From Marivirga sp. (GTDB lineage: Bacteria; Bacteroidota; Bacteroidia; Cytophagales; Cyclobacteriaceae), in the NCBI RefSeq assembly GCF_051117495.1, contig NZ_JBNPEF010000017.1, forward strand, positions 45,158-109,157: DNA of 64,000 bases. The letters are read 5' to 3'. The position numbers and the translations under genes are program-made. This document shows, one piece after another, positions 1 to 64,000 of the stretch (its first letter is position 1; every line of letters starts with the position of its first letter). The notes beneath the pieces are model-generated. The model ran no database searches and was not told the DNA's origin. It saw only the letters and a program-made list of their open reading frames with translations.

Positions 1-628
1 ATCCTTGCTTTTTAAAGAAATCAGAAATATTTGTTCTGGTATCTTTGAGTTTTTGTAAGGAAAAAGGCTCATTTTCTTTTATTGGGTTTTCTTCCTCCAA
101 ATAGTGTAGAATCAGGCTATCCACTTTTTGTTCACCTACTTTTTTGTAGTAAATAGAATCAATATGAATTCTATTTCCAGGACTAATTTCATACTTTATA
201 TATCCTGTCTTTTTCTTTTGAAAAACCTCATGATTAATCTTACTATTGAAATAACCTAAATTTTCCATACGGTTTTTCATTAGCTTTTGTACAGTATTGA
301 TATTGACTTGATTAAGCAAAACTGCTTCTTCTCCTATCCTTTTATTTACCCATTTTGCATAAAACCCCGCTTTTTCTTTCTTGACTTTTTGATTTGCCCA
401 CAATCCCAAGCGCATGCCGGCAAACTTTTCATTTGGCTTGGGCTTATTAACTTTTTCCAAATCACGTTCTAATTCTTTTTTATATTTAGAACTTTCCGTC
501 TCTTTTAGCTTGAGCTTTCCGCCCTCATATAATCTTTCCCCTTGCTGCAAATTTTTGGTTGTATTGCAGGAGTAAAATGCCCCTCCTAAAAAGCTAATCA
601 AAGCGATATGTATTAAAACCTTTCTCAC
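1..628 (-). CDS. BamA/TamA-family (TamL-like) outer membrane lipoprotein, 5' part; runs off the left edge
   Basis: Not in the ORF track. Manual translation from GTG at 628 (overlapping the tamB TGA) gives MRKVLIHIALISFLGGAFYSCNTTKNLQQGERLYEGGKLKL..., open to position 1. It has a lipoprotein signal (YSC) and POTRA-like sequence and lies directly downstream of tamB. Confidence 0.8.
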   Translation of the reverse strand, partial: MRKVLIHIALISFLGGAFYSCNTTKNLQQGERLYEGGKLKLKETESSKYKKELERDLEKVNKPKPNEKFAGMRLGLWANQKVKKEKAGFYAKWVNKRIGEEAVLLNQVNINTVQKLMKNRMENLGYFNSKINHEVFQKKKTGYIKYEISPGNRIHIDSIYYKKVGEQKVDSLILHYLEEENPIKENEPFSLQKLKDTRTNISDFFKKQG

Positions 629-3600
629 TCTTCGTCCTCTTCTGGTTTTTGCCAAAGCTCATTGAATTTTTCGAACTCTTTACTGAATTGAATGGAAATG
701 CCTGTAACAACCACTTGTCCATCAATCAAGCCTTCATATTCATTTTTTCGGTAGCCCTTTAGTTTGTAGCGACCATCTTCTGTCAATAGATATTCAACCA
801 TAATATTTCCTATAATGTCAGTAGCTTGTTGCTGACTTCTTTGCTGCCCTTCTAAGTCAACCTGGCTACCAACTTCAACTCTAAAGCGGTCATTAAATAA
901 ATTTTTACTTAAGCTCATCTCTAATTGTGTTCTGTCCTGGGGTGTTCCACTTTGGTAATCCTCATAAGAATTTAGATCCAAGTTTAGATCCACGCCTTTT
1001 ACATATTGGTTACTTAATTTATTGAGTTGATTACTTAAAATCTGACTCGCACTATTTCTGGCAATCGCTTCGGAATTTGGACCACCATTGCTACTGCCGC
1101 TTGGAAAAAATTGGTTTAATACCAACAGAGAAAAAACTTGTTTATTCAACCGGGTTTCATTAGAATTAATGGATTGAACTTGTTGGTAAATATTACCACC
1201 CAAAGCACCACGACTTTGTTCTGGCATATCCAATCCGAAGGAGATTTCAGGTTTGCTTAAATTACCGCCAACAAAAAGCTGAACTAAAAATGGCAGTTTT
1301 TGTCGATATTGGGTTTTCACAGAAGAAGAAGCGGCAGAAATTTGATCCTCCATTAAAGTGTTCACAGGAGTCTCTGTTTTATACAAAGCCGTAATATTCA
1401 AAGTGGCTTCATAAGGATCGCCCGACCAGCTTATTCTTGAGCCAGATTGAATTTCAAATTTACGTTTTACTAAATCATATAAACTTAATTGATAATAACC
1501 CTGATTAACTTCTACATTTCCATTTAAGCTAATAGCACCATTTTTTCTCAGGGTAAAATTCAAATCCGTATCACCGGAAACGGTTAAATAATCTCCTCTT
1601 CTTTCATCCACAATAACTTTAAATTTGGCGTTTTTATCCGTATTGATGATGGCGTTTAAGTCCATTCCATCGATGTTGGCACTTCTCTGTAATTCTGATT
1701 CCGCAGTACTGATGGTATCCGATGGTTCATACTTCTTTTTGAATGTTACGATTCCTTCTTGCTCCACTACATCCACTTCACTTTCAGGAATGATATAGAC
1801 CAAGTCCGTTTTATCATTTAATCCTACTTTAGCCTGTATTTTAGGTTGATTTGAGGTTCCTGTCAAATCTATATTGGCATTAAAATAAGCTTTGCCGAAA
1901 AAGAGTTCGCTATCGGCTTTAGTGGTATTCAACAATTGAAAATTCTCTGCAGTAAGTTGTAAATTAAATTTAGGATTCAATAAATCATGAGTAGTAACTT
2001 CACCATTCAATTGCATTTTACTTTCTTGCTCATCAAGCATAGTGAAATTGTTCAATTTGATTTTCTCATTTCTTAAATTGATTTCTTCATTAGGGAGTTG
2101 GTAAGCCATATTCAAATATGGAAAGAATAATGAAGCATCTTGAAAATTCAATTTGCCCTCATAAATAAAGTCTTCCGTATTTCCACTAAAATTAAAATGT
2201 CCAATTAAATTTCCGCTGGCTTCCTTAATTAATCCTTCAGAAAAACTGCTTAGAAATGGTAAAGAAACGCTGTCCATATCCAGTTCAAAATCAAACTCGG
2301 GGATTTCTCGGTTATTGTCAAACCAACCTTTGCTTCTTAAAATTATCTCACCTTTCGAAGTCAAATTAAATTGATAGCGATTATCCGATTCCTGTTGGGC
2401 ATTTAAAGAGATATTGCCCACTTCCTCATTCAAGATGTTCAGGCTGTCTAATTGTAGAGAAGCGGAAAAAGCCATTAGGTTTTTTAAATCCTCAAGCACT
2501 ATCCCACCTTTTAAAACACCTTTAACAGGACTTTCTTCGGCATTGATGATGGCAAAGAAATTTTCAATTCTGAAGTTTTCGAAATTTAATTGAAGTGCGG
2601 TAACTTCTTCCTTTAGTTTCGTTTTGAGTTCAAATAATTGTTGGTTACGCTCAAAAATCAAGTTCTTAATTTGCAAATTTGCTGTGTCAAAATAAATTCT
2701 GTTTTCCGGGTGCATATTCCAGTGTTCAGCATTTAGGATTAGGTTTTCAGGCTTCAATGTCCAGAATAGTGAATCCATTTTACGTTCTGCAACAGCATCT
2801 ACATGGAATAGACTATCGGCCACTTCATTTTCCACAAATAAATTGAATAAAGCTTTTTGAGGTGTTATATCTGCTCTTAAAATGGTAGGATAGATATTTA
2901 AATCACCTGAGGTGATCCGCTGAAAATTGGTGTTCACATGAAACTCTTCTTCTGTATTATTGATGCTTATAACAAAGCTGTCTAAATCAATGTCTTGATA
3001 ATGAAAGTTGGGGATATTCAATTGAAAATCGATTATTTCCTCTGCACTATTGTAATTTCCTTTTGCCATAATGGGCTTAAAACTGATATCCAAGGGCAGA
3101 AAATACATCAAATTTTGGCTTTCTTCGGCTTGCAATGAAAAGGCCATTTTCATAGGCTTTTCTGTAGTATCTACCTTAAAAATCTTGGCATTTTGAAGCT
3201 TAGAGGCATCCAAATCAGCAATGGCTAATTGGTCAAAACTATGGTTCATATTCAAGTCAAGCGCAATATTTTCCCATCTTAATTTAACATCAGCACTGTC
3301 AGCCGAATTATATGCTTTTAAATCCAATGGCGTAAAATTGATGGTTTGCAACGGACTGGTTAGTACTGTTTCAGCCAGATACGCATTTATAGATTGGTGT
3401 AAACTATCTAATTCAACATTTATGTCTGCTTTTGTAGATGCCCAAAGTGCGGTATCAGTAATATTGAGCGCTAACAAATCCAATTGCTTGATATTGGCTT
3501 TGAGATTGATTTTTTGTTGAATAGAATCAATACTTCCCGTAGCGGATAAATCAAAATCTGCAATGGAATCTGAATAACTACTGCTGAATTCCAGCTGGCT

Positions 3601-5565
3601 TTTCACCAAAGATGCCGACATATTTAGTGTGTCAAACTCATTCGCCATATAGCTGAAATTTCGGAAGCTGATTTCTGCTTTGGTATCCATTTCTGATGGT
3701 TTTAGGCCTTTTCCCTTAATGGCAATGTCAACATTAGCGGTCTTGAAATTTAGGCTGTCTTGCAACCACCTAGCTATTTCCAAATCCGTTAATCTTATAT
3801 CCGCTTGATAGCTTTCGGGCTGATTGGAATCGAAATATCCTTTGACTTTTACTCGACTAATATCATCCAGTTTGGCAGATATATTTGCAATTATTTTTCC
3901 TTTATTATAATTGCCATTTCCGCTTAAATTCACTTTTTGTGGATAATAATCTGGATAATCTTTCGGCATGAAATATGGAAAATCTGACACATTACTTTTT
4001 AGCTCTAAGTTTTCAAAAGAAGCCATTAGATTTTCTCCTTCCTGCCAATTTTTAAGTTTGGCATTTAAGGCTACTGATGTTTTATTTCCATACAAAATGC
4101 GGAATCCTTGCAAGTCAATATCTTTATCATTTCCATTGATTTTTCCGTAAAGCTTGGCAGGATGTTTTGATAATGCCAATATACTGCTATCTGCTTGAAG
4201 CTCAGGAGAAAAATAAAAGGCGTCTTTAATGTCAAGTGTAGTCGGCAATTTCAAATCTAACTTGAATTGTGATTTATAAAAGCTTCCGGCAAATAATGAA
4301 TCGATAGAAGCAAAATCAATCTGAGCATCAGTTTGCAATATAGAGTTAGCGGTTTCTACTTTTAGGTTTTGTAAACCAGCGAAAGTTGAATTAAAACTTA
4401 TAGCTCCACTTAGTTCTTTTAATTCAAAATTCTTACTGTCTCTAGCAGAGAAACTTAAATTTTCAATGCCCAAATCTTCAGTTATATATTTAGCATTCTT
4501 CAAATTCAGTTTGATGTCCTGAAACTGCAAATTTTCAGGGTTAACCCCTTCCGCTTCTTTAATTTTTCCTGCAGACTTTATATCCAAATCTGTTAAATCA
4601 AAATTGAAAGTGTTGAGCTTTATTTTGTAATCAGGAAATTCAAAGGGAGTAGGAGCATCATCATTTTGTTCTTGTGCGGAATCCGAAGATATTGGTAATC
4701 GCATTCTAAAATGGCTGATTTTATTATAGAATTTTCCTAGTTCAATTTTATTTTTAGCTAAATCCACTTTTGCATTTCGGATATCCAATAGATTGATGAT
4801 CGAAGACATTTGCAGACTGTCAAAAAGCGTTTCGTATTTTAATTCAATGTCATTTAAGTTTAGCTTTTGGACTTGAATTTTGGGTAAAGTACTTTCAGAA
4901 GTGTCTTCATGAGAAGGAGGGAAAGCTAAACCTTGCGAATAATTTGCTTTTACATTTTGGAGTACAAAATTTTCAATATCAAAGTGCAGGCTATCCAGAT
5001 CAAAAGCACCGAATGAAAGTCCAAGTTCACCAAGCTTCAGCCTGGTTTTCATTTCCACACTAATATCCTGAAAACTTATATCAATATTTTCCAACAGGAT
5101 ATGACGGACATTGATAGTAGTGGAGGAAGTCGTATCGGTTTCTTTTTCCGTGCTGGTAGAATCAGCATTTGCAAAAGCATCAATTAAAAACTGAAAATTG
5201 TAACTGCTATCAGCGGAATTATTATGGACTGCTCCTTTAATTCCTTTTAGCTCTAGGTTTTTCACATCCACATTTCCATCTAAAAGTGGTCTCCATGCAA
5301 CATCTACTAAAATGGAATTAGCGTAAACTAAGGTATCCTGATTGCTATCTTCAGCATAAAGTCCTTCAATCTGTGCTGCTCCAAGGAAAGTGATGTAAAG
5401 TCGGTCGATTTCAAATTTTGTCTGTGTTTTTTCGCTTACAAAATTGGTAGCATAATTGGTAATTTTTTGTTGAACTACAGGCAATCTTAAGGAAAGTATA
5501 AAGATGACCAAGAGCAATAAAATGCTCCCTAAAATATATAATATGATTTTTCCTGTTTTCTTCAA
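625..5565 (-). CDS. tamB: Translocation/assembly module TamB (AsmA-like, DUF490 C-terminus)
   Basis: 1646 aa with an N-terminal TM anchor and long beta-taco-like repeats. The C-terminus has DUF490-type motifs (G.I...SGSRISWSGDP, QVFSLLVLNQF, VEYLLTEDGRYKLKGY). Coupled to a TamA-like gene. Confidence 0.9.
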   Translation of the reverse strand: MKKTGKIILYILGSILLLLVIFILSLRLPVVQQKITNYATNFVSEKTQTKFEIDRLYITFLGAAQIEGLYAEDSNQDTLVYANSILVDVAWRPLLDGNVDVKNLELKGIKGAVHNNSADSSYNFQFLIDAFANADSTSTEKETDTTSSTTINVRHILLENIDISFQDISVEMKTRLKLGELGLSFGAFDLDSLHFDIENFVLQNVKANYSQGLAFPPSHEDTSESTLPKIQVQKLNLNDIELKYETLFDSLQMSSIINLLDIRNAKVDLAKNKIELGKFYNKISHFRMRLPISSDSAQEQNDDAPTPFEFPDYKIKLNTFNFDLTDLDIKSAGKIKEAEGVNPENLQFQDIKLNLKNAKYITEDLGIENLSFSARDSKNFELKELSGAISFNSTFAGLQNLKVETANSILQTDAQIDFASIDSLFAGSFYKSQFKLDLKLPTTLDIKDAFYFSPELQADSSILALSKHPAKLYGKINGNDKDIDLQGFRILYGNKTSVALNAKLKNWQEGENLMASFENLELKSNVSDFPYFMPKDYPDYYPQKVNLSGNGNYNKGKIIANISAKLDDISRVKVKGYFDSNQPESYQADIRLTDLEIARWLQDSLNFKTANVDIAIKGKGLKPSEMDTKAEISFRNFSYMANEFDTLNMSASLVKSQLEFSSSYSDSIADFDLSATGSIDSIQQKINLKANIKQLDLLALNITDTALWASTKADINVELDSLHQSINAYLAETVLTSPLQTINFTPLDLKAYNSADSADVKLRWENIALDLNMNHSFDQLAIADLDASKLQNAKIFKVDTTEKPMKMAFSLQAEESQNLMYFLPLDISFKPIMAKGNYNSAEEIIDFQLNIPNFHYQDIDLDSFVISINNTEEEFHVNTNFQRITSGDLNIYPTILRADITPQKALFNLFVENEVADSLFHVDAVAERKMDSLFWTLKPENLILNAEHWNMHPENRIYFDTANLQIKNLIFERNQQLFELKTKLKEEVTALQLNFENFRIENFFAIINAEESPVKGVLKGGIVLEDLKNLMAFSASLQLDSLNILNEEVGNISLNAQQESDNRYQFNLTSKGEIILRSKGWFDNNREIPEFDFELDMDSVSLPFLSSFSEGLIKEASGNLIGHFNFSGNTEDFIYEGKLNFQDASLFFPYLNMAYQLPNEEINLRNEKIKLNNFTMLDEQESKMQLNGEVTTHDLLNPKFNLQLTAENFQLLNTTKADSELFFGKAYFNANIDLTGTSNQPKIQAKVGLNDKTDLVYIIPESEVDVVEQEGIVTFKKKYEPSDTISTAESELQRSANIDGMDLNAIINTDKNAKFKVIVDERRGDYLTVSGDTDLNFTLRKNGAISLNGNVEVNQGYYQLSLYDLVKRKFEIQSGSRISWSGDPYEATLNITALYKTETPVNTLMEDQISAASSSVKTQYRQKLPFLVQLFVGGNLSKPEISFGLDMPEQSRGALGGNIYQQVQSINSNETRLNKQVFSLLVLNQFFPSGSSNGGPNSEAIARNSASQILSNQLNKLSNQYVKGVDLNLDLNSYEDYQSGTPQDRTQLEMSLSKNLFNDRFRVEVGSQVDLEGQQRSQQQATDIIGNIMVEYLLTEDGRYKLKGYRKNEYEGLIDGQVVVTGISIQFSKEFEKFNELWQKPEEDEE

Positions 5566-5734
5566 ATTAAATTCTAAAGCACAATTTTAGTGACAACCTC
5601 AGCTATATCCTAACGAAAGAGTGTGGGATTGGATTTTATTGGGGGATTTTAATGATGAATTTAAGTAATTATTAATAATCTGCTCTAGCCAAAAATTCTT
5701 TGCAGTTAATACCGGTTATATTTATATGTACATT

Positions 5735-6319
5735 TTATTTATTAAAAAAATATTCTACATAATTGCTCTTTACATAAAATGAAGAGCATTTATTAGTGTA
5801 AAGAACAGTTTCTTGTTCAGCAATTTTATTCCAGTACTTTACAAGCTCTTTTTCTATATTGAAGCACTTTCTTTTATTTATTGTTTTCCCACCAAGAGGA
5901 GGATTTGGCGGAGGTTGTTGAGTCTCAAATATTTCACCTTTTGTGAGAGAGTCTTTGGAAAAAGGTCTCATATTTTCAAATTGATTAATTTTTGTCCCTA
6001 CTATTAGATATTTTACACCAAACTTAAAAACTTGAATACAATTACCTGTTTCAAATTGATTTAAGTAAACAAATTTAGAGTTTAAGTTTCCTTTTATTAT
6101 TTCTTCAACTTTAAATTTGACTTCAATACCAGCTTCTTCTTCATTTAAATTTTTTTGAATACTGTCTTGATAGTGAATGTTCTCAATAGCAGTACCAATC
6201 AAAATGTATTCAGCAGTTTTGGAAATTTCTTCAACATCTTTTTTGGTTAAAGACATACATTCACAAGTCCAGCCAATAGTTGGACAGCTTAAAAATATAA
6301 TGACTATAATTATTTTCAT
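5735..6319 (-). CDS. Secreted protein with TIMP/NTR-like C-x-C N-terminus
   Basis: Signal peptide MKIIIVIIFLSCPTIGWT then CECM; FKVEEIIKG, TGNC, KYLIVG and TNKCS follow the TIMP/NTR pattern. Start at 6319 preferred over 6343. Confidence 0.6.
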   Translation of the reverse strand: MKIIIVIIFLSCPTIGWTCECMSLTKKDVEEISKTAEYILIGTAIENIHYQDSIQKNLNEEEAGIEVKFKVEEIIKGNLNSKFVYLNQFETGNCIQVFKFGVKYLIVGTKINQFENMRPFSKDSLTKGEIFETQQPPPNPPLGGKTINKRKCFNIEKELVKYWNKIAEQETVLYTNKCSSFYVKSNYVEYFFNK

Positions 6320-6365
6320 ATTTAATGAAATTATCTTTTTCATTTATATTCTAATTGAGAATGTT

Positions 6366-6785
6366 TTAATAATCAACTCTTGCCAAAAATTCCTGTGCTG
6401 TTAAAACTGGCAATTTTGAATTCTTAAAATCTTTTTTATTTCTACTTATAATTATATCTACTTGATTTTCAATTGCGGAATAATACTGCAATCCATCTTC
6501 AAAATCAGGGAAGCTTTCATCACTTAAAGCAAGCTCGGTTATTTTATCATCTAAACTAACAACCTCTACCAAAACCTTAAACTTCCTAAGAATCGCTCTT
6601 GCCTCCTTTGCTGATTTTAATTTACTGAGGATATAATTCGTATTGGCGAATGTTAAAGATGATATCGCTAGGTTCAATTCTTTCCTATCTGACAAAGAAA
6701 ATAGTTCTGCTGCATCATTGTAAAACTCTTTTCTTTTAGCCAATAAATCAATTACAATATTCGTATCAATCAGTAAGCTTTTCAT
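6366..6785 (-). CDS. PIN-domain (VapC-like) toxin
   Basis: LLIDTNIVIDLL at the N-terminus; DFEDGLQY and SRNKKDF acidic PIN motifs; overlaps the upstream small gene by 4 nt. Confidence 0.9.
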   Translation of the reverse strand: MKSLLIDTNIVIDLLAKRKEFYNDAAELFSLSDRKELNLAISSLTFANTNYILSKLKSAKEARAILRKFKVLVEVVSLDDKITELALSDESFPDFEDGLQYYSAIENQVDIIISRNKKDFKNSKLPVLTAQEFLARVDY

Positions 6786-7027
6786 TTATACTTCTCTATT
6801 AAATAATGAGCATAAGAATCCTTAACGTCAAAATCATCCTCTAAAGAAATAACCCCACTTAGGCTTTTTACCAAAGGCGTAATCTCCTTTTCATTTGCTG
6901 TGGATTTTGTCAAAGTACTTAAATAAGATTCTATTAATTTGGATAAACTGGTATTATTTGACTTCGCATATATTTTTGCGGTCTCAATAATTTTATCATT
7001 CAAACTTAAGGTGAGTTTTTTGTCCAT
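6782..7027 (-). CDS. DUF6364-type ribbon-helix-helix antitoxin
   Basis: MDKKLTLSLNDKIIETAKIYAKSNNTSLSKLIESYL...LVKSLSGVI. Real start likely ATG 7027; ATGA/TAA-type coupling to the PIN gene. Confidence 0.8.
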   Translation of the reverse strand: MDKKLTLSLNDKIIETAKIYAKSNNTSLSKLIESYLSTLTKSTANEKEITPLVKSLSGVISLEDDFDVKDSYAHYLIEKYK

Positions 7028-7154
7028 AACATAAATCTTTACGTACAAATATAATATTAATTTACGTGAACTTAAGCGAATTGGTTTTAAATGATCATTT
7101 TTCACTGATTGATTTTGCAAGAACCTGCTGACTGATTGCAATATTAATCCATTT

Positions 7155-7179
7155 AATATTGACTCAATCAGTCAATATT
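7155..7179. promoter_or_regulatory. Perfect 10-bp inverted repeat upstream of the thiolase; candidate TetR-type operator
   Basis: AATATTGACT-CAATC-AGTCAATATT, 40 nt before the thiolase ATG. Confidence 0.55.
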
Positions 7180-7219
7180 TCTTCCACACTTTTACTAACT
7201 TGACGTAAAACAAAAGAAA

Positions 7220-8404
7220 ATGGATTTAGGGGTAAATATAATCGGGGCTTATCATTCTTCCTTTGGCAAATTAGAAAGCGAGACTTTATATACGCTTTAT
7301 GAAAAAGCAGCTAAAGGGGCTTTACAAGATGCGGAAATAGAAGCAAAAGGCATTGATGGTGTTTTCGTGGGAAATTACAGTGGAGGAGCTTTCAATCGGC
7401 AGGAAAATATAGCTTCCTATGGCGTAAATGCTATTCCTGAATTGCGTCACAAGCCAATGTACAGAACCGAAACAGCTTGTTCATCTGGTTCTTCTGCCAT
7501 TCACATGGCTATTATGGCCATAAAATCAGGCATGATGAAGCGCGTTTTAGTAGTCGGATTAGAGAAAATGACGGATTTAGATATTACTGGAGTTACTGAA
7601 GCTTTAGCCTTAGCCACTTACTGGCCCGAAGAAGGAAGCAAATCGGTAACGGCCCCTTGTATGTTTGCAGATTTGGCAAAAGGTTGGATGAAAAAATACA
7701 ATTATTCAGAAGCACAATTAAGACCATGGCTAGCCCAAATTTCTTCAAAAGCCTATACAAATGGCGCCCAAAATCCATTAGCCCAATTACAAAAGCCTAA
7801 ATCAGCGGAAGATATTTTGGCACTTCCTGATGAGAAGAACCCTATTATTCATGCCCCACTAAGATTGCATGATTGTTCCCTAGTTTCCGATGGTTCTTCC
7901 GCTTTGGTCTTGGAAAATGCTAGTTTAGGTAATGGAAAAGGAATAGCCATCAAAAGTTTCTACAGTGCCAGTGATTATTTGGATAGTTTCGGAAAAAATA
8001 AATCGGGCCACTTTTTGGAAGGGGCTTCATTTGCAGTCAAAAAAGCCTTAAAAGATGCAGGACTTAACATAAATCATATTAACATAGCAGAAGTACATGA
8101 CTGCTTTACAATCACCGAATTATTATTGTATAGCGCCATGGGGATTACACCAGCCGGAAAAGAATTTGAAGCCTTGGAAAACGGCTCAGTATTTCCTGAT
8201 GGAAAATTACCCATCAATCTATCCGGAGGATTAAAGGCTAAAGGCCATCCTATTGGTGCTACCGGAGTTTCCATGCACGCCTATATCTATAAACAATTAA
8301 TGCAGAATGCATGGGGGCACCAAGCCAAAAATGCAGAAACGGGTTTGGTGGTCAATATTGGCGGTTCGGGAACCAGCAATGCGGTTTCGGTATTAGGTCG
8401 GTAA
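7220..8404 (+). CDS. Thiolase family protein (SCP2/SCP-x-type acetyl-CoA acyltransferase)
   Basis: ETACSSGSSA catalytic Cys motif, DCSLVSDG, EVHDCF (HDCF type) and GGLKAKGHPIGATG. Confidence 0.9.
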   Translation: MDLGVNIIGAYHSSFGKLESETLYTLYEKAAKGALQDAEIEAKGIDGVFVGNYSGGAFNRQENIASYGVNAIPELRHKPMYRTETACSSGSSAIHMAIMAIKSGMMKRVLVVGLEKMTDLDITGVTEALALATYWPEEGSKSVTAPCMFADLAKGWMKKYNYSEAQLRPWLAQISSKAYTNGAQNPLAQLQKPKSAEDILALPDEKNPIIHAPLRLHDCSLVSDGSSALVLENASLGNGKGIAIKSFYSASDYLDSFGKNKSGHFLEGASFAVKKALKDAGLNINHINIAEVHDCFTITELLLYSAMGITPAGKEFEALENGSVFPDGKLPINLSGGLKAKGHPIGATGVSMHAYIYKQLMQNAWGHQAKNAETGLVVNIGGSGTSNAVSVLGR

Positions 8405-8448
8405 ATACGCCATGCATGGCGTATCCACAATGCATGACGTCTCTCTAC
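8405..8448. repeat. REP-like palindrome (GTAGAGACG family, degenerate)
   Basis: Perfect 20-bp palindrome ATACGCCATGCATGGCGTAT followed by TGCATGACGTCTCTCTAC, between convergent genes; related to 44490-44525 and 12623-12642. Confidence 0.6.
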
Positions 8449-8498
8449 CCCCAAAATATAACAACCAATACAAATTTTAAAATTTTCACAATTAAGAA

Positions 8499-10355
8499 CT
8501 AATTCTTAGCCATCATACTGCTCGATTCTACCAGCTTGATGAATTCTATTCTATAACCATTTTCATCTTTTCCTTTTGCACCTTTGGCTAAATCTGTCAC
8601 TAGCTTATAATCCCCATTTTCAATGTAATCAGAATCCTTCAAAAGCATCCCGTAAGTGGCCACAGCGGCCGACCATCGAAAGTTATCAGAAGTTTTATCA
8701 AGTGCTGTAATAGTGTTTTCTACCGTTTTTACAATTAACTGACTCACCTCCTCATCTGGCGCTTTGTATCTGAATTTTATGGTAAGTAGCTCATCACCAT
8801 ACGTCACTTTTTCTGTCTTTGGCTCATTTTTCTGATACTTTAGATCATCAATAGGTTTGAAATAACTATCCACACCTTTAGGGATAATTTCATATAAAGC
8901 GGTAACCGTATGACCGGAGCCTAGCTCTCCTGCATCTTTTTTATCATTATTAAAATCCTCATTATTGAGCTTTCTATTCTCATAGCCAATTAATCGATAG
9001 GCTGTAACGTTTGCAGGATTGAACTCTACCTGAATTTTAACATCTTTCGCTATGGTAAAAAGTGTCCCTCCAAATTCGTTTACCAACACTTTTTTCGCTT
9101 CTAAAATATTGTCTATATAGGCATAGTTACCGTTTCCTTTATCAGCCAATATTTCCATTTTTGAATCCTTGTAGTTACCCATCCCAAAGCCTAAAACAGT
9201 AAGAAAGACCCCTTCTTTTCTTTTCTTCTCAATCAAATCTTCCATGGCTTCATTTGAACTTGCTCCCACATTAAAGTCACCATCAGTGGCTAAAATGATG
9301 CGGTTGTTGCCTTCTTTCATGAAATTTTCTTTGGCGATTTTATAGGCTAATTCAATGCCTGCTCCACCGGCAGTAGAACCACCTGCCTGTAAATTTTGTA
9401 GCGCTTCATTGATTTTGTCTTTTTCTTTGCCTGAAGTAGGGGGAAGCACACATCCTGCGGCACCAGCATACACTACAATAGACACCTTATCCTCTTCTCG
9501 AAGCTGTTCAACCAACATTTTCAGGCCTGATTTCAGTAAGGGCAGTTTATTTTGTGCAAACATAGAACCTGACACATCTAAGAGAAAAACTAGATTGGAA
9601 GCAGGCAAATTTTCTGTTGGAATTACCTTGCCCTGTAAGCCAATGTGAACAAGTTGATGTTTTTCATTCCAAGGGGCTGGCGCTACTTCGGTGTTGATCG
9701 AAAAAGAATCTTGACCAGTTGGTTGCTTGTAGTCATAATTGAAGTAGTTAATCATTTCCTCTATCCTCACTGCATCTTTAGGTGGATTTTGACCACTGTT
9801 GATAAATCTTCTCATATTGGAGTAAGAAGCAGCATCGACATCTATGGAAAAAGTGGACAGTGGATTTTGGGTAGCTTCCTGAAAAGTATTTTCGTCAAGA
9901 CCTTCGTAATCCTCGGTGTTAGGCTGATGATAGGATGATTCAGTATCTTCCATGAAATAAACTTGATCACCCTCATAGCTTGCCGCTTTTCTTTGTGAGA
10001 AAAAATTCCGAACAGGACTACCAGTGACTACCACTTCTGATAATTGGGCAACATCAGCTTTCAATTGCACATCAATAACACTTCGCCCTTTTATTGCCAC
10101 TTCTTTTTTCTCCATTCCAATGTAGGTAAAAACTAAAACCCCCTTTAGAGAAGGCACTTCGATTAAATATTCTCCATATAAATCAGTAGTCACCCCTGTG
10201 GAAGTACCTTTCAGTATTACATTCACACCTGGTAAATCCTCGCCACTATCGAAATCGGTGACTTTCCCGCTGATAGTGATTGATTGTGCGGCTAACATAG
10301 CAGAGCTGATCAAAATCAGACTACTTATTCTTATTGCATCCATTAACTTCTTCAT
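8499..10355 (-). CDS. Secreted YfbK-like vWA protein with an N-terminal SusC-type extension (CarboxypepD_reg-like), TonB-box-like motif, vWF_A and DUF3520-type C-terminus
   Basis: Signal peptide; ISGKVTD...LPGVNV.LKGT...TTDLYG (NTE); QLSEVVVTG; PLSTFSIDVDAASY; MIDAS DVSGS...TDG; YRLIGYENR. Start MKKL at 10355 preferred over 10490. Confidence 0.85.
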   Translation of the reverse strand: MKKLMDAIRISSLILISSAMLAAQSITISGKVTDFDSGEDLPGVNVILKGTSTGVTTDLYGEYLIEVPSLKGVLVFTYIGMEKKEVAIKGRSVIDVQLKADVAQLSEVVVTGSPVRNFFSQRKAASYEGDQVYFMEDTESSYHQPNTEDYEGLDENTFQEATQNPLSTFSIDVDAASYSNMRRFINSGQNPPKDAVRIEEMINYFNYDYKQPTGQDSFSINTEVAPAPWNEKHQLVHIGLQGKVIPTENLPASNLVFLLDVSGSMFAQNKLPLLKSGLKMLVEQLREEDKVSIVVYAGAAGCVLPPTSGKEKDKINEALQNLQAGGSTAGGAGIELAYKIAKENFMKEGNNRIILATDGDFNVGASSNEAMEDLIEKKRKEGVFLTVLGFGMGNYKDSKMEILADKGNGNYAYIDNILEAKKVLVNEFGGTLFTIAKDVKIQVEFNPANVTAYRLIGYENRKLNNEDFNNDKKDAGELGSGHTVTALYEIIPKGVDSYFKPIDDLKYQKNEPKTEKVTYGDELLTIKFRYKAPDEEVSQLIVKTVENTITALDKTSDNFRWSAAVATYGMLLKDSDYIENGDYKLVTDLAKGAKGKDENGYRIEFIKLVESSSMMAKN

Positions 10356-10617
10356 AATCGATAATTTTATGTGAAACATTTTTATTGACAGGATGCAGCC
10401 TCCCCATAAATTCCATAAAATTATTTTCAGTTTTTTATTTATTGAAAAGAAACTAAAGGTAATAATCAAGCAAATAGTCATATAAAACACTATAGATCAA
10501 TCGGATATCAATCAATTAAACTTTGCAATTTGCTATTGAATTAAACTCAGAATTTCAGTTTTCTGTATTTTATTGACATATAAAAAATTAACTTAGCAAC
10601 TTCCACAGCAGCATTGA

Positions 10618-11193
10618 GTGACTGATAAAAACGACATACAAGAAGAAAAACAATTGCTTGAACAATTCCGAGAATCTCAGGATCTTGAGCTGTTGGGCAA
10701 GTTATATCAACCTTATATGCATCTGGTCTATGGAGTATGCCTTAAATATTTGAAAGACAAGGATTTAGCCCAGGATGCTGTAATGGCTATTTTTGAAGAA
10801 TTAGTGATAAAACTTCCCAAGCATGAAGTAGAGAACTTTAAAAGTTGGCTTTACGTCCTATCCAAAAACCATTGTTTAATGGAATTGAGAAAGCAAAAAC
10901 GTCAAAAAACGGATAGTTTTGATTTTTCAGACCTTGAGCTTATGGAAAATGGACAATGGAAGCATCATGAAGAAGACTATACTATTCAAGAAGACAATCT
11001 TGAAAAATTAACTGCATGTATTGCGCAATTAAAGAAAGAACAAAGGCAATGCGTGGAGTTGTTCTACTTGGACAAAAAGAGTTATCAGGAAATTACAGAT
11101 AGCACTTCATACGAATTAAAGAAAGTGAAAAGCTATATACAAAATGCGAAACGAAATTTAAAACAGTGCATGGAACAAGGTGAAGAAAGATAA
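10618..11193 (+). CDS. ECF RNA polymerase sigma-70 factor
   Basis: Region 2 (DAVMAIF...FKSWLYVLSKNHC) and region 4 (LFYLDKKSYQEI...VKSYIQNAKRNLK); overlaps the downstream anti-sigma gene. Confidence 0.92.
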   Translation: MTDKNDIQEEKQLLEQFRESQDLELLGKLYQPYMHLVYGVCLKYLKDKDLAQDAVMAIFEELVIKLPKHEVENFKSWLYVLSKNHCLMELRKQKRQKTDSFDFSDLELMENGQWKHHEEDYTIQEDNLEKLTACIAQLKKEQRQCVELFYLDKKSYQEITDSTSYELKKVKSYIQNAKRNLKQCMEQGEER

Positions 11194-12550
11194 AAACCAT
11201 ATTGACCCTAATTGGGAATTTAGCATAGAAAAAATGCAAGCTTATGTGAAAGGCACTTTAAGCCCTGAAGAGCAGCATCAGGTTGAAAAATATTTGCTGA
11301 ATCATCCTTTTGAGGCAGAGGCCATGGAAGGGTATTTGGAAAATCCAGATGCGCTACATGATTTGCCAAGCCTTAAGGCCAAGTTGCAGACTAGAACTAC
11401 TCCAGAGCAAGAACAACGAACAATACCTTTATGGAGAAAAGCATTGCCTTATGCTGCCGTCTTTTTATTGCTTATTATTTCTAGCGTACTCATTATCATT
11501 TTTTTTCAGCAAGATGAATCATTTACTCCTTTGGCTATTAAATCGGAAGAGGCCATAAAATTTGAAAAGAATAAAAGCCCTACAAACCCGCCCAGCACTT
11601 TACAAGCTGAGAAAATAGAAAAGGAAGCAGAGAATCTACCAAAGGCAACAGTTGAAAGTAATGAATCTGAAAGTAAACAAGAAATAGAAGTGCCTATCAA
11701 AATAGTCGAAGATGCTGAACGCATTTCTCAAAATGAAACGATTAGTATTGAGGAGGATTTAATTGTATCGGAAACGGCTTTCCCTTATGAAGACAGCTTT
11801 CAAGATTTGAATGCCGACTCCATGGCGAAAAAAGTGGCAGGAATTGAGGCCGATCAAAACAAGTCTTCCGTAGCAAGAAGTAAAAAGGCAAATGAATTGG
11901 CATCTTCTATTGCTCCCACTAATGAGCAAACGGATCAAGCAGATAAGAGAAAAGTTGCCGTCTCCAAAAGGATTTCAGGAGAAGTGCTAGATGCTGAAAC
12001 GGGAGAGGCTATTCCAGGAGCTAATGTAATAGTCAAAGGTACTTCCATAGCCACAAGCACTGATTTAAATGGCAATTTTGAAATTGAAGCAAAATTAAAC
12101 GATGTCCTCATCGTGAATTTTATAGGCATGGAGCAGCAAGAGTTTGTAGTGAGTGAAGAGACGGATAATAAAATATTTCTAAATGCTGATGTTGCTCAAT
12201 TAAGCGAAGTCGTTGTTACAAGTGTCGGCCAAGAGAAAGAAGAAGACAATACCTATAGTGGAGCAAGACCTAGCATCGGATTTTCAGATTATCGTGATTA
12301 TCTCAAAGATAATTTAAGATATCCTCCTAAAGCTTTGGAGGCTGGAACAGAAGGAAGGGTAAGATTAAAATTAAGTATCAATGCCTCTGGTAATATTACG
12401 GAGATAGAGGTACTAAAAGGACTAGGAGATGGCTGTGATGAAGAAGCTATACGCTTAATCAAGGAAGGACCAAGATGGGAACCTGCTAAAAAGGGAGATA
12501 CACCCGTGGCTTCAAGCAAGAAAATTACGGTTCGGTTTAAAATTGAATAA
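11180..12550 (+). CDS. Anti-sigma-like membrane protein fused to a SusC-type NTE domain and a TonB C-terminal domain
   Basis: Cytoplasmic N-terminus (YVKGTLSPEEQHQVEKYLLNHPFEAEAMEG), one TM (AAVFLLLIISSVLIIIFF), a low-complexity linker, an NTE (ISGEVLD...IPGANVIVKGT), QLSEVVVT, and TonB_C (NLRYPPKALEAGTEGRVRLKLSINASG...AIRLIKEGPRWEPA). Confidence 0.85.
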   Translation: MKKDKNHIDPNWEFSIEKMQAYVKGTLSPEEQHQVEKYLLNHPFEAEAMEGYLENPDALHDLPSLKAKLQTRTTPEQEQRTIPLWRKALPYAAVFLLLIISSVLIIIFFQQDESFTPLAIKSEEAIKFEKNKSPTNPPSTLQAEKIEKEAENLPKATVESNESESKQEIEVPIKIVEDAERISQNETISIEEDLIVSETAFPYEDSFQDLNADSMAKKVAGIEADQNKSSVARSKKANELASSIAPTNEQTDQADKRKVAVSKRISGEVLDAETGEAIPGANVIVKGTSIATSTDLNGNFEIEAKLNDVLIVNFIGMEQQEFVVSEETDNKIFLNADVAQLSEVVVTSVGQEKEEDNTYSGARPSIGFSDYRDYLKDNLRYPPKALEAGTEGRVRLKLSINASGNITEIEVLKGLGDGCDEEAIRLIKEGPRWEPAKKGDTPVASSKKITVRFKIE

Positions 12551-12598
12551 AACACCTTCTTTTGTGGAAAGGATATTAAATTGTAATTTCGTTAAAAA

Positions 12599-12644
12599 TT
12601 TGTGGCGACACAACGCCTTTAAAGACGCAACGCATTGCGTCTCT
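12599..12644. repeat. Two adjacent REP-like palindromes (TTGTG-nnGA-CACAA and AGACGCAA-CGCA-TTGCGTCT)
   Basis: TTTGTGGCGACACAA 12599-12613 resembles 40172-40195 and 40225-40246; AGACGCAACGCATTGCGTCT 12623-12642 resembles 44494-44521. Confidence 0.55.
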
Positions 12645-12649
12645 GCCAC

Positions 12650-15600
12650 ATGATCATTACCAAATTAAATCAAATGCGCATCCAAAATGCCCACCAAAAC
12701 AATCTTAAAAACATTGATCTAACTATTCCTGAAAACCAATTAATTGTGGTAACCGGTTTATCGGGCTCCGGAAAATCTTCATTGGCTATGGGCGTAATTG
12801 CTAATGAAGGCTATCGCTATTTCTTGGAAAGTCTTTCGGCATATAATCAGCAAAATGGCCAGTTAATTCCTACCGCTGAGGTTGATGATATACAGGATTT
12901 GCCACCTGTGATTAAGGTGGAACAATCCAAACGCTTCCAATCAATCAATACCACTTTTGGTACGCTCTCAGAGCTGACGGCTATTTTTAGAATTCTATTT
13001 GCGCGCTATTCAGCTGATGAAAAGATGAGCAAATCGCTATTTTCCTTCAATCACCCAAGAGGCGCCTGTGAAGTATGCAGAGGAATAGGCGAGGCAGAAT
13101 ATATTGACCTCGATAAATTAATTGGCGATGAAAATAAGACCCTTCGTGAAGGCGCTATCACCACTACTTTGCCAGGTGGCTATATCGTCTATTCGCAGAT
13201 AACAGTAGAGGAGCTAAACAAAGTATGTGAAGCACATGGATTCAATGTGGATATTCCATGGAAGGATCTTACTGAAGAACAACAAGATGTAGTTTTAAAT
13301 GGAAGTGATCGGCTCAAGGTGTTTTATGGAAAACATGGCTTAGAGTCTCGATTAAGATGGGAAGGCATTAAGGCAAAACCAAGAGAAGAGGGCTATTATA
13401 AAGGTATGCTGCCGATCATGCAGGATATTCTCAGAAGAGATAGAAACCCTAACATTTTGAAATTTGCAAGCTCAAAAGTGTGCCCGAGTTGTAAAGGCGC
13501 AAGGATTAAAGCAGAGCATCTTAAATTCCAATGGAACGGGATGAATTTTCAGGAATGGATGAAGCCTTCTTTGGGCGAATTATTTGTAAAGCTTAATTCT
13601 CTTAAGTTTTCAGCTGGGGAAAAAGTGTTGGTAGAAAAGATCATCATTCAATTATATGACCTTATTCGCTTAGGTATGGAGGAATATCAGCTCAGCACGC
13701 CAAGCACGGATATCTCCTCCGGGGATGCACAAAGAATCAAACTGATCAACCAAGTGAATAGTAATCTGCAGGGCATTTTATATGTTTTTGATGAGCCTTC
13801 TATTGGCTTATCGGCAGACTACCAGCAATATTTACTACACATTCTAGATCGGCTAATTCGAAGAGGAAATACAGTGATGGTAGTGGAGCATGACCTGGAA
13901 TTTATCAAGTCCGCTGACTGGATTGTGGAGTTAGGGCCCGAAGCCGGAGTTCATGGTGGGGAAGTTATTTTTAATGGCCCTATTAAGGATTTTCTAAAGG
14001 CCGAGAAAATAAACAGTTCAACTTTGAAGGCCTTGAATCAGGGAAATTCAATTGATGGTGAACCTCCGAAAAACGTCTTGGATACTGAGTTTACCCCCGA
14101 AGCACAAAAATTGACAGTCATAAGTCGCAAGACTGCGACACTACTTCAAAGCATTTCGAGCTTTTGCAAAAAGCAGAACTTAAGCTTACTGACCGTAACG
14201 GATCAGCCAATAGGAAAAACTCCCAGAAGTAATCCGGCCACATATACTGGACTAGCAGATAAAATACGAGACTTGCTAGCCAAAACCTCTGAAGCAAAAG
14301 AATTAAAGCTAGCAAAGGGAGCTTTCTCATTTAACAACAAAACCGGAAGATGCGAAGCCTGCGAAGGAGCAGGTGTGATTACACTGTCGATGAGCGCACT
14401 TGGAAATATCAATCAGGTGTGTCCAACCTGCAATGGCAAGCGATTTAAGCCGGAAGTGCTTCGTGTAAATTGGAATGAAAAAAATATTGCGGACATCTAC
14501 AATCTTAGCATAGAAGAAGCTTATGATTTCTTCGCTGGGGAAAAGAAAATCACTGAAATCCTGTCTTTGATGCTACAGTTAGGCTTAGGCTATATCAAAT
14601 TGGGACAACCTTCCAATACCTTATCGGGTGGAGAGGCACAACGGATAAAACTCACCAAGCATTTCGCCAAGAAATCAAAGAAGACACTTTTACAACTGCA
14701 AGAACCCAGCATCGGATTGCACCAACAAAATGTAAGGCAACTGCTCGATGCACTGCATGAACTAAAGGAACAGACGGCAGGTATTATCTGCTTTGAGAAT
14801 CATGCTCTTTTCCAAAAGGGATGCGATACTTTAGTGGATAACGCACTGGAAATGCACGCTGTCGAAATTCAAGAAAAACCGAATCAGCAAAGAGAAAAAA
14901 TAACAATTCAGGGAGCTAGAACTCATTGCCTGAAAGACTTAGACTTGGAACTGCCAAAGCATAAACTATCCGTAGTTACAGGAATTTCAGGTTCAGGCAA
15001 ATCTTCTCTTGTAATTGACACTTTGCATGGCTACGGACTGCAAGAAATGACCAAGCAATTTTCGAGTTATCAGCAGTCGAGAGTGGGTGTGAATTTTCAG
15101 TTTGAAGTCAACTACATAGAAGGACTTACGCCTACAATCTGTATTACGCGAAAGCAAAAGAATTATTCTATTAGAACGGACATAGCCAAACAAACGGGTA
15201 TTGATAAAATCCTACGTTTTGCCTTTTCCCGAAAGGCGCAGTTTGAAGGCAAAGATTTATCCGCCAGTCACTTTTCGAATAATCACGAACTGGGGAAATG
15301 CGTAGTTTGCGAAGGCATAGGTGAAGAATTATTGCCTGATTTGAACAAATTGGTATTGGATGAAAACAAAAGCATAGCTGAAGGCCTCTTTGCCCACAAT
15401 AAAGCGATTGGATACTATGGTGATCCATCTGGTCAACATATGGCTATATTGAAGAAAATTGGAACAGAACATGGCTTTAGCCTGGTTACGCCTTTCAAGG
15501 AATTAAGTGAAGTGCAAAAGGATATTCTATTTCATGGGACAGGAGAAAAAGTATGGAATGCTACCTGGGAATACAAAACGAAAACACGTACAGGTACGCA

Positions 15601-17164
15601 AGACTTGAACATGAAATGGGAAGGTCTTTTTCAATATCTGCAAGAGGAATATTACAAAACCAGAAAGAATAAAAACATTAGCCAGCTGACCTCATTATTT
15701 TCTTATAGCAAATGTAGCCATTGCGAAGGCAGCGGATTAAAACCAGAAAGACTGACTTTTACATTAGCAGGAAAGTCTATTCATGCTATAAAATCGATGA
15801 ACTTTAAAACCCTGGGCGAATGGTTAACTGCACATGATACAGATAACACTGTTGACGGAAAATTACTCGCTAAAATTGAACCCCATTTAATCAACACCAT
15901 GGAACGGGCAAAGCAATTACATATTGACCATCTCCAACTCAACAGAAAATCGCCTACCCTTTCAGGGGGTGAAAACCAAAGGCTAGAGTTGATCAAACAG
16001 CTCAATAGCCCACTAAAAGGGATCAGCTATTTATTGGATGAGCCTTCTGCAGGCTTATCGAATGATAACATTCCTGATCTCATTAAAATTCTGAAAGAGC
16101 TGATAGAAAAAAGAAATACAGTCATCATCATTGAGCATAATAAAGCCATTATCCATGCTGCGGATCATCTGGTACAGATTGGGCCGAAGGCAGGAAAACA
16201 GGGTGGCTATATTACCTATCAGGGAACCACAAAAGGGCTTCTAGAACAAGATGAATGCCACCCATTCTTGAAGGAGCCAAGCAAACCGCTACAGCTCAAT
16301 GATGGAAAGAAACATATCCATATTCGTAAGCTGGCAAAACATACTTTGGTGCGAGATGAGCTTAAACTACCTATTGGCGGCATCACTGCTCTTACAGGAA
16401 AATCAGGAATTGGAAAAACCACTTTGGTAAAAGACATCCTGATTCCAAGCGTTCAAAAGGGAGGTCCCGTGAATTGTGAGCAGATTGAAATTCCTAAAAT
16501 ATATGACAGTGCAGAGTATTTTGAGCCTAAAAAACTAAATAGCCATTCGGATACATTATTGGTTGCTTATTTAGATCTACTGAAAGATATCACGAAAATA
16601 TTTGCATCTGAAACGGGTGAAAAGGCTGCCGACTTCTCCTACAAAAACAAAAGCAGTCAGTGCTCAGCTTGTAAAGGAAAAGGATATGTAGAAACTAGCC
16701 TGGATGTTGCCGCCAATGCGATTGAAAAGTGTGAGGACTGTGATGGAAAACGCTATCGAAAAGATATACTAAAACATGAAATAGAGGGACAAAACATTGC
16801 GGACATCCTAGCTCTTAATATAGCAGAATTAAGTGCTTGGTTTGCGGAATTTAAAGTGTCGAATTCTACCTTTAATTTCATCAATAGCTTAGAAGAAATA
16901 GGCTTGTCACATTTGAGTTTAGAGCAAACGGTGCAATCGCTTTCTTCAGGTGAAAAGCAACGCTTGCTACTCTTGACCTGGCTACAAAATGCCCCGAAAA
17001 ACGAACTCTTTATTTTAGATGAACCAAGCACCGGATTACATTATGCGGACATCGACCTGCTTTATGGAATCTTAGAAAAACTCAGCATGGATAATGATGT
17101 TCTCGTGATTGACCATAATTTGTATTTGTTGGAGATGATTGGGGTTGGATTTGTATTGAGCTGA
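12650..17164 (+). CDS. Tandem-duplicated UvrA-like ABC ATPase (four NBDs, several Zn-finger CxxC pairs; class II/DrrC-like)
   Basis: Two UvrA-like halves beginning IQNAHQNNLKNIDL and IQGARTHCLKDLDL; Walker A GLSGSGKS, GISGSGKS, GKSGIGKT; signatures ISSGDAQR, LSGGEAQR, LSGGENQR, LSSGEKQR. Start is uncertain (12635/12650/12674). Confidence 0.85.
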   Translation: MIITKLNQMRIQNAHQNNLKNIDLTIPENQLIVVTGLSGSGKSSLAMGVIANEGYRYFLESLSAYNQQNGQLIPTAEVDDIQDLPPVIKVEQSKRFQSINTTFGTLSELTAIFRILFARYSADEKMSKSLFSFNHPRGACEVCRGIGEAEYIDLDKLIGDENKTLREGAITTTLPGGYIVYSQITVEELNKVCEAHGFNVDIPWKDLTEEQQDVVLNGSDRLKVFYGKHGLESRLRWEGIKAKPREEGYYKGMLPIMQDILRRDRNPNILKFASSKVCPSCKGARIKAEHLKFQWNGMNFQEWMKPSLGELFVKLNSLKFSAGEKVLVEKIIIQLYDLIRLGMEEYQLSTPSTDISSGDAQRIKLINQVNSNLQGILYVFDEPSIGLSADYQQYLLHILDRLIRRGNTVMVVEHDLEFIKSADWIVELGPEAGVHGGEVIFNGPIKDFLKAEKINSSTLKALNQGNSIDGEPPKNVLDTEFTPEAQKLTVISRKTATLLQSISSFCKKQNLSLLTVTDQPIGKTPRSNPATYTGLADKIRDLLAKTSEAKELKLAKGAFSFNNKTGRCEACEGAGVITLSMSALGNINQVCPTCNGKRFKPEVLRVNWNEKNIADIYNLSIEEAYDFFAGEKKITEILSLMLQLGLGYIKLGQPSNTLSGGEAQRIKLTKHFAKKSKKTLLQLQEPSIGLHQQNVRQLLDALHELKEQTAGIICFENHALFQKGCDTLVDNALEMHAVEIQEKPNQQREKITIQGARTHCLKDLDLELPKHKLSVVTGISGSGKSSLVIDTLHGYGLQEMTKQFSSYQQSRVGVNFQFEVNYIEGLTPTICITRKQKNYSIRTDIAKQTGIDKILRFAFSRKAQFEGKDLSASHFSNNHELGKCVVCEGIGEELLPDLNKLVLDENKSIAEGLFAHNKAIGYYGDPSGQHMAILKKIGTEHGFSLVTPFKELSEVQKDILFHGTGEKVWNATWEYKTKTRTGTQDLNMKWEGLFQYLQEEYYKTRKNKNISQLTSLFSYSKCSHCEGSGLKPERLTFTLAGKSIHAIKSMNFKTLGEWLTAHDTDNTVDGKLLAKIEPHLINTMERAKQLHIDHLQLNRKSPTLSGGENQRLELIKQLNSPLKGISYLLDEPSAGLSNDNIPDLIKILKELIEKRNTVIIIEHNKAIIHAADHLVQIGPKAGKQGGYITYQGTTKGLLEQDECHPFLKEPSKPLQLNDGKKHIHIRKLAKHTLVRDELKLPIGGITALTGKSGIGKTTLVKDILIPSVQKGGPVNCEQIEIPKIYDSAEYFEPKKLNSHSDTLLVAYLDLLKDITKIFASETGEKAADFSYKNKSSQCSACKGKGYVETSLDVAANAIEKCEDCDGKRYRKDILKHEIEGQNIADILALNIAELSAWFAEFKVSNSTFNFINSLEEIGLSHLSLEQTVQSLSSGEKQRLLLLTWLQNAPKNELFILDEPSTGLHYADIDLLYGILEKLSMDNDVLVIDHNLYLLEMIGVGFVLS

Positions 17165-17183
17165 AAGTATCATTTTCAAATAG

Positions 17184-17307
17184 GCTCAAGCGGACGCTTG
17201 CGCTATGATAGGCTATTTTACTTTCAAATTTAGCACTGGTTCAAGCATCCGTTTGGACCAAGTAGCAAATAACAATCTCCAATATTTCAAGCGTCCGTTT
17301 GGACTAA
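17184..17307. repeat. REP doublet plus an extra unit (CAAGCG-GAC/TCC-GCTTG family)
   Basis: GCTCAAGCGGACGCTTGCGC 17184-17203, GGTTCAAGCATCCGTTTGGACCAA 17238-17261 and TTCAAGCGTCCGTTTGGACTAA 17286-17307. Confidence 0.75.
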
Positions 17308-17369
17308 AAAGAAAATTCCAACCTATGAAATGGAACCGGGGTCTTTGTATTAGATAAAGCTTCAATAAA

Positions 17370-17741
17370 ATGAAAAGAACAATAGCGATCACGGTAATAA
17401 TGCTAAGCATCTTAGCTTGCCAACCTGAAGATTCAAAAATTTCTCAAGATTGTACTTATACTGCAACAGTCGTTGATTTAGAAGGCTTGGATGGTTGTGG
17501 GTTTGTTTTCCAACTTGACAATGGAGATTATTTAGAGCCTGTATGGCGATGGGGCTGGTGTGGAACTCCTCCACTGCCCAAAGAAGCTACAGAAGACCCG
17601 CTTTATGATTTTACTTTCGTAGCAGGTCAACGCGTCCGATTAGGCTTTGAAGCCGCTGAAGAAATGGGAAGTATATGTATGGCAGGTAAGCCAGTTTATA
17701 TTACTTGTTTGGAGGTGATTGGTGAAGTAGCTGTTGAATAA
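17370..17741 (+). CDS. Small Cys-containing lipoprotein, unknown function
   Basis: Lipobox ILAC; GLDGCG...SICMAG...ITC pattern seen in small Bacteroidota lipoproteins. Confidence 0.75.
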   Translation: MKRTIAITVIMLSILACQPEDSKISQDCTYTATVVDLEGLDGCGFVFQLDNGDYLEPVWRWGWCGTPPLPKEATEDPLYDFTFVAGQRVRLGFEAAEEMGSICMAGKPVYITCLEVIGEVAVE

Positions 17742-17818
17742 GTATTCTTGGGAGAGGCAAGTTTAGTTTTATTCTTTCATACATTACACATCGTACGAAT
17801 GGTGGATTCGCTAGCATA

Positions 17819-17900
17819 GCACAAGCGGATGCTTGCGCCATGGGAGGTAATTGCATACTGTTCCATTTTAGCACCTGGTTCAAGCGTCCGCTTGGACCAA
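17819..17900. repeat. REP doublet (same family and orientation as 17184-17261)
   Basis: GCACAAGCGGATGCTTGCGCCA 17819-17840 and TTTTAGCACCTGGTTCAAGCGTCCGCTTGGACCAA to 17900. Confidence 0.75.
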
Positions 17901-17915
17901 CCTGCCCTTCAAATC

Positions 17916-19907
17916 TCACCCCATAATCCGTTCAACCGCTTTAAAAGCCCCACGCATATGCAAAATCCATTGGGATTCATCAAGAGGTGAAACGCCTTTG
18001 TAGGCACGGACTTTATCTTCAGTTAAGGTCGTTTTTTCATAACCATCGAGGCTGAGTTTTAGTCTGCCTTTGCCGGAAGTGGTGGCGTTGAACTGGATGG
18101 CATAATCCATGGCTTGGGCTACGGCAACTCTACCTTTCAAGATGAAAAAATCCCCATCGAAAAGCGGGCTTTCCAAAGTGGCTCGCATTTGGCTTAAATC
18201 ACTGGAGACCGACCCAAGAAATTCTTGCTGAGCTTTGATTTCAAAGGCATACATGGGTTCCAAAAGATCAGTACCTGCATTTTCCAATCCTCGCATTATG
18301 CCCATTGGGGTTGCCAATAAAAAGTCACCCGGGTTGGAGTGTACATTATGCTCTTCGCCTTTGATCAAGGTGATTTTGATATCGGTTACTTCATAGCCAT
18401 GCAAACCTTGTTTTAAAGTCCATGGAATGGCGCGCTTTACTTCATTGATATATTTTTGGCTGATATCGCTGCTGCGGACTTTGTTTTCAAAGCTCATACC
18501 ACTGCCTGCTTCTCCCGGCTCTATCAGAAATGTCATAATCGCCCAGCAAGGTTTAGGCATCCAGTACCGCACATAGCCTTCGGCTGATTGAGCAGGCGTT
18601 TCTTTATAAATCACTTTAGGCGGAAGAAATTCTGCTTCTATTCCCCATCTTTGGCTCAGGCTGTCCTTCAAGACTTCGGTTTGAATGGGCCCTAGAATTT
18701 TTAAGTGAAACTCTCTTTCTTCCTTGAACCATTTAAAATCTAAAATGGGATCTTCCAGATTGAGAATCTCTAATGCTTCACCTAACTTCTGATAATCTTT
18801 CTCTTCTACGGCTTTTACCTCCACCGCCAGTACGGCATTACTGATTTTCGAATAGGAATCAGCGAGTTTTTCATTGCCTAAAATATCTCCTGCTAGGATA
18901 ATATCAGAAGTCGTAATCAAACCGATTTCTCCTTGATGCAGCTCAGCCACTTGCTCCAATCCACCGGCTTCTGCTTTAAAAATTTGGTTGATCTTAATAT
19001 CTTTGCCCATCTCCTGAGATGGAATGCTGTCTTTGGTTTTTAGCAGACCGCCATAAGATTTGATATAAGCGAGCCTTCCCAATTTTTCATGAAATTCGAC
19101 TTTAAAAACCTTGGCAGCAGGATTAGAAAAATAATTTTGATGAGGAGGAATGAGCTTTTCCAACTGATCTAATAAAGCATCATTCCCAAGCCCTAGTTTA
19201 GCACTTCCAAAAAGAACAGGATGAAGACTGCCGTTTTGAATATGCGGCAAGGCTTGCGCCAAAATAGTGGACATATCGCCTATAGTTCCTTCCAGGTATT
19301 TTTCCAGAAAAGCTTCATCACATTCGGCTAGGTTCTCTAGAGAGCTATCAAGAATTGCATGATCCGTATGATTCCGGCAAGCTTCAAAAGGCATGACTTG
19401 AATTTGCTGGGAATCCGATAAATCAGGAAGGTTTAAAGCAAATAGTTTAGCGCCTAATTCTTTCTGAAAATCATTAAAAACCTGCTCCGGGAAAACACCA
19501 TCTCTATCGATTTTATTAAAGAAAATGATGACAGGCAGATTACGCTCTTTCAGATTTTCCCATAAATTTAAAGTATGAGCCTGAACGCCTTCTTTAGCGG
19601 AAACCACTAAGATCACCGCATCTAAAATGGAAAGTGCACGATCGACTTCTGCTGCAAAATCGATATGACCCGGGGTATCCACCAATTGGAATTGTGTTTC
19701 CTTTCAACTGAAATTAACGGAAGCCGCTTTGATGGAAATCCCCCTGCTTTTCTCCAGCGCCAAGCCATCCGTGATGGCAGAACCTTTATCCACACTGCCT
19801 TGCGCTTTGGTAGCACCTGCCTGGTGCAGCAAACACTCCGTCAATGAAGTTTTACCTGCATCTACATGCGCTAATATTCCAATGGTTAAATTTCGTTTTG
19901 ATGACAT
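17916..19907 (-). pseudogene. TetM/TetW/OtrA-like ribosomal-protection or EF-G-like GTPase, interrupted by one in-frame TGA
   Basis: ORFs 19704..19907 (GILAHVDAGKTSLTE, GISIKAA) and 17916..19685 (DTPGH, NKID) are in the same frame. The read-through is ...VNFS*KETQFQLVDTPG, with the TGA (19704-19706) at the conserved F-x-W position. Confidence 0.85.
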
Positions 19908-19914
19908 CCGCCTG

Positions 19915-19922
19915 CAAACTTA
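19915..19922 (-). promoter_or_regulatory. Bacteroidota -7 promoter box (TAAGTTTG) for the TetM-like gene
   Basis: Matches TAnnTTTG and ends 7 nt before the ATG, implying a very short leader. Confidence 0.6.
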
Positions 19923-20047
19923 TGACTTTGATTAGAATTTAAGGTGGGCTTGACAAGAATTTTGTAAGGACCAATTTCACACATGTTGTGGAGCAGTTCG
20001 ATTTCCCAAATTATCATGAAAATCCTTCAATATAATTGATCTTCACT

Positions 20048-20251
20048 TCAGCTTTTGTTTCGTGGTGTTTTTTTGCTTCTGCGCTGGTCGATTATCAGAT
20101 AAATAACAATCGACAGCATCACAATTCCGAGGGCAATAATATTGGATAGCATGCCGGCATGAGAATCGACACCAGTATGAGCCCAAACGCTTGCAGGACT
20201 ATTGGCGAAACTAATGAAAAAGAATAAGTAGATGGGTCTGCTAATTTTCAT
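20048..20251 (-). CDS. Small membrane protein (signal-like segment, AHTGVDSH, one TM)
   Basis: 67 aa, overlaps the HXXEE gene by 11 nt; VWA-HTG cleavage-like site, hydrophobic helix and basic tail. Confidence 0.6.
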   Translation of the reverse strand: MKISRPIYLFFFISFANSPASVWAHTGVDSHAGMLSNIIALGIVMLSIVIYLIIDQRRSKKTPRNKS

Positions 20252-20801
20252 TTCTTAATTTTTTAGTCTCTCTTAGGGTGATTAATAATCCATACCAGGC
20301 CGGGATGAGTGGTATGGCTGCGGTAGCTACACCTGCGGTATATTGCCATTCTCCATACAAAATAAAGGGAAATATAAAATGAGTCAGTTCAGCAATCGTC
20401 ATGGCCACAAAGAAAAAGGCAAGAAAATAATAACCAATAGCCCATTCCTTTATAATAAATATGGCGCCCGATACCCACATAATAGGCGCAAAAAATGCCG
20501 CAAAAGTCAATAAGCCTTCTTGGGTAACTTCTTGACCGCTTAGCTGGGAAGCAATTTTCTCAAAACCGAAAATGTATTCTTCATAAACATGGATTATAAA
20601 AAAAATGATGGTCAGCAAGTACGCTACAATCACTTTTGAGGTGTCAAAACGGTATTTATATCCGGTTTTTAGATATAAAAGAAAGCCTCCTGCGCTTGCC
20701 CCACCAATTACTATGGGGCCAATTTTCCCTGCAAAAAGATAGGTGATCAGACACAAGAAAATAATAAAGATGCATGGACCAATTATATCTAGGTGTTTCA
20801 T
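20241..20801 (-). CDS. HXXEE-domain membrane protein
   Basis: HVYEEY motif, AELTHF and YTAGVATA; multiple TM helices. Confidence 0.8.
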   Translation of the reverse strand: MKHLDIIGPCIFIIFLCLITYLFAGKIGPIVIGGASAGGFLLYLKTGYKYRFDTSKVIVAYLLTIIFFIIHVYEEYIFGFEKIASQLSGQEVTQEGLLTFAAFFAPIMWVSGAIFIIKEWAIGYYFLAFFFVAMTIAELTHFIFPFILYGEWQYTAGVATAAIPLIPAWYGLLITLRETKKLRNEN

Positions 20802-20840
20802 AACAAATCTAATTTATGTGCCTATTTCTTAGTACTACAT

Positions 20841-22004
20841 TTACAATCTAATGAGCTTCGAATGTTCATGAAATTTAATCCATGAAAACCAATATTCATC
20901 TGAAATAGCGATTGGTTCCAAATCTGCTTTCAGATCCCCGGAAATATATTTCCCTCTGATATTCCACTTTGTATTGCTGTTTGCATCGGATAATTCTTTA
21001 TCCTGTAATCTTAAAGCAAGCTTATCTGTATTCAAACTATTTTTAAAAGCATTTACTGTTTTCCCAGCCCCAATAAGGACAAATCCATATTCATTATTCT
21101 CCACTACCTTTTCTGACAATACCTGCTTCTTTAAATAAACCAACCGGTCATTTATAGAGCTGTCGGTTATTCCGATTACATGAGTACGTGCAGGGAATGT
21201 TTTATCACGGTTTTTTGAGGCCAGTCCTGGAGTAGCTTCAGAAGCCACTAATTTTTTCCAAATACCCGGAATTGGTAATTCAAAATCCTTAAAATCTTTT
21301 TCACTTACTTTAACGACATTTGGCGATTGGATTGTATGTTTGACTTCTCGCCAGGAAAGAATTTGAAATGGGATCATGGTCAATTCATAAGGATGCAGCT
21401 TACCTATTAATGATTTAAAGGTAGATTGCTGAAAGAACGTATTAGTCCTGACGTCTGCAACAATCATATTGGCATTTTTAAATGAGCCTACTTTTAAGGG
21501 CCCTATTGCCGTAACATCAAAAGGGATGATGCTTCTACACATGGCACAATAGGTTAGTGCTACAATTTTGTCTGCAAAATGGTCATTGATGATATGGTGG
21601 TGAATGACATAGTCCAAGGGGTAGCACTTCGTAATTCCTTGATAATCAATCACGGCCATTTCCATTTGATCATCAAGAGGTAGTTGATTAGGATCTTTCG
21701 CCATTGCTGGAAAGAACACAGCGGGAAACGCTTTCTCCTGATGCATTTTAAAGGTTAAAATCAAGGCAAATCCTGTGATCAATAAGGGGGCAATGGCCCA
21801 TAATGGCATTTCATTGCTTTGGTAAAAAATTAGGCCCGTCCATACTAATAGCCCTATAAAAATAGACCAATTGAGTGGCTTTCGTAAAAAATAGTGGTAG
21901 TACAACCAACTTAAGGGAAAAGCTTCTACTAAAGCCATGTAAATGGCAGCAGTTCCAATTAATAATGATGCAATAGCCAATCCATAAAAAAATACTAATT
22001 CCAT
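20841..22004 (-). CDS. DUF3179-domain protein with N-terminal TM helices and a CxxC motif
   Basis: KCYPLDYVIHHHIIND, LTYCAMC and EYWFSW..FH motifs typical of DUF3179. Confidence 0.8.
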   Translation of the reverse strand: MELVFFYGLAIASLLIGTAAIYMALVEAFPLSWLYYHYFLRKPLNWSIFIGLLVWTGLIFYQSNEMPLWAIAPLLITGFALILTFKMHQEKAFPAVFFPAMAKDPNQLPLDDQMEMAVIDYQGITKCYPLDYVIHHHIINDHFADKIVALTYCAMCRSIIPFDVTAIGPLKVGSFKNANMIVADVRTNTFFQQSTFKSLIGKLHPYELTMIPFQILSWREVKHTIQSPNVVKVSEKDFKDFELPIPGIWKKLVASEATPGLASKNRDKTFPARTHVIGITDSSINDRLVYLKKQVLSEKVVENNEYGFVLIGAGKTVNAFKNSLNTDKLALRLQDKELSDANSNTKWNIRGKYISGDLKADLEPIAISDEYWFSWIKFHEHSKLIRL

Positions 22005-22200
22005 AAGCTTAATATTTTCGGCTCAAACCCAACTATTGGATTAGCTCCGCATCTAATAGTTGACGATTCCTTGAATGAAAAGGACAGATGCTATACTAAA
22101 TTTAATCAAAAATAAGGACTTCCCGAAGTGCTCTTCGAAATCTATTTTCTTTGGAATAGGGTGTAAGTGATGGTCTGATAGTTCATTATCCGATCATGGG

Positions 22201-22503
22201 ATGCGAACGGAGCAATTTTTCAAGTTTTACAGTTCAAGCGGACTTGCCCAGCAGGAAAATATAAGTATTTTCAAAAAAGAGTATGAGGAAATTATTGAAG
22301 GACTTCTGACTTGCTCAGATTGTCAGCCTTATTTCTCTATTATTTACGGTATTCCGATTATGACTCCTGATGAATACAGACAAAAATCATTGGAGGCTCC
22401 GATATTGAAAAAGTGGGGATTGGAATTGCCTGCAGGGGATCAAGGCTTTCGCTTGGATGGGGCTACTCATGGACGAGCTTTGGAGATGGGGGATAGTGAT
22501 TGA
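22201..22503 (+). pseudogene. Trm112-like protein, native N-terminus apparently replaced by REP-derived sequence
   Basis: EGLLTCSDCQPYFSIIYGIPIMTPDE matches the Trm112 C-terminal core. The usual N-terminal Cys/Pro-containing segment is missing, and AGTTCAAGCGGACTTGCCCAGC (about 22241-22262) resembles the 17184 REP family. Confidence 0.55.
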
Positions 22504-22549
22504 AAAGAGGTTAGGAAAATTTTGCTGCTGTCTGGTCTAGCAGAAATAA

Positions 22550-23170
22550 TTAACTCTCTATGGTTGCTACTCTCCTTTTCAATTCGAGCTTATAATCTTG
22601 AATCTCCTCATATTTATTCATCCCTAATATCTCGGTTAACCTCAAAAAAGAGATTTTATCTTTGAAATGGAGATATTCTAGCAATGGTTTTAGGTATTTT
22701 TCTTGGCCATCATACATTCGTTGAAATTGAATTGTTTGATTTTCTTTATTATTAAAACATAGGGTCACCCAGTTACTCGTTCCATTTTCACTATGTGGGT
22801 CAAAAATTGGTTGTCTACTTTTAAATTCAGAATAGTAATTGCCAAAAATGAACTCCACCTTATTTATCTCACGGAGATCAATTTTCTGATCATTTATAAA
22901 TATCTCTGTATGGTTAAACTTTAGCTGTCCCTTCAACTCCCCCTTTAGAGGTTGAATTTTACCTCTTACTACTACTGCCCGTGCGAAATAGTAAATCATT
23001 ATAGAAAAGAGAATTCCAGCAAACGGTTGATTAACTGATTCTGGAATCTTGAAATAATGATTTAAGATGAGCAGTAGTATTGCAAGAATCATAGCAACTA
23101 TTCCTAGAATATCACTAATCGAATATTGCTTGTTCTTATTCGGAATAAAGATGTCAAATTTTAATTCCAT
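22550..23170 (-). CDS. Hypothetical membrane protein (2 TM plus soluble domain)
   Basis: 206-aa ORF with two hydrophobic helices near the N-terminus. Confidence 0.65.
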   Translation of the reverse strand: MELKFDIFIPNKNKQYSISDILGIVAMILAILLLILNHYFKIPESVNQPFAGILFSIMIYYFARAVVVRGKIQPLKGELKGQLKFNHTEIFINDQKIDLREINKVEFIFGNYYSEFKSRQPIFDPHSENGTSNWVTLCFNNKENQTIQFQRMYDGQEKYLKPLLEYLHFKDKISFLRLTEILGMNKYEEIQDYKLELKRRVATIES

Positions 23171-23252
23171 TTAACTAAAAATTACCTTTTTGAGGTTGGC
23201 TATATTGAATGAAGGATGGAAGACCACCATGCAGAGCATGGCGGGAACAGTT

Positions 23253-25874
23253 TTATTTTCTTCTTTTATCAATTGCTTTTATGTATTCTTGTAATACATT
23301 CAAATCAGCAAGAAATTCGTCAGAATCAGGCATTTCTTCAATTAAGGTTCCTGCTGTATCGTGCCCCGTAAAATAAGTAGAGCATTTACTCATATTAACA
23401 TCAACGAGTTTATAATCATCATCTGTTATATCGATAATTTTTGATAACCTCTGAGTTTGAATAGCTCTTCCAAAGCGTTGAATAGCGCCATTTAAAAATA
23501 TTTCCTCAATAAACCTCTCCCAAGTTTCTCGAAGTTTACCATATAATACTTTAGCACGTTCTTTATATATTTCCTCTGTTTCCGTTCTTTCGATTTTCTC
23601 AAGTTGTTGATATGCACTTTTTAAAATACCTATACGCTTACGAACAGGTAAAGCATCCCACGGTGGATTACTGGCTATTAATCCCGTTTCCTTTTTCTTT
23701 CTTGTCAAGCTCTTAATATCTAATGCACAATTAAGACTCTTTGAGTGTTCTTGAATCATCAAAAGAAAAGTAATGTCGTGTGTAAAAACAATTACTTGTC
23801 TTTCAAGGGCTTCTTCTGTAATTCTTTTTGATATTTTATTTCTCCATTTGTGGTCAAGTGAGGAAACTGGGTCGTCAAAAATAATTGCACTTTTATGTTC
23901 TGAAATAGATAATTCGGATAAGAATGTAGCTAATGAAATACATCTATGTTCTCCTTCGCTTAAGATATCTTTTAAAGCAATATTAGTCGAGTTGTTTTCA
24001 TCAAGTCTTAAATAGTGGTATTGTTTCCCTCTTTGACCTTTTGTTTCAGGTTCTATTTTAATGTTTTTAAAACCTAGCTTTTTTAATTCTTCTTTGAAAT
24101 TTTGTTTAAGGTTTTGATTTATATAACCCGCTGTTAGTTCATTGCTTATTGTTGTGATGGTTCGAGTATTACATTTACTTATACATTGATTTAACAAGCC
24201 TACCTTTTTTTGACGGTAAATTTCACGTCCTAATTTTGGTTTATGCTCATAAATTTTCTTTTCACCGTTTAATTTATTTAATTCTTTCACTAAAGGTTTT
24301 AAATCATCATCAATCGATTGAACTTTCAATTTTTCATTCGTTTCGGCTAAAGATTTATTCAACTCTTGAATCAAAGTTTTAGCTGTATTGTCAAACTCTA
24401 TTGTATTAATGCTTGGAATAGACTTTTTTGAATTAAATAATTCAACTATATATTGCTTTTGTTCAGAAAGAGAGGTTAGGTACTCTGTCTTTTTATCTGT
24501 ATAATTTTCAATTAGTTCATTTAACTCTAGAGTTGTAGGTTTTTGCTCTTCAAAATCGAACTCAAGCCTATTTAATTTTTCAATTGCTAAATCATATTTT
24601 TCTTTGGCTTCGTCAAAGGTTTTTTGAATGTCATTTTTTACGAAATCTTCAAATTTTGTAAACCTTTCTCTAGCTTCCTCATCTAAATCTTGAAGACAAA
24701 GAGGACAATTGCTTTCATCTGATACATCAGGAAAACTTTCTGTTTGATTGCTTTCATTGTAAAATTTCCTTGCACTTTCCCATAAAACCTTCCAAGCATT
24801 ATTTCCAACACCTTCTATAGGTAAATCCGAAAATGCAGTATTTGAGGATTCCGTCAGAGCTTCTTTGGCTGTACAAAAATTATTTAATATCTGCTTTAGA
24901 TTATTTAGGGATTGACCTGTTAAGTTGTTTTCTAGATTTTGAAACTTATTTGTTAAAACTTCAAACCGCTTGATTTTCTCTTCATTGGACTTTAAGCTTT
25001 TCTTAGGGTCAGTTGCTTTTAATTTATCTATTTCCTTTTGAAGAGCTTCAATTCTCGTGTTTTTGGCTGAATTCCATTGAGATTCAGCTCTTAGTTCACC
25101 CAAAGTTGAGCTCGAATTTAAGTTGTCAAGAAATAATTTTGCAGTCGTTCCTTCCGGCACTTCTAATAGTTCGTAATCAAACTTTTGCATTGAAGGAGCG
25201 GAAAGCTCGAGACCTAATTTCGCTTCGACTTTTTTTACAGCTTCGGCTAATTTATCAACAATGGAAAGACCTTGTGGAATAAAGGCAATTTCATCTTCTC
25301 CATCGATATAATGATTTGCACTAAAAGTGTCGAATACATCAATTTTTTTTAAGGTATTTTCACTTATTGTTTCATTGATAAGGTTGACAGTAGAGAAATT
25401 TACACCATCAGAAGTATATTCTATGTCTGCTTTTTTATCATTCCCAACACAGCTTGGGTCAAATAGATTGTCATTTATTATTGGTTTTTGACCTCTTGTG
25501 TTACAAGAATGCTTTAAAATACTCACATAACTAGATTTTCCTGAACCGTTGTCTCCATAAACGATTGTCAATCCATTTGGTGAAAACTCTAATTCACTTG
25601 ATTTTGAAAGAGCATTAATATTATCAATGTTATTGATTTTGGATAGTATGACATCGTCATCATTTACTGAGTTATCAGCAAAATCCCTTAAGTCATCAAA
25701 GTCAACTGCATCAAATTCAAATTCAGAAATTCCAAAATCAACCTTGCAAATTTCCGTAAGTTCAGAAATGTCGGTATCTGTCAGTTCATTGTTTCGGATT
25801 AATCGGTCAACAGCTACTTGCCAAAATGAAGGCTTATTTTCAACCCAGTCTATTATGTCATTCAGTATCGGCAT
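23253..25874 (-). CDS. Rad50/SMC-like ABC ATPase with zinc hook (RloC/AAA_13-like), probable defence protein
   Basis: Walker A GDNGSGKS, coiled coils around CPLC, signature LSEGEHR, Walker B IIFDDPVSSLD, VFTHD; a C-terminal helical domain with LRETWERFIEE...TGHD. Confidence 0.75.
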   Translation of the reverse strand: MPILNDIIDWVENKPSFWQVAVDRLIRNNELTDTDISELTEICKVDFGISEFEFDAVDFDDLRDFADNSVNDDDVILSKINNIDNINALSKSSELEFSPNGLTIVYGDNGSGKSSYVSILKHSCNTRGQKPIINDNLFDPSCVGNDKKADIEYTSDGVNFSTVNLINETISENTLKKIDVFDTFSANHYIDGEDEIAFIPQGLSIVDKLAEAVKKVEAKLGLELSAPSMQKFDYELLEVPEGTTAKLFLDNLNSSSTLGELRAESQWNSAKNTRIEALQKEIDKLKATDPKKSLKSNEEKIKRFEVLTNKFQNLENNLTGQSLNNLKQILNNFCTAKEALTESSNTAFSDLPIEGVGNNAWKVLWESARKFYNESNQTESFPDVSDESNCPLCLQDLDEEARERFTKFEDFVKNDIQKTFDEAKEKYDLAIEKLNRLEFDFEEQKPTTLELNELIENYTDKKTEYLTSLSEQKQYIVELFNSKKSIPSINTIEFDNTAKTLIQELNKSLAETNEKLKVQSIDDDLKPLVKELNKLNGEKKIYEHKPKLGREIYRQKKVGLLNQCISKCNTRTITTISNELTAGYINQNLKQNFKEELKKLGFKNIKIEPETKGQRGKQYHYLRLDENNSTNIALKDILSEGEHRCISLATFLSELSISEHKSAIIFDDPVSSLDHKWRNKISKRITEEALERQVIVFTHDITFLLMIQEHSKSLNCALDIKSLTRKKKETGLIASNPPWDALPVRKRIGILKSAYQQLEKIERTETEEIYKERAKVLYGKLRETWERFIEEIFLNGAIQRFGRAIQTQRLSKIIDITDDDYKLVDVNMSKCSTYFTGHDTAGTLIEEMPDSDEFLADLNVLQEYIKAIDKRRK

Positions 25875-26266
25875 CTGTCTTTAGCGTTGGTTTTCATAAT
25901 AAAGCATAATATTGGACTACCAGCATTACTGATATACATTGTTAGTGCTATTGCATAGAGATTAAACGATTCAGGTATAAGCAATGCGCTTTTTCATTTT
26001 CTCAACTCCCAGAAAACTTTATGATTTGATTGGGTATCCTCCTGTACTTAAGTATCGGAGGAATTATAAAGGTTTCGGTTATTGATGAATTGTAAATATA
26101 GAAATACCGTTCTATTTTTCACCATATAAATAGTACTATTCATCGAAAAAATTCAATTGATTCTTGTTTTTGGGCTAGTTGGAAAAGGGGTCGGTTAAAT
26201 GGGTGAGGGATTTTAAAGACTAGTCAAAAGCACAAGTGAGCACTTGCCAAAAGTAATATATGATAT

Positions 26267-26572
26267 TCAAAGATAATCGTTTCTTTCAGAATCCTGACGA
26301 CTGTCCCAAAAATTTAGAATCACTAATTCCTTTGCCCGAACCTGATATATAATTTGAAAATTTTTCATAAAGGTTTTCGATCGAACATTTTTATCTGGAT
26401 AGTTCGTTTTTTTACCAATATTAGGGTTGAAAACAATAAGTCTTAGAATGCTTTTGAGGTGTTTGCGGAGTTTTCGACTATAGGTCTTAGATTTATTTCT
26501 TCTGTTCCAATATAAAATAATATCATGTAATTGGTTTTTAGCGGTATCTGCCCAAATTACTCTTCTAGCCAT
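26267..26572 (-). CDS. RelE/ParE-family toxin
   Basis: RRVIWADTAKNQLHDIILYW...NPNIGK...YQVRAKELVILNFWDSRQ. Confidence 0.85.
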   Translation of the reverse strand: MARRVIWADTAKNQLHDIILYWNRRNKSKTYSRKLRKHLKSILRLIVFNPNIGKKTNYPDKNVRSKTFMKNFQIIYQVRAKELVILNFWDSRQDSERNDYL

Positions 26573-26784
26573 TGATCTAGTTGGTCATCAATTTGCTCCT
26601 GTGTGAAATACTTGCCTTCCCCGACTTCTTGTTGTGCCTTCTTTATAGATTCAATTTGTGTGTCGGAAAAATGAACGATTTCATCATGACCTTTGTCGCA
26701 TAAGACTTGGTAAATCTCCTCCAATAGCTCCTTGTCTTGGGAGTTTTTGATTTCTTCAATAAGCTTATCTTTTAATTTTGTCAT
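26557..26784 (-). CDS. Cognate antitoxin of the RelE/ParE toxin
   Basis: 75 aa, acidic C-terminus (AQQEVGEGKYFTQEQID..LDQWL), overlaps the toxin start by 16 nt. Confidence 0.75.
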   Translation of the reverse strand: MTKLKDKLIEEIKNSQDKELLEEIYQVLCDKGHDEIVHFSDTQIESIKKAQQEVGEGKYFTQEQIDDQLDQWLEE

Positions 26785-26896
26785 ATTATAAATTTAATAA
26801 ATATTCTTAACTAGAAAAATAGAGATCTAGTTCTTCAAATATCATTTAAGTCTCTTTCTTGTCCTCCTTAGTAATAATCAGATAATTAAGAATATA

Positions 26897-26928
26897 TTTT
26901 AATTATACCGAAATTGGTATAATTAAAA
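26897..26928 (-). terminator. 13-bp inverted repeat after the crotonase gene
   Basis: TTTTAATTATACC-GAAATT-GGTATAATTAAAA, about 20 nt past the stop. Confidence 0.5.
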
Positions 26929-26948
26929 TTAGAAATAATACACCCCCA

Positions 26949-27767
26949 CTAATCCTTAAACTCTGGACTCCTTTTTTCCATACTAGCTTTAAAGGCTTCG
27001 CTCAAATCATCTGAAAGCAACATGGCGGAATTCCAGGTAGCCATATAATTTAGTGAATCCTCCACCGAATGATCTCGGCTGTATTTTAGCACTTCTTTAG
27101 TGCCTCGAATGGACAAAGGAGATTTTGAAGCGATCACGGTGGCCAGTTTTAAGGTGCTTTCCATCAATTCATCCCTTGATGGTAAAGATTGATTCACTAG
27201 CCCAATCTCTTTAGCTTCTTTTCCATGCACTTTTCTGCCTGTATAGGCCATTTCGGAAACCATGCCGGGAGAAATTAATTTTGGCAGACGTTGCAAAGTT
27301 CCCAGGTCTGCTACCATTCCTAAATCGATTTCTTTAATGGTGAAATAGGCATCATTACTGCAATAGCGCATATCGGAAGCGGCAATGATATCGACTCCCC
27401 CACCTATGCATCCGCCATGTACTGCGGCCAATACGGGTTTCTTGCATTTTTCAATAGCATTTACGGCTTCTTGAAGGCTTAAGACTAACTTTCTTATTTC
27501 TTCACTTCTTCTTCCGCCACATTCAATTTTTTGATATTGACTCACCGACATCAGCAATTCCAAATCGATCCCCGCACAAAAGTTTTTGCCTTCTCCGGCT
27601 AGCACAATAGCTCGTACTTCAGCGGTTTCGGAAAGTAAATTGAAAATTTCCTTCATCTCCGTCCAGGCCGGCATGTGGAGCGCATTGGATTTCTCTGGTC
27701 TATTAAAGCTAACGGTCGCTACTTTATTTTTGATCTCGATTTTGAAATACTGAGGTGTAATTTCCAT
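26949..27767 (-). CDS. Crotonase/enoyl-CoA hydratase (delta3,5-delta2,4-dienoyl-CoA isomerase-like)
   Basis: NFCAGIDL, CIGGGVD, KEIDLGMVADLGTLQRLP; start MEIT at 27767 preferred. Confidence 0.9.
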   Translation of the reverse strand: MEITPQYFKIEIKNKVATVSFNRPEKSNALHMPAWTEMKEIFNLLSETAEVRAIVLAGEGKNFCAGIDLELLMSVSQYQKIECGGRRSEEIRKLVLSLQEAVNAIEKCKKPVLAAVHGGCIGGGVDIIAASDMRYCSNDAYFTIKEIDLGMVADLGTLQRLPKLISPGMVSEMAYTGRKVHGKEAKEIGLVNQSLPSRDELMESTLKLATVIASKSPLSIRGTKEVLKYSRDHSVEDSLNYMATWNSAMLLSDDLSEAFKASMEKRSPEFKD

Positions 27768-27949
27768 GATATATCGTTTAGTGAATTTACTCAACGAATA
27801 TAAGTCTTTCACATGGAAGCATGAAGGATATGAAAGTATTAACCTGAATTCGACTTTAATTTAGAAATTCAGATTTTCATAAAAATTGCTGTTTTCACAT
27901 TGTATAGACCTCTTTTTCTTTAGACCATATATAATTAAATTGACCGCAG

Positions 27950-28008
27950 GCGTCTAAAGACGCTTGAAAAGTCTCGCAGAGTCGCGGAGACGCAGAGTTT
28001 TCGCAGAG
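27950..28008. repeat. REP-like units (GCGTCTAAAGACGC palindrome and CGCAGAG-type repeats)
   Basis: GCGTCT-AA-AGACGC, then TCTCGCAGAGTCGCGGAGACGCAGAGTTTTCGCAGAG: GC-rich islands in an AT-rich intergenic region. Confidence 0.5.
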
Positions 28009-28147
28009 AATACTTTTGTTATCTTCCTTGATGTTCAGTTTATAAGACAGCGAGCACTTGTAACAAAAATTCAAAATACCTAAAATGAATAAGACCAAAC
28101 CTCTAAAAAAGATGCTTTGCAGCTAAATAAATTATAGAACCAATTAA

Positions 28148-29032
28148 TTAAGATTTACTGCCTTTTATTTTCTTCACTACAAAACCACCTAACTCCACCA
28201 CAGCTAAAACCACTATTCCCACCACAAGGCCGATGAGAAATTCTGTTACAAAAGAAGGTATAGAGGGAAGTAGGTGATGTAGAAAGTCTATATTGTGAGC
28301 AAAAATTCCACCGGAAACTAGAAGAAGCGCAATAGTCCCGATTACGGTCAAGCTTTTAATTACTTTAGGCAAAGCTTGTACTAGAAATTTTCCTACTTTA
28401 TCTGAAAAACTATTATCCTCTTCATTTAAATTGATCAATTTAACCCCAAACTCATCCATTCGAACAATTAGGGCCACTATTCCATAAACACCTACTGTAG
28501 CTACTAAGGCGATAATTGAAACCACCATGATTTGGTTAAGCAAGGTTTCATTTTCCACTGTCCCTAAAGCTATTATGATAATTTCCACGGATAGGATGAA
28601 ATCAGTTACAATAGCGGATTTTACTTTTTCCTTTTCTCGACTTAATGCCTCTTCTTTAGTCAATTTTTCAGCCTTTTCTATTTTTACCTTTGGCTTAGCA
28701 TGGAAGAAATAGGCATAAATTTTTTCCGCTCCTTCATAAGCAAGGTATAAGCCACCAAACAAAAGAATGATATGAATAGCCTCGGGGACAAAAGCACTCA
28801 GTAAAAAGGCGAGCGGCAAAATGATGAGTTTATTCAGCAAAGAACCTTTCGTGATAGCCCAAAGCACTGGAATCTCTCGAGAAGCCATAAAACCAGATGC
28901 TTTTTCTGCATTTACTGCCAAATCATCTCCAAGTATCCCCGCTGTTTTCTTACCAGCCACTTTGCTGAGCGTGGCCACATCATCCATCAACATTGAAATA
29001 TCATCCAGTAAAGCAAAAAATCCAGAAGCCAT
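28148..29032 (-). CDS. DUF808 (YedI-like) inner membrane protein
   Basis: MASGFFALLDDI, GDDLAVNAE, KGSLLNKL, TDFILSVEII, GVYGIVALIVRMD. Confidence 0.9.
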   Translation of the reverse strand: MASGFFALLDDISMLMDDVATLSKVAGKKTAGILGDDLAVNAEKASGFMASREIPVLWAITKGSLLNKLIILPLAFLLSAFVPEAIHIILLFGGLYLAYEGAEKIYAYFFHAKPKVKIEKAEKLTKEEALSREKEKVKSAIVTDFILSVEIIIIALGTVENETLLNQIMVVSIIALVATVGVYGIVALIVRMDEFGVKLINLNEEDNSFSDKVGKFLVQALPKVIKSLTVIGTIALLLVSGGIFAHNIDFLHHLLPSIPSFVTEFLIGLVVGIVVLAVVELGGFVVKKIKGSKS

Positions 29033-29168
29033 AGTTTATAAAATTAAAATTTGGTGCAATTTACTATCATCTGTCTCAATATAACAAATGAAAAAAATTT
29101 GATTGTTTTTATATAGCAGCTTTCTGTATGCAAGCCCTAAACTTACTTTCAAGTCGAGCAATACGTTG

Positions 29169-29252
29169 AAACCTGTCAGGTTTTCAATAATTATAAGGAC
29201 TGAAAATAATGGTATCTTTATCAATAATATCAAAGCCAAACCAGACAGGTTT
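29169..29252. repeat. Paired-palindrome element AAACCTGTCAGGTTT...AAACC(T/A)GACAGGTTT, copy 1
   Basis: 15-bp arms with a 54-nt spacer; further copies at 54351-54430 and 62127-62209. Confidence 0.8.
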
Positions 29253-29330
29253 AGGCAATAGTACTAATAGTACCAAGTAGCAGTGGCGTAAAGAGCCGTT
29301 AAGTTGAGAGTTTTTGCATTGGTGAATATT

Positions 29331-30296
29331 TTAAAGTCTGATCACCACTTTTCCAGTATGCTTTCCTTCTCCAAAATATTGAATCAATTGGGGAATTTCA
29401 TGGAAGGCATAGGGACCATCGATAACGGGTTTGATTTTACCTTCGGCATATAATTGGTTGATGGTATCAAGCCCTTGATTCGGCTGTAGTGCCAAAAGCA
29501 GAAACTTCTTTCCGCTTAAAATAGAGATTAATCCGCTGCTTAATCCGAATAGTATTAAATTACCAGCTGTTCCTCCTACCGTAACGTATTTTCCCTTAGG
29601 CTTCAAGGCTTTTAGATAGTTCCAAGTCGGCTGAGAGGTCTTCGCATCCAGAATCAAATCATAGCGCTCGCCTCTTTTGGTGAAATTCTCTTTTTTATAA
29701 TCAATGACCTCATCATAACCTATGGTCTTCATATTGTTGAGCTTTTCGCCTGTGTCAACACCCGTTACTTCTGCACCATACATTTTAGCGATTTGCAGTG
29801 CAAAAGTACCTACTCCTCCACCGGCACCATTAATCAAAATCTTCTGTTCATTCTGAATTTTCCCTTTCTCTACTAGTCCTTGGTAAGCTAGCAATGCAGC
29901 ATGTGGAATAGCAGTGGCTTCTTCAAAACTCATGGCCTCTGGTTTTAATACCACAGCTTTCTCATTGATGGCAATGTATTCAGCGAAACTTCCGAAGCCA
30001 AATTCAGAAATATCTCCATAAACTGCATCTCCTTTTTTAAATTGTGTAACGCCTTCTCCAATATCTTCAATCACGCCCGATAATTCCATTCCAGCAATAG
30101 GACGCTTTGGTTTTGTAAGTCCAAATATTAAGCGATACAGATAGGGTTTTCCTCTCACCATGCCCCAATCATAGTCATTGATGGCGGTGGCATGTATTTT
30201 TACCAATATTTCATGTTTAGCAGGAACCGGATTGGGCACCTCTTTGATTTCGAGTTCTTCTGGAGAGGCGTAATGAGAACAAAAAACGGCTTTCAT
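29331..30296 (-). CDS. NAD(P)-dependent alcohol dehydrogenase/quinone oxidoreductase (MDR family)
   Basis: ILVKIHATAINDYD, GMELSG, INGAGGGVGTFALQIAK, GKHTGKVVI. Confidence 0.9.
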   Translation of the reverse strand: MKAVFCSHYASPEELEIKEVPNPVPAKHEILVKIHATAINDYDWGMVRGKPYLYRLIFGLTKPKRPIAGMELSGVIEDIGEGVTQFKKGDAVYGDISEFGFGSFAEYIAINEKAVVLKPEAMSFEEATAIPHAALLAYQGLVEKGKIQNEQKILINGAGGGVGTFALQIAKMYGAEVTGVDTGEKLNNMKTIGYDEVIDYKKENFTKRGERYDLILDAKTSQPTWNYLKALKPKGKYVTVGGTAGNLILFGLSSGLISILSGKKFLLLALQPNQGLDTINQLYAEGKIKPVIDGPYAFHEIPQLIQYFGEGKHTGKVVIRL

Positions 30297-30457
30297 CTGA
30301 TAGAGGTTTATAGTTTTTGAGTAAAAACAAATTACTCATTTAATGAAGATAGCATTTTCCATTTAATGTTGATAAAAAACTGTTTGTAATCTTACTGACT
30401 ACAAATCACATATTAACCTGTCCGGAAACACTAATTCCCTCATTTCTGGCTTCCTAT

Positions 30458-30931
30458 TCAAGCAAAGACTAAATAAGCGGCTGCCAACAAAGCAGGATAT
30501 GATCTGTAAAGAATAGGAATTACCGTATGCAGATTCTTTACATTTATTACTCGCAAAACCAGCAGAATGACGGTAGTGATTGCAATAGTGATGCCTCCAA
30601 TCGTGAGTAAATTTTCAGCTCCTTTAAAATCTTGTAAGAAAAACATAATTCCTATGGTAGTCACAGCCGTTCCAATCCATAGTACTTTTGGCACAATTAC
30701 AAGTCCTAATAATGCTTTAAAGCCGCCTCCTTCTTCTTTATCGTTGTTTTCTTCTGAAGAAGATTCTTCATTTTGATTCGGAAATTGGGCGAATAAAAAG
30801 AAAACCAATCCTAGTCCAGCCAAACTGATGAGATATAAAATATCCAATTTTGTTCCAATTGATTCTAGGACAACGGCTATAGCTAATAAGCCTAAAAGTA
30901 AAAATTCAGCTTTGGAAAGGTATTTAATCAT
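30458..30931 (-). CDS. Hypothetical multi-TM membrane protein
   Basis: 157 aa with about five hydrophobic helices and an acidic loop. Confidence 0.65.
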   Translation of the reverse strand: MIKYLSKAEFLLLGLLAIAVVLESIGTKLDILYLISLAGLGLVFFLFAQFPNQNEESSSEENNDKEEGGGFKALLGLVIVPKVLWIGTAVTTIGIMFFLQDFKGAENLLTIGGITIAITTVILLVLRVINVKNLHTVIPILYRSYPALLAAAYLVFA

Positions 30932-31101
30932 GCTTGTCTATTTAAGGTTTGAATAGTACCAAACTTAATAAAAAAAGTTAATTCTATGCCTTCTTATGAG
31001 TTAAAAAGCTCAAATGCTGTAAAATCCAATGCTTCAAAAAGCTGTCTTTTAAGAAAGAAATCCTGTAACTTGCATTTTAATTCATTGCAAATAATCAATA
31101 T

Positions 31102-31305
31102 ATGGCTGACGGAAAAAATAGAAACAATATAAAAATTGGAGATGAAGTGGAAATTGTGCAAAAACAAGATCAGCGAACTGGTGATCTGACCAATGGGTTT
31201 GTGAAAAAGATATTGACTAAATCTGCCTTTCATCCGCATGGTATAAAAGTGATGCTGGAAACTGGTGAAGTGGGAAGGGTGAAGGAGGTTTTGGAGGAGG
31301 ATTAG
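31102..31305 (+). CDS. YwbE/DUF2196 family protein
   Basis: IVQKQDQRTG.LT.G.VK.ILTKS.FHPHGIKVMLETGEVGRV. Confidence 0.9.
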   Translation: MADGKNRNNIKIGDEVEIVQKQDQRTGDLTNGFVKKILTKSAFHPHGIKVMLETGEVGRVKEVLEED

Positions 31306-31322
31306 TGAGGTGGTAGATTATT

Positions 31323-31351
31323 GGCACACGGAACACGCATGCGCCAACGGG
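31323..31351. repeat. REP-like unit related to the 17819 family
   Basis: GGCACACGGAACACGCATGCGCCAACGGG resembles GCACAAGCGGATGCTTGCGCCA; lies between convergent genes. Confidence 0.4.
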
Positions 31352-31366
31352 AAAATATTATTATAC

Positions 31367-31723
31367 TTACGGGCATTCATTATCGTTAAATTCCAACCCA
31401 TAGAGCACTAATTCTATACTTTCGTCACCATCATCGGTTATATGACCTTTCTCTTTTACTGTTGCAGGTCTTGAAGTAAAAAATATAGTTGTTCCAGAAC
31501 TTTGATAATTATCGGGAATATTTAATAGCACAATTACATTTTTTTCTCCCTGCCAACTCACGGCTTGTTCATGATCTTGATCCAAAGAAACAGCAAGGCC
31601 TCCACCACTACTTCTTATTTTTCCAATAACTTCCCCACTCAAGCACTGAAATTCAACATCTTCACAACCTGTAAGGAATACAAGAATACTAAAGCCCAAT
31701 AATAAAATTATTGTTTTTTTCAT
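31367..31723 (-). CDS. Hypothetical lipoprotein
   Basis: Lipobox LTGC; 118 aa. Confidence 0.7.
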   Translation of the reverse strand: MKKTIILLLGFSILVFLTGCEDVEFQCLSGEVIGKIRSSGGGLAVSLDQDHEQAVSWQGEKNVIVLLNIPDNYQSSGTTIFFTSRPATVKEKGHITDDGDESIELVLYGLEFNDNECP

Positions 31724-31934
31724 GTTAATAATATATTGTACCTTTTAATTAACTGTTCATTTGTCTATAATATTGTAAATTACAAAATACTAGGGGTAAG
31801 CTTTATGTAATTCTTTTCTGGTTTTCTTTTAGACTCCGGGATATTTAAGCTCAAGGATTAGTGATGTTTAGAGAATGATCGTTTATATAAAAAAACAATT
31901 CGATTTAAAAACGATTAAAAGCTAGAAAATGACC

Positions 31935-32666
31935 TCATTCCTCAATCAATTCCAATACTCTTGGTAAAATCCTATCTGTCCAAAGGGAATATTGGTATCC
32001 ACTTGGGTGCAAATTATCGCTAGCTAATGCTCCTGAAGAAGCTCCTAAATCACGGGATATGGAAGTAATATCGATAAAGGGAATGTCCGCTTCATTGCAG
32101 ACCGATTTGGCGTACTCATTATATTGATCAATTTCTCTCGCTATTTTTTCACTATTGGAGCTTCCAAAAGGCGTAACCCCATAATCCGGAATGGAGACTA
32201 CAAAGACATTTCCACCTGCTCCTGCTATTTGAGTTGCGATTTGAAGTAGCGAATCAAACTCAGTTTCATATAGTGAATATGGCTTTCCTTGATATTGATT
32301 GTTTACACCAATCAAGAGCGATACTAAATTATAATCTCCTGTATCTATATCATAAGATTCTATGGCTCCTAATAAATTACTTGTGGTCCAACCCGTTAGG
32401 GCAATTATTTCAACTTCCACATGCAATGTAGTTTCTTGTTCAATCCGCTGGCTTAATTGTACTGGCCATCGTTCATTCTCCGAAACGCCCTGACCAATGG
32501 TATAGGAATCTCCCAAAGCTAAATATTGAAGGTCTGTTTCTGCTGTGTCTGAATCATTATTATCGATTTCATCAAAGTCGATCTCATCTGTTGAATTTTC
32601 GCAAGCCAACATGAAAAAAATTGATATCACTAAGAAAGTATGAAATAAATAAGTGCCTTGTCTCAT
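31935..32666 (-). CDS. SGNH/GDSL hydrolase lipoprotein
   Basis: LALGDSY, ALTGWTT, IGVNN and DNLHP catalytic blocks; lipobox MLAC. Confidence 0.9.
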   Translation of the reverse strand: MRQGTYLFHTFLVISIFFMLACENSTDEIDFDEIDNNDSDTAETDLQYLALGDSYTIGQGVSENERWPVQLSQRIEQETTLHVEVEIIALTGWTTSNLLGAIESYDIDTGDYNLVSLLIGVNNQYQGKPYSLYETEFDSLLQIATQIAGAGGNVFVVSIPDYGVTPFGSSNSEKIAREIDQYNEYAKSVCNEADIPFIDITSISRDLGASSGALASDNLHPSGYQYSLWTDRILPRVLELIEE

Positions 32667-32796
32667 GCTATAGGAACACAGATAAATAAAATTAGTTTTT
32701 GCAATGCTGATTTGAGCTCTACACTCAAGTTATCAAGAACTTACGAAGTACAGTAGAAAAATAGATTTTTATCTTTGGATTGATTCGATGGATAAT

Positions 32797-33483
32797 TCAC
32801 AAATCATTTTCTTCAGGTGCTGGTCTGATGCCGAATATTAAAAGATATCCTATCATCCAAAATTCACCTATGCTAGCTGGTATTGTCAAATAATCTAGCC
32901 AAGATGCAGTTACACCTGCATAATTAAGCAATATACTGACGATATAACCAATTCCACCAATTATCAATATCCTTCCCAACCAAATCGGCATTCTTTGCGA
33001 ACTGCTAATGATATAACCTAAGGGAATTAGCCAAAGACCAAAGAAAAGACCTCCTACTGCCCATGAATTTGAAATCAGCTGATTAAAAAGCTCAATTAAA
33101 AGTACTTTCTCTTCTATAGTGTGATCCGAAGAAGCTACTGCAATAGCCGAAGCCATTGATATTGCGCTGATCATAATGATTACTGCATTCACTGTTCCCC
33201 AAATTCCAGTCGCTAAAGCAGCCGCATTATTGATCTTTCTGAAGAGTTTATAAAACCAAATGGCTGTAAGTGCTTGAGAAATAATAATTACAAATTCCAA
33301 TATTAAGCGAATACGGGCTGTTGGTTCTGCCTCAATTAAATTGGTTAATGTTACTTGCGGATCTGCATTGAAAACCTGCGAATGAAACACCAGAAATCCT
33401 AGGACACCTGAAACGGCCAGTAATAAATACCATATACCAGCAAGCCTTGCTGTACTCTTTAACTCCTTACTGATATGATTCAT
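32797..33483 (-). CDS. DUF4386-family membrane protein
   Basis: TARLAGIWYLL, FFGLWLIPLGY, GEFWMIGYLLIFG. Confidence 0.85.
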   Translation of the reverse strand: MNHISKELKSTARLAGIWYLLLAVSGVLGFLVFHSQVFNADPQVTLTNLIEAEPTARIRLILEFVIIISQALTAIWFYKLFRKINNAAALATGIWGTVNAVIIMISAISMASAIAVASSDHTIEEKVLLIELFNQLISNSWAVGGLFFGLWLIPLGYIISSSQRMPIWLGRILIIGGIGYIVSILLNYAGVTASWLDYLTIPASIGEFWMIGYLLIFGIRPAPEENDL

Positions 33484-33607
33484 TTTATTTCATTTAGTGT
33501 ATGGACTAAAGGTATTAGAGCCAGATTGAAAAACGAATGCTAATACTTTAGTATAATAATCATTAGATGCATAAGATAAGGCTTTTGTTGCAGCTCTTTG
33601 CCAAAGC

Positions 33608-33982
33608 TTAAGTGGATTTACTCTTTCGTTGATTAGATTTCATTTCATCAAGCATTAAAGCTTCTTGAATAATTTCATAAACCTGATCTCTAGGAATATC
33701 TACCACTTTTGAAAAGGTAATTCCTGCAACCTGTTTCCGACCATTGGCTTCCAGTAAACCTTGTTGGTTTGATAATTCCTTTCCATATAAAAAAGCTAGT
33801 TCAACCGCATTATTTTTAATAGGATTTAGATAGCAAACCCAAGATTTATGATAATAAAACGGGATTTTAAACCTTATTTTATCTTCTAATTCTAATTGGT
33901 GTGCCAGTAGTTCATGAAAATATAGCATAATTTCTCTTTGCTTATTTTCCAGTTGGTTTATGAAATCTTCAACATTTGCCAT
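33608..33982 (-). CDS. DUF1801 (YdhG-like) protein
   Basis: VEDFINQL...KIPFYY...LAFLYG..L...LLE..GRK. Confidence 0.8.
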   Translation of the reverse strand: MANVEDFINQLENKQREIMLYFHELLAHQLELEDKIRFKIPFYYHKSWVCYLNPIKNNAVELAFLYGKELSNQQGLLEANGRKQVAGITFSKVVDIPRDQVYEIIQEALMLDEMKSNQRKSKST

Positions 33983-34012
33983 TTTGTTGACTTTGAAAAA
34001 ATACTATCTCTT

Positions 34013-34048
34013 AAAATAAAAGTGCAAGGACTCTGATCAAGTCCCTGC
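34013..34048 (-). terminator. Rho-independent terminator of the M13 peptidase gene
   Basis: Minus strand GCAGGGACT-TGATCAG-AGTCCTTGC followed by ACTTTTATTTT. Confidence 0.65.
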
Positions 34049-34063
34049 CCCTATTAAGCTATT

Positions 34064-36097
34064 TTACCAAACGGCTACTCTTTCCTCTTCAGGTAAATAC
34101 ATTTTATCTTCTGGCTGAATCTCAAAGGCCTCATAAAAAGCTGGTATATTCATTAATGGCCCGTTTACACGCCACATTGGGGGTGAATGCGAATTGGTTT
34201 TGATCCACAAGCGAAGATATTCATCTTTCATTTTTACACGCCATATTCTGGCCAATGACATAAAGAATCGTTGATCCGGTGTAAAGCCGTCTATCTTGGT
34301 AGTATCTTGTCCTTGCTCTGTCATTTTAAATGCATCATAAGCTACAGCTAATCCGCTTAAGTCAGCAGTATTTTCACCTACCGTCATGGCGCCATTGATA
34401 TGCAATGTATCTTGAACAGTGAATGAACTGTAAAGGTCTACCACGGCCTGCGTTCTGGCATTAAATTCCTCATAATCGGCTTTAGTCCACCAGTTATTCA
34501 CATTACCGTCCTTATCAAATTGCGCACCTTGATCATCAAATGAATGGGTAAGTTCATGCCCGATTACCATACCAATTCCACCATAATTGAGCGCATCATC
34601 TGCTTCATAGTCAAAATAAGGAGGCTGTAAAATTCCTGCAGGAAACACGATTTCATTTGCAGAAGGATTATAATAAGCGGTTACGGTTGATGGGGTTGTG
34701 TACCATTCTTTTTTATTGACCGGCTGGCCAAGTTTAGCTAGATTATAATCATATTGAGCTTTTGAAGCTGAAAGGATGTTAGCGAAATAGTCATTGGGCA
34801 CGACTTCTACATTACTATAATCTCGCCACTCATCTGGATACCCAATCTTTTTAGTGATGGAGAATAATTTTTCCTTTGCCTTAACTTTTGTACTGTCTGT
34901 CATCCATTCCAGTTGATCAATTCGGTTGGCATAAGCCTTCTGAGCATTATCCAATAATTCCAGCATTCGTTCTTTAGCGGATTCTGGAAAGTATTTTTTC
35001 ACATATAATTGCCCTAATGCTTCTCCCAACATATTATCCACAGCACTTGCCATTTTTTCGCCTCTTGTTTTTTGAACAGACTGACCAGAGATCACTTTAG
35101 TATAGGCAAATTCTGCATCCACAAAATCTTTGCTCAAGTTGTCAGCATAATTCCGTAAAGTGGTGGCCTTTAGATAAAGCTTCCAATCTTCAAGGGGAAT
35201 GCTGGTTAAGAGTTTATTTAATTTTTCATAATAATCGGGTTGACCTACATCTACAGAATCTGTCTCGGCCCCCATTTCATTTAGTAATCTACTCCAAGCT
35301 ATATTGGGATACATTTCATTTAAATCTTCAACAGAAAATTTATTGTAGTTGGCTTTCACATCTCTTAGCTCTACTCGGGTTCTATGCGATTCTGCTATTT
35401 GTTTTTCTATTTCGTAAATGGTTTCCGCATTTTTCTCTGCTTGTTCAGCATCCGTTCCGCTCAATTCAAAAAGTGTAGTCAAATATTTTTTATAAGCATT
35501 TTGTATTCCTGCGGTAGAGGAATTGTCTTCGAAATAATAATCTCTATTAGGCAATCCTATTCCTGTTTGATAGGCATGAGCAATATTAATTTTGCTGTTT
35601 TTATCATCCGGACCTACATAAAAGCCTATGATGGAATTATTTTGCTGCTTGGTTTGTGAAGCTACATAGCTCATCAAAGTAGGAACATCATTTATATCCT
35701 CAATTTCAGAAAGAATTGGCTGAATAGGCTGGTGGCCTTTATTATTAATGATTACAGTATCCATTCCCGAAGCATAAAAATCGCCTACTTTCTGTTCTAT
35801 GCTTCCTTTAGCATTATCCAATTGTGAGACGCTGTCCAATAAATTTTGAAGGCGCAATCTTTGCGGATAATTCATGAACCGATAAGCACCTACTCCCGCT
35901 TGGGTTTCGGGTATTGAGACTGAATCATACCATATTCCGTTTACATATTGGAAAAAATTATCCCCTGGATTTCTGGTAGAGTCTATGCCTTCAATGGCTA
36001 CATATTTTACTTTGGTGGCCGTTTCTGGTTTTTGATCTGTACAGGCCAATATCAACAGTCCTGCAATAATGAGCGAGAAATAGGATTTTATGTTCAT
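34064..36097 (-). CDS. M13 family metalloendopeptidase (PepO/neprilysin-like) lipoprotein
   Basis: PGDNFFQYVNG.W, AYYNPSANEIVFPAGILQPP, GHELTHSFD and GENTAD; lipobox ILAC. Confidence 0.93.
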   Translation of the reverse strand: MNIKSYFSLIIAGLLILACTDQKPETATKVKYVAIEGIDSTRNPGDNFFQYVNGIWYDSVSIPETQAGVGAYRFMNYPQRLRLQNLLDSVSQLDNAKGSIEQKVGDFYASGMDTVIINNKGHQPIQPILSEIEDINDVPTLMSYVASQTKQQNNSIIGFYVGPDDKNSKINIAHAYQTGIGLPNRDYYFEDNSSTAGIQNAYKKYLTTLFELSGTDAEQAEKNAETIYEIEKQIAESHRTRVELRDVKANYNKFSVEDLNEMYPNIAWSRLLNEMGAETDSVDVGQPDYYEKLNKLLTSIPLEDWKLYLKATTLRNYADNLSKDFVDAEFAYTKVISGQSVQKTRGEKMASAVDNMLGEALGQLYVKKYFPESAKERMLELLDNAQKAYANRIDQLEWMTDSTKVKAKEKLFSITKKIGYPDEWRDYSNVEVVPNDYFANILSASKAQYDYNLAKLGQPVNKKEWYTTPSTVTAYYNPSANEIVFPAGILQPPYFDYEADDALNYGGIGMVIGHELTHSFDDQGAQFDKDGNVNNWWTKADYEEFNARTQAVVDLYSSFTVQDTLHINGAMTVGENTADLSGLAVAYDAFKMTEQGQDTTKIDGFTPDQRFFMSLARIWRVKMKDEYLRLWIKTNSHSPPMWRVNGPLMNIPAFYEAFEIQPEDKMYLPEEERVAVW

Positions 36098-36261
36098 ATT
36101 AAATTTTTCAATTTTTCATTCTATACCGAATTTACTGGGAATATACTTTTAATCCAATCTAAAATTTACCAGCGGTATACTGATTTTTCAATATCATCGA
36201 GTAAAAAATGTGTCTTTTCATAAATGTCTCCGTCATAGGGGTGAATTTTAAAAATAGAAAG

Positions 36262-36660
36262 ATGAAAAGAATACACATTATGTTGAATGTAAGTAGTTTA
36301 GAAAATGCAAAAAAATTTTATTCCGCTTTATTGGGAAGCGCTCCCACAAAAGAAAAAGAGGATTACTTACAATGGAAAATTGATAATCCAAGCCTGAATT
36401 TGAGTTTAAAAAGTAATTCTGCAGAAGCTTTTGGAGTCAATCACTTAGGCATTGAAGCCAGTTCTGAGGAGGAACTGAAAGGACTTTATCAACAAGCTAA
36501 AAATGCGAATGTGGCCATGGAAGAGGAAGGGTTAACTACCTGCTGCTATGCAAAATCGCAAAAATCATGGGCAAAAGATCAGGACCAGAATGAATGGGAA
36601 TTATTTACTACTTATCAGGACAGCCCGGGCTATTATGAAAGTGCTGTTGCATTGAAATAA
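36262..36660 (+). CDS. ArsI/CadI-family glyoxalase-fold metalloenzyme
   Basis: RIHIMLNV, FYSALLG..PTK, NHLGI, TTCCYAKSQKSW and WELF: VOC fold with the vicinal Cys pair of ArsI/CadI. Start at 36262. Confidence 0.85.
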   Translation: MKRIHIMLNVSSLENAKKFYSALLGSAPTKEKEDYLQWKIDNPSLNLSLKSNSAEAFGVNHLGIEASSEEELKGLYQQAKNANVAMEEEGLTTCCYAKSQKSWAKDQDQNEWELFTTYQDSPGYYESAVALK

Positions 36661-36677
36661 ATTTTAGATATTGTATT

Positions 36678-37184
36678 ATGAATGAAGAATGCAAAGCCGT
36701 TTTTCCAATCTATTTGGAATTTAAAGATGAAATACAGCACCATATCCTAAAGAAAGTCAAATCCAAAGAAATAGCTGAGGATTTGACTTCTCAGTTAGCT
36801 CTTAAATTATACGGTATGTGTGAAAAACTACAAGATGTTAAGAACCTAAGAGCATGGTTATATAGGGTGGCTTCAAATGTGGTGATGGATTACTTTAGGG
36901 ATGAACAAAAGAAAATCAACCAGCCCTTAGCTGAAAGTTTCTCAGAAGAAGAGGATCAAGAATTTGTAAATATTGCGGCAGAAAACTGTGTTTTAAAACT
37001 TCTAGAACAACTTCCCGATAAATACAGGGAAGCGGTAAGAATGTCTGATTTGGAAGGTGTAAACCAAAAAGAGATTGCTGAGAAATTAAATATTTCCTAT
37101 TCAGCAGCTAAAATGCGGGTACAAAGAGGAAGGGAGTCCTTGAAATCTAAGTTCTATGAATGCTGTAGCTGTGTTTTGGAGTGA
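36678..37184 (+). CDS. SigZ-like ECF sigma factor with Cys-rich C-terminus
   Basis: NLRAWLYRVASNVVMDYFR; LPDKYREAVRMSDLEG..QKEIAEKL.IS.SAAK.RVQRGR; ends YECCSCVLE. Confidence 0.85.
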   Translation: MNEECKAVFPIYLEFKDEIQHHILKKVKSKEIAEDLTSQLALKLYGMCEKLQDVKNLRAWLYRVASNVVMDYFRDEQKKINQPLAESFSEEEDQEFVNIAAENCVLKLLEQLPDKYREAVRMSDLEGVNQKEIAEKLNISYSAAKMRVQRGRESLKSKFYECCSCVLE

Positions 37185-37202
37185 TTTTTAACAAATGAAA
37201 AT

Positions 37203-37231
37203 TGAAGTAGGAACACAAAACTCCTGCTTCA
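37203..37231. terminator. Hairpin between convergent sigma and OMP genes
   Basis: TGAAGTAGGA-ACACAAAAC-TCCTGCTTCA. Confidence 0.45.
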
Positions 37232-37359
37232 CTAAAACAATAATTTTATACACAAATAGGTCAGATAATAGCAAAAGCGGACGTTTTTGGCAGTCTAATA
37301 TTTTCTGTACTGATTCAAGAAGATATGTTTAACAGAATGAACATTAAAAACCATCATTA

Positions 37360-37956
37360 TCATCGAATACCAAAAGTTAATCCACCCTCAATGATAATCC
37401 CTCCAGGAGAAATTAATTGTAAAACTGCCTGATCAAATGACGATAAAGTCGATCCGTCTTTTACTGTCCAAGGTTGATTTTTTAAAGGTACGGCATAACC
37501 AAGGCTAATATTCAGTGTATTGTATTTCCCAAACCACCAGTTGTAGCCCGCTTTTAAATCAAAGGTGCTGGCACTTTCCAATCGCATATTGACTTCGTTT
37601 GGGGAGCCGTTACCTGAATCAAATTCCATATCGATATCATCAATACCTGAAGATCTTGATAGATTCACTCCGAAAGTAAAACCATGTCTATAGGATTGAT
37701 CATAACGAATTCCGATGGAGGTTCTAATGCCCCAAGCACTTAATCCAAGTCCTCCTTGTGCAAAAAGCGTTTTATCATTTATTATGTAATTTGCAGAAAT
37801 ACCTGCGAGTCCGGTATAAGCATTAATTCCGCTTCCAATCCCTATGTAAAACTTAGGACGATCCTCAGGTTCATAATAACTTCCTTCTGTTTGGTCTTGT
37901 GCTTTTAACTCAAGAGAAAAAATGATGATGCTGAAAATAAGTAGGGCTTTCTTCAT
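37360..37956 (-). CDS. Hypothetical outer-membrane beta-barrel protein
   Basis: Signal peptide (LKAQ), Gly/aromatic alternating strands and a C-terminal GLTFGIR. Confidence 0.7.
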   Translation of the reverse strand: MKKALLIFSIIIFSLELKAQDQTEGSYYEPEDRPKFYIGIGSGINAYTGLAGISANYIINDKTLFAQGGLGLSAWGIRTSIGIRYDQSYRHGFTFGVNLSRSSGIDDIDMEFDSGNGSPNEVNMRLESASTFDLKAGYNWWFGKYNTLNISLGYAVPLKNQPWTVKDGSTLSSFDQAVLQLISPGGIIIEGGLTFGIR

Positions 37957-38073
37957 TATAAATTAATTATTCTCATTAAAGGACTACAAATGTATTTGAA
38001 AAATAATATACAAACTATTAAACTATATAATTTATTTATTCTTGAGATATTGAATAGTATAGTCTTTCAAGAT

Positions 38074-38104
38074 GATAAAAAAGCAAAAGCATCTGCTTTT
38101 GCCC
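38074..38104 (-). terminator. Rho-independent terminator of the PLP-enzyme gene
   Basis: Minus strand GGGCAAAAGCA-GA-TGCTTTTGC followed by TTTTTATC. Confidence 0.65.
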
Positions 38105-38125
38105 ATTATCCCTATATCAGTATCT

Positions 38126-39985
38126 TTAAATTCCTTTTACAAATTCCGCAAATACCTCCTTATGCTTTTCCAAATCTAAATCACCCGATACGGATACTCT
38201 GGCAATATAATCTTTATCCTCTTCTTTGGTAGTTCCTTGTGTGGAAGTAGCAGGAATGGTCCAATAACAACCTTTTAACTGACCATAACTCACACAATAT
38301 TTACTTTCATTCGGAATCTCAGTAATCATCATGTCAATGAGCTTTTGGTTTAAAGCCCTTTTATAATTTTCTCTTTCTTCATCAGAATTTCCTTTAGTTG
38401 GCAAATCCAATGAAAAAACAGAAGGGGTAAATCCAGCTTCTGCCAGTTCTTCCGATACGAAATTGATTTTAGCGCTAGGTAAAGTTTTTTGAATAAAACT
38501 AACAAACTCTCTGGTGTTTTTGTAAGCATCCGCAATTCTTTGATTCATAGAGGGTAATTGCTCGGCTAAAATTTCAGTTTGCAATGGTGTTGCCTCATTA
38601 TCACAAAGAATAATGTGCTTCTCAATTTTATCCATTAGGGAAGATGCTTTTTTATTTGCCGTGACATAGCCCGCAGTACATTTCCCTCCACTTGGGAATT
38701 TGGATCCACTTACATAAGAAATAGTCTGGATTTCTGACAAAATACTAGAGTCGCTTAAAAATTGGATATTAGGGCAGAAGGTTTGGTCCAAAATGAAAAC
38801 AGGATCAACAGCCTTTTCCCCATTTGGTGTTTTTCTTTCTTTACTTAAAGATTTTCTCAAAGCCTCCATATCAGGCACTTCCACTCTAGGGTTGGTCGGA
38901 ATTTCAGCTATAATCAATGGAACAGCATCCAACTTAGCTACATCATCCAATACTTTATCTGTTGATTGCACCATGTCATTGTCGCCATCAACCGGAAGAT
39001 CCATAATTTCAACATTGTCCAAACAAGCGGCAACTCTTCTGGCCTGATCGTTAGTTCCTCCATAACAATTCGGAGGCACAATAATTTTGATGGCTTTTCC
39101 TTTATGGTTTTCCATAGCATCTTCAATAAGTCCCATCATGATGGCATACTGAACCGATAGTCCACAAGAGCCTAATAGTGCTTTGGTATCAACAGCAGTA
39201 ATTTTCCTTACCGTATCCAATACTTTAGCTTTATTGCTTTCGTAATTAGAAACTGCATCTTCAGAAACCGACTTCCCTGTCATTTGCTGCAATAATGCAT
39301 AGCAATTTTGAGGAGTCATAGCAATAGTTTCCCTTCTCCTTACATGTTGAATAGGAGAAATATAGCTTTCATTCAATTTACCATTAACCAATAAAATACT
39401 TCCTAGCTTTCCCTGTGTGCTAATGAAAAAATCAATGTTTTGTTGTAAAGAAATACTATTTAAATCATCCTCTTGAGAGATGAAAATAGTACTTCCGTCA
39501 AATTCGCCAACTTCTTCTAAATCATTAACTTTTTTCAGTTCGAAATGATAGCCATAAACACGCTTTATGGTTTCTTCATTAAAGGCGTCAGGTAGATTGT
39601 CAACATATATAATTCGAGTATTTTTATTATCAAATAAATTAGTTCTCAAAATGGCCAAAATCGGAATTATTTTGGAAGAAAAAGCAATGACGCTATCTGG
39701 CTTTAAACCATTTTGTTTGGCAATAGTCCATTCCAAAACAGTGGACAATGGATGTCCTAAGCGAATATAATCATAAGCAGTAGGCAGTTCACTAAGTGTC
39801 GATTTTTCAGCAACTTGAGAATCATATAAAGCCTCAAATTTTTCCAGAAATTCAGTTTTAGCCAAATCCTCATTGTAGATATCCAATCGGTGGGTTGTGA
39901 GTTTCAACCAATCGGTTGGAGTGTTTTCGATTACTTTCTTTGTATAATTGAGTGTTTTATTGTCTTCCATAATAAGTAAATGCAA
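38126..39985 (-). CDS. Large PLP-dependent Cys/Met-metabolism enzyme (cystathionine lyase/synthase-like)
   Basis: YDYIRLGHP, NCYGGT, AEIPTNP, LDQT and SGSKFPSGG (PLP-lysine motif). Likely start ATG 39967 (MEDN). Confidence 0.8.
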   Translation of the reverse strand: MHLLIMEDNKTLNYTKKVIENTPTDWLKLTTHRLDIYNEDLAKTEFLEKFEALYDSQVAEKSTLSELPTAYDYIRLGHPLSTVLEWTIAKQNGLKPDSVIAFSSKIIPILAILRTNLFDNKNTRIIYVDNLPDAFNEETIKRVYGYHFELKKVNDLEEVGEFDGSTIFISQEDDLNSISLQQNIDFFISTQGKLGSILLVNGKLNESYISPIQHVRRRETIAMTPQNCYALLQQMTGKSVSEDAVSNYESNKAKVLDTVRKITAVDTKALLGSCGLSVQYAIMMGLIEDAMENHKGKAIKIIVPPNCYGGTNDQARRVAACLDNVEIMDLPVDGDNDMVQSTDKVLDDVAKLDAVPLIIAEIPTNPRVEVPDMEALRKSLSKERKTPNGEKAVDPVFILDQTFCPNIQFLSDSSILSEIQTISYVSGSKFPSGGKCTAGYVTANKKASSLMDKIEKHIILCDNEATPLQTEILAEQLPSMNQRIADAYKNTREFVSFIQKTLPSAKINFVSEELAEAGFTPSVFSLDLPTKGNSDEERENYKRALNQKLIDMMITEIPNESKYCVSYGQLKGCYWTIPATSTQGTTKEEDKDYIARVSVSGDLDLEKHKEVFAEFVKGI

Positions 39986-40005
39986 TAAATAATAAAGTGT
40001 TTTTG

Positions 40006-40013
40006 CAAAGCTA
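40006..40013 (-). promoter_or_regulatory. Bacteroidota -7 promoter box (TAGCTTTG) for the PLP-enzyme gene
   Basis: Exact TAnnTTTG about 40 nt upstream of the likely start. Confidence 0.6.
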
Positions 40014-40076
40014 AGTAAATTTTAAACTTGGGCTTAATGATTTTAAAAAAGCATAAGTGGAAATTGGTGAAGTCAT

Positions 40077-40345
40077 GCGTTTGGAAACGCTTGCCCAATG
40101 TAGTTAATTTAAGCTTTTATCAAACCTCTTCCTTTTTTAATGTGACAGGGCGTATGCTGTGCACCTTTGCCTCTGGTTGTGTCTCCACAACCAGATTGCA
40201 GAATATTGATTTGCTTTTCTCAATGCATTTGTGAAGACACAAATGCTAGCGGAAAAGAGCAATGGTTTGATTATCTGCATATGGAAATCCGAGCGTCATG
40301 CCAATGCAGAAGGGAATCTTGTCTTATTGAAACGCTGTTTCAATA
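40077..40345. repeat. Cluster of short palindromic REP-like units
   Basis: GCGTTT-GG-AAACGC 40077-40090; TCTGGTTGTG-TCTC-CACAACCAGA 40172-40195; GCATTTGTG-AAGA-CACAAATGC 40225-40246; TATTGAAAC-GCT-GTTTCAATA 40325-40345. Confidence 0.65.
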
Positions 40346-40653
40346 TTTGCTGTCTTTGACTCTTAACACGCTCATGCTTCTTTTTTGGTGCACTAGCTAT
40401 CTCCATAAACACCAATTTATATTTTAACCTTTGGTTAAAATCAATAGATCCCTTTCTTCAAAGGGATGAGACACGGAAAAAATCAAGTGGAAATCGTAAT
40501 AATTTTGATTATTAAATTTTAACTTTCTATTCGTCCTTAATTCATATAAACAGCATCAATTTTTTCAAAACAAAAAAGCACACAAGTCAATGCGTGCTTA
40601 AGTTTAAAATGGCAATAATTTCATGAGACACATTATTGCGTTATTTTAAACGG

Positions 40654-42102
40654 CTAATTTTCCTGAACTAATTCAAGTTCAGCGTATTCGTCTTCTAGTT
40701 TCAATAAATTAATATTTTGACCTATTAAATATTTATTAAAAAACTGCAGGACAAACTTTGAACTTATTCTAGATGCTTGCTCTGGTTTGATGGATCCTGC
40801 CTCATTGATAACTGGTATTCTAATCTTGTAGGGAATATCCATAAAGTTGGAATGACCAGCATTTAAAATTTTAGCTTGATAGAAATCATTAGCAGTACCA
40901 TTTCGAAAAATGTGTTTATTTAAATCAGGTTGATAAGCGTTATAATCCCAATCTGCAGAAAGTATAGCAAAGGGTTTTGTCAAAGTAGTATCAATCATGG
41001 CGCCCCATAGAATTCCGTCAATACTTATTCCTGCTTTTATTCTTTTATCATTCAATAACCCCTGACCTGCTGCTGTAGCGCCTTGCGAATGTCCGAACAC
41101 TCCAATTTTTGAGGTATTAATGTGTGTTGCGAAGAATGAAAAAGTATCTCCTTTTTCTAGAGCATCAATGACCATAGAAATATCATTGCTCCAGCGCAAT
41201 CCGATATCTCCGGCTACATAATCTCGAATGAGATCCTTAACAGCAGCATACTCTTCTTCATTAGTTTTAGCTTTTTCCAATTCTTGCGTGGCTGACCAAG
41301 TCATTGCAGACATTTTTTCATCAAGTTGGATTTTTTCAAATTCCTTACTATACAATTTAATTTCTCCGTCAGGAAAAAGCGAACCCACACTTTCATAAGT
41401 ATGATTAATATTCAATACAATATAGCCATGACTTACTATATCCTCTAATATTGCATAGTATCCGGTAGCATTAGATTGGTGTCCATGAGAAAAAATAAGA
41501 ACAGGAAATTTTCCTTCTGCCACATCGGGCTTTTTAAAAGTATTGGTTTCTACATGATCCAAATAATTAAAGATGCCTTTTGGAGCTCCATATTTAGTGC
41601 TAAACCCAATTCTCTCTGCATCATTCAGATAAACTTCCTTTTCTTCATTATTGATTTTAGCAGGATACCAAACTTTAACCATCAGCTCCCTTTTATCTCC
41701 TGCTTCTAGTGTAATGGTTTCCTCCTCATCTGTAATTAAATGAACATCTTGAGCACCGACTTTATATTTTCCTGATGGCGTTGGCAAATCAAATACTGGT
41801 AGAATATAAGGCAAAACCCAAGCAAAAATTATCAAAATTGCGAATCCAATTCCGGTTATTATTTTTCTAAACAATCCTCCTTTGAAAAAGGAATACTCTT
41901 TAAAAATGCACCATGTTAGGATTAGGATAAGTAAATAGGAGGGAATCATTTGCCATCTGAATCCTTCGAAAATCAGATGAATAAGAAATACAATTCCGAT
42001 AAATACTAAAGCACTTTTCTTATTAAGTGAGTAGTTTTTTATTGAAATGTAAATTGGAAAAACGGTTACAATTAATAATAGTATGATTTCTATGATTCTC
42101 AT
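40654..42102 (-). CDS. Membrane-anchored alpha/beta hydrolase (PAF-acetylhydrolase-like esterase)
   Basis: N-terminal TMs, LPTPSGKYKVG, VKVWYP, FPVLIFSHG, GHSQG nucleophile elbow and GHSNFMD. Confidence 0.85.
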   Translation of the reverse strand: MRIIEIILLLIVTVFPIYISIKNYSLNKKSALVFIGIVFLIHLIFEGFRWQMIPSYLLILILTWCIFKEYSFFKGGLFRKIITGIGFAILIIFAWVLPYILPVFDLPTPSGKYKVGAQDVHLITDEEETITLEAGDKRELMVKVWYPAKINNEEKEVYLNDAERIGFSTKYGAPKGIFNYLDHVETNTFKKPDVAEGKFPVLIFSHGHQSNATGYYAILEDIVSHGYIVLNINHTYESVGSLFPDGEIKLYSKEFEKIQLDEKMSAMTWSATQELEKAKTNEEEYAAVKDLIRDYVAGDIGLRWSNDISMVIDALEKGDTFSFFATHINTSKIGVFGHSQGATAAGQGLLNDKRIKAGISIDGILWGAMIDTTLTKPFAILSADWDYNAYQPDLNKHIFRNGTANDFYQAKILNAGHSNFMDIPYKIRIPVINEAGSIKPEQASRISSKFVLQFFNKYLIGQNINLLKLEDEYAELELVQEN

Positions 42103-42237
42103 AAGTTCTCTTGATTAAAAAGATATTTGAATAATTATTTCTTTGATATAATGTATTAAATAGGATGTCTGAAGTTTACCAAAATGATCAGAAATGACAT
42201 CATTAGAGATGCCAAATCTGACCACTATGAATACACC

Positions 42238-42597
42238 TTATTTTTGAGAGAATTGAAAGCCAATTTTGAATAGCTTGGCCAGAAGAAAAATAAAGAACCC
42301 GTACAGAGTGGTATAAGAGGATACCTTCAACCCACCTGCTAGGAGCGCTTGGGAAACCTCTCCCACTTGTTCAATAGCTTGGAAAGCACCTACCAAGCCT
42401 ACTAATTGACCTAAAATGCCGAATACTAAAGCAAATAGTGCAATCTCTTGCGAAATTTTCAGCCATTTTTTAGCTTTTGGTTGATCCGCCTTATTTTTAA
42501 TTACTAAAACGGAAGTAGCAATTACCCCAACTAATAGAAAGAATAATATCCCCATAAATAAGATCCCTCCCTCAACATGAATTTCAATAATGTTCAT
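42238..42597 (-). CDS. Short MotA/TolQ/ExbB proton-channel-family protein
   Basis: ALVFGILGQLVGLVGAFQAI...LAGGLKVSSYTTLYG; 119 aa with three TMs. Confidence 0.8.
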   Translation of the reverse strand: MNIIEIHVEGGILFMGILFFLLVGVIATSVLVIKNKADQPKAKKWLKISQEIALFALVFGILGQLVGLVGAFQAIEQVGEVSQALLAGGLKVSSYTTLYGFFIFLLAKLFKIGFQFSQK

Positions 42598-42794
42598 AAC
42601 TTTTGTTTTTTGGTGATGTACAATGCTATAACCTTTTCAGCTAATAATTTTTAAATATCGATAACTGACATTTTTCTAAAGGTAGAAAACATAAATGCAG
42701 TATTGGAAGGTATATTTTGCATTCTGCCTACTTAAAGCAGTATTTGGTCGATAATAAATGCTTCTTATCTGAACTTGATTAAATTTACCTTCTA

Positions 42795-43808
42795 ATGAAG
42801 CAAAACTATTTATACCATATTCTTTTTTGGCTCCTATCATTTGTGCTCTGCGCTTTTCTGCTTAGTTATGATAACAATTGGAAAGAGGCATTACTACTAG
42901 CCATAATTTATTTGCCCATCACTATAGTTTCCGCTTATTTAATCTCCAATTATTTAATTCCTACCTATTTATTGAAGGGTAGAAAAGGAAGGTTTGTAGT
43001 TTACGTCATCTATCTTATTATCTCAGCCATTTTCTTAACATTGCTTATCAACACTCTAGTTTTCATCTTGATAGCGGATCTTCAGTATAATTTGATGCCA
43101 CCCGCCACTCGGGATCTGGCTATTCTGAATACCGTATTATTTTTAATAGTATTTCTTTTTGTAGCCATCAATAGCATAGAAAAATGGAGAAAAACCGAAA
43201 ATGAGAAGAATGAGGCAATCAAAAATATGGCAGAAGCAGAGCTTCGGTTTTTGAAAAGTCAGCTGAACCCGCATTTCTTATTCAATACTATGAATAATTT
43301 ATATGCACTTAGTTTGAAGAAATCTGATAAAGCTCCTGAAATGATCTTACGCCTCAGTGCCTTGCTTGAATATATATTGGAAAACAGCAAAAAAGATCTC
43401 ATCAAGTTATCCGATGAAATCAAGACTTTGGAAGATTACATTTATGTGGAAAGCTTTCGCTTTGGCGATAGATTGGTAATTGAAAAAAGCATTCAAGTTC
43501 AAAATACTGAAATTATTATAATCCCACCATTGATTTTGATTACTTTAATGGAAAATTGCTTTAAGCATGCGGGCAAAAACAATATAGAAAAATTGTCTAT
43601 AAACTATTCACTACAGGAAACTGATGATAAATTAAAAATCTCGTTTTCCAATAATTTTATAGAAGGCGAGCATAATCCAAAAGCCATCGGGCTCAAAAAT
43701 ATCGAAAGCCAATTATCCTATATTTATAAACAAGATTATGAGTTGAGAAAGACTGTGGAAAACGGAATCTTTAAAATTGAAATCACTATTCCTATAAAAA
43801 GAAAATGA
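42795..43808 (+). CDS. LytS/YehU-type sensor histidine kinase
   Basis: N-terminal TMs; ELRFLKSQLNPHFLFNTMNNLY; PLILITLMENCFKH; IGLKNI..QL. Confidence 0.92.
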   Translation: MKQNYLYHILFWLLSFVLCAFLLSYDNNWKEALLLAIIYLPITIVSAYLISNYLIPTYLLKGRKGRFVVYVIYLIISAIFLTLLINTLVFILIADLQYNLMPPATRDLAILNTVLFLIVFLFVAINSIEKWRKTENEKNEAIKNMAEAELRFLKSQLNPHFLFNTMNNLYALSLKKSDKAPEMILRLSALLEYILENSKKDLIKLSDEIKTLEDYIYVESFRFGDRLVIEKSIQVQNTEIIIIPPLILITLMENCFKHAGKNNIEKLSINYSLQETDDKLKISFSNNFIEGEHNPKAIGLKNIESQLSYIYKQDYELRKTVENGIFKIEITIPIKRK

Positions 43809-43809
43809 T

Positions 43810-44487
43810 TTGAAAACCTGGAAATGTATCATAGCAGATGATGAGCCTTTAGCGCGAGAATTGATAAGCGATTACGTAGCTCAAGTTCCCTTTCTGGAAT
43901 TGAAAGGAGTGTTCAGCAATGCTTGGGAAGTGCGGGATTTTCTACAGAAAAATTCGGTTGATTTATTATTTATCGATATCGAAATGCCTGGATTGGATGG
44001 ACTGACTTTTATCAAAAGCTACAATGTTCAGCCAAAAGTAATTTTCATAACAGCGCATAGAAAATATGCAGTGGAGGCGTTTGAAGTAAAAGCACTAGAT
44101 TATCTGCTCAAGCCAATTTCTTTTGAGCGATTCCTGAAATCTGTAAATGCGTTGGATACCAAATCCACTGAAGAAGTTCAAAAAGCAAATCATATATTTA
44201 TCTCCATAGATCGGCAACAACAAAAAGTTCTATTAGATGAAATTTTATATATAGAAGCAAAAGGAGATTATCTGAGGTTTGTTTTGGAAGATGAAAAACC
44301 GCTAGTCAGCAAAATGACTTTGAAATCCATTCTTGACCAATTGCCTGATAATTTCACCCAAATCCATCGCTCTTTTATAGTTAACCAAAATAAAATATCT
44401 GCTTTTCAGAAAGATAAGGTTAAAATTGGCGAAGAGTGGTTGACAATTTCAAGGTCATTTAGGGGAGACGTAAATTTTGACGGTTAA
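43810..44487 (+). CDS. LytTR-family response regulator
   Basis: REC domain (IADDEPLA, LFIDIEMP, FITAH, DYLLKP) plus LytTR domain (ILYIEA.GDY, FTQIHRSFIVN). Confidence 0.93.
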   Translation: MKTWKCIIADDEPLARELISDYVAQVPFLELKGVFSNAWEVRDFLQKNSVDLLFIDIEMPGLDGLTFIKSYNVQPKVIFITAHRKYAVEAFEVKALDYLLKPISFERFLKSVNALDTKSTEEVQKANHIFISIDRQQQKVLLDEILYIEAKGDYLRFVLEDEKPLVSKMTLKSILDQLPDNFTQIHRSFIVNQNKISAFQKDKVKIGEEWLTISRSFRGDVNFDG

Positions 44488-44489
44488 AT

Positions 44490-44525
44490 AAATGTAGAGA
44501 CGCGATGCATCACGTCTCTACATTT
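44490..44525. repeat. REP palindrome AAATGTAGAGACGCGATGCATCACGTCTCTACATTT; likely bidirectional terminator
   Basis: Near-perfect hairpin filling the 40-nt gap between convergent LytTR and fhs genes. Confidence 0.75.
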
Positions 44526-44527
44526 AT

Positions 44528-46195
44528 TTAAAACAACCCCGTAATTCTACCCTCCTCATTTACATCAATTTGTTCTGATGCAGGATGTGACGGCAACCCA
44601 GGCATGCGCATAATAGTTCCGGTTATCGGAATAATAAATCCTGCTCCAGCAGCAATTTCTATTTCTCGAACGGTGATGACGAAATCTTTTGGTCTTCCTA
44701 ACAGCTTTGGATTATCGGATAGTGATTTTTCGGTTTTAGCCATGCAGATCGGAAGATTGCTCAAACCTAAGTTTTCAATTCTTCGCAAATCTGTCATTGC
44801 TTTGGCTGCATATTCAACTCTTGTAGCTCCATAAATTTCCTGAGCTATTTTGCTTATTTTATCCAAAACCGGACTGTTCCAATCATATAAAGGTTTGAAG
44901 TTTGACAGCTCCGCATTAACGGAGTCGATTACGAGTTGTGCTAATTCCAAAGCTCCTTTTCCTCCATTTGCCCAAACATCTACAACAGCGGCTTGAATAT
45001 TTTTCAACCTGGCAAATTCTAAAACAGCTGCAATTTCCTCTTCTGAATCTGTATTGAATTTATTGATGGCAATAATCGGAGTGATACCGAATTTCTGTAC
45101 ATTTTCTATATGCTTTTCCAGATTTGGGAATCCATTTTTTAATTGTGCTACATTCGGCTCTTTAAGCGCTGACAATTCTGCTCCTCCATGATATTTCAGT
45201 GCGCGAATGGTGGTGGTCAATACTACCACTTTTGGTTTTAAGTTCGCACTCTGACATTTAATATCTAAGAATTTTTCACCGCCCAAATCAAAGCCAAAGC
45301 CTGCTTCTGTTACCGTATAATCTGATAATGACATTCCCATTTTGGTAGCTATTACCGTATTGGTTCCTTGCGCAATATTGGCAAAAGGTCCTCCATGAAT
45401 AATAGCCGGATTTCCTTCAATTGTTTGAACCAGATTGGGCTTGATGGCATCTTTAAGCAAAGCGGTCATAGCACCTTCTGCTTTCAAATCCCTAGCATAA
45501 ATAGGCTTTTTATCAAAAGTATAGCCTACAAAAATATTTCCTAGTCGATTTTTAAGGTCTATTAAATCAGAAGATAGACAGAGAATCGCCATGATTTCTG
45601 AAGCTGCTGTAATGTCGAAACCCGTTTCTCTTGGGATTCCATTGGTTGTGCCGCCAAGTCCGACTACAATGTTTCTTAAAGCACGATCATTTAAATCCAT
45701 TACGCGCTTCCAGGCAATTGTCCGTGGATCAATCCCCAAAGAATTGGTCTTGCTTTGAAGATTGTTATCGATTATAGCCGACAGTAAATTATTAGCTTTT
45801 TCTATAGCTGAGAAATCTCCAGTAAAGTGCAGGTTAATATCTTCCATAGGAAGAACCTGCGCATTACCTCCACCAGTCGCGCCTCCTTTCATTCCAAAAA
45901 CAGGCCCAAGTGATGGCTCTCGTAAAACCACTGTGGTCTTCTTTCCCAACTGATTTAAGCCTTCTGAAAGACCGATTGACATGGTTGTTTTGCCTTCACC
46001 TCCAGGTGTGGGGGAAATAGCTGAAACTAGAATCAAATTGCTTTGATCAATCTTAGTTTCATCAATTATATTGAGTGGAAGCTTGGCTTTGTATTTACCA
46101 TACATTTCAAGGTCATCCGCTACAATTCCTAATTTTTGGGCAATTTCTTGTATAGGCTTTAATTTGCTTTTGTTGGCTATTTCTAAATCTGTCAT
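44528..46195 (-). CDS. fhs: Formate--tetrahydrofolate ligase
   Basis: YGKYKAK, PTPGGEGKTT, REPSLGPVFGMKGGATGGG, HGGPFANIAQG, TEAGFG, CMAKT, MRMPGLP. Start MTDL at 46195. Confidence 0.97.
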   Translation of the reverse strand: MTDLEIANKSKLKPIQEIAQKLGIVADDLEMYGKYKAKLPLNIIDETKIDQSNLILVSAISPTPGGEGKTTMSIGLSEGLNQLGKKTTVVLREPSLGPVFGMKGGATGGGNAQVLPMEDINLHFTGDFSAIEKANNLLSAIIDNNLQSKTNSLGIDPRTIAWKRVMDLNDRALRNIVVGLGGTTNGIPRETGFDITAASEIMAILCLSSDLIDLKNRLGNIFVGYTFDKKPIYARDLKAEGAMTALLKDAIKPNLVQTIEGNPAIIHGGPFANIAQGTNTVIATKMGMSLSDYTVTEAGFGFDLGGEKFLDIKCQSANLKPKVVVLTTTIRALKYHGGAELSALKEPNVAQLKNGFPNLEKHIENVQKFGITPIIAINKFNTDSEEEIAAVLEFARLKNIQAAVVDVWANGGKGALELAQLVIDSVNAELSNFKPLYDWNSPVLDKISKIAQEIYGATRVEYAAKAMTDLRRIENLGLSNLPICMAKTEKSLSDNPKLLGRPKDFVITVREIEIAAGAGFIIPITGTIMRMPGLPSHPASEQIDVNEEGRITGLF

Positions 46196-46252
46196 GGTCT
46201 TATTTTTGAGCATAAATGTACTACACATAAAGGTTAAAAAGGCTGATGGATA

Positions 46253-47329
46253 TCAGTTTAATTGTTGATTTTGTTCGGATTGAATTTTCTCAAATACTTG
46301 CTTAAAAGCATTTTCACCTGCTTCCACTGCTCCATCCATATAGCCTGGATATCTACTAGCGCTTTCCGAAGATGATATGATTAATTGATGGTTAAAAATG
46401 AGTTTTCTGAAAATAGGGTGTCCATTATTTTGATGCGGTGGCATGAAAATATCTTTCGGCCATTTCACTAGATCATCTTCTGACCAGACGTATTCATGGT
46501 AGCTCAAAGCATCTAGCGCCTTTTCACCTAAAATTGTTGATAACTGTTGAAGGACTAATCTCTCTCGTTCCTCTTTTTCAATCTCTTTAAATGCAGGATT
46601 TAAAAATCCACATAGTGCAAATTTACTTTCTTGCTGATTAGAGTGATCGTAGCATTCAACGAAGGGGCCGTAATTACTCATAATAGTGGATGGATGCTGA
46701 TCTTCTCGCCAAAAAGGAGTCTTAAATTCTACAGCTGCTTTAATGGAATCTTCCATCCAGGTTTGTGTGTTTTTTGCAATTTCGGTGAGTTCTTTAGGAA
46801 GTTGAGGGTCAAATTGGATTTGATGCACCCAAATTTTAGGAGCTAAAGCAATGATGACCTGATCCGCTTCAATATTTTCTTTGTTATTTATTTTTAAAAC
46901 TAACTTTTCATCAAGCCTTTTTATGCCTTCCACTTTGTGCTTGGTCAAAATATTATTATCACCAATTTCTTCTAACAGTTTGTTGATAAGACGAACACTT
47001 CCTCCAGCTATTCTATAGCTAGGTTCCTGCTGAGGAAATTTATATTTTCCATGATGAGGTGAATTTTGGTCATCGTAATAATAAAATTGGCCTTGAAATT
47101 GCGGAAATGCAGCTATTTCTAATTCATTCAAGAGTTTTATTAAGTTTTGGTGTTGATTCCCAAACCAAGTTGCCCCCATTTCGATAGGAGTATCATTATC
47201 AGTGATTTTGGTGATTATTCTACCGCCAATTTTGTCTTTAGACTCTAAAATCTTAAAAGGTATTTTAGCTAGCTTTAATCTATATCCTGTCACTAAACCT
47301 GATAAACCAGCACCTACAATAATAATCAT
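46253..47329 (-). CDS. Flavin monoamine oxidase family protein
   Basis: IIVGAGLSGL, IGGRI, EMGATW and GYMDGAVEAG. Confidence 0.88.
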   Translation of the reverse strand: MIIIVGAGLSGLVTGYRLKLAKIPFKILESKDKIGGRIITKITDNDTPIEMGATWFGNQHQNLIKLLNELEIAAFPQFQGQFYYYDDQNSPHHGKYKFPQQEPSYRIAGGSVRLINKLLEEIGDNNILTKHKVEGIKRLDEKLVLKINNKENIEADQVIIALAPKIWVHQIQFDPQLPKELTEIAKNTQTWMEDSIKAAVEFKTPFWREDQHPSTIMSNYGPFVECYDHSNQQESKFALCGFLNPAFKEIEKEERERLVLQQLSTILGEKALDALSYHEYVWSEDDLVKWPKDIFMPPHQNNGHPIFRKLIFNHQLIISSSESASRYPGYMDGAVEAGENAFKQVFEKIQSEQNQQLN

Positions 47330-47439
47330 ATCCTAATATAGAGCTTAAGTTTTACAAAAAGGAAACCACTTAATTTCCTTTATGTTTAAAGCCATGAAAT
47401 TCCTCAACTATTTCTCTCAAATTTAGTTGTGTTAGGAAT

Positions 47440-48258
47440 ATGATAAATACAAAAACCATCGCCATTACAGGAGCCACTTCAGGAATTGGATTAGCTACTT
47501 CTGAAGAATTATTGAAAAAAGGACATCATTTAATATTCTTAGTCCGCAATACGGAGAAAGCCCAAGAGGTAATTGCCAATTGGGATAAAAAAGAAAATGT
47601 CAGCATTATCAAATGTGATTTGGCAGATTTGAAATCAGTAAGAAAAGCTGGTGAAGAACTCTTGCAGAAAGCAGAAAAACTAGATGTGTTAATCAATAAT
47701 GCAGGAGGAACTTTCAATGAGCGTTTGGAAAGCAAAGACGGCTTTGAATTGCATTTAGCCGTAAACCACTTAGGACATTTTTTATTGACCAAAATATTAA
47801 TGCCATTATTAGAAAAGAGCAATACCAAGGTAATTAATGTAAGCTCAGAAGCCCACAGAGCAGGAAAACCAGACTGGTCTGATTTGAATTTAAAGAAAAA
47901 ATATTCCACCATAGCGGGATATGGCAATGCTAAATTATACAATGTGCTCTTTACCAAATCATTAGCTGATAAAGGATTGACTTCTTACGCACTTCATCCT
48001 GGAGTAATTGATTCAGGTTTTGGAGATTCATTACCAGGCTTTTTTAAATTGATGTGGAAATTAGGGAAACCATTTATGAAAACCACTCGAGAAGGAGCTT
48101 CCACCTCTATCTATTTGGCAACTAATGATTTGCCGACCGATAAAAACGGGGCATATTTTAAAGATAAGAAAGTGAATAAAGCTTCTTCCTTAGCCAACAG
48201 TCAAGCTGCAAGAGATAGACTTTGGGAAGAAAGTGAGAAGATGGTGGAGGGGTTTTGA
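47440..48258 (+). CDS. Short-chain dehydrogenase/reductase (retinol dehydrogenase-like)
   Basis: ITGATSGIG, INNAG, VNHLGHF, YGNAK (YxxxK) and LHPG. Confidence 0.92.
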   Translation: MINTKTIAITGATSGIGLATSEELLKKGHHLIFLVRNTEKAQEVIANWDKKENVSIIKCDLADLKSVRKAGEELLQKAEKLDVLINNAGGTFNERLESKDGFELHLAVNHLGHFLLTKILMPLLEKSNTKVINVSSEAHRAGKPDWSDLNLKKKYSTIAGYGNAKLYNVLFTKSLADKGLTSYALHPGVIDSGFGDSLPGFFKLMWKLGKPFMKTTREGASTSIYLATNDLPTDKNGAYFKDKKVNKASSLANSQAARDRLWEESEKMVEGF

Positions 48259-48400
48259 TTATCATCATGCAATAAGAGCGATCTCAATTCATATTTAGTA
48301 GACCTGACCAATATTACTTTTTCTAATTTATTTCACATAAAATCTTCGAAGAAAAATGAGCCAAATTATTCATTTTCTCTAATGTAAATCTGTGAGAACT

Positions 48401-48428
48401 ATCCCCTTGAGGGGATTATAGGGGTGTC
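48401..48428. repeat. CCCCT...AGGGG-type REP-like unit
   Basis: ATCCCCTTGAGGGGATTATAGGGGTGT; related units near 52261, 62866 and 63018. Confidence 0.5.
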
Positions 48429-48531
48429 GGATAGCCGCAAATAGGTTAATCTACGTTTCAAAAAATGTAGATAATTAGAAATAACTGTAAGCAAATAATA
48501 TCTTTAAGGTGAAATTTGATATTAGAACTTC

Positions 48532-49716
48532 ATGAACCCACCTTCCCGCATTCTTCCCATAATAGTATTCTCTCAATTTTGTTGCACTTCTCTATGGTTT
48601 GCAGGAAATGCTGTGATGCCTAATTTGCTATTTGATTTTAAATTGGCTGCAACCGCTTTAGGTAGTTTAACTTCTGCGGTGCAGTTCGGGTTTATCATTG
48701 GCACCTTGGTTTTTGCAGTGCTGTCCATAGCCGATAGATTTTCTCCCTCTAAAGTATTTTTCTTTTGTGCATTGATTGGTGCTATTTTTAATTTGGGAGC
48801 TGTTTGGGAAGGAAATTCTTTGTGGAGTTTAATCAGTGGTCGATTTGCTACTGGTTTTTTTCTGGCGGGAATCTACCCAGTAGGCATGAAAATCGCTTCT
48901 GATTATTATGAAGAAGGTTTGGGTAAATCTTTAGGTTTTTTGGTTGGAGCCTTGGTTTTAGGTACAGCCTTTCCGCATCTTTTAAAGCAAGCCACTCAAA
49001 ATATTGATTGGCAATTAGTTATCTACATTACATCTACGCTGGCTACATTGGGCGGGATATTGCTACTAACATTTGTACCCGATGGCCCTTTCCAGAAAAG
49101 AAGTCAGAAGCCTGATTTTTCAGCCTTTTTTCAGGTTTTTAAGAAAAAGGAATTTCGAGCATCCGCTTTTGGTTATTTCGGCCACATGTGGGAATTATAC
49201 GCTTTTTGGGCTTTTGTTCCGGTTGTCTTATTAGCTTATCAAAGGCTTCATGTAAAAATAGAATTTAATATTCCGCTACTATCTTTCATTATAATTGGAA
49301 TTGGAAGTTTATCCTGTATTGCGGGAGGATTTACATCAGAAAAATTTGGGCCTAAGAAAACAGCTGGCACCTTTCTGTTACTTTCAGGCTTATGCTGTAT
49401 TATTTCTCCCTTGATAATCTTTTACGCACAAGCGGAGGTATTCATTTTCTTCCTAATTTTTTGGGGAATGGTAGTTATAGCGGATTCTCCTCTCTTTTCA
49501 ACTTTAGTCGCACAAAACGCCCCTTCTGAACAAAAAGGAACTGCATTGACGATAGTGAATTCCATTGGCTTTGCTATTACCATTATTAGTATTCAGCTAT
49601 TGAATGTTCTTAGATTAGAAATAAGTCCTGAATTTTTATTCATCATTTTGGCAATCGGACCATTATTAGGCTTATTGGGTTTATTTCGCAATAAATCATT
49701 AGCAAGTCCTCAATAA
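48532..49716 (+). CDS. MFS transporter
   Basis: About 12 TMs; QFCCTSLWFAGNA, AGIYPVGMK, GHMWELYA, DSPLFS. Confidence 0.9.
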   Translation: MNPPSRILPIIVFSQFCCTSLWFAGNAVMPNLLFDFKLAATALGSLTSAVQFGFIIGTLVFAVLSIADRFSPSKVFFFCALIGAIFNLGAVWEGNSLWSLISGRFATGFFLAGIYPVGMKIASDYYEEGLGKSLGFLVGALVLGTAFPHLLKQATQNIDWQLVIYITSTLATLGGILLLTFVPDGPFQKRSQKPDFSAFFQVFKKKEFRASAFGYFGHMWELYAFWAFVPVVLLAYQRLHVKIEFNIPLLSFIIIGIGSLSCIAGGFTSEKFGPKKTAGTFLLLSGLCCIISPLIIFYAQAEVFIFFLIFWGMVVIADSPLFSTLVAQNAPSEQKGTALTIVNSIGFAITIISIQLLNVLRLEISPEFLFIILAIGPLLGLLGLFRNKSLASPQ

Positions 49717-49786
49717 AACTATACCACTAGCATGGCGTTTGCTAAAATAAAGCGAATTTGTATAAAAGAGTAAAACAGGAGTCAAA

Positions 49787-50518
49787 ATGGACATAAATCT
49801 AGCAGTACTAATCGATGGTGATAATATTCCATCAGCAAATGTGAAAGAAATGATGGAAGAGATTGCCAAATATGGTAACCCAACCATCAAAAGAATTTAT
49901 GGTGATTGGACCAAGCCCAATTTGAGCAAATGGAAAAATTTATTGTTGGAAAATGCCATTACCCCCATTTAGCAATATGGCTATACCACGGGCAAAAATG
50001 CCACGGATTCTGCTATGATTATTGATGCCATGAATATTCTTTATTCTGAAAAGGTAAACGGCTTTTGTTTAGTGTCCAGCGATAGCGATTTTACTCGCCT
50101 GGCGACTAGACTCCGTGAGGCAGGAATGAAAGTTTATGGCATAGGCGAAAAGAAAACGCCTAACCCTTTTATAGTAGCTTGCGATAAGTTTATTTATATA
50201 GAAATCCTCAATAATCAAACTGAAGAAAGGGAAAGTACTGAATCAAAAGCAAAAGCTACTGTAGATAAGGTCACACCAAAAGACATTAAGTTGATTACCA
50301 GTACGATTTCTGATTTAGCTGATGAGGATGGCTGGGCATTTTTAGGAGATGTAGGAAATCTACTTCAAAAGAAGCAACCTAATTTTGATTCTAGGAATTA
50401 TGGATTTGCCAAATTAACCCCATTATTGAAATCACTTAAGCAATTTGAAATTGAAGAAAGAATTGGTACTAAAACCCATTTGAAACTGGTTTATGTAAGA
50501 TTGAAGAAAAAGCATTAG
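49787..50518 (+). pseudogene. NYN (LabA/DUF88) plus OST-HTH/LOTUS protein, interrupted by one in-frame TAG
   Basis: ORFs 49787..49972 and 50015..50518 share a frame. The read-through is LIDGDN...NAITPI*QYGYTTGKNATDSAMIIDAM...VSSDSDF...DSRNYGFAKL; TAG at 49970-49972 is where Gln is expected. Confidence 0.85.
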
Positions 50519-50520
50519 GC

Positions 50521-51225
50521 TTACTTTATGTCTTCCAGTCTCTGTTTATATGTCTCCACTATAGATTTAACTTTTTCTAATTCAACATATAACGAATCTA
50601 TAGAAGATTTTAGACTTTGAAGATTTTGATAGTATTGCGTTGAATCACTTCTCAATTCTTTTAGCTTTTCTTCATAGGAGCTGATTCTCTCATTCGTTTT
50701 ATCAAAATTCTTCTGGTTTTTTCGTTCGTCTTTCTTAAGATTTTCAAACTCCTTGCTCAAATAAGTTGCGGCTTGCTCTGATTCATCAATTTTCTTCTGA
50801 GCCAAGTCGGTCCTCATTTTGATGTTAAAGTTATAGATGTATTCCTCCATCGCCTTTTGCAATTCAGAATATACATCCTTTGGAATACCCTGAGGGTCAA
50901 TTCCTGCCCAAATAGTACTTTGCTCTTTATTGCCTTTTATTTGACTATAAATTAGAATATCATTAGGGTAAATATCTGTTCTGAATGTTGTCTGATAAGT
51001 TTTGTGCGATTGGGTTTCCTCGCTTTTGCCAAAATCTTTTGCATATTCATTCCAGCTTTCTTCTGTTTTTTCCTTAGAAAAAGGTAAGTCTATTTCATAA
51101 CCATTGACATCTACCCCTAATAAGTAATGCTCTGTGGCTAAGGTCTGATATTGTCCTTTAAGCTGGCCTAGACTCAAGATTAAAAAAGCGAAAATAGATA
51201 TTATTCTTAACATACTTAAAACCAA
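50521..51225 (-). CDS. Hypothetical exported protein with C-terminal coiled coil
   Basis: Signal peptide (LKGQ) and a heptad-rich C-terminal half. Confidence 0.7.
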   Translation of the reverse strand: MVLSMLRIISIFAFLILSLGQLKGQYQTLATEHYLLGVDVNGYEIDLPFSKEKTEESWNEYAKDFGKSEETQSHKTYQTTFRTDIYPNDILIYSQIKGNKEQSTIWAGIDPQGIPKDVYSELQKAMEEYIYNFNIKMRTDLAQKKIDESEQAATYLSKEFENLKKDERKNQKNFDKTNERISSYEEKLKELRSDSTQYYQNLQSLKSSIDSLYVELEKVKSIVETYKQRLEDIK

Positions 51226-51359
51226 TTAATTTAGCTTGTTAACGCAAATATATGCAATATGATATTGCTAAATACAAAAACCAGGCCTGAATAAAAATGT
51301 CAAATTCCTAAGCCAACTTATTTAGTCTTCATGAGTTAAAAGTAATAGAATTGATAATT

Positions 51360-52295
51360 ATGAAGAATATTTTAATAACAGGTGGCTCAGGATTAGTAGG
51401 AACGGAACTTTCAGCTCTTTTGAAAGAAAAGGGCTATGAAGTGGCAAACCTAACAAGAAGCAAAAAAGATAATTATCCATATCAACAATTTGAATGGGAC
51501 ATCAAAAAACAAGAAATGGATGAAGAAGCCATTCGCTTTGCTGATGTGATTATCCACTTGGCTGGTGCAGGAGTTGCTGACAAAAAATGGACGGATAGTA
51601 GAAAAAAGGTAATTATCGAAAGCAGAACCGAATCTGCGGCTCTATTGCATAAAACAATTTCTAAAATACCCGATGAAGCACCAGAACATTTCATATCAGC
51701 AAGTGCTATTGGCTATTATGGCATGGACACTGGAGATAAATTAGTTGATGAGGAATCGAAGGCCGGAAATGATTTTTTAGCTGAGGTTACTAAAAAATGG
51801 GAAGCTGCAGCAGACCAATTCAAATCATTGAAAATTCCTACTGCCAAAATCAGAATCGGAATTGTTTTAACCGAGAAAGGTGGAGCCCTCCCACAACTTG
51901 CTCAACCCATAAAATTAATGGCAGGAGCTCCTTTGGGTTCAGGCAAGCAATGGATGAGCTGGATTCATATAGATGATTTAGCTCGCTTGTTTTTACATGT
52001 TTTGGAAAATAAATTAACCGGAGTTTATAATGGAGTCGGGACCAATCCTGCAACCAATAAAGAAGTGACAAAAGCTGTAGCGAAAGTTTTAGATAAACCC
52101 TTGATTCTACCCAATGTACCTGCTTTTGCAATGAAACTATTGTTAGCTGAAATGGCGCAAATGGTATTGGGAGGAAATAAAGTAAGCGCTAAAAAAACCT
52201 TAGATTCAGGATTTGAATTCAAGTTTGAGAGTCTGGATGATGCGTTGGAGGGTATTTACAGCCCCCTAGCCTCCGAAGGGGAAACTAAATCCTGA
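51360..52295 (+). CDS. TIGR01777/YfcH-like NAD-dependent epimerase
   Basis: ILITGGSGLVG, HLAGAG, SASAIGYYG, RIGIVL, GSGKQWMSWIHIDD. The last codons run into a REP-like unit at about 52261-52286. Confidence 0.92.
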   Translation: MKNILITGGSGLVGTELSALLKEKGYEVANLTRSKKDNYPYQQFEWDIKKQEMDEEAIRFADVIIHLAGAGVADKKWTDSRKKVIIESRTESAALLHKTISKIPDEAPEHFISASAIGYYGMDTGDKLVDEESKAGNDFLAEVTKKWEAAADQFKSLKIPTAKIRIGIVLTEKGGALPQLAQPIKLMAGAPLGSGKQWMSWIHIDDLARLFLHVLENKLTGVYNGVGTNPATNKEVTKAVAKVLDKPLILPNVPAFAMKLLLAEMAQMVLGGNKVSAKKTLDSGFEFKFESLDDALEGIYSPLASEGETKS

Positions 52296-52378
52296 AATAA
52301 CTATGATGCTAATTTGAATTAATATTTTAACCTAAAGCTTGAAAATAAATTTTGATTAAAATTTATTGAATTTATGAT

Positions 52379-52660
52379 ATGATTAATGCTAAGCAAAAAG
52401 AATTCATTCTCGAGACCCTATCGGAATATAAGCCAAAATCGGTGGGTGTCTTTGGTTCTTATGCTCGCGGAGAAAACACCTCCACTAGTGATTTAGACAT
52501 TTTGGTTGATTTTGAAAACACACCTGATTTATTAGAGATAATAGGTATAGAGCAAAAAATGACTGAAAAACTTGGGATTAAAGTTGACTTAATAACCACC
52601 CGCTCTTTACATTCAAGCCTAAAAGTTTATGTTGAAAAAGATTTAATAGCATTGGCTTAA
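52379..52660 (+). CDS. MNT (MntA-like) minimal nucleotidyltransferase antitoxin
   Basis: FGSYARGENTSTSDLDILV (GS-x10-DxD) and LGIKVDL. Confidence 0.9.
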   Translation: MINAKQKEFILETLSEYKPKSVGVFGSYARGENTSTSDLDILVDFENTPDLLEIIGIEQKMTEKLGIKVDLITTRSLHSSLKVYVEKDLIALA

Positions 52661-53013
52661 TGAAGAAAAATCCTCTCATTTATTTAAACCATATTCAGGA
52701 TTGTATTTTAAAAATTTAAGAATACACCTTAAATATTAATGAAAGAGACTTTCTAAATAATTCTCTTATTCAAGATGGCGTTATAAAAAACCTTGAGATA
52801 ATTGGTGAAGCCAAAAAGCAACTTGATCCTGAGTTTAGATTAAAATATCCGAATATCGAATGGAAGAAGATTGCGGGAATGCGAGACAAATTGATCCACG
52901 ATTACATTGGTGTGGATTTATGGGCGGTTTGGGCTGTAGTTGAAAAGGTAATTCCTCAATTTAAAGAAGAATTAACTACTATTATTAGAATAGAAAAGAA
53001 CAAAAATCAATAA
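52660..53013 (+). pseudogene. HepT/DUF86 HEPN toxin with premature TAA at codon 20
   Basis: Not in the ORF track. Manual translation: MKKNPLIYLNHIQDCILKI*EYTLN...NLEIIGEA...IEWKKIAGMRDKLIHDYIGVD...KNQ; Rx4H(D)Y motif intact; stop at 52717-52719. Confidence 0.85.
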
Positions 53014-53168
53014 TCTCCATTCATTTTCTTCTGTTTGCTACCAGCTAGTGGAAATCAGTTGCTCCTTTGGAGCTTTTTCTCATGTAAGAGATTGGAAAAG
53101 TATTGTTAATTCAAATTAAAAAGTAAAAGAAATTCCATGTGTCTTCCCTGGCGGGTTTGGGAGCTGGG

Positions 53169-53786
53169 CTAAAGAAAAGCCCAAAAACTCAATATCAATA
53201 TCGCCCACAAAACACCTAAAAAGTGCCATCCTTTGGTGAGCAATTCATATTTCAAATGCCAATACGGATTGGTTTCGGCTATCAAATATTGAACAGGATC
53301 TTTAGATATTCTTTGGGTTTGGAGGATTAGATATCCCAAGTAAGTATGAGCTGCTAAATAGTGCAGCGCATGCACGCCAGTCAGGACATAAAAAAAGGAA
53401 GAAGTCACATCGGATGAAAATAGTATATCTGATTCTCTTAAAGCTTTCCAACCTAAGAATTGACATAAAGCAAAACCTAAACCTAAAAAGAAAGTGAATC
53501 GCAAGGCGGTTAATAAGGATGAAATTTCTTCGGCTTTAAAAAGGCTGTGAATTGGATGAATCATAAAACTGGAAGCGCCAATTAAAACGGTGCTTAAAGC
53601 AAAAACGGCAGGGATTTCAATGTCTTTTTGGCCTTCATTTCCCAAGCTCATGAAAAAAGAGAATAGGAGGAAAAGAAAAATCAAAGAGCTCCCTACTAAA
53701 CTCAAAATAAAAATCATTTTATAAGGATGCAGTCTCTCAACCCTCTCAAAAAATGATAAATTCTCTTTCTTAGTATTCTTATCCAT
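53169..53786 (-). CDS. Cytochrome c oxidase subunit III-like protein
   Basis: LGLGFALCQFLGW..L, FFYVLTGVHALH, WHFLGVLW. Confidence 0.8.
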   Translation of the reverse strand: MDKNTKKENLSFFERVERLHPYKMIFILSLVGSSLIFLFLLFSFFMSLGNEGQKDIEIPAVFALSTVLIGASSFMIHPIHSLFKAEEISSLLTALRFTFFLGLGFALCQFLGWKALRESDILFSSDVTSSFFYVLTGVHALHYLAAHTYLGYLILQTQRISKDPVQYLIAETNPYWHLKYELLTKGWHFLGVLWAILILSFWAFL

Positions 53787-53805
53787 TTTTATAACTTGTT
53801 ACTTT

Positions 53806-54150
53806 CTACGCAATTCTCAATCCATTTTTGGCGTCTTTATCAACGCTTAACAAACTAATTTCATCTCCATCCACAGCTCCTAAAACCAAACATTCACTCA
53901 TAAAGTTTGCGATTTGCTTGGGTGGAAAATTCACGACCGCCACTATCTTTTTACCCGGTAAGTCTTCCAAATTATAGAGATTGGTAATCTGAGCAGAAGT
54001 CTTTCGCATTCCCAACTCACCAAAATCAATTTGCAATTTGTAGGCAGGCTTTTTGGCTTCTGGAAATTCCTCCGCTTTAACCACTGTACCAACTCGCATT
54101 TCAATTTTGGAAAAATCGCTCCAGCTGATTTCTTTAGTCTCTTTATTCAT
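53806..54150 (-). CDS. csaA: tRNA-binding protein/export chaperone CsaA-like (OB fold)
   Basis: DFSKIEMRVGTV, KPAYKLQIDFG, VVNFPPKQIANFMSECLVLG, NGLRI. Confidence 0.88.
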   Translation of the reverse strand: MNKETKEISWSDFSKIEMRVGTVVKAEEFPEAKKPAYKLQIDFGELGMRKTSAQITNLYNLEDLPGKKIVAVVNFPPKQIANFMSECLVLGAVDGDEISLLSVDKDAKNGLRIA

Positions 54151-54350
54151 AACTCTTAATACTGCGTTTAGTTATAAGGATTCTTCTTTTTACTAAAACT
54201 CGTCAGGCTTCTTTTTAAATATTAAGGTTAAAAGTTTTGGTGAAAACACCAAAACGGTGGATGTTAGTTCTTACTGTGACTTTTGCTTAACCAAACCCAA
54301 CCCCCTTTCAGGTGTTTTCACCTGAAAGAATCAAGTCAGTTGCTTGGCTA

Positions 54351-54430
54351 AAACCTGTCAGGTTTATGAAATTAAAGATTGATAAGGTGGCTCTTTCATC
54401 ATCAATATCAAAGCCAAACCTGACAGGTTT
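54351..54430. repeat. Paired-palindrome element AAACCTGTCAGGTTT...AAACCTGACAGGTTT, copy 2
   Basis: 50-nt spacer; shares ATATCAAAGCCAAACC.GACAGGTTTA with copy 1. Confidence 0.8.
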
Positions 54431-54505
54431 ACCAGAATCAGCTTTAAGCTCACTTAATTTTTTGATTGCAAATTTGAACTATGCGCCATTCCCGTTAGTT
54501 TGTTT

Positions 54506-54513
54506 TACCTTTG
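54506..54513 (+). promoter_or_regulatory. Bacteroidota -7 promoter box (TACCTTTG), probably for mfd
   Basis: Exact TAnnTTTG about 180 nt upstream of the mfd ATG. Confidence 0.5.
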
Positions 54514-54693
54514 CATGGTGTTTACGAAATTAGAACGAAAAAGTGAGCACAAAATTTAAATAGCACATAAATTGAAATAGTCATGAGCCTATCCATACTT
54601 ACAGTAGCAGATAAATGAAGGCATAGAAGGATGATTAACCGAGCTTTTAAACTTTGACTATTCCATGTCGCCATAAAAAGACAGATTCGATAC

Positions 54694-57600
54694 ATGAAAA
54701 TTAAAGACTTTCTAAGATTATATAAAGATGATGCCATCATGCAAACGATGGTGGCTTCCCTCAAACCCAATGAGGACCAAACCATCCAATTTAAGGGGTT
54801 GGTAGGTAGTTTGGATGCCATAGCCGTTGCAGTTTCGCATCTTTTAAATCATCAAAATCAACTGATCATTTTGCATGATAAGGAGGAAGCCGCTTACTTT
54901 CAAAATGATCTGCAAAACCTTTTAGATTTTAAGGAGCCCCTTTTATTTCCAACCTCTTATAAAAGACCGTATCAGTTTGATGATATAGAAAATGCCAATG
55001 TGCTGATGAGAGCGGAAATCCTAAACCGCATCAATAACAAATCCTCCACTGGTGAAATTATTGTCACTTATCCTGAGGCGCTTTCTGAAAAAGTAATCAA
55101 TAAAAAATCTTTAAAGTCGAATACCTTCACAGCTAAAGTGGGAGAAAGCCTGGATGTGGAGTTCATTGCAGAATTACTGCAAACTTATGATTTTGAACCT
55201 ACGGATTTTGTTTACGAGCCAGGACAATACGCCATTCGTGGGGGGATCATAGATATCTTTTCCTATGCCAGTGATGAGCCTTTCAGAATAGAATTATTTG
55301 GGAATGAAATTGATAGCATCCGAACTTTTGATGTGGCTTCTCAGCTTTCCACCGAAACGGTGAAGCAAATCAATATCATACCCAATGTGCAGACCAAACT
55401 TTTGGAAGAAAGCAGAGAATCATTATTGGAATACATTCCTAACAATACCAAAATATGGTTTAAGGATTATAAACAGAGTTTAGATGTACTTCAGCAGTAT
55501 TATGAAAAAGCCTCACAATCTTTTGAAGAAATATTAAAAACTACTCAACAGACGAAAGTAGTCCTAGAACCCGAAATGCTATTTGAAACGCCTGAAAGCT
55601 TCAAAAAAGGACTGGAAAAATATCTGAAAGTAGAATTCGGAAATCGTTTTTACCTAAAAGCTCATCAGGAATTTGAGTATCAAGCCAAGCCACAGCCTTC
55701 TTTCAATAAAAACTTTGATTTAATAGCAGAGAATTTATCCAGCAACCAGGAAGCTGGTCTCATCAATATCATTTCTTCGGAATCTTTAACACAAACCGAG
55801 CGACTGAAAAATATATTTGAAGAAATTGACCCTTTCATCAAATTTCAGTCTTTGCCGCATACTTTGAGAGCAGGATTTATAGATGAGCAATTGAAATTAG
55901 CCTGCTATACCGATCATCAGATTTTCGAGCGTTTCCATCGATACAAAACTAAAGACAAGCAGAGCAAATCCAAAGCAATCACCATCCGCGAACTGAAAAA
56001 CCTTCAGCCCGGGGATTTTGTCACCCATATCGATTATGGTGTGGGACGTTTTGCTGGAATGGATAAAGTCGATAATAACGGAAAAAAGCAGGAAGTGATC
56101 CGCTTAATTTATCGGGATAATGATTTGCTTTATGTCAGCATTCATGCCCTCCACAAAATTTCAAAATACAGCGGAAAAGAAGGAAACAATCCTACCATCA
56201 GTAAATTAGGCTCGCCTGAATGGGAGAACAAAAAGAAGAAAGCCAAGAAGCAGGTAAAAGACATCGCCAAAGATTTAATTGAGCTTTACGCCAAAAGAAA
56301 ATCTGCTCCTGGCTTTGCCTGTGATACTGATAGCTTCCTACAAGCTGAATTAGAATCTTCCTTTATTTATGAAGATACGCCTGACCAGGCCAAATCCACT
56401 GCAGATGTTAAAGCGGATATGGAACAGCCACACCCAATGGACAGATTGGTCTGCGGGGATGTGGGATTCGGTAAAACAGAGGTCGCCATCCGAGCGGCTT
56501 TCAAAGCGGTGGACAACAATAAACAAGTAGCCGTTTTGGTACCTACCACCATTCTGGCTATGCAGCATTTCAGGACTTTCTCTGAAAGATTGGAAAAAAT
56601 GCCTGTCACGGTGGAATACATCAACCGGTTTAAGTCCACCAAACAGATTAAAGATATTTTAAAGCGCACCGCTGAAGGCAAAGTTGATATCCTCATTGGA
56701 ACTCACCGAATCGTGAATAAGGATGTGCAGTTTAAGGATTTGGGCTTATTGGTGATTGATGAAGAGCAAAAATTTGGGGTTTCGGTAAAAGATAAATTGA
56801 AGCAATTCCGTGTGAATGTGGATGTTTTAACCTTGACCGCCACGCCAATTCCACGAACTTTGCATTTTAGCTTGATGGGCGCAAGAGATTTAAGCGTGAT
56901 TCAAACGCCTCCTCCCAATCGTCAGCCCGTGACCACTCAATTAAATACTTTCAATGAAGAAGTTTTGCGGGATGCGATTGCCTTCGAATTGCAAAGAGGC
57001 GGTCAGGTGTTTTTCGTACATAATCGAATTGGCGATATCGAACAAGTCGGCAATATTATTCTCAAATTAGTGCCCGATGCCCGAATTGGCGTTGCCCATG
57101 GACAAATGGATGGCGCCAAATTGGAGAAAGTGATGATGCGCTTTATCGAAGGCGAATACGATGTACTGGTTTCCACCAATATCATCGAATCCGGTTTGGA
57201 TATTCCAAATGCCAATACCATTATTATCAATCATGCCCACATGTTTGGCATGTCCGATTTGCACCAAATGAGAGGTCGGGTTGGGCGTTCCAATAAAAAA
57301 GCTTTTTGTTATTTATTGACCCCACCTACCATCGGCTTGAGTTCCGATTCACGAAAAAGGCTGACCACTTTGGAAGAATTTTCTGATTTGGGAGATGGCT
57401 TTAAAGTCGCCATGCGAGATTTGGATATTAGAGGTGCAGGAAATATGCTGGGAGCCGAGCAAAGCGGATTTATTACCGATTTAGGCTTCGATATGTATCA
57501 TAAAATTTTAGATGATGCCGTAGCAGAATTGAAAGAAAGCCATTTTGCCGATTTATTTAAAGATGAATTAGCCAAAAAGGCAAAAATCATCGCTCAGGAT

Positions 57601-58062
57601 TGCACCATAGAAACCGATTTGGAAATCCTGATTCCAGAGGATTATGTGGGGAATATCACCGAAAGATTGAGTCTTTATTCTCAACTGGATAATATCAAAA
57701 ATGAGGAAGAACTGGGTGTTTTCGAAAAATCATTGGAAGACCGTTTCGGAAAAATACCTGAGCCGGTTTATGATTTGATAGAAACTGTGCGAATCCGCTG
57801 GAAAGCTGAAAGCCTTGGTTTCGAGAAATTGTTGATTAAAAATGGTAGCTTAAAAGCTTACTTTGTGTCGGCTGATAATAAGAAATACTTTAATTCTGAC
57901 ATCTTCGGCAGAATTTTAACTTTCGTACAAACGCATCCTAAAAAGTGCAAGATGAAAGACTACAAAGGCAGACCAATATTGAAAATAGAGGATATAGAAA
58001 ACATAGAACAAGCCAAAACCATTATATTTGATATGGCTGGAGAAGAGGTGGGGGCAGTTTAG
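54694..58062 (+). CDS. mfd: Transcription-repair coupling factor
   Basis: UvrB-homology module, VTHIDYGVGRF (RID), DRLVCGDVGFGKTEVA, DEEQKFG, TATPIPRTL, QMRGRVGRS, MRDLDIRGAGN. Confidence 0.98.
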   Translation: MKIKDFLRLYKDDAIMQTMVASLKPNEDQTIQFKGLVGSLDAIAVAVSHLLNHQNQLIILHDKEEAAYFQNDLQNLLDFKEPLLFPTSYKRPYQFDDIENANVLMRAEILNRINNKSSTGEIIVTYPEALSEKVINKKSLKSNTFTAKVGESLDVEFIAELLQTYDFEPTDFVYEPGQYAIRGGIIDIFSYASDEPFRIELFGNEIDSIRTFDVASQLSTETVKQINIIPNVQTKLLEESRESLLEYIPNNTKIWFKDYKQSLDVLQQYYEKASQSFEEILKTTQQTKVVLEPEMLFETPESFKKGLEKYLKVEFGNRFYLKAHQEFEYQAKPQPSFNKNFDLIAENLSSNQEAGLINIISSESLTQTERLKNIFEEIDPFIKFQSLPHTLRAGFIDEQLKLACYTDHQIFERFHRYKTKDKQSKSKAITIRELKNLQPGDFVTHIDYGVGRFAGMDKVDNNGKKQEVIRLIYRDNDLLYVSIHALHKISKYSGKEGNNPTISKLGSPEWENKKKKAKKQVKDIAKDLIELYAKRKSAPGFACDTDSFLQAELESSFIYEDTPDQAKSTADVKADMEQPHPMDRLVCGDVGFGKTEVAIRAAFKAVDNNKQVAVLVPTTILAMQHFRTFSERLEKMPVTVEYINRFKSTKQIKDILKRTAEGKVDILIGTHRIVNKDVQFKDLGLLVIDEEQKFGVSVKDKLKQFRVNVDVLTLTATPIPRTLHFSLMGARDLSVIQTPPPNRQPVTTQLNTFNEEVLRDAIAFELQRGGQVFFVHNRIGDIEQVGNIILKLVPDARIGVAHGQMDGAKLEKVMMRFIEGEYDVLVSTNIIESGLDIPNANTIIINHAHMFGMSDLHQMRGRVGRSNKKAFCYLLTPPTIGLSSDSRKRLTTLEEFSDLGDGFKVAMRDLDIRGAGNMLGAEQSGFITDLGFDMYHKILDDAVAELKESHFADLFKDELAKKAKIIAQDCTIETDLEILIPEDYVGNITERLSLYSQLDNIKNEEELGVFEKSLEDRFGKIPEPVYDLIETVRIRWKAESLGFEKLLIKNGSLKAYFVSADNKKYFNSDIFGRILTFVQTHPKKCKMKDYKGRPILKIEDIENIEQAKTIIFDMAGEEVGAV

Positions 58063-58132
58063 TTTACATATAAATTGTTTAATATTGACTATTTTAATAA
58101 CTTAAACTTCTTGTGAATATTTAACACTAAAA

Positions 58133-59479
58133 ATGATTAATCAAATCAAAGACACACCTGAAAACAAAGTTGAAGAGCCTCAAATTGCGCTTAAACTTCA
58201 AAATATGTACAAAGAAAATGTACAGGAAAATCAATTAAACGTACTTTCCCTTTTTTCTGGTTGTGGTGGAATGGATTTGGGGTTTGAAGGTGGTTTTAAG
58301 GTGAAAAAGGAGTCTATTAATGAAATTTTAAATAAGGACTTTATTGAAAAATATTGTGCAAATGGATATCTCAAATTAAAAAAAACACGGTTTCGAACGA
58401 CTTTTTCCAATGATATTTTAACCGAGGCAAGAAATGCATGGGTGCATTATTTTAAAAAATCCCAACCTAATCCAGAAGTATTCCATACCGACAGTATAGT
58501 AGACTTGGTTAAACTGCATAAATCGGGGGTCAATGTATTCCCTAAAAATGTGGATGTAGTAACAGGCGGTTTTCCGTGTCAAGATTTTAGTGTTTCAGGG
58601 AAAAGAAATGGCTTCAATTCCAATAAAGACCATAGAGGTAAATTATATTCTGAAAACAACCCCACTACAGAAACAAGAGGGCATCTTTATATGTGGATGA
58701 AGGAAGTCATTGAAATTACTAAACCCAAAATTTTTATTGCTGAAAATGTAAAAGGCTTAGTCAACCTAAAGAACGTAAAAGAGATTATTCAAAAAGATTT
58801 TTCAACCATCGGCAAAAATGGATATATAGTTTTAAAACCTAAAGTATTGCATTCTGCTGATTATGGTGTTCCGCAATCAAGAGAGAGGGTTTTCTTTATA
58901 GGGATTAAAAAATCTGCATTAAAAAAAGAGGCACTTGAGGCTTTGAGCAATGATTATATTCCTTCCGCTTTTGACCCCTATCCAAGCCCTACTCATTCAT
59001 TCACAAAAGATGAGCCTTATTTGAAAAAGCCAGTAAGCTTAAATGATATTCTTAATGGTTTGGAAGAACCTGAGCAGTCCGATGACTTATCTCAAAGACA
59101 CTATTCCAAAGCCAAGTTTATGGGGAAGCATTGTCAAGGTCAAACAGAAGTAAAATTAAACCATATTGGCCCCACAATCAGAGCTGAACATCATGGCAAT
59201 ATTGAATTCAGAAGGTTATCCATTGAAAACGGAGGAAAAAATCTTAGTGAATTAAGAAACGGATTAGCTGAAAGAAGATTAACCCCAAGGGAATGTGCAT
59301 TAATTCAAACATTTCCTTCAGATTATGAATTTGTAATCGAAAACAAAAACGGCAGGAAAGGCTCTTATTTAGTAAGTCCCTCTAAAGCTTATAAATTAAT
59401 TGGTAATGCTGTACCTCCACTACTTGCATATAATATTGCTAAAAGAATTGAGGAAGTTTGGGATAACTATTTCATTTAA
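58133..59479 (+). CDS. DNA (cytosine-5) methyltransferase of a type II R-M system
   Basis: Motif I LSLFSGCGGMDLG, IV GGFPCQDFS, VI ENVKG, VIII PQSRERVF, IX/X RECALIQTFP and YKLIGNAVPP. Confidence 0.95.
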   Translation: MINQIKDTPENKVEEPQIALKLQNMYKENVQENQLNVLSLFSGCGGMDLGFEGGFKVKKESINEILNKDFIEKYCANGYLKLKKTRFRTTFSNDILTEARNAWVHYFKKSQPNPEVFHTDSIVDLVKLHKSGVNVFPKNVDVVTGGFPCQDFSVSGKRNGFNSNKDHRGKLYSENNPTTETRGHLYMWMKEVIEITKPKIFIAENVKGLVNLKNVKEIIQKDFSTIGKNGYIVLKPKVLHSADYGVPQSRERVFFIGIKKSALKKEALEALSNDYIPSAFDPYPSPTHSFTKDEPYLKKPVSLNDILNGLEEPEQSDDLSQRHYSKAKFMGKHCQGQTEVKLNHIGPTIRAEHHGNIEFRRLSIENGGKNLSELRNGLAERRLTPRECALIQTFPSDYEFVIENKNGRKGSYLVSPSKAYKLIGNAVPPLLAYNIAKRIEEVWDNYFI

Positions 59480-59482
59480 GAC

Positions 59483-60565
59483 ATGGTGATTTCTTTAAAT
59501 TCTGATTCAAATCTGGAAGATTTCGAACATCTCTTAGAAAAGACTGTAAATGAATTGAATGTTCTTTCAAAAGATTCGAAAAACTCGATTGAAAAATTAA
59601 GCGGTATTAAATTAGAACCGTACATAAAGGAAATAATGGCTAAAAATGCTATTGGGACAGCATTTGAAAACACCATAGAATTAATAGGAGGACAAAAATT
59701 TCCCGATATAATCGCCAAGAAATATTTCGGGGTTGAGGTTAAAACTACCACTAAAAATCATTGGAAAACGACCGGAAATAGTGTGCTGGAATCGACAAGA
59801 GTTGAGGATGTGGAAAGAATTTTTATGTTATTCGGAAAGTTAGGGGAGCCAATTGAATTTAAATTTAGAAAATATGAGGAATGCTTAGCTGAGGTGGTAG
59901 TTACTCACTCACCCAGATATTTGATTGATATGGAGCTTGAAGAGGGTAAAACAATTTTTGACAAAATAAAAATACCCTATGATGAAATCAGATTGAAAAG
60001 CAAACCTATTCAGCCCATTGTTAATTATTATAAAAACAGATTGAAACCTGGTCAGGATTTATGGTGGATAGGGGAAGAAGATGACTCATCGAAAAATTTT
60101 GTCATCAATATTTGGAAAAACTTATCGCAAGACTACAAATCTGAATTGATGATAAAATCAATGATATATTTTCCTGAAATATTTAGTAATAGCAATGATA
60201 AATTTGCGCGAATTGCAATCTGGCTCGTTAAAGAAAAATCAATTGTTTGTCCTAATTTGAGGGATGTTTTTACTGCAGGCGGAAAAAAGGATTTCAATTA
60301 TAAAAGCCATAAACTAAAAAAAATACCCAAGATATATTTTAACGTATTGAACAATATTCAATCAGTTTTTAATCTCATTACTGAGACTGATGAGGAAAAA
60401 TTGTCAGGATTTTGGAACACACCAACAAGTGAAAATTCAAAAATTGATGATTGGATAGAATTAATATTAATTAACACTAATTTTCTTTTACAGGATAAAT
60501 TAGACAATTTTGAAGTGGTCTTACGTAAAATGAAATCTGATTATTTAAATAATGAACTTCAATAA
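59483..60565 (+). CDS. Putative type II restriction endonuclease (PD-(D/E)xK)
   Basis: FPDIIAKKYFGVEVKTT catalytic motif; begins 3 nt after the MTase stop. Confidence 0.75.
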   Translation: MVISLNSDSNLEDFEHLLEKTVNELNVLSKDSKNSIEKLSGIKLEPYIKEIMAKNAIGTAFENTIELIGGQKFPDIIAKKYFGVEVKTTTKNHWKTTGNSVLESTRVEDVERIFMLFGKLGEPIEFKFRKYEECLAEVVVTHSPRYLIDMELEEGKTIFDKIKIPYDEIRLKSKPIQPIVNYYKNRLKPGQDLWWIGEEDDSSKNFVINIWKNLSQDYKSELMIKSMIYFPEIFSNSNDKFARIAIWLVKEKSIVCPNLRDVFTAGGKKDFNYKSHKLKKIPKIYFNVLNNIQSVFNLITETDEEKLSGFWNTPTSENSKIDDWIELILINTNFLLQDKLDNFEVVLRKMKSDYLNNELQ

Positions 60566-60566
60566 A

Positions 60567-62087
60567 ATGAACAAAAAAGTAATCTTAATGATATTGGATG
60601 GCTGGGGTTTAGCCACCAACAAAGAAGTTTCCGCTATAGACAAAGCCAACACTCCTTTTGTGGACAGCTTGTACAAGGATTTCAAGCATAGCAAACTGGA
60701 TGCTTCCGGTTTAGCAGTAGGCTTGCCTGAAGGACAGATGGGAAATTCCGAAGTCGGGCACATGAACATAGGTGCGGGTAGAATTGTCTATCAGGATTTG
60801 GTGAAAATCAATAAGGCGATAGAGGAAAAATCCATCAAGGAAAATCCAGTTTGGGCAGAAGCCATGGATTATGCCAAAAAGAATAATAAAAAAGTTCATT
60901 TCATCGGATTGGTTTCAGATGGAGGCGTGCATTCACATATCGGGCACTTGAAGGGCTTGATGAGCTTGGCTCATGAAGAGGGAGTTCAAAATTTATTCGT
61001 TCATGCCTTTACAGATGGGCGTGACACTGACCCAAATGGCGGTAAATCTTATTTGAAGGATGTTGAGGAACATGCCGAAAAAACAGGAGCTAAAATTGCT
61101 TCCGTTACGGGTAGATATTTCGCAATGGACAGAGATAACCGCTGGGAAAGAGTCAAATTGGCTTATGATGCCATGGTAAAAGGTGTTGGTAAAAGCACTG
61201 ATTCCATTTCGGGTGCGATTCAGTCTTCTTATGATGAAGGCGTTACGGATGAATTTATCAAACCTATTATTCATACTGAGAATGGAAATCCTGTTGCCAA
61301 AATTGAAGAAGGCGATGTGGTGATTTCATTTAATTTCAGAACCGATAGGGGTCGAGAAATTACTCAAGCATTGACCCAAAAAGCATTTCCTGAGCAGGGT
61401 ATGAAGCCATTGGATTTGCATTACATCACCATGACCAAATATGATGATACTTTCAAAGGAGTAAAAGTACTTTTCGAAAAGGATAATTTGGTCAATACTC
61501 TAGGTGAGGTTTTGGAAAAGCACGGCAAAAAGCAAATCAGAATTGCCGAGACTGAAAAGTATCCGCATGTGACTTTCTTTTTCTCTGGTGGAAGGGAAAC
61601 GGAATTTGAAGGAGAGAAACGCTTGATGTGCCCTTCTCCCAAAGTAGCCACTTATGATTTAAAACCAGAAATGAGTGCTTATGACATCCGAGATAAAATC
61701 ATTCCAGAATTAGAAAAAGGCGAAGCTGATTTCGTTTGTTTGAATTTTGCCAATCCTGATATGGTAGGCCATACAGGTGTGTTTGAAGCAGCGGTTAAAG
61801 CTTGCGAAACAGTAGATAGTTGTGCAAAATCTGTGATAGATATTGCTCAAAAGAATGGCTATGCCACCATCGTTATAGCGGACCATGGAAATTCCGATTA
61901 TATGGTAAATGAAGACGGAAGCCCAAATACTGCCCATACTACTAACTTAGTACCTTGCATTTTGGTTGACCCTGGTTTTGACGGCACCATTAAAGACGGT
62001 AAATTGGGGGATTTGGCACCTACTATTCTGAAAATCATGGATGTTGAAATCCCTAAAGAGATGACGGGCGATATTTTAATTGAGTGA
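60567..62087 (+). CDS. gpmI: 2,3-bisphosphoglycerate-independent phosphoglycerate mutase
   Basis: ILDGWG, GQMGNSEVGH, SDGGVHSH, GRYFAMDRD, AETEKYPHVT, NPDMVGHTG, ADHGN. Start MNKK at 60567. Confidence 0.98.
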   Translation: MNKKVILMILDGWGLATNKEVSAIDKANTPFVDSLYKDFKHSKLDASGLAVGLPEGQMGNSEVGHMNIGAGRIVYQDLVKINKAIEEKSIKENPVWAEAMDYAKKNNKKVHFIGLVSDGGVHSHIGHLKGLMSLAHEEGVQNLFVHAFTDGRDTDPNGGKSYLKDVEEHAEKTGAKIASVTGRYFAMDRDNRWERVKLAYDAMVKGVGKSTDSISGAIQSSYDEGVTDEFIKPIIHTENGNPVAKIEEGDVVISFNFRTDRGREITQALTQKAFPEQGMKPLDLHYITMTKYDDTFKGVKVLFEKDNLVNTLGEVLEKHGKKQIRIAETEKYPHVTFFFSGGRETEFEGEKRLMCPSPKVATYDLKPEMSAYDIRDKIIPELEKGEADFVCLNFANPDMVGHTGVFEAAVKACETVDSCAKSVIDIAQKNGYATIVIADHGNSDYMVNEDGSPNTAHTTNLVPCILVDPGFDGTIKDGKLGDLAPTILKIMDVEIPKEMTGDILIE

Positions 62088-62126
62088 TATTTCTAATCTA
62101 ACTTTATAAATTAAATTAGTTGGATA

Positions 62127-62209
62127 AAACCTGTCAGGTTTCTTTCAGTTTAAAGAGTATTAATGATGGTCTTTTCTACATTCTTTTAATTTTAAAACCT
62201 GACAGGTTT
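62127..62209. repeat. Paired-palindrome element AAACCTGTCAGGTTT...AAACCTGACAGGTTT, copy 3
   Basis: Exact 15-bp arms with a 53-nt spacer. Confidence 0.8.
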
Positions 62210-62231
62210 ACTGACTTATATTAGCTAAACT

Positions 62232-62810
62232 ATGACAAAACTCAACAGTATTCTTTTTGCGATTATAGTAATTTCCTTTTGTGCTTGCGAAACTGCAGTA
62301 AGGGAAAAACCCATCAATGAATATTATGATGTGGATGCCTTAATTGACAAACAGTCGAAATTACTGACTAAACTTCAGCCCAAAATTGAAAAGTCCATTC
62401 AAGTAGATGGCAAAAAGGAGAAAGACACTATAGAATTTGATTCCTTAGGTTGGAAAAATGAACTGGAAGTTTTCAAATTGGCAGACATCAATAAGCCTAC
62501 TTTATATGATGCTTATGAAGCCACCGAGGAGCAAACAAGTGACGGGAAAATCTGGAGATACACCACTGAAAAGCCTTCTTTGGGCATAGAATATTTATAT
62601 GTCTTTTTTGATAACGACAGTGCAGTCATAAAACTTGAAGCGCGTTATCATGAAAATAATGCACTTTATGTTTCCGAAAGAAATTTTGAAATCAACTTCA
62701 AGAAATCTGAAGATTATAGTGTTTTAGACTCCTACAAAATCTATGGCAGGCAAAAAATGGCCATGAAAGATGAGGTGCGATTTTCTATTGAGAGTGAGGT
62801 GGTGGATTAA
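62232..62810 (+). CDS. Hypothetical lipoprotein
   Basis: Signal peptide with SFCAC; beta-rich 192 aa. Confidence 0.7.
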   Translation: MTKLNSILFAIIVISFCACETAVREKPINEYYDVDALIDKQSKLLTKLQPKIEKSIQVDGKKEKDTIEFDSLGWKNELEVFKLADINKPTLYDAYEATEEQTSDGKIWRYTTEKPSLGIEYLYVFFDNDSAVIKLEARYHENNALYVSERNFEINFKKSEDYSVLDSYKIYGRQKMAMKDEVRFSIESEVVD

Positions 62811-62865
62811 ATAATTGCGACTAAGAACCTAATTATATCGTAATTCCATTGCAGGTTTTTTACAA

Positions 62866-63060
62866 CCACCCCGTCATTCGGACACCCCTCCTTTTCGTAA
62901 GGAGGGGAACAGCTTCGAGCAAATTGTTGTGTTTTATTTCACTCTCTTAATCCTATATTTAGTTTAGTAAGTAAAGAATTCGATTAAGCATATTGCTAAT
63001 ATTTAGCACAAACCAGCTTCTCCCCTGTTTTAGGGGAGATGTCCGAAGGACAGAGGGGTC
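62866..63060. repeat. Inverted doublet of CCCCT...AGGGG-TGTCCGA-type REP units
   Basis: The reverse complement of 62866-62910 (GTTCCCCTCCTTACGAAAAGGAGGGGTGTCCGAATGACGGGGTGGTT) resembles 63018-63060 (TTCTCCCCTGTTTTAGGGGAGATGTCCGAAGGACAGAGGGGTC). Confidence 0.65.
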
Positions 63061-64000
63061 TAAAACCCCACAGCCACTCGTTCCTTCACTACTCTTTTAT
63101 TTCCTTCCGCTGTGAAAAGTTCAAAGTAAATAATATAATAACCCGTTCTTACTTTCCTGCCATTAAAATCTACTCCATCCCAGCGAAAAAAGCCAGTATT
63201 GCTGAGCGTTTCATTATTCGCTAGAGTGTTCACAATCGTACCTTTCATATCAAATATTTTTACAGTGGCTTTGGTGCCTGCATCTTCCAATTGGTAATTG
63301 ATTAAGGTGAAATTTCTACCCGGCTGATTATGTGAAAATGTTTTTGGATTGGCTTCTATTTTGCCATAGCTTATATTTTCATTGGTCAACTGGGAATTGG
63401 CTTTACCTGGGGTGGCAAAACCAACTGCCGAAGTAGCAGAGCTCCAAGAATCTGCTTCCATTATAGGTGCTTCAGGATGGATTCTTTCTAATGAAACCCC
63501 ATCCACCGTTCTTAGAAATGGCAAATGCAAATCATCTGAATATTTGAAAAATTCCTCTAATTCCTGATTGGCTGAAACTACTCTTACAATGCCTTCTCCA
63601 TTAGTCAAAGTTGGCAGATTGACCTCTATTATATTTTCTTCTTCATGAGAAATAGGACTATCTTTAATAGTGCTTGCCTTATCGGAAGTTAAGGCCAAAT
63701 ATTGCCCTGGCCCTAGGATGACATTTTCATTCTCTATAATTACATTTTCATCGCTATTGCCTTCAACAGTCCACCCCCTCAGATTAATATATTTATCCGA
63801 AATATTGAGCAATTCAATAAAATCTGCTCCTCTTGATTTTTGGTCGTAGAGCACTTCATTTAAAACTACATCACCTTGTTGTGGGGATTCTGCTAAAGCA
63901 AAATTTACTTGATTAGCTTGTGAATTGATAATGTTCCCTACACAATCAGTCAAATTATTGGCATTTAAACTATAGCGAACCTTTTCTTTCAATTCCTCTG
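63060..64000 (-). CDS. Lamin-tail-domain protein with T9SS/gliding-motility-type C-terminal domain, 3' part; runs off the right edge
   Basis: VVLNEVLYD...ADFIELLN (LTD), SLERI, TPGKANS, then NPKTFS...KIFDMKG...WDG...GYYI. The frame stays open to the window edge. Confidence 0.8.
   Translation of the reverse strand, partial: EELKEKVRYSLNANNLTDCVGNIINSQANQVNFALAESPQQGDVVLNEVLYDQKSRGADFIELLNISDKYINLRGWTVEGNSDENVIIENENVILGPGQYLALTSDKASTIKDSPISHEEENIIEVNLPTLTNGEGIVRVVSANQELEEFFKYSDDLHLPFLRTVDGVSLERIHPEAPIMEADSWSSATSAVGFATPGKANSQLTNENISYGKIEANPKTFSHNQPGRNFTLINYQLEDAGTKATVKIFDMKGTIVNTLANNETLSNTGFFRWDGVDFNGRKVRTGYYIIYFELFTAEGNKRVVKERVAVGF

Follow-up and report, generated by a model that had tools for sequence, protein, structure and literature searches.

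A Marivirga signalling cassette of sigma-factor group ECF255 with SusC-type TonB boxes on its anti-sigma factor and its vWA protein

Results

A three-gene locus in Marivirga sp. (positions 8499-12550 of the 64-kb window, the whole stretch of DNA analysed), with a vWA gene on the minus strand, an anti-sigma gene on the plus strand and an ECF sigma gene between them, is by gene content and sequence matches a copy of a widespread Bacteroidota signalling cassette belonging to sigma-factor group ECF255. It is thus of a kind already catalogued, which has no characterised member. The identical 12-residue segment ADVAQLSEVVVT borne by the vWA protein and the anti-sigma factor is, on comparison of both families with transporters of the same genome, an ordinary SusC-type TonB box rather than a private matching pair. 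An explanation that joins the ECF255 cassette, its sigma-dependent wiring and a signal input by TonB_C and TonB boxes acting in trans is moderately probable as a whole, the trans mechanism being put forward with lower confidence than the rest.

Assignment to ECF255 and distribution

ECF255 was defined by computational classification only, with no member studied (Casas-Pastor et al. 2021, NAR 49:986; supplementary text and tables of bioRxiv 10.1101/2019.12.11.873521). As described there, the anti-sigma factor is encoded at +1 and combines one TM helix with TonB_C and CarbopepD_reg domains, a secreted protein with vWA, DUF3520 and CarbopepD_reg is encoded at -1, the promoter motif is TATGGAT..GCATCT, and TonB_C is proposed to sense by touching a transporter that bears a Ton box. 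The Marivirga locus shares with the group a Bacteroidetes ECF sigma with two Cys in sigma2, the +1 anti-sigma gene, the -1 vWA gene and the promoter motif. Its 191-aa sigma factor (10618..11193, plus) matches ECF255, contains only Sigma70_r2 and r4_2 by Pfam and has the conserved sigma2 Cys residues. An earlier sequence-only reading of this DNA had taken the mechanism to be undescribed. This stands for the TonB boxes on the anti-sigma factor and the vWA protein, which the ECF255 description does not mention; it does not stand for the cassette itself or for sensing by TonB_C via a Ton-box transporter, both on record since 2021. The description likewise has no promoter copy within the sigma gene, such as is found in Marivirga.

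Sigma orthologues occur in at least 585 loci of GTDB species-representative genomes. The three genes are kept together in all 16 loci fetched from relatives, and the exact Marivirga architecture is present in 45 of 103 non-redundant loci. In some lineages the box, TonB_C or the vWA gene is missing while the sigma/anti-sigma pair persists.

Promoters and predicted wiring

The vWA gene is preceded by an ECF255-type promoter (10391..10415, minus), the sole block conserved across the Marivirga intergenic regions. It comprises a -35 element TGGAAT (10410-10415), a 13-nt spacer and a -10 element GCATCC (10391-10396), lies 35 nt before the ATG and agrees with the published ECF255 motif, which 58 of 74 Bacteroidota loci have upstream of vWA (0.02 expected per 300 nt). 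Only two matches occur in the window, where 0.13 are expected; the second (TGGAAAATGGACAATGGAAGCATC; 10943..10966, plus) lies inside the sigma gene over the codons M-E-N-G-Q-W-K-H-H. Of 103 sigma orthologues, 80 have this intragenic copy in the same position, and in 77 of these 80 the codon preceding the His codon has G as its wobble base, over 14 different amino acids and against a baseline of 26%. A wobble G whatever the amino acid points to constraint on the DNA at this motif, from which sigma probably transcribes the anti-sigma gene. Given a motif both before the vWA gene and inside the sigma gene, the sigma factor very probably drives the divergent vWA gene, as had been supposed, and probably its own anti-sigma as well. 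Some lineages also have the motif before the sigma gene itself, which fits autoregulation.

Architecture of the two box-bearing proteins

The vWA gene (8499..10355, minus) encodes a predicted periplasmic protein of 618 aa with Pfam domains CarbopepD_reg_2, vWF_A, VWA and YfbK_C. Its start is the ATG at 10355 (MKKLMD...) rather than a site further upstream, and a database protein of the same length (P0121) is 100% identical. The signal peptide read from the translation (residues 1-23, 10287..10355, MKKLMDAIRISSLILISSAMLAA followed by Q after the putative cleavage site) contains no Cys, which argues that the protein is not a lipoprotein. There follow, all on the minus strand, a SusC-type NTE (10059..10274; PF13715 E=6e-18, TIGR04056 N-terminus E=2e-25), the box region (residues 100-111, 10023..10058), which matches the validated BT1763 Ton box, and then a YfbK-like part made up of a vWF_A domain (PF12450; 9645..9923, E=2e-44), a VWA domain (9114..9596, E=1e-18) whose translation has an intact MIDAS DxSxS motif (DVSGS, 9564-9578), and a YfbK_C/DUF3520 domain (8517..9068, E=2e-76). 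By these matches the N-terminus is that of a SusC protein, NTE and TonB box, minus plug and barrel.

The anti-sigma/TonB-like gene (456 aa; 11180..12550, plus) shares 14 nt with the 3' end of the sigma gene and is translationally coupled to it. Its product was modelled with AlphaFold2 (AF2) at full length (run 1, 105 sequences) and as the periplasmic part (run 2, 42 sequences). A cytoplasmic anti-sigma domain (residues 16-73, 11225..11398; weak NF052375 anti-sigma match) has four AF2 helices (16-24, 29-41, 43-54 and 56-73; pLDDT 86-96) and is followed by a single transmembrane helix (residues 84-110, 11429..11509, as modelled) without the His of the TonB SHLS type, a residue missing from this region in 98 of 105 family members. 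The long disordered linker that would span the periplasm (residues 118-257, 11531..11950; pLDDT <50) measures 140 aa in Marivirga and 127-237 aa over the family. It leads to a SusC-type NTE (residues 263-335, 11966..12184; PF13715 E=8e-19, pLDDT >90 in both runs), the box region (residues 336-347, 12185..12220), flexible in the models, a short variable spacer (12221..12262) and a TonB_C with a YP motif (residues 362-456, 12263..12547; PF03544 E=1e-17, pLDDT 96-98 in both runs). The sequence-only reading had recognised this last domain, and it matches the solved TonB C-terminal domains 7zc8, 6i97 and 2gsk. Sequence and models together make the architecture that of a non-energised TonB: anti-sigma domain, His-less TM, linker, NTE, TonB box and TonB_C. 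The sensor part is interchangeable, being replaced in some lineages by TPR, a small beta domain or a plug fragment.

Pfam and TIGR04056 searches found no TBDT barrel in either protein, as had been claimed: only the first 86-97 of the 981 positions of TIGR04056 (SusC/RagA) match, with 89-92 bits against a cut-off of 368.

The shared box is a SusC-type TonB box

A degenerate back-translation of ADVAQLSEVVVT has exactly two matches in the window, 10024-10058 (minus) and 12185-12219 (plus), and none in 100 shuffles; both lie directly after the NTE, bearing out the original observation. The two copies differ in 6 of 12 codons (GCC/GCT, TCA/AGC, GTG/GTC, GTA/GTT, GTC/GTT and the last codon), from which selection on the peptide had been proposed. 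The wider comparison upholds this: as judged from the alignments, purifying selection on the box as a peptide is strong, and there is no gene conversion at the DNA level. It is the best-conserved segment of both families, above the NTE preceding it, with L341 and E343 invariant in 105 anti-sigma factors and E107 in 116 vWA proteins.

That the two segments form a pair-specific match, however, did not survive comparison with the rest of the genome. The box is identical at 12/12 positions, the rest of the domain at 50% over 90 aa; yet an anti-sigma and a vWA protein picked at random from their families already agree at a mean of 7.7 of 12 box positions. In the samples of both families ADVAQLSEVVVT is the most frequent 12-mer, and 10 of its 12 residues are the majority ones in each family; SusC-type ORFs of the Marivirga genome bear near-identical boxes (TDVQQLSEVVVT, also PDVQQLSEVVVT). 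The vWA NTE is 64-68% identical to SusC NTEs of its own genome versus 44-50% to the anti-sigma NTE. The two 12-mers are identical because both proteins have kept the SusC TonB-box consensus of this lineage. Orthologous loci do contain paired boxes that covary within the locus, as the sequence-only reading would have it, but this covariation is genome-wide, being common to the SusC transporters of the same genome; the sole exception, an N/N change in one genome, is anecdotal.

Retention of the box is uneven. Where the anti-sigma has TonB_C, about 54 of 59 loci retain the vWA box, against 3 of 6 where it has none; in 5 loci the vWA protein has no box despite TonB_C on the anti-sigma. The vWA box is lost in lineages L039-L043, L046, L047, L053, L054 and L056, as it is in some anti-sigma factors, and the box-less lineages still keep sigma, the anti-sigma N-terminus, vWA and the promoter.

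Discussion

Our results point strongly to a wiring in which the sigma factor would transcribe the vWA gene from TATGGAAT-N13-GCATCC and its own anti-sigma from the motif copy embedded in the sigma coding sequence, giving an output together with negative feedback. Pairing of TonB_C with a TonB box is a plausible signal input. An exposed SusC-type box and TonB_C would pair by beta-strand in trans, the anti-sigma TonB_C docking on periplasmic boxes of which the sigma-induced vWA protein and ligand-loaded SusC transporters are the candidates. The vWA protein cannot be the sole ligand, since 4 of 12 genomes having an ECF255-type pair have no vWA homologue. The anti-sigma's own NTE-box may be offered to, or compete for, the same TonB domains, and sigma may be freed when occupancy changes how stable the anti-sigma is or how readily it is proteolysed. 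The boxes and NTEs of both proteins track the SusC boxes of their own genome; that they do so with no conversion of the DNA suggests a common TonB-type partner for all.

The same likeness could arise differently. Energised TonB-ExbBD might pull on the anti-sigma NTE-box, releasing sigma by unfolding or by exposure of a cleavage site, and might pull the vWA protein too as a two-piece 'force transducer', with TonB_C mainly an anchor. NTE-boxes at least as similar to same-genome SusC modules as to each other are what recognition by a housekeeping TonB would give, and the anti-sigma TM has no His with which to be energised itself. A role as force transducers has been proposed for YfbK-like vWA proteins that are tethered to the inner membrane and have TonB-like helices (PMC12204202), and the Marivirga genome has an NTE-box-plug inserted in an alpha-2-macroglobulin, which would make the handle portable. 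This account leaves the canonical TonB_C on the anti-sigma unexplained, however, and exbBD genes are absent from the cassette; we consider it unlikely.

Improbable in our view is the mechanism originally envisaged, in which the anti-sigma TonB_C holds its own box in cis at rest and is freed when a vWA or TBDT box, or binding of a MIDAS ligand, displaces it, liberating sigma. The invariant L and E of the box would suit such an arrangement, as would the fairly narrow separation of box and TonB_C (Glu343 to Pro364, 20-24 residues in most family members) and their joint survival even where the NTE is lost, as in locus L039, whose anti-sigma still has the box KLSEVIVS 17 residues before TonB_C. Yet the proposed self-docked state appears in neither AF2 run: the flanking domains exceed pLDDT 90, but box and spacer stay below 50 and no strand is added. 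Moreover, 12 loci have a degenerate box in the anti-sigma although NTE and TonB_C are kept. The disorder of the box fits a ligand in trans, of which it is no proof, and the trans model neither needs nor predicts a self-docked resting state.

Least probable of all is that the NTE, taken over from SusC genes, serves only as a spacer in the periplasm or as a folding domain, its EVVV strand structural and sensing unrelated to TonB (through the vWA MIDAS site, for instance): the box losses described above and the interchangeable sensor domains would agree with this, but a box better conserved than its NTE, modelled in the anti-sigma outside the NTE fold like that of BT1763, and following each genome's SusC flavour at the protein level with no gene conversion is not expected of a neutral relic.

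Among known systems, FecI/FecR/FecA-type cell-surface signalling and the SusC-linked Bacteroidetes groups ECF239 and ECF240 likewise combine an ECF sigma, a single-pass anti-sigma and a TonB/TonB-box-dependent signal at the periplasmic face of the outer membrane. Unlike these systems, the Marivirga cassette yielded no FecR, DUF4974, STN signalling domain or dedicated transducer barrel in Pfam and TIGR04056 searches, and TonB_C is borne by the anti-sigma itself. SusC/RagA proteins share this N-terminus, an Ig-like NTE (PF13715) with a flexible Ton box, (D/S)EVVVTG, after it; that of BT1763 (82-DEVVVTG-88) is experimentally validated, and BT1763 loses function when either NTE or Ton box is deleted (Gray et al. 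2021, PMC7782687). In Marivirga the plug and 22-strand barrel are missing and the module is fused instead to a vWA protein or to TonB_C.

In ECF289 and ECF226, too, an ECF anti-sigma has a YfbK-like vWA-DUF3520 module as its extracytoplasmic partner, there covalently part of the anti-sigma; in Marivirga the module is a separate, predicted sigma-induced periplasmic protein with a TonB box. The proposed force transducers (Mol Biol Evol 2025, PMC12204202) similarly link a YfbK-like vWA head to Ton/Tol-type machinery. They have a TonB-like TM helix with an SHLS motif and adjoin motor genes, whereas the Marivirga vWA protein is soluble and has the TonB box, which is the transporter's half of the contact.

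The layout of the 456-aa anti-sigma is that of B. thetaiotaomicron TonB11 (BT4460; 449 aa, CarbopepD_reg_2 228-309, TonB_C 379-440), which is reported to have a predicted transcriptional regulator nearby (Pollet et al. 2023, PMC10350073). TonB11 and TonB7 (BT3192) are treated there as TonB paralogues, and nothing is said of an anti-sigma function, a box or a vWA partner. The Marivirga genome also encodes a TonB7-like NTE-TonB_C protein of 268 aa.

Assignment to ECF255

By feature match with the published group description (ECF classification 2.0; bioRxiv supplementary text), the three-gene cassette is the already catalogued ECF255. Its sigma factor (10618-11193, plus strand) is a Bacteroidetes ECF sigma whose close homologues carry names such as Marivirga and Fulvivirga, and its NCBIfam matches are no more than generic or sub-threshold ECF ones. 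Lying between the other two genes, it consists of regions 2 and 4 only (Sigma70_r2 and r4_2 in Pfam). The sigma2 cysteine pair and sigma4 cysteine of the group are present, with C35 and C80 invariant in the sigma alignment and further cysteines towards the C-terminus of the sigma factor in the window. In the +1 position, the anti-sigma gene (11180-12550, plus strand) overlaps the sigma 3' end by 14 nt and encodes a protein with one transmembrane helix and extracytoplasmic TonB_C and CarbopepD_reg domains. The -1 gene (8499-10355, minus strand) encodes a secreted protein with vWA, DUF3520 and CarbopepD_reg domains. No member of ECF255 is known to have been characterised by experiment. Two features discussed below go beyond what has been published on the group: a TonB box conserved in both periplasmic proteins, and a copy of the promoter within the sigma gene.

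In each of the 16 orthologous loci retrieved from relatives, a divergent vWA gene accompanies the sigma/anti-sigma pair. Searched with the sigma alignment, species-representative genomes yield at least 585 loci, among them those of Pedobacter, Sphingobacterium, Mucilaginibacter, Chitinophaga, Cyclobacteriaceae, Roseivirga, Bacteroidales, Marinilabiliaceae and Saprospirales. In a census of 103 non-redundant loci, the architecture of the window, an anti-sigma with N-terminal extension (NTE), box and TonB_C facing an NTE-box vWA gene, is found at 45, and the same anti-sigma without an adjacent vWA gene at 8. The box is degenerate beside NTE and TonB_C at 12 loci, TonB_C stands without an NTE at 24, and TonB_C is missing at 13, some of them on truncated contigs. 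Anti-sigmas of this last kind have TPR repeats at the C-terminus instead, or a small beta domain, or a fragment resembling the SusC plug, this last form exemplified by locus L050 of genome G100 (..PLYIIDG..ITILQDLEAISKYG..GVVIITTKNG). The vWA proteins of the Bacteroidia loci L045, L050 and L055 retain NTE, box and a plug fragment, which shows that the vWA N-terminus derives from a transporter N-terminus. Two loci have a vWA gene broken into a pair of overlapping ORFs (375+280 aa in L027 of G004; 474+215 aa in L030 of G015), through a frameshift or pseudogene or an assembly error.

Domain architecture

Both periplasmic proteins carry the start of a SusC-like transporter, an NTE (CarbopepD_reg_2, PF13715) followed by a (D/S)EVVVTG-type Ton box. 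Matches to the SusC/RagA model TIGR04056 are confined to positions 1-86 and 2-97 of 981 (89-92 bits; model cut-off 368), and Pfam finds no Plug or TonB_dep_Rec domain in either protein. Since no more than these first positions of the model are matched, plug and barrel are absent from both. The start codon of the vWA gene is the ATG at 10355, correcting an earlier start, and the 618-aa product has a signal peptide that is read in translation. Beyond CarbopepD_reg_2 its Pfam domains are vWF_A (PF12450), VWA and YfbK_C/DUF3520 (PF12034), which together with the MIDAS motif DxSxS, here DVSGS, make it a YfbK-like vWA protein.

In the anti-sigma, CarbopepD_reg_2 is followed by a TonB_C domain with a YP motif (PF03544, E=1e-17), which aligns with solved TonB C-terminal domains, among them those crystallised with BtuB and FoxA. 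AlphaFold2, run on the full-length protein with an alignment of 105 homologues, predicts a four-helix N-terminal domain (residues 16-73), a single transmembrane helix (84-110), a disordered stretch (118-257), and an NTE (263-334) and TonB_C domain (358-456) that both have pLDDT >90. In most homologues, 20-24 residues separate the box Glu from the TonB_C Pro. The TonB-type histidine (SHLS) that couples to ExbBD is missing from the transmembrane region of the window anti-sigma and of 98 of 105 homologues, and no Pfam match to a FecR or DUF4974 periplasmic domain is found in the anti-sigma. The same layout is seen in B. thetaiotaomicron TonB11 (BT4460), a protein of 449 aa with its NTE at 228-309 and TonB_C at 379-440 (PMC10350073), which is reported to be encoded near a predicted regulator. 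Membership of the Dma dual-membrane anti-sigma family (PMC10927553) is ruled out by that family's different C-terminal domain, an 8-strand barrel, and different sigma group, ECF21.

The shared TonB box

The 12-mer ADVAQLSEVVVT common to the vWA protein and the anti-sigma is encoded exactly twice in the 64-kb window (10024-10058, minus strand; 12185-12219, plus strand) according to a degenerate back-translation search, which gave 0 matches in 100 shuffles of the window. The two copies differ at 6 of 12 codons, as the sequence-only reading had observed, and the NTE-plus-box segments of the two proteins are 50% identical over 90 residues. NTE-box modules within the genome show 57-65% nucleotide identity and use the same codon at 38-59% of identical residues. 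These values exclude recent gene conversion between modules; selection on the 12-mer acts at the peptide level, as the sequence-only reading had suggested.

The motif is the counterpart of the BT1763 Ton box, 82-DEVVVTG-88, which has been validated by experiment (PMC7782687), and the boxes of SusC-type ORFs in the genome read TDVQQLSEVVVTGYG, PDVQQLSEVVVTGYG, SDVSQLSEVVVVGYG and similar. Across 105 homologues the anti-sigma box has the consensus x-D-V-(A/S/T)-Q-L-S-E-V-V-V-T-G-Y-G, with L341 and E343 invariant, and the consensus of 116 vWA homologues is the same, with the Glu invariant. ADVAQLSEVVVT is the most frequent 12-mer in both family samples, and random cross-family pairs already agree at 7.7 of 12 positions. 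The 12-mer is thus identical in the two proteins because both have retained the TonB-box consensus that SusC shows in their lineage. For scans of this type it is a caution that an exact peptide repeat in neighbouring genes may be mere family-wide consensus.

Covariation of the two boxes across orthologous loci had been put forward by the sequence-only reading as a test of its decoy model. With one locus per clade from 26 clades, boxes of the same locus agree at 8.2-8.4 of 15 positions compared with 6.6-6.8 ± 0.25 for permuted pairs (p < 1e-4), and NTEs outside the box at 0.40-0.42 compared with 0.345 ± 0.009. The expected likeness therefore exists, but it is not specific to the pair, as SusC boxes share it. 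Odd residues common to anti-sigma and vWA boxes recur in the SusC boxes of four other genomes, where the identity between anti-sigma and vWA NTEs never exceeds the best identity of either to a SusC NTE; one SusC of genome G101 carries the exact PDATSLGEVVVT of the anti-sigma. Within the window's own genome, the vWA NTE shares 64-68% identity with SusC NTEs but only 44-50% with the anti-sigma NTE. Pair-specific co-evolution is rejected, both because the SusC boxes of G101 and G193 share the peculiarities and because the vWA NTE lies nearer to SusC.

Boxes and NTEs come in genome-specific flavours (window genome, G101, G190, G191 and G193; loci L137-L172), such as SLGEVVVTG.A (G101) and DLVAL.E (G193), which are common to transporters, anti-sigma and vWA protein, in the window's genome without DNA-level conversion. 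Such flavours suggest family-wide co-evolution with the TonB proteins of the genome. Tracking on this genome-wide scale also suggests that all boxes answer to the same TonB-type partners, and it supports the anti-sigma and vWA boxes as functional TonB boxes, not as a private contact between the two proteins. The only pair-specific double change seen, Asn at box position 4 of both proteins in locus L028 (G006) against K/Q/Q/Q/E in five SusCs, is anecdotal.

Predicted promoters

The only block conserved in all Marivirga intergenic alignments, TTATGGAAT-N13-GCATCC, lies some 35 nt ahead of the ATG of the vWA gene. In the window it takes the form TATGGAAT-N13-GCATCC (10391-10417, minus strand), with TGGAAT at 10410-10415 and GCATCC at 10391-10396, both on the minus strand. 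Derived independently of the published motif, it matches the ECF255 target promoter, for which TATGGAT at -35 and GCATCT at -10 are described (bioRxiv 10.1101/2019.12.11.873521). Class-wide, vWA genes have the motif upstream, also at loci without an adjacent sigma gene: TGGAA[TA]-N12-14-CATC occurs within 300 nt upstream of vWA at 58 of 74 loci, with the same spacing at 55 of these, over a background of 0.02 per 300 nt. In Sphingobacterium-type loci it lies about 50 nt upstream of the sigma gene itself, and L035, L038 and the Roseivirga loci L117 and L136 have one copy for each divergent gene. Its occurrence before vWA class-wide and before sigma in some loci ties the motif to the ECF255-type sigma family. 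The ECF255 motif is absent upstream of the sigma gene in the Marivirga intergenic regions, where a conserved TTAACTTAGCAA block may be part of a housekeeping promoter.

TGGAAW-N13-GCATC has only 2 matches in the 64-kb window, where 0.13 would be expected. One is the vWA copy; the other (10943-10966, plus strand) lies inside the sigma gene, over the codons M-E-N-G-Q-W-K-H-H, and 80 of 103 orthologues have it at the same codons. In 77 of these 80 sites, G is the wobble base of the codon preceding His, over 14 different amino acids, compared with 26% G at third positions overall, and after Glu the next codon starts with A or T in every case. As the wobble G is kept over 14 amino acids, the constraint on the internal site, read from these alignments, acts on the DNA and not on the protein. 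Most economically, the internal motif probably serves the sigma factor as a promoter for transcribing the anti-sigma gene, and a sigma-driven anti-sigma would constitute negative feedback. Genome-wide strict and relaxed motif scans of the assembly returned no credible further regulon target. The extra sites were all intragenic or implausible; for example, those at C42:63489 and C22:152930 lie inside ORFs, and one at C21:53158 precedes a cytoplasmic Smr-like gene.

Discussion

The sigma factor probably drives the vWA gene and its own anti-sigma gene, and in the most likely mechanism the input would be the pairing in trans of the anti-sigma TonB_C with exposed SusC-type TonB boxes. Candidate boxes are those of the induced vWA protein and of ligand-loaded SusCs, while the anti-sigma's own NTE-box may compete for, or be offered to, the same TonB domains. 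A non-covalent anti-sigma/vWA complex is a parsimonious idea, given that ECF289 and ECF226 fuse vWA-DUF3520 to the anti-sigma, whereas vWA is a separate protein in the window cassette. The vWA box is kept at about 54 of 59 loci with an adjacent vWA gene and an anti-sigma TonB_C, and at 3 of 6 where the anti-sigma lacks TonB_C; as raw locus counts that ignore kinship, these are weakly suggestive of the box going with TonB_C. Twelve genomes were compared in which the fetched ECF255-type locus stands without a vWA neighbour: 8 encode an NTE-vWA protein at another place, and 5 of these 8 have a second complete cassette, while in the other 4 a vWA homologue is absent altogether. The vWA protein can therefore not be the only ligand of TonB_C.

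Three rivals to trans pairing are each less likely. The strongest of them is that energised TonB pulls on the anti-sigma and the vWA protein by their boxes, in the manner of vWA 'force transducers'. A switch in which the anti-sigma TonB_C sits on its own box as a decoy in cis is in a weaker position. The sequence-only reading had proposed this self-docked form as the resting state, which is unsupported by two single-chain AlphaFold2 runs: the box/spacer has pLDDT <50 in the full-length model (residues 345-351), and in a model of the isolated periplasmic part, made with 42 orthologues (mean pLDDT 91), residues 343-354 again fall below 50. No strand is added in either, so a self-docked state is not predicted. 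That the NTE-box modules are neutral baggage is the weakest of the three readings.

A more sweeping proposal, which we consider unlikely as it stands, is that ECF255 represents barrel-less cell-surface signalling wholly by TonB-box/TonB_C strand pairing. The TonB-like anti-sigma would sample exposed SusC boxes, reading the load state of the many SusC transporters, and the sigma-induced vWA protein with the same box would dock on TonB_C or vie with the box of the anti-sigma itself for the TonBs of the cell, closing a feedback loop. More generally, NTE and box would be a portable 'TonB handle' grafted by Bacteroidota onto non-transporter periplasmic proteins (vWA, alpha-2-macroglobulin, anti-sigma). 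The TonB and TonB-box halves, normally divided between an inner-membrane motor and an outer-membrane transporter, are here found on a regulator and the product of its target gene. Once worked out, the signal sensed by the cassette could show what the SusC NTE is for, and whether Bacteroidota monitor their very large SusC/TonB networks. The two predicted promoters, the invariant L-x-E-V-V-V box in both proteins and the domain boundaries provide experimental handles.

Other genes

About 7 kb before the window start, the same genome encodes a 1985-aa bacterial alpha-2-macroglobulin (L173; C39:32189-38143, minus strand; MG2, A2M, bMG10) in which a SusC-type NTE, TonB box PDVQQLSEVVVTGYG and Plug fragment are inserted at residues 1133-1315, and which is thus another non-transporter periplasmic protein with a 'TonB handle'. 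A 268-aa NTE and TonB_C protein without an anti-sigma domain (L174; C21:152245-153048, minus strand) has the layout of B. thetaiotaomicron TonB7 (BT3192). Downstream of the anti-sigma gene lies a 1509-aa double UvrA-like ABC ATPase (12635-17164, plus strand), which is placed outside the cassette because neighbours vary among several orthologous loci, although a few Marivirga loci (L023, L024) keep it. On the other side, two small overlapping ORFs (6366-7141, minus strand) of 139 aa, starting MKSLLIDTNIVIDLL, and 119 aa look, by reading only, like a PIN/VapC-type toxin with its antitoxin.
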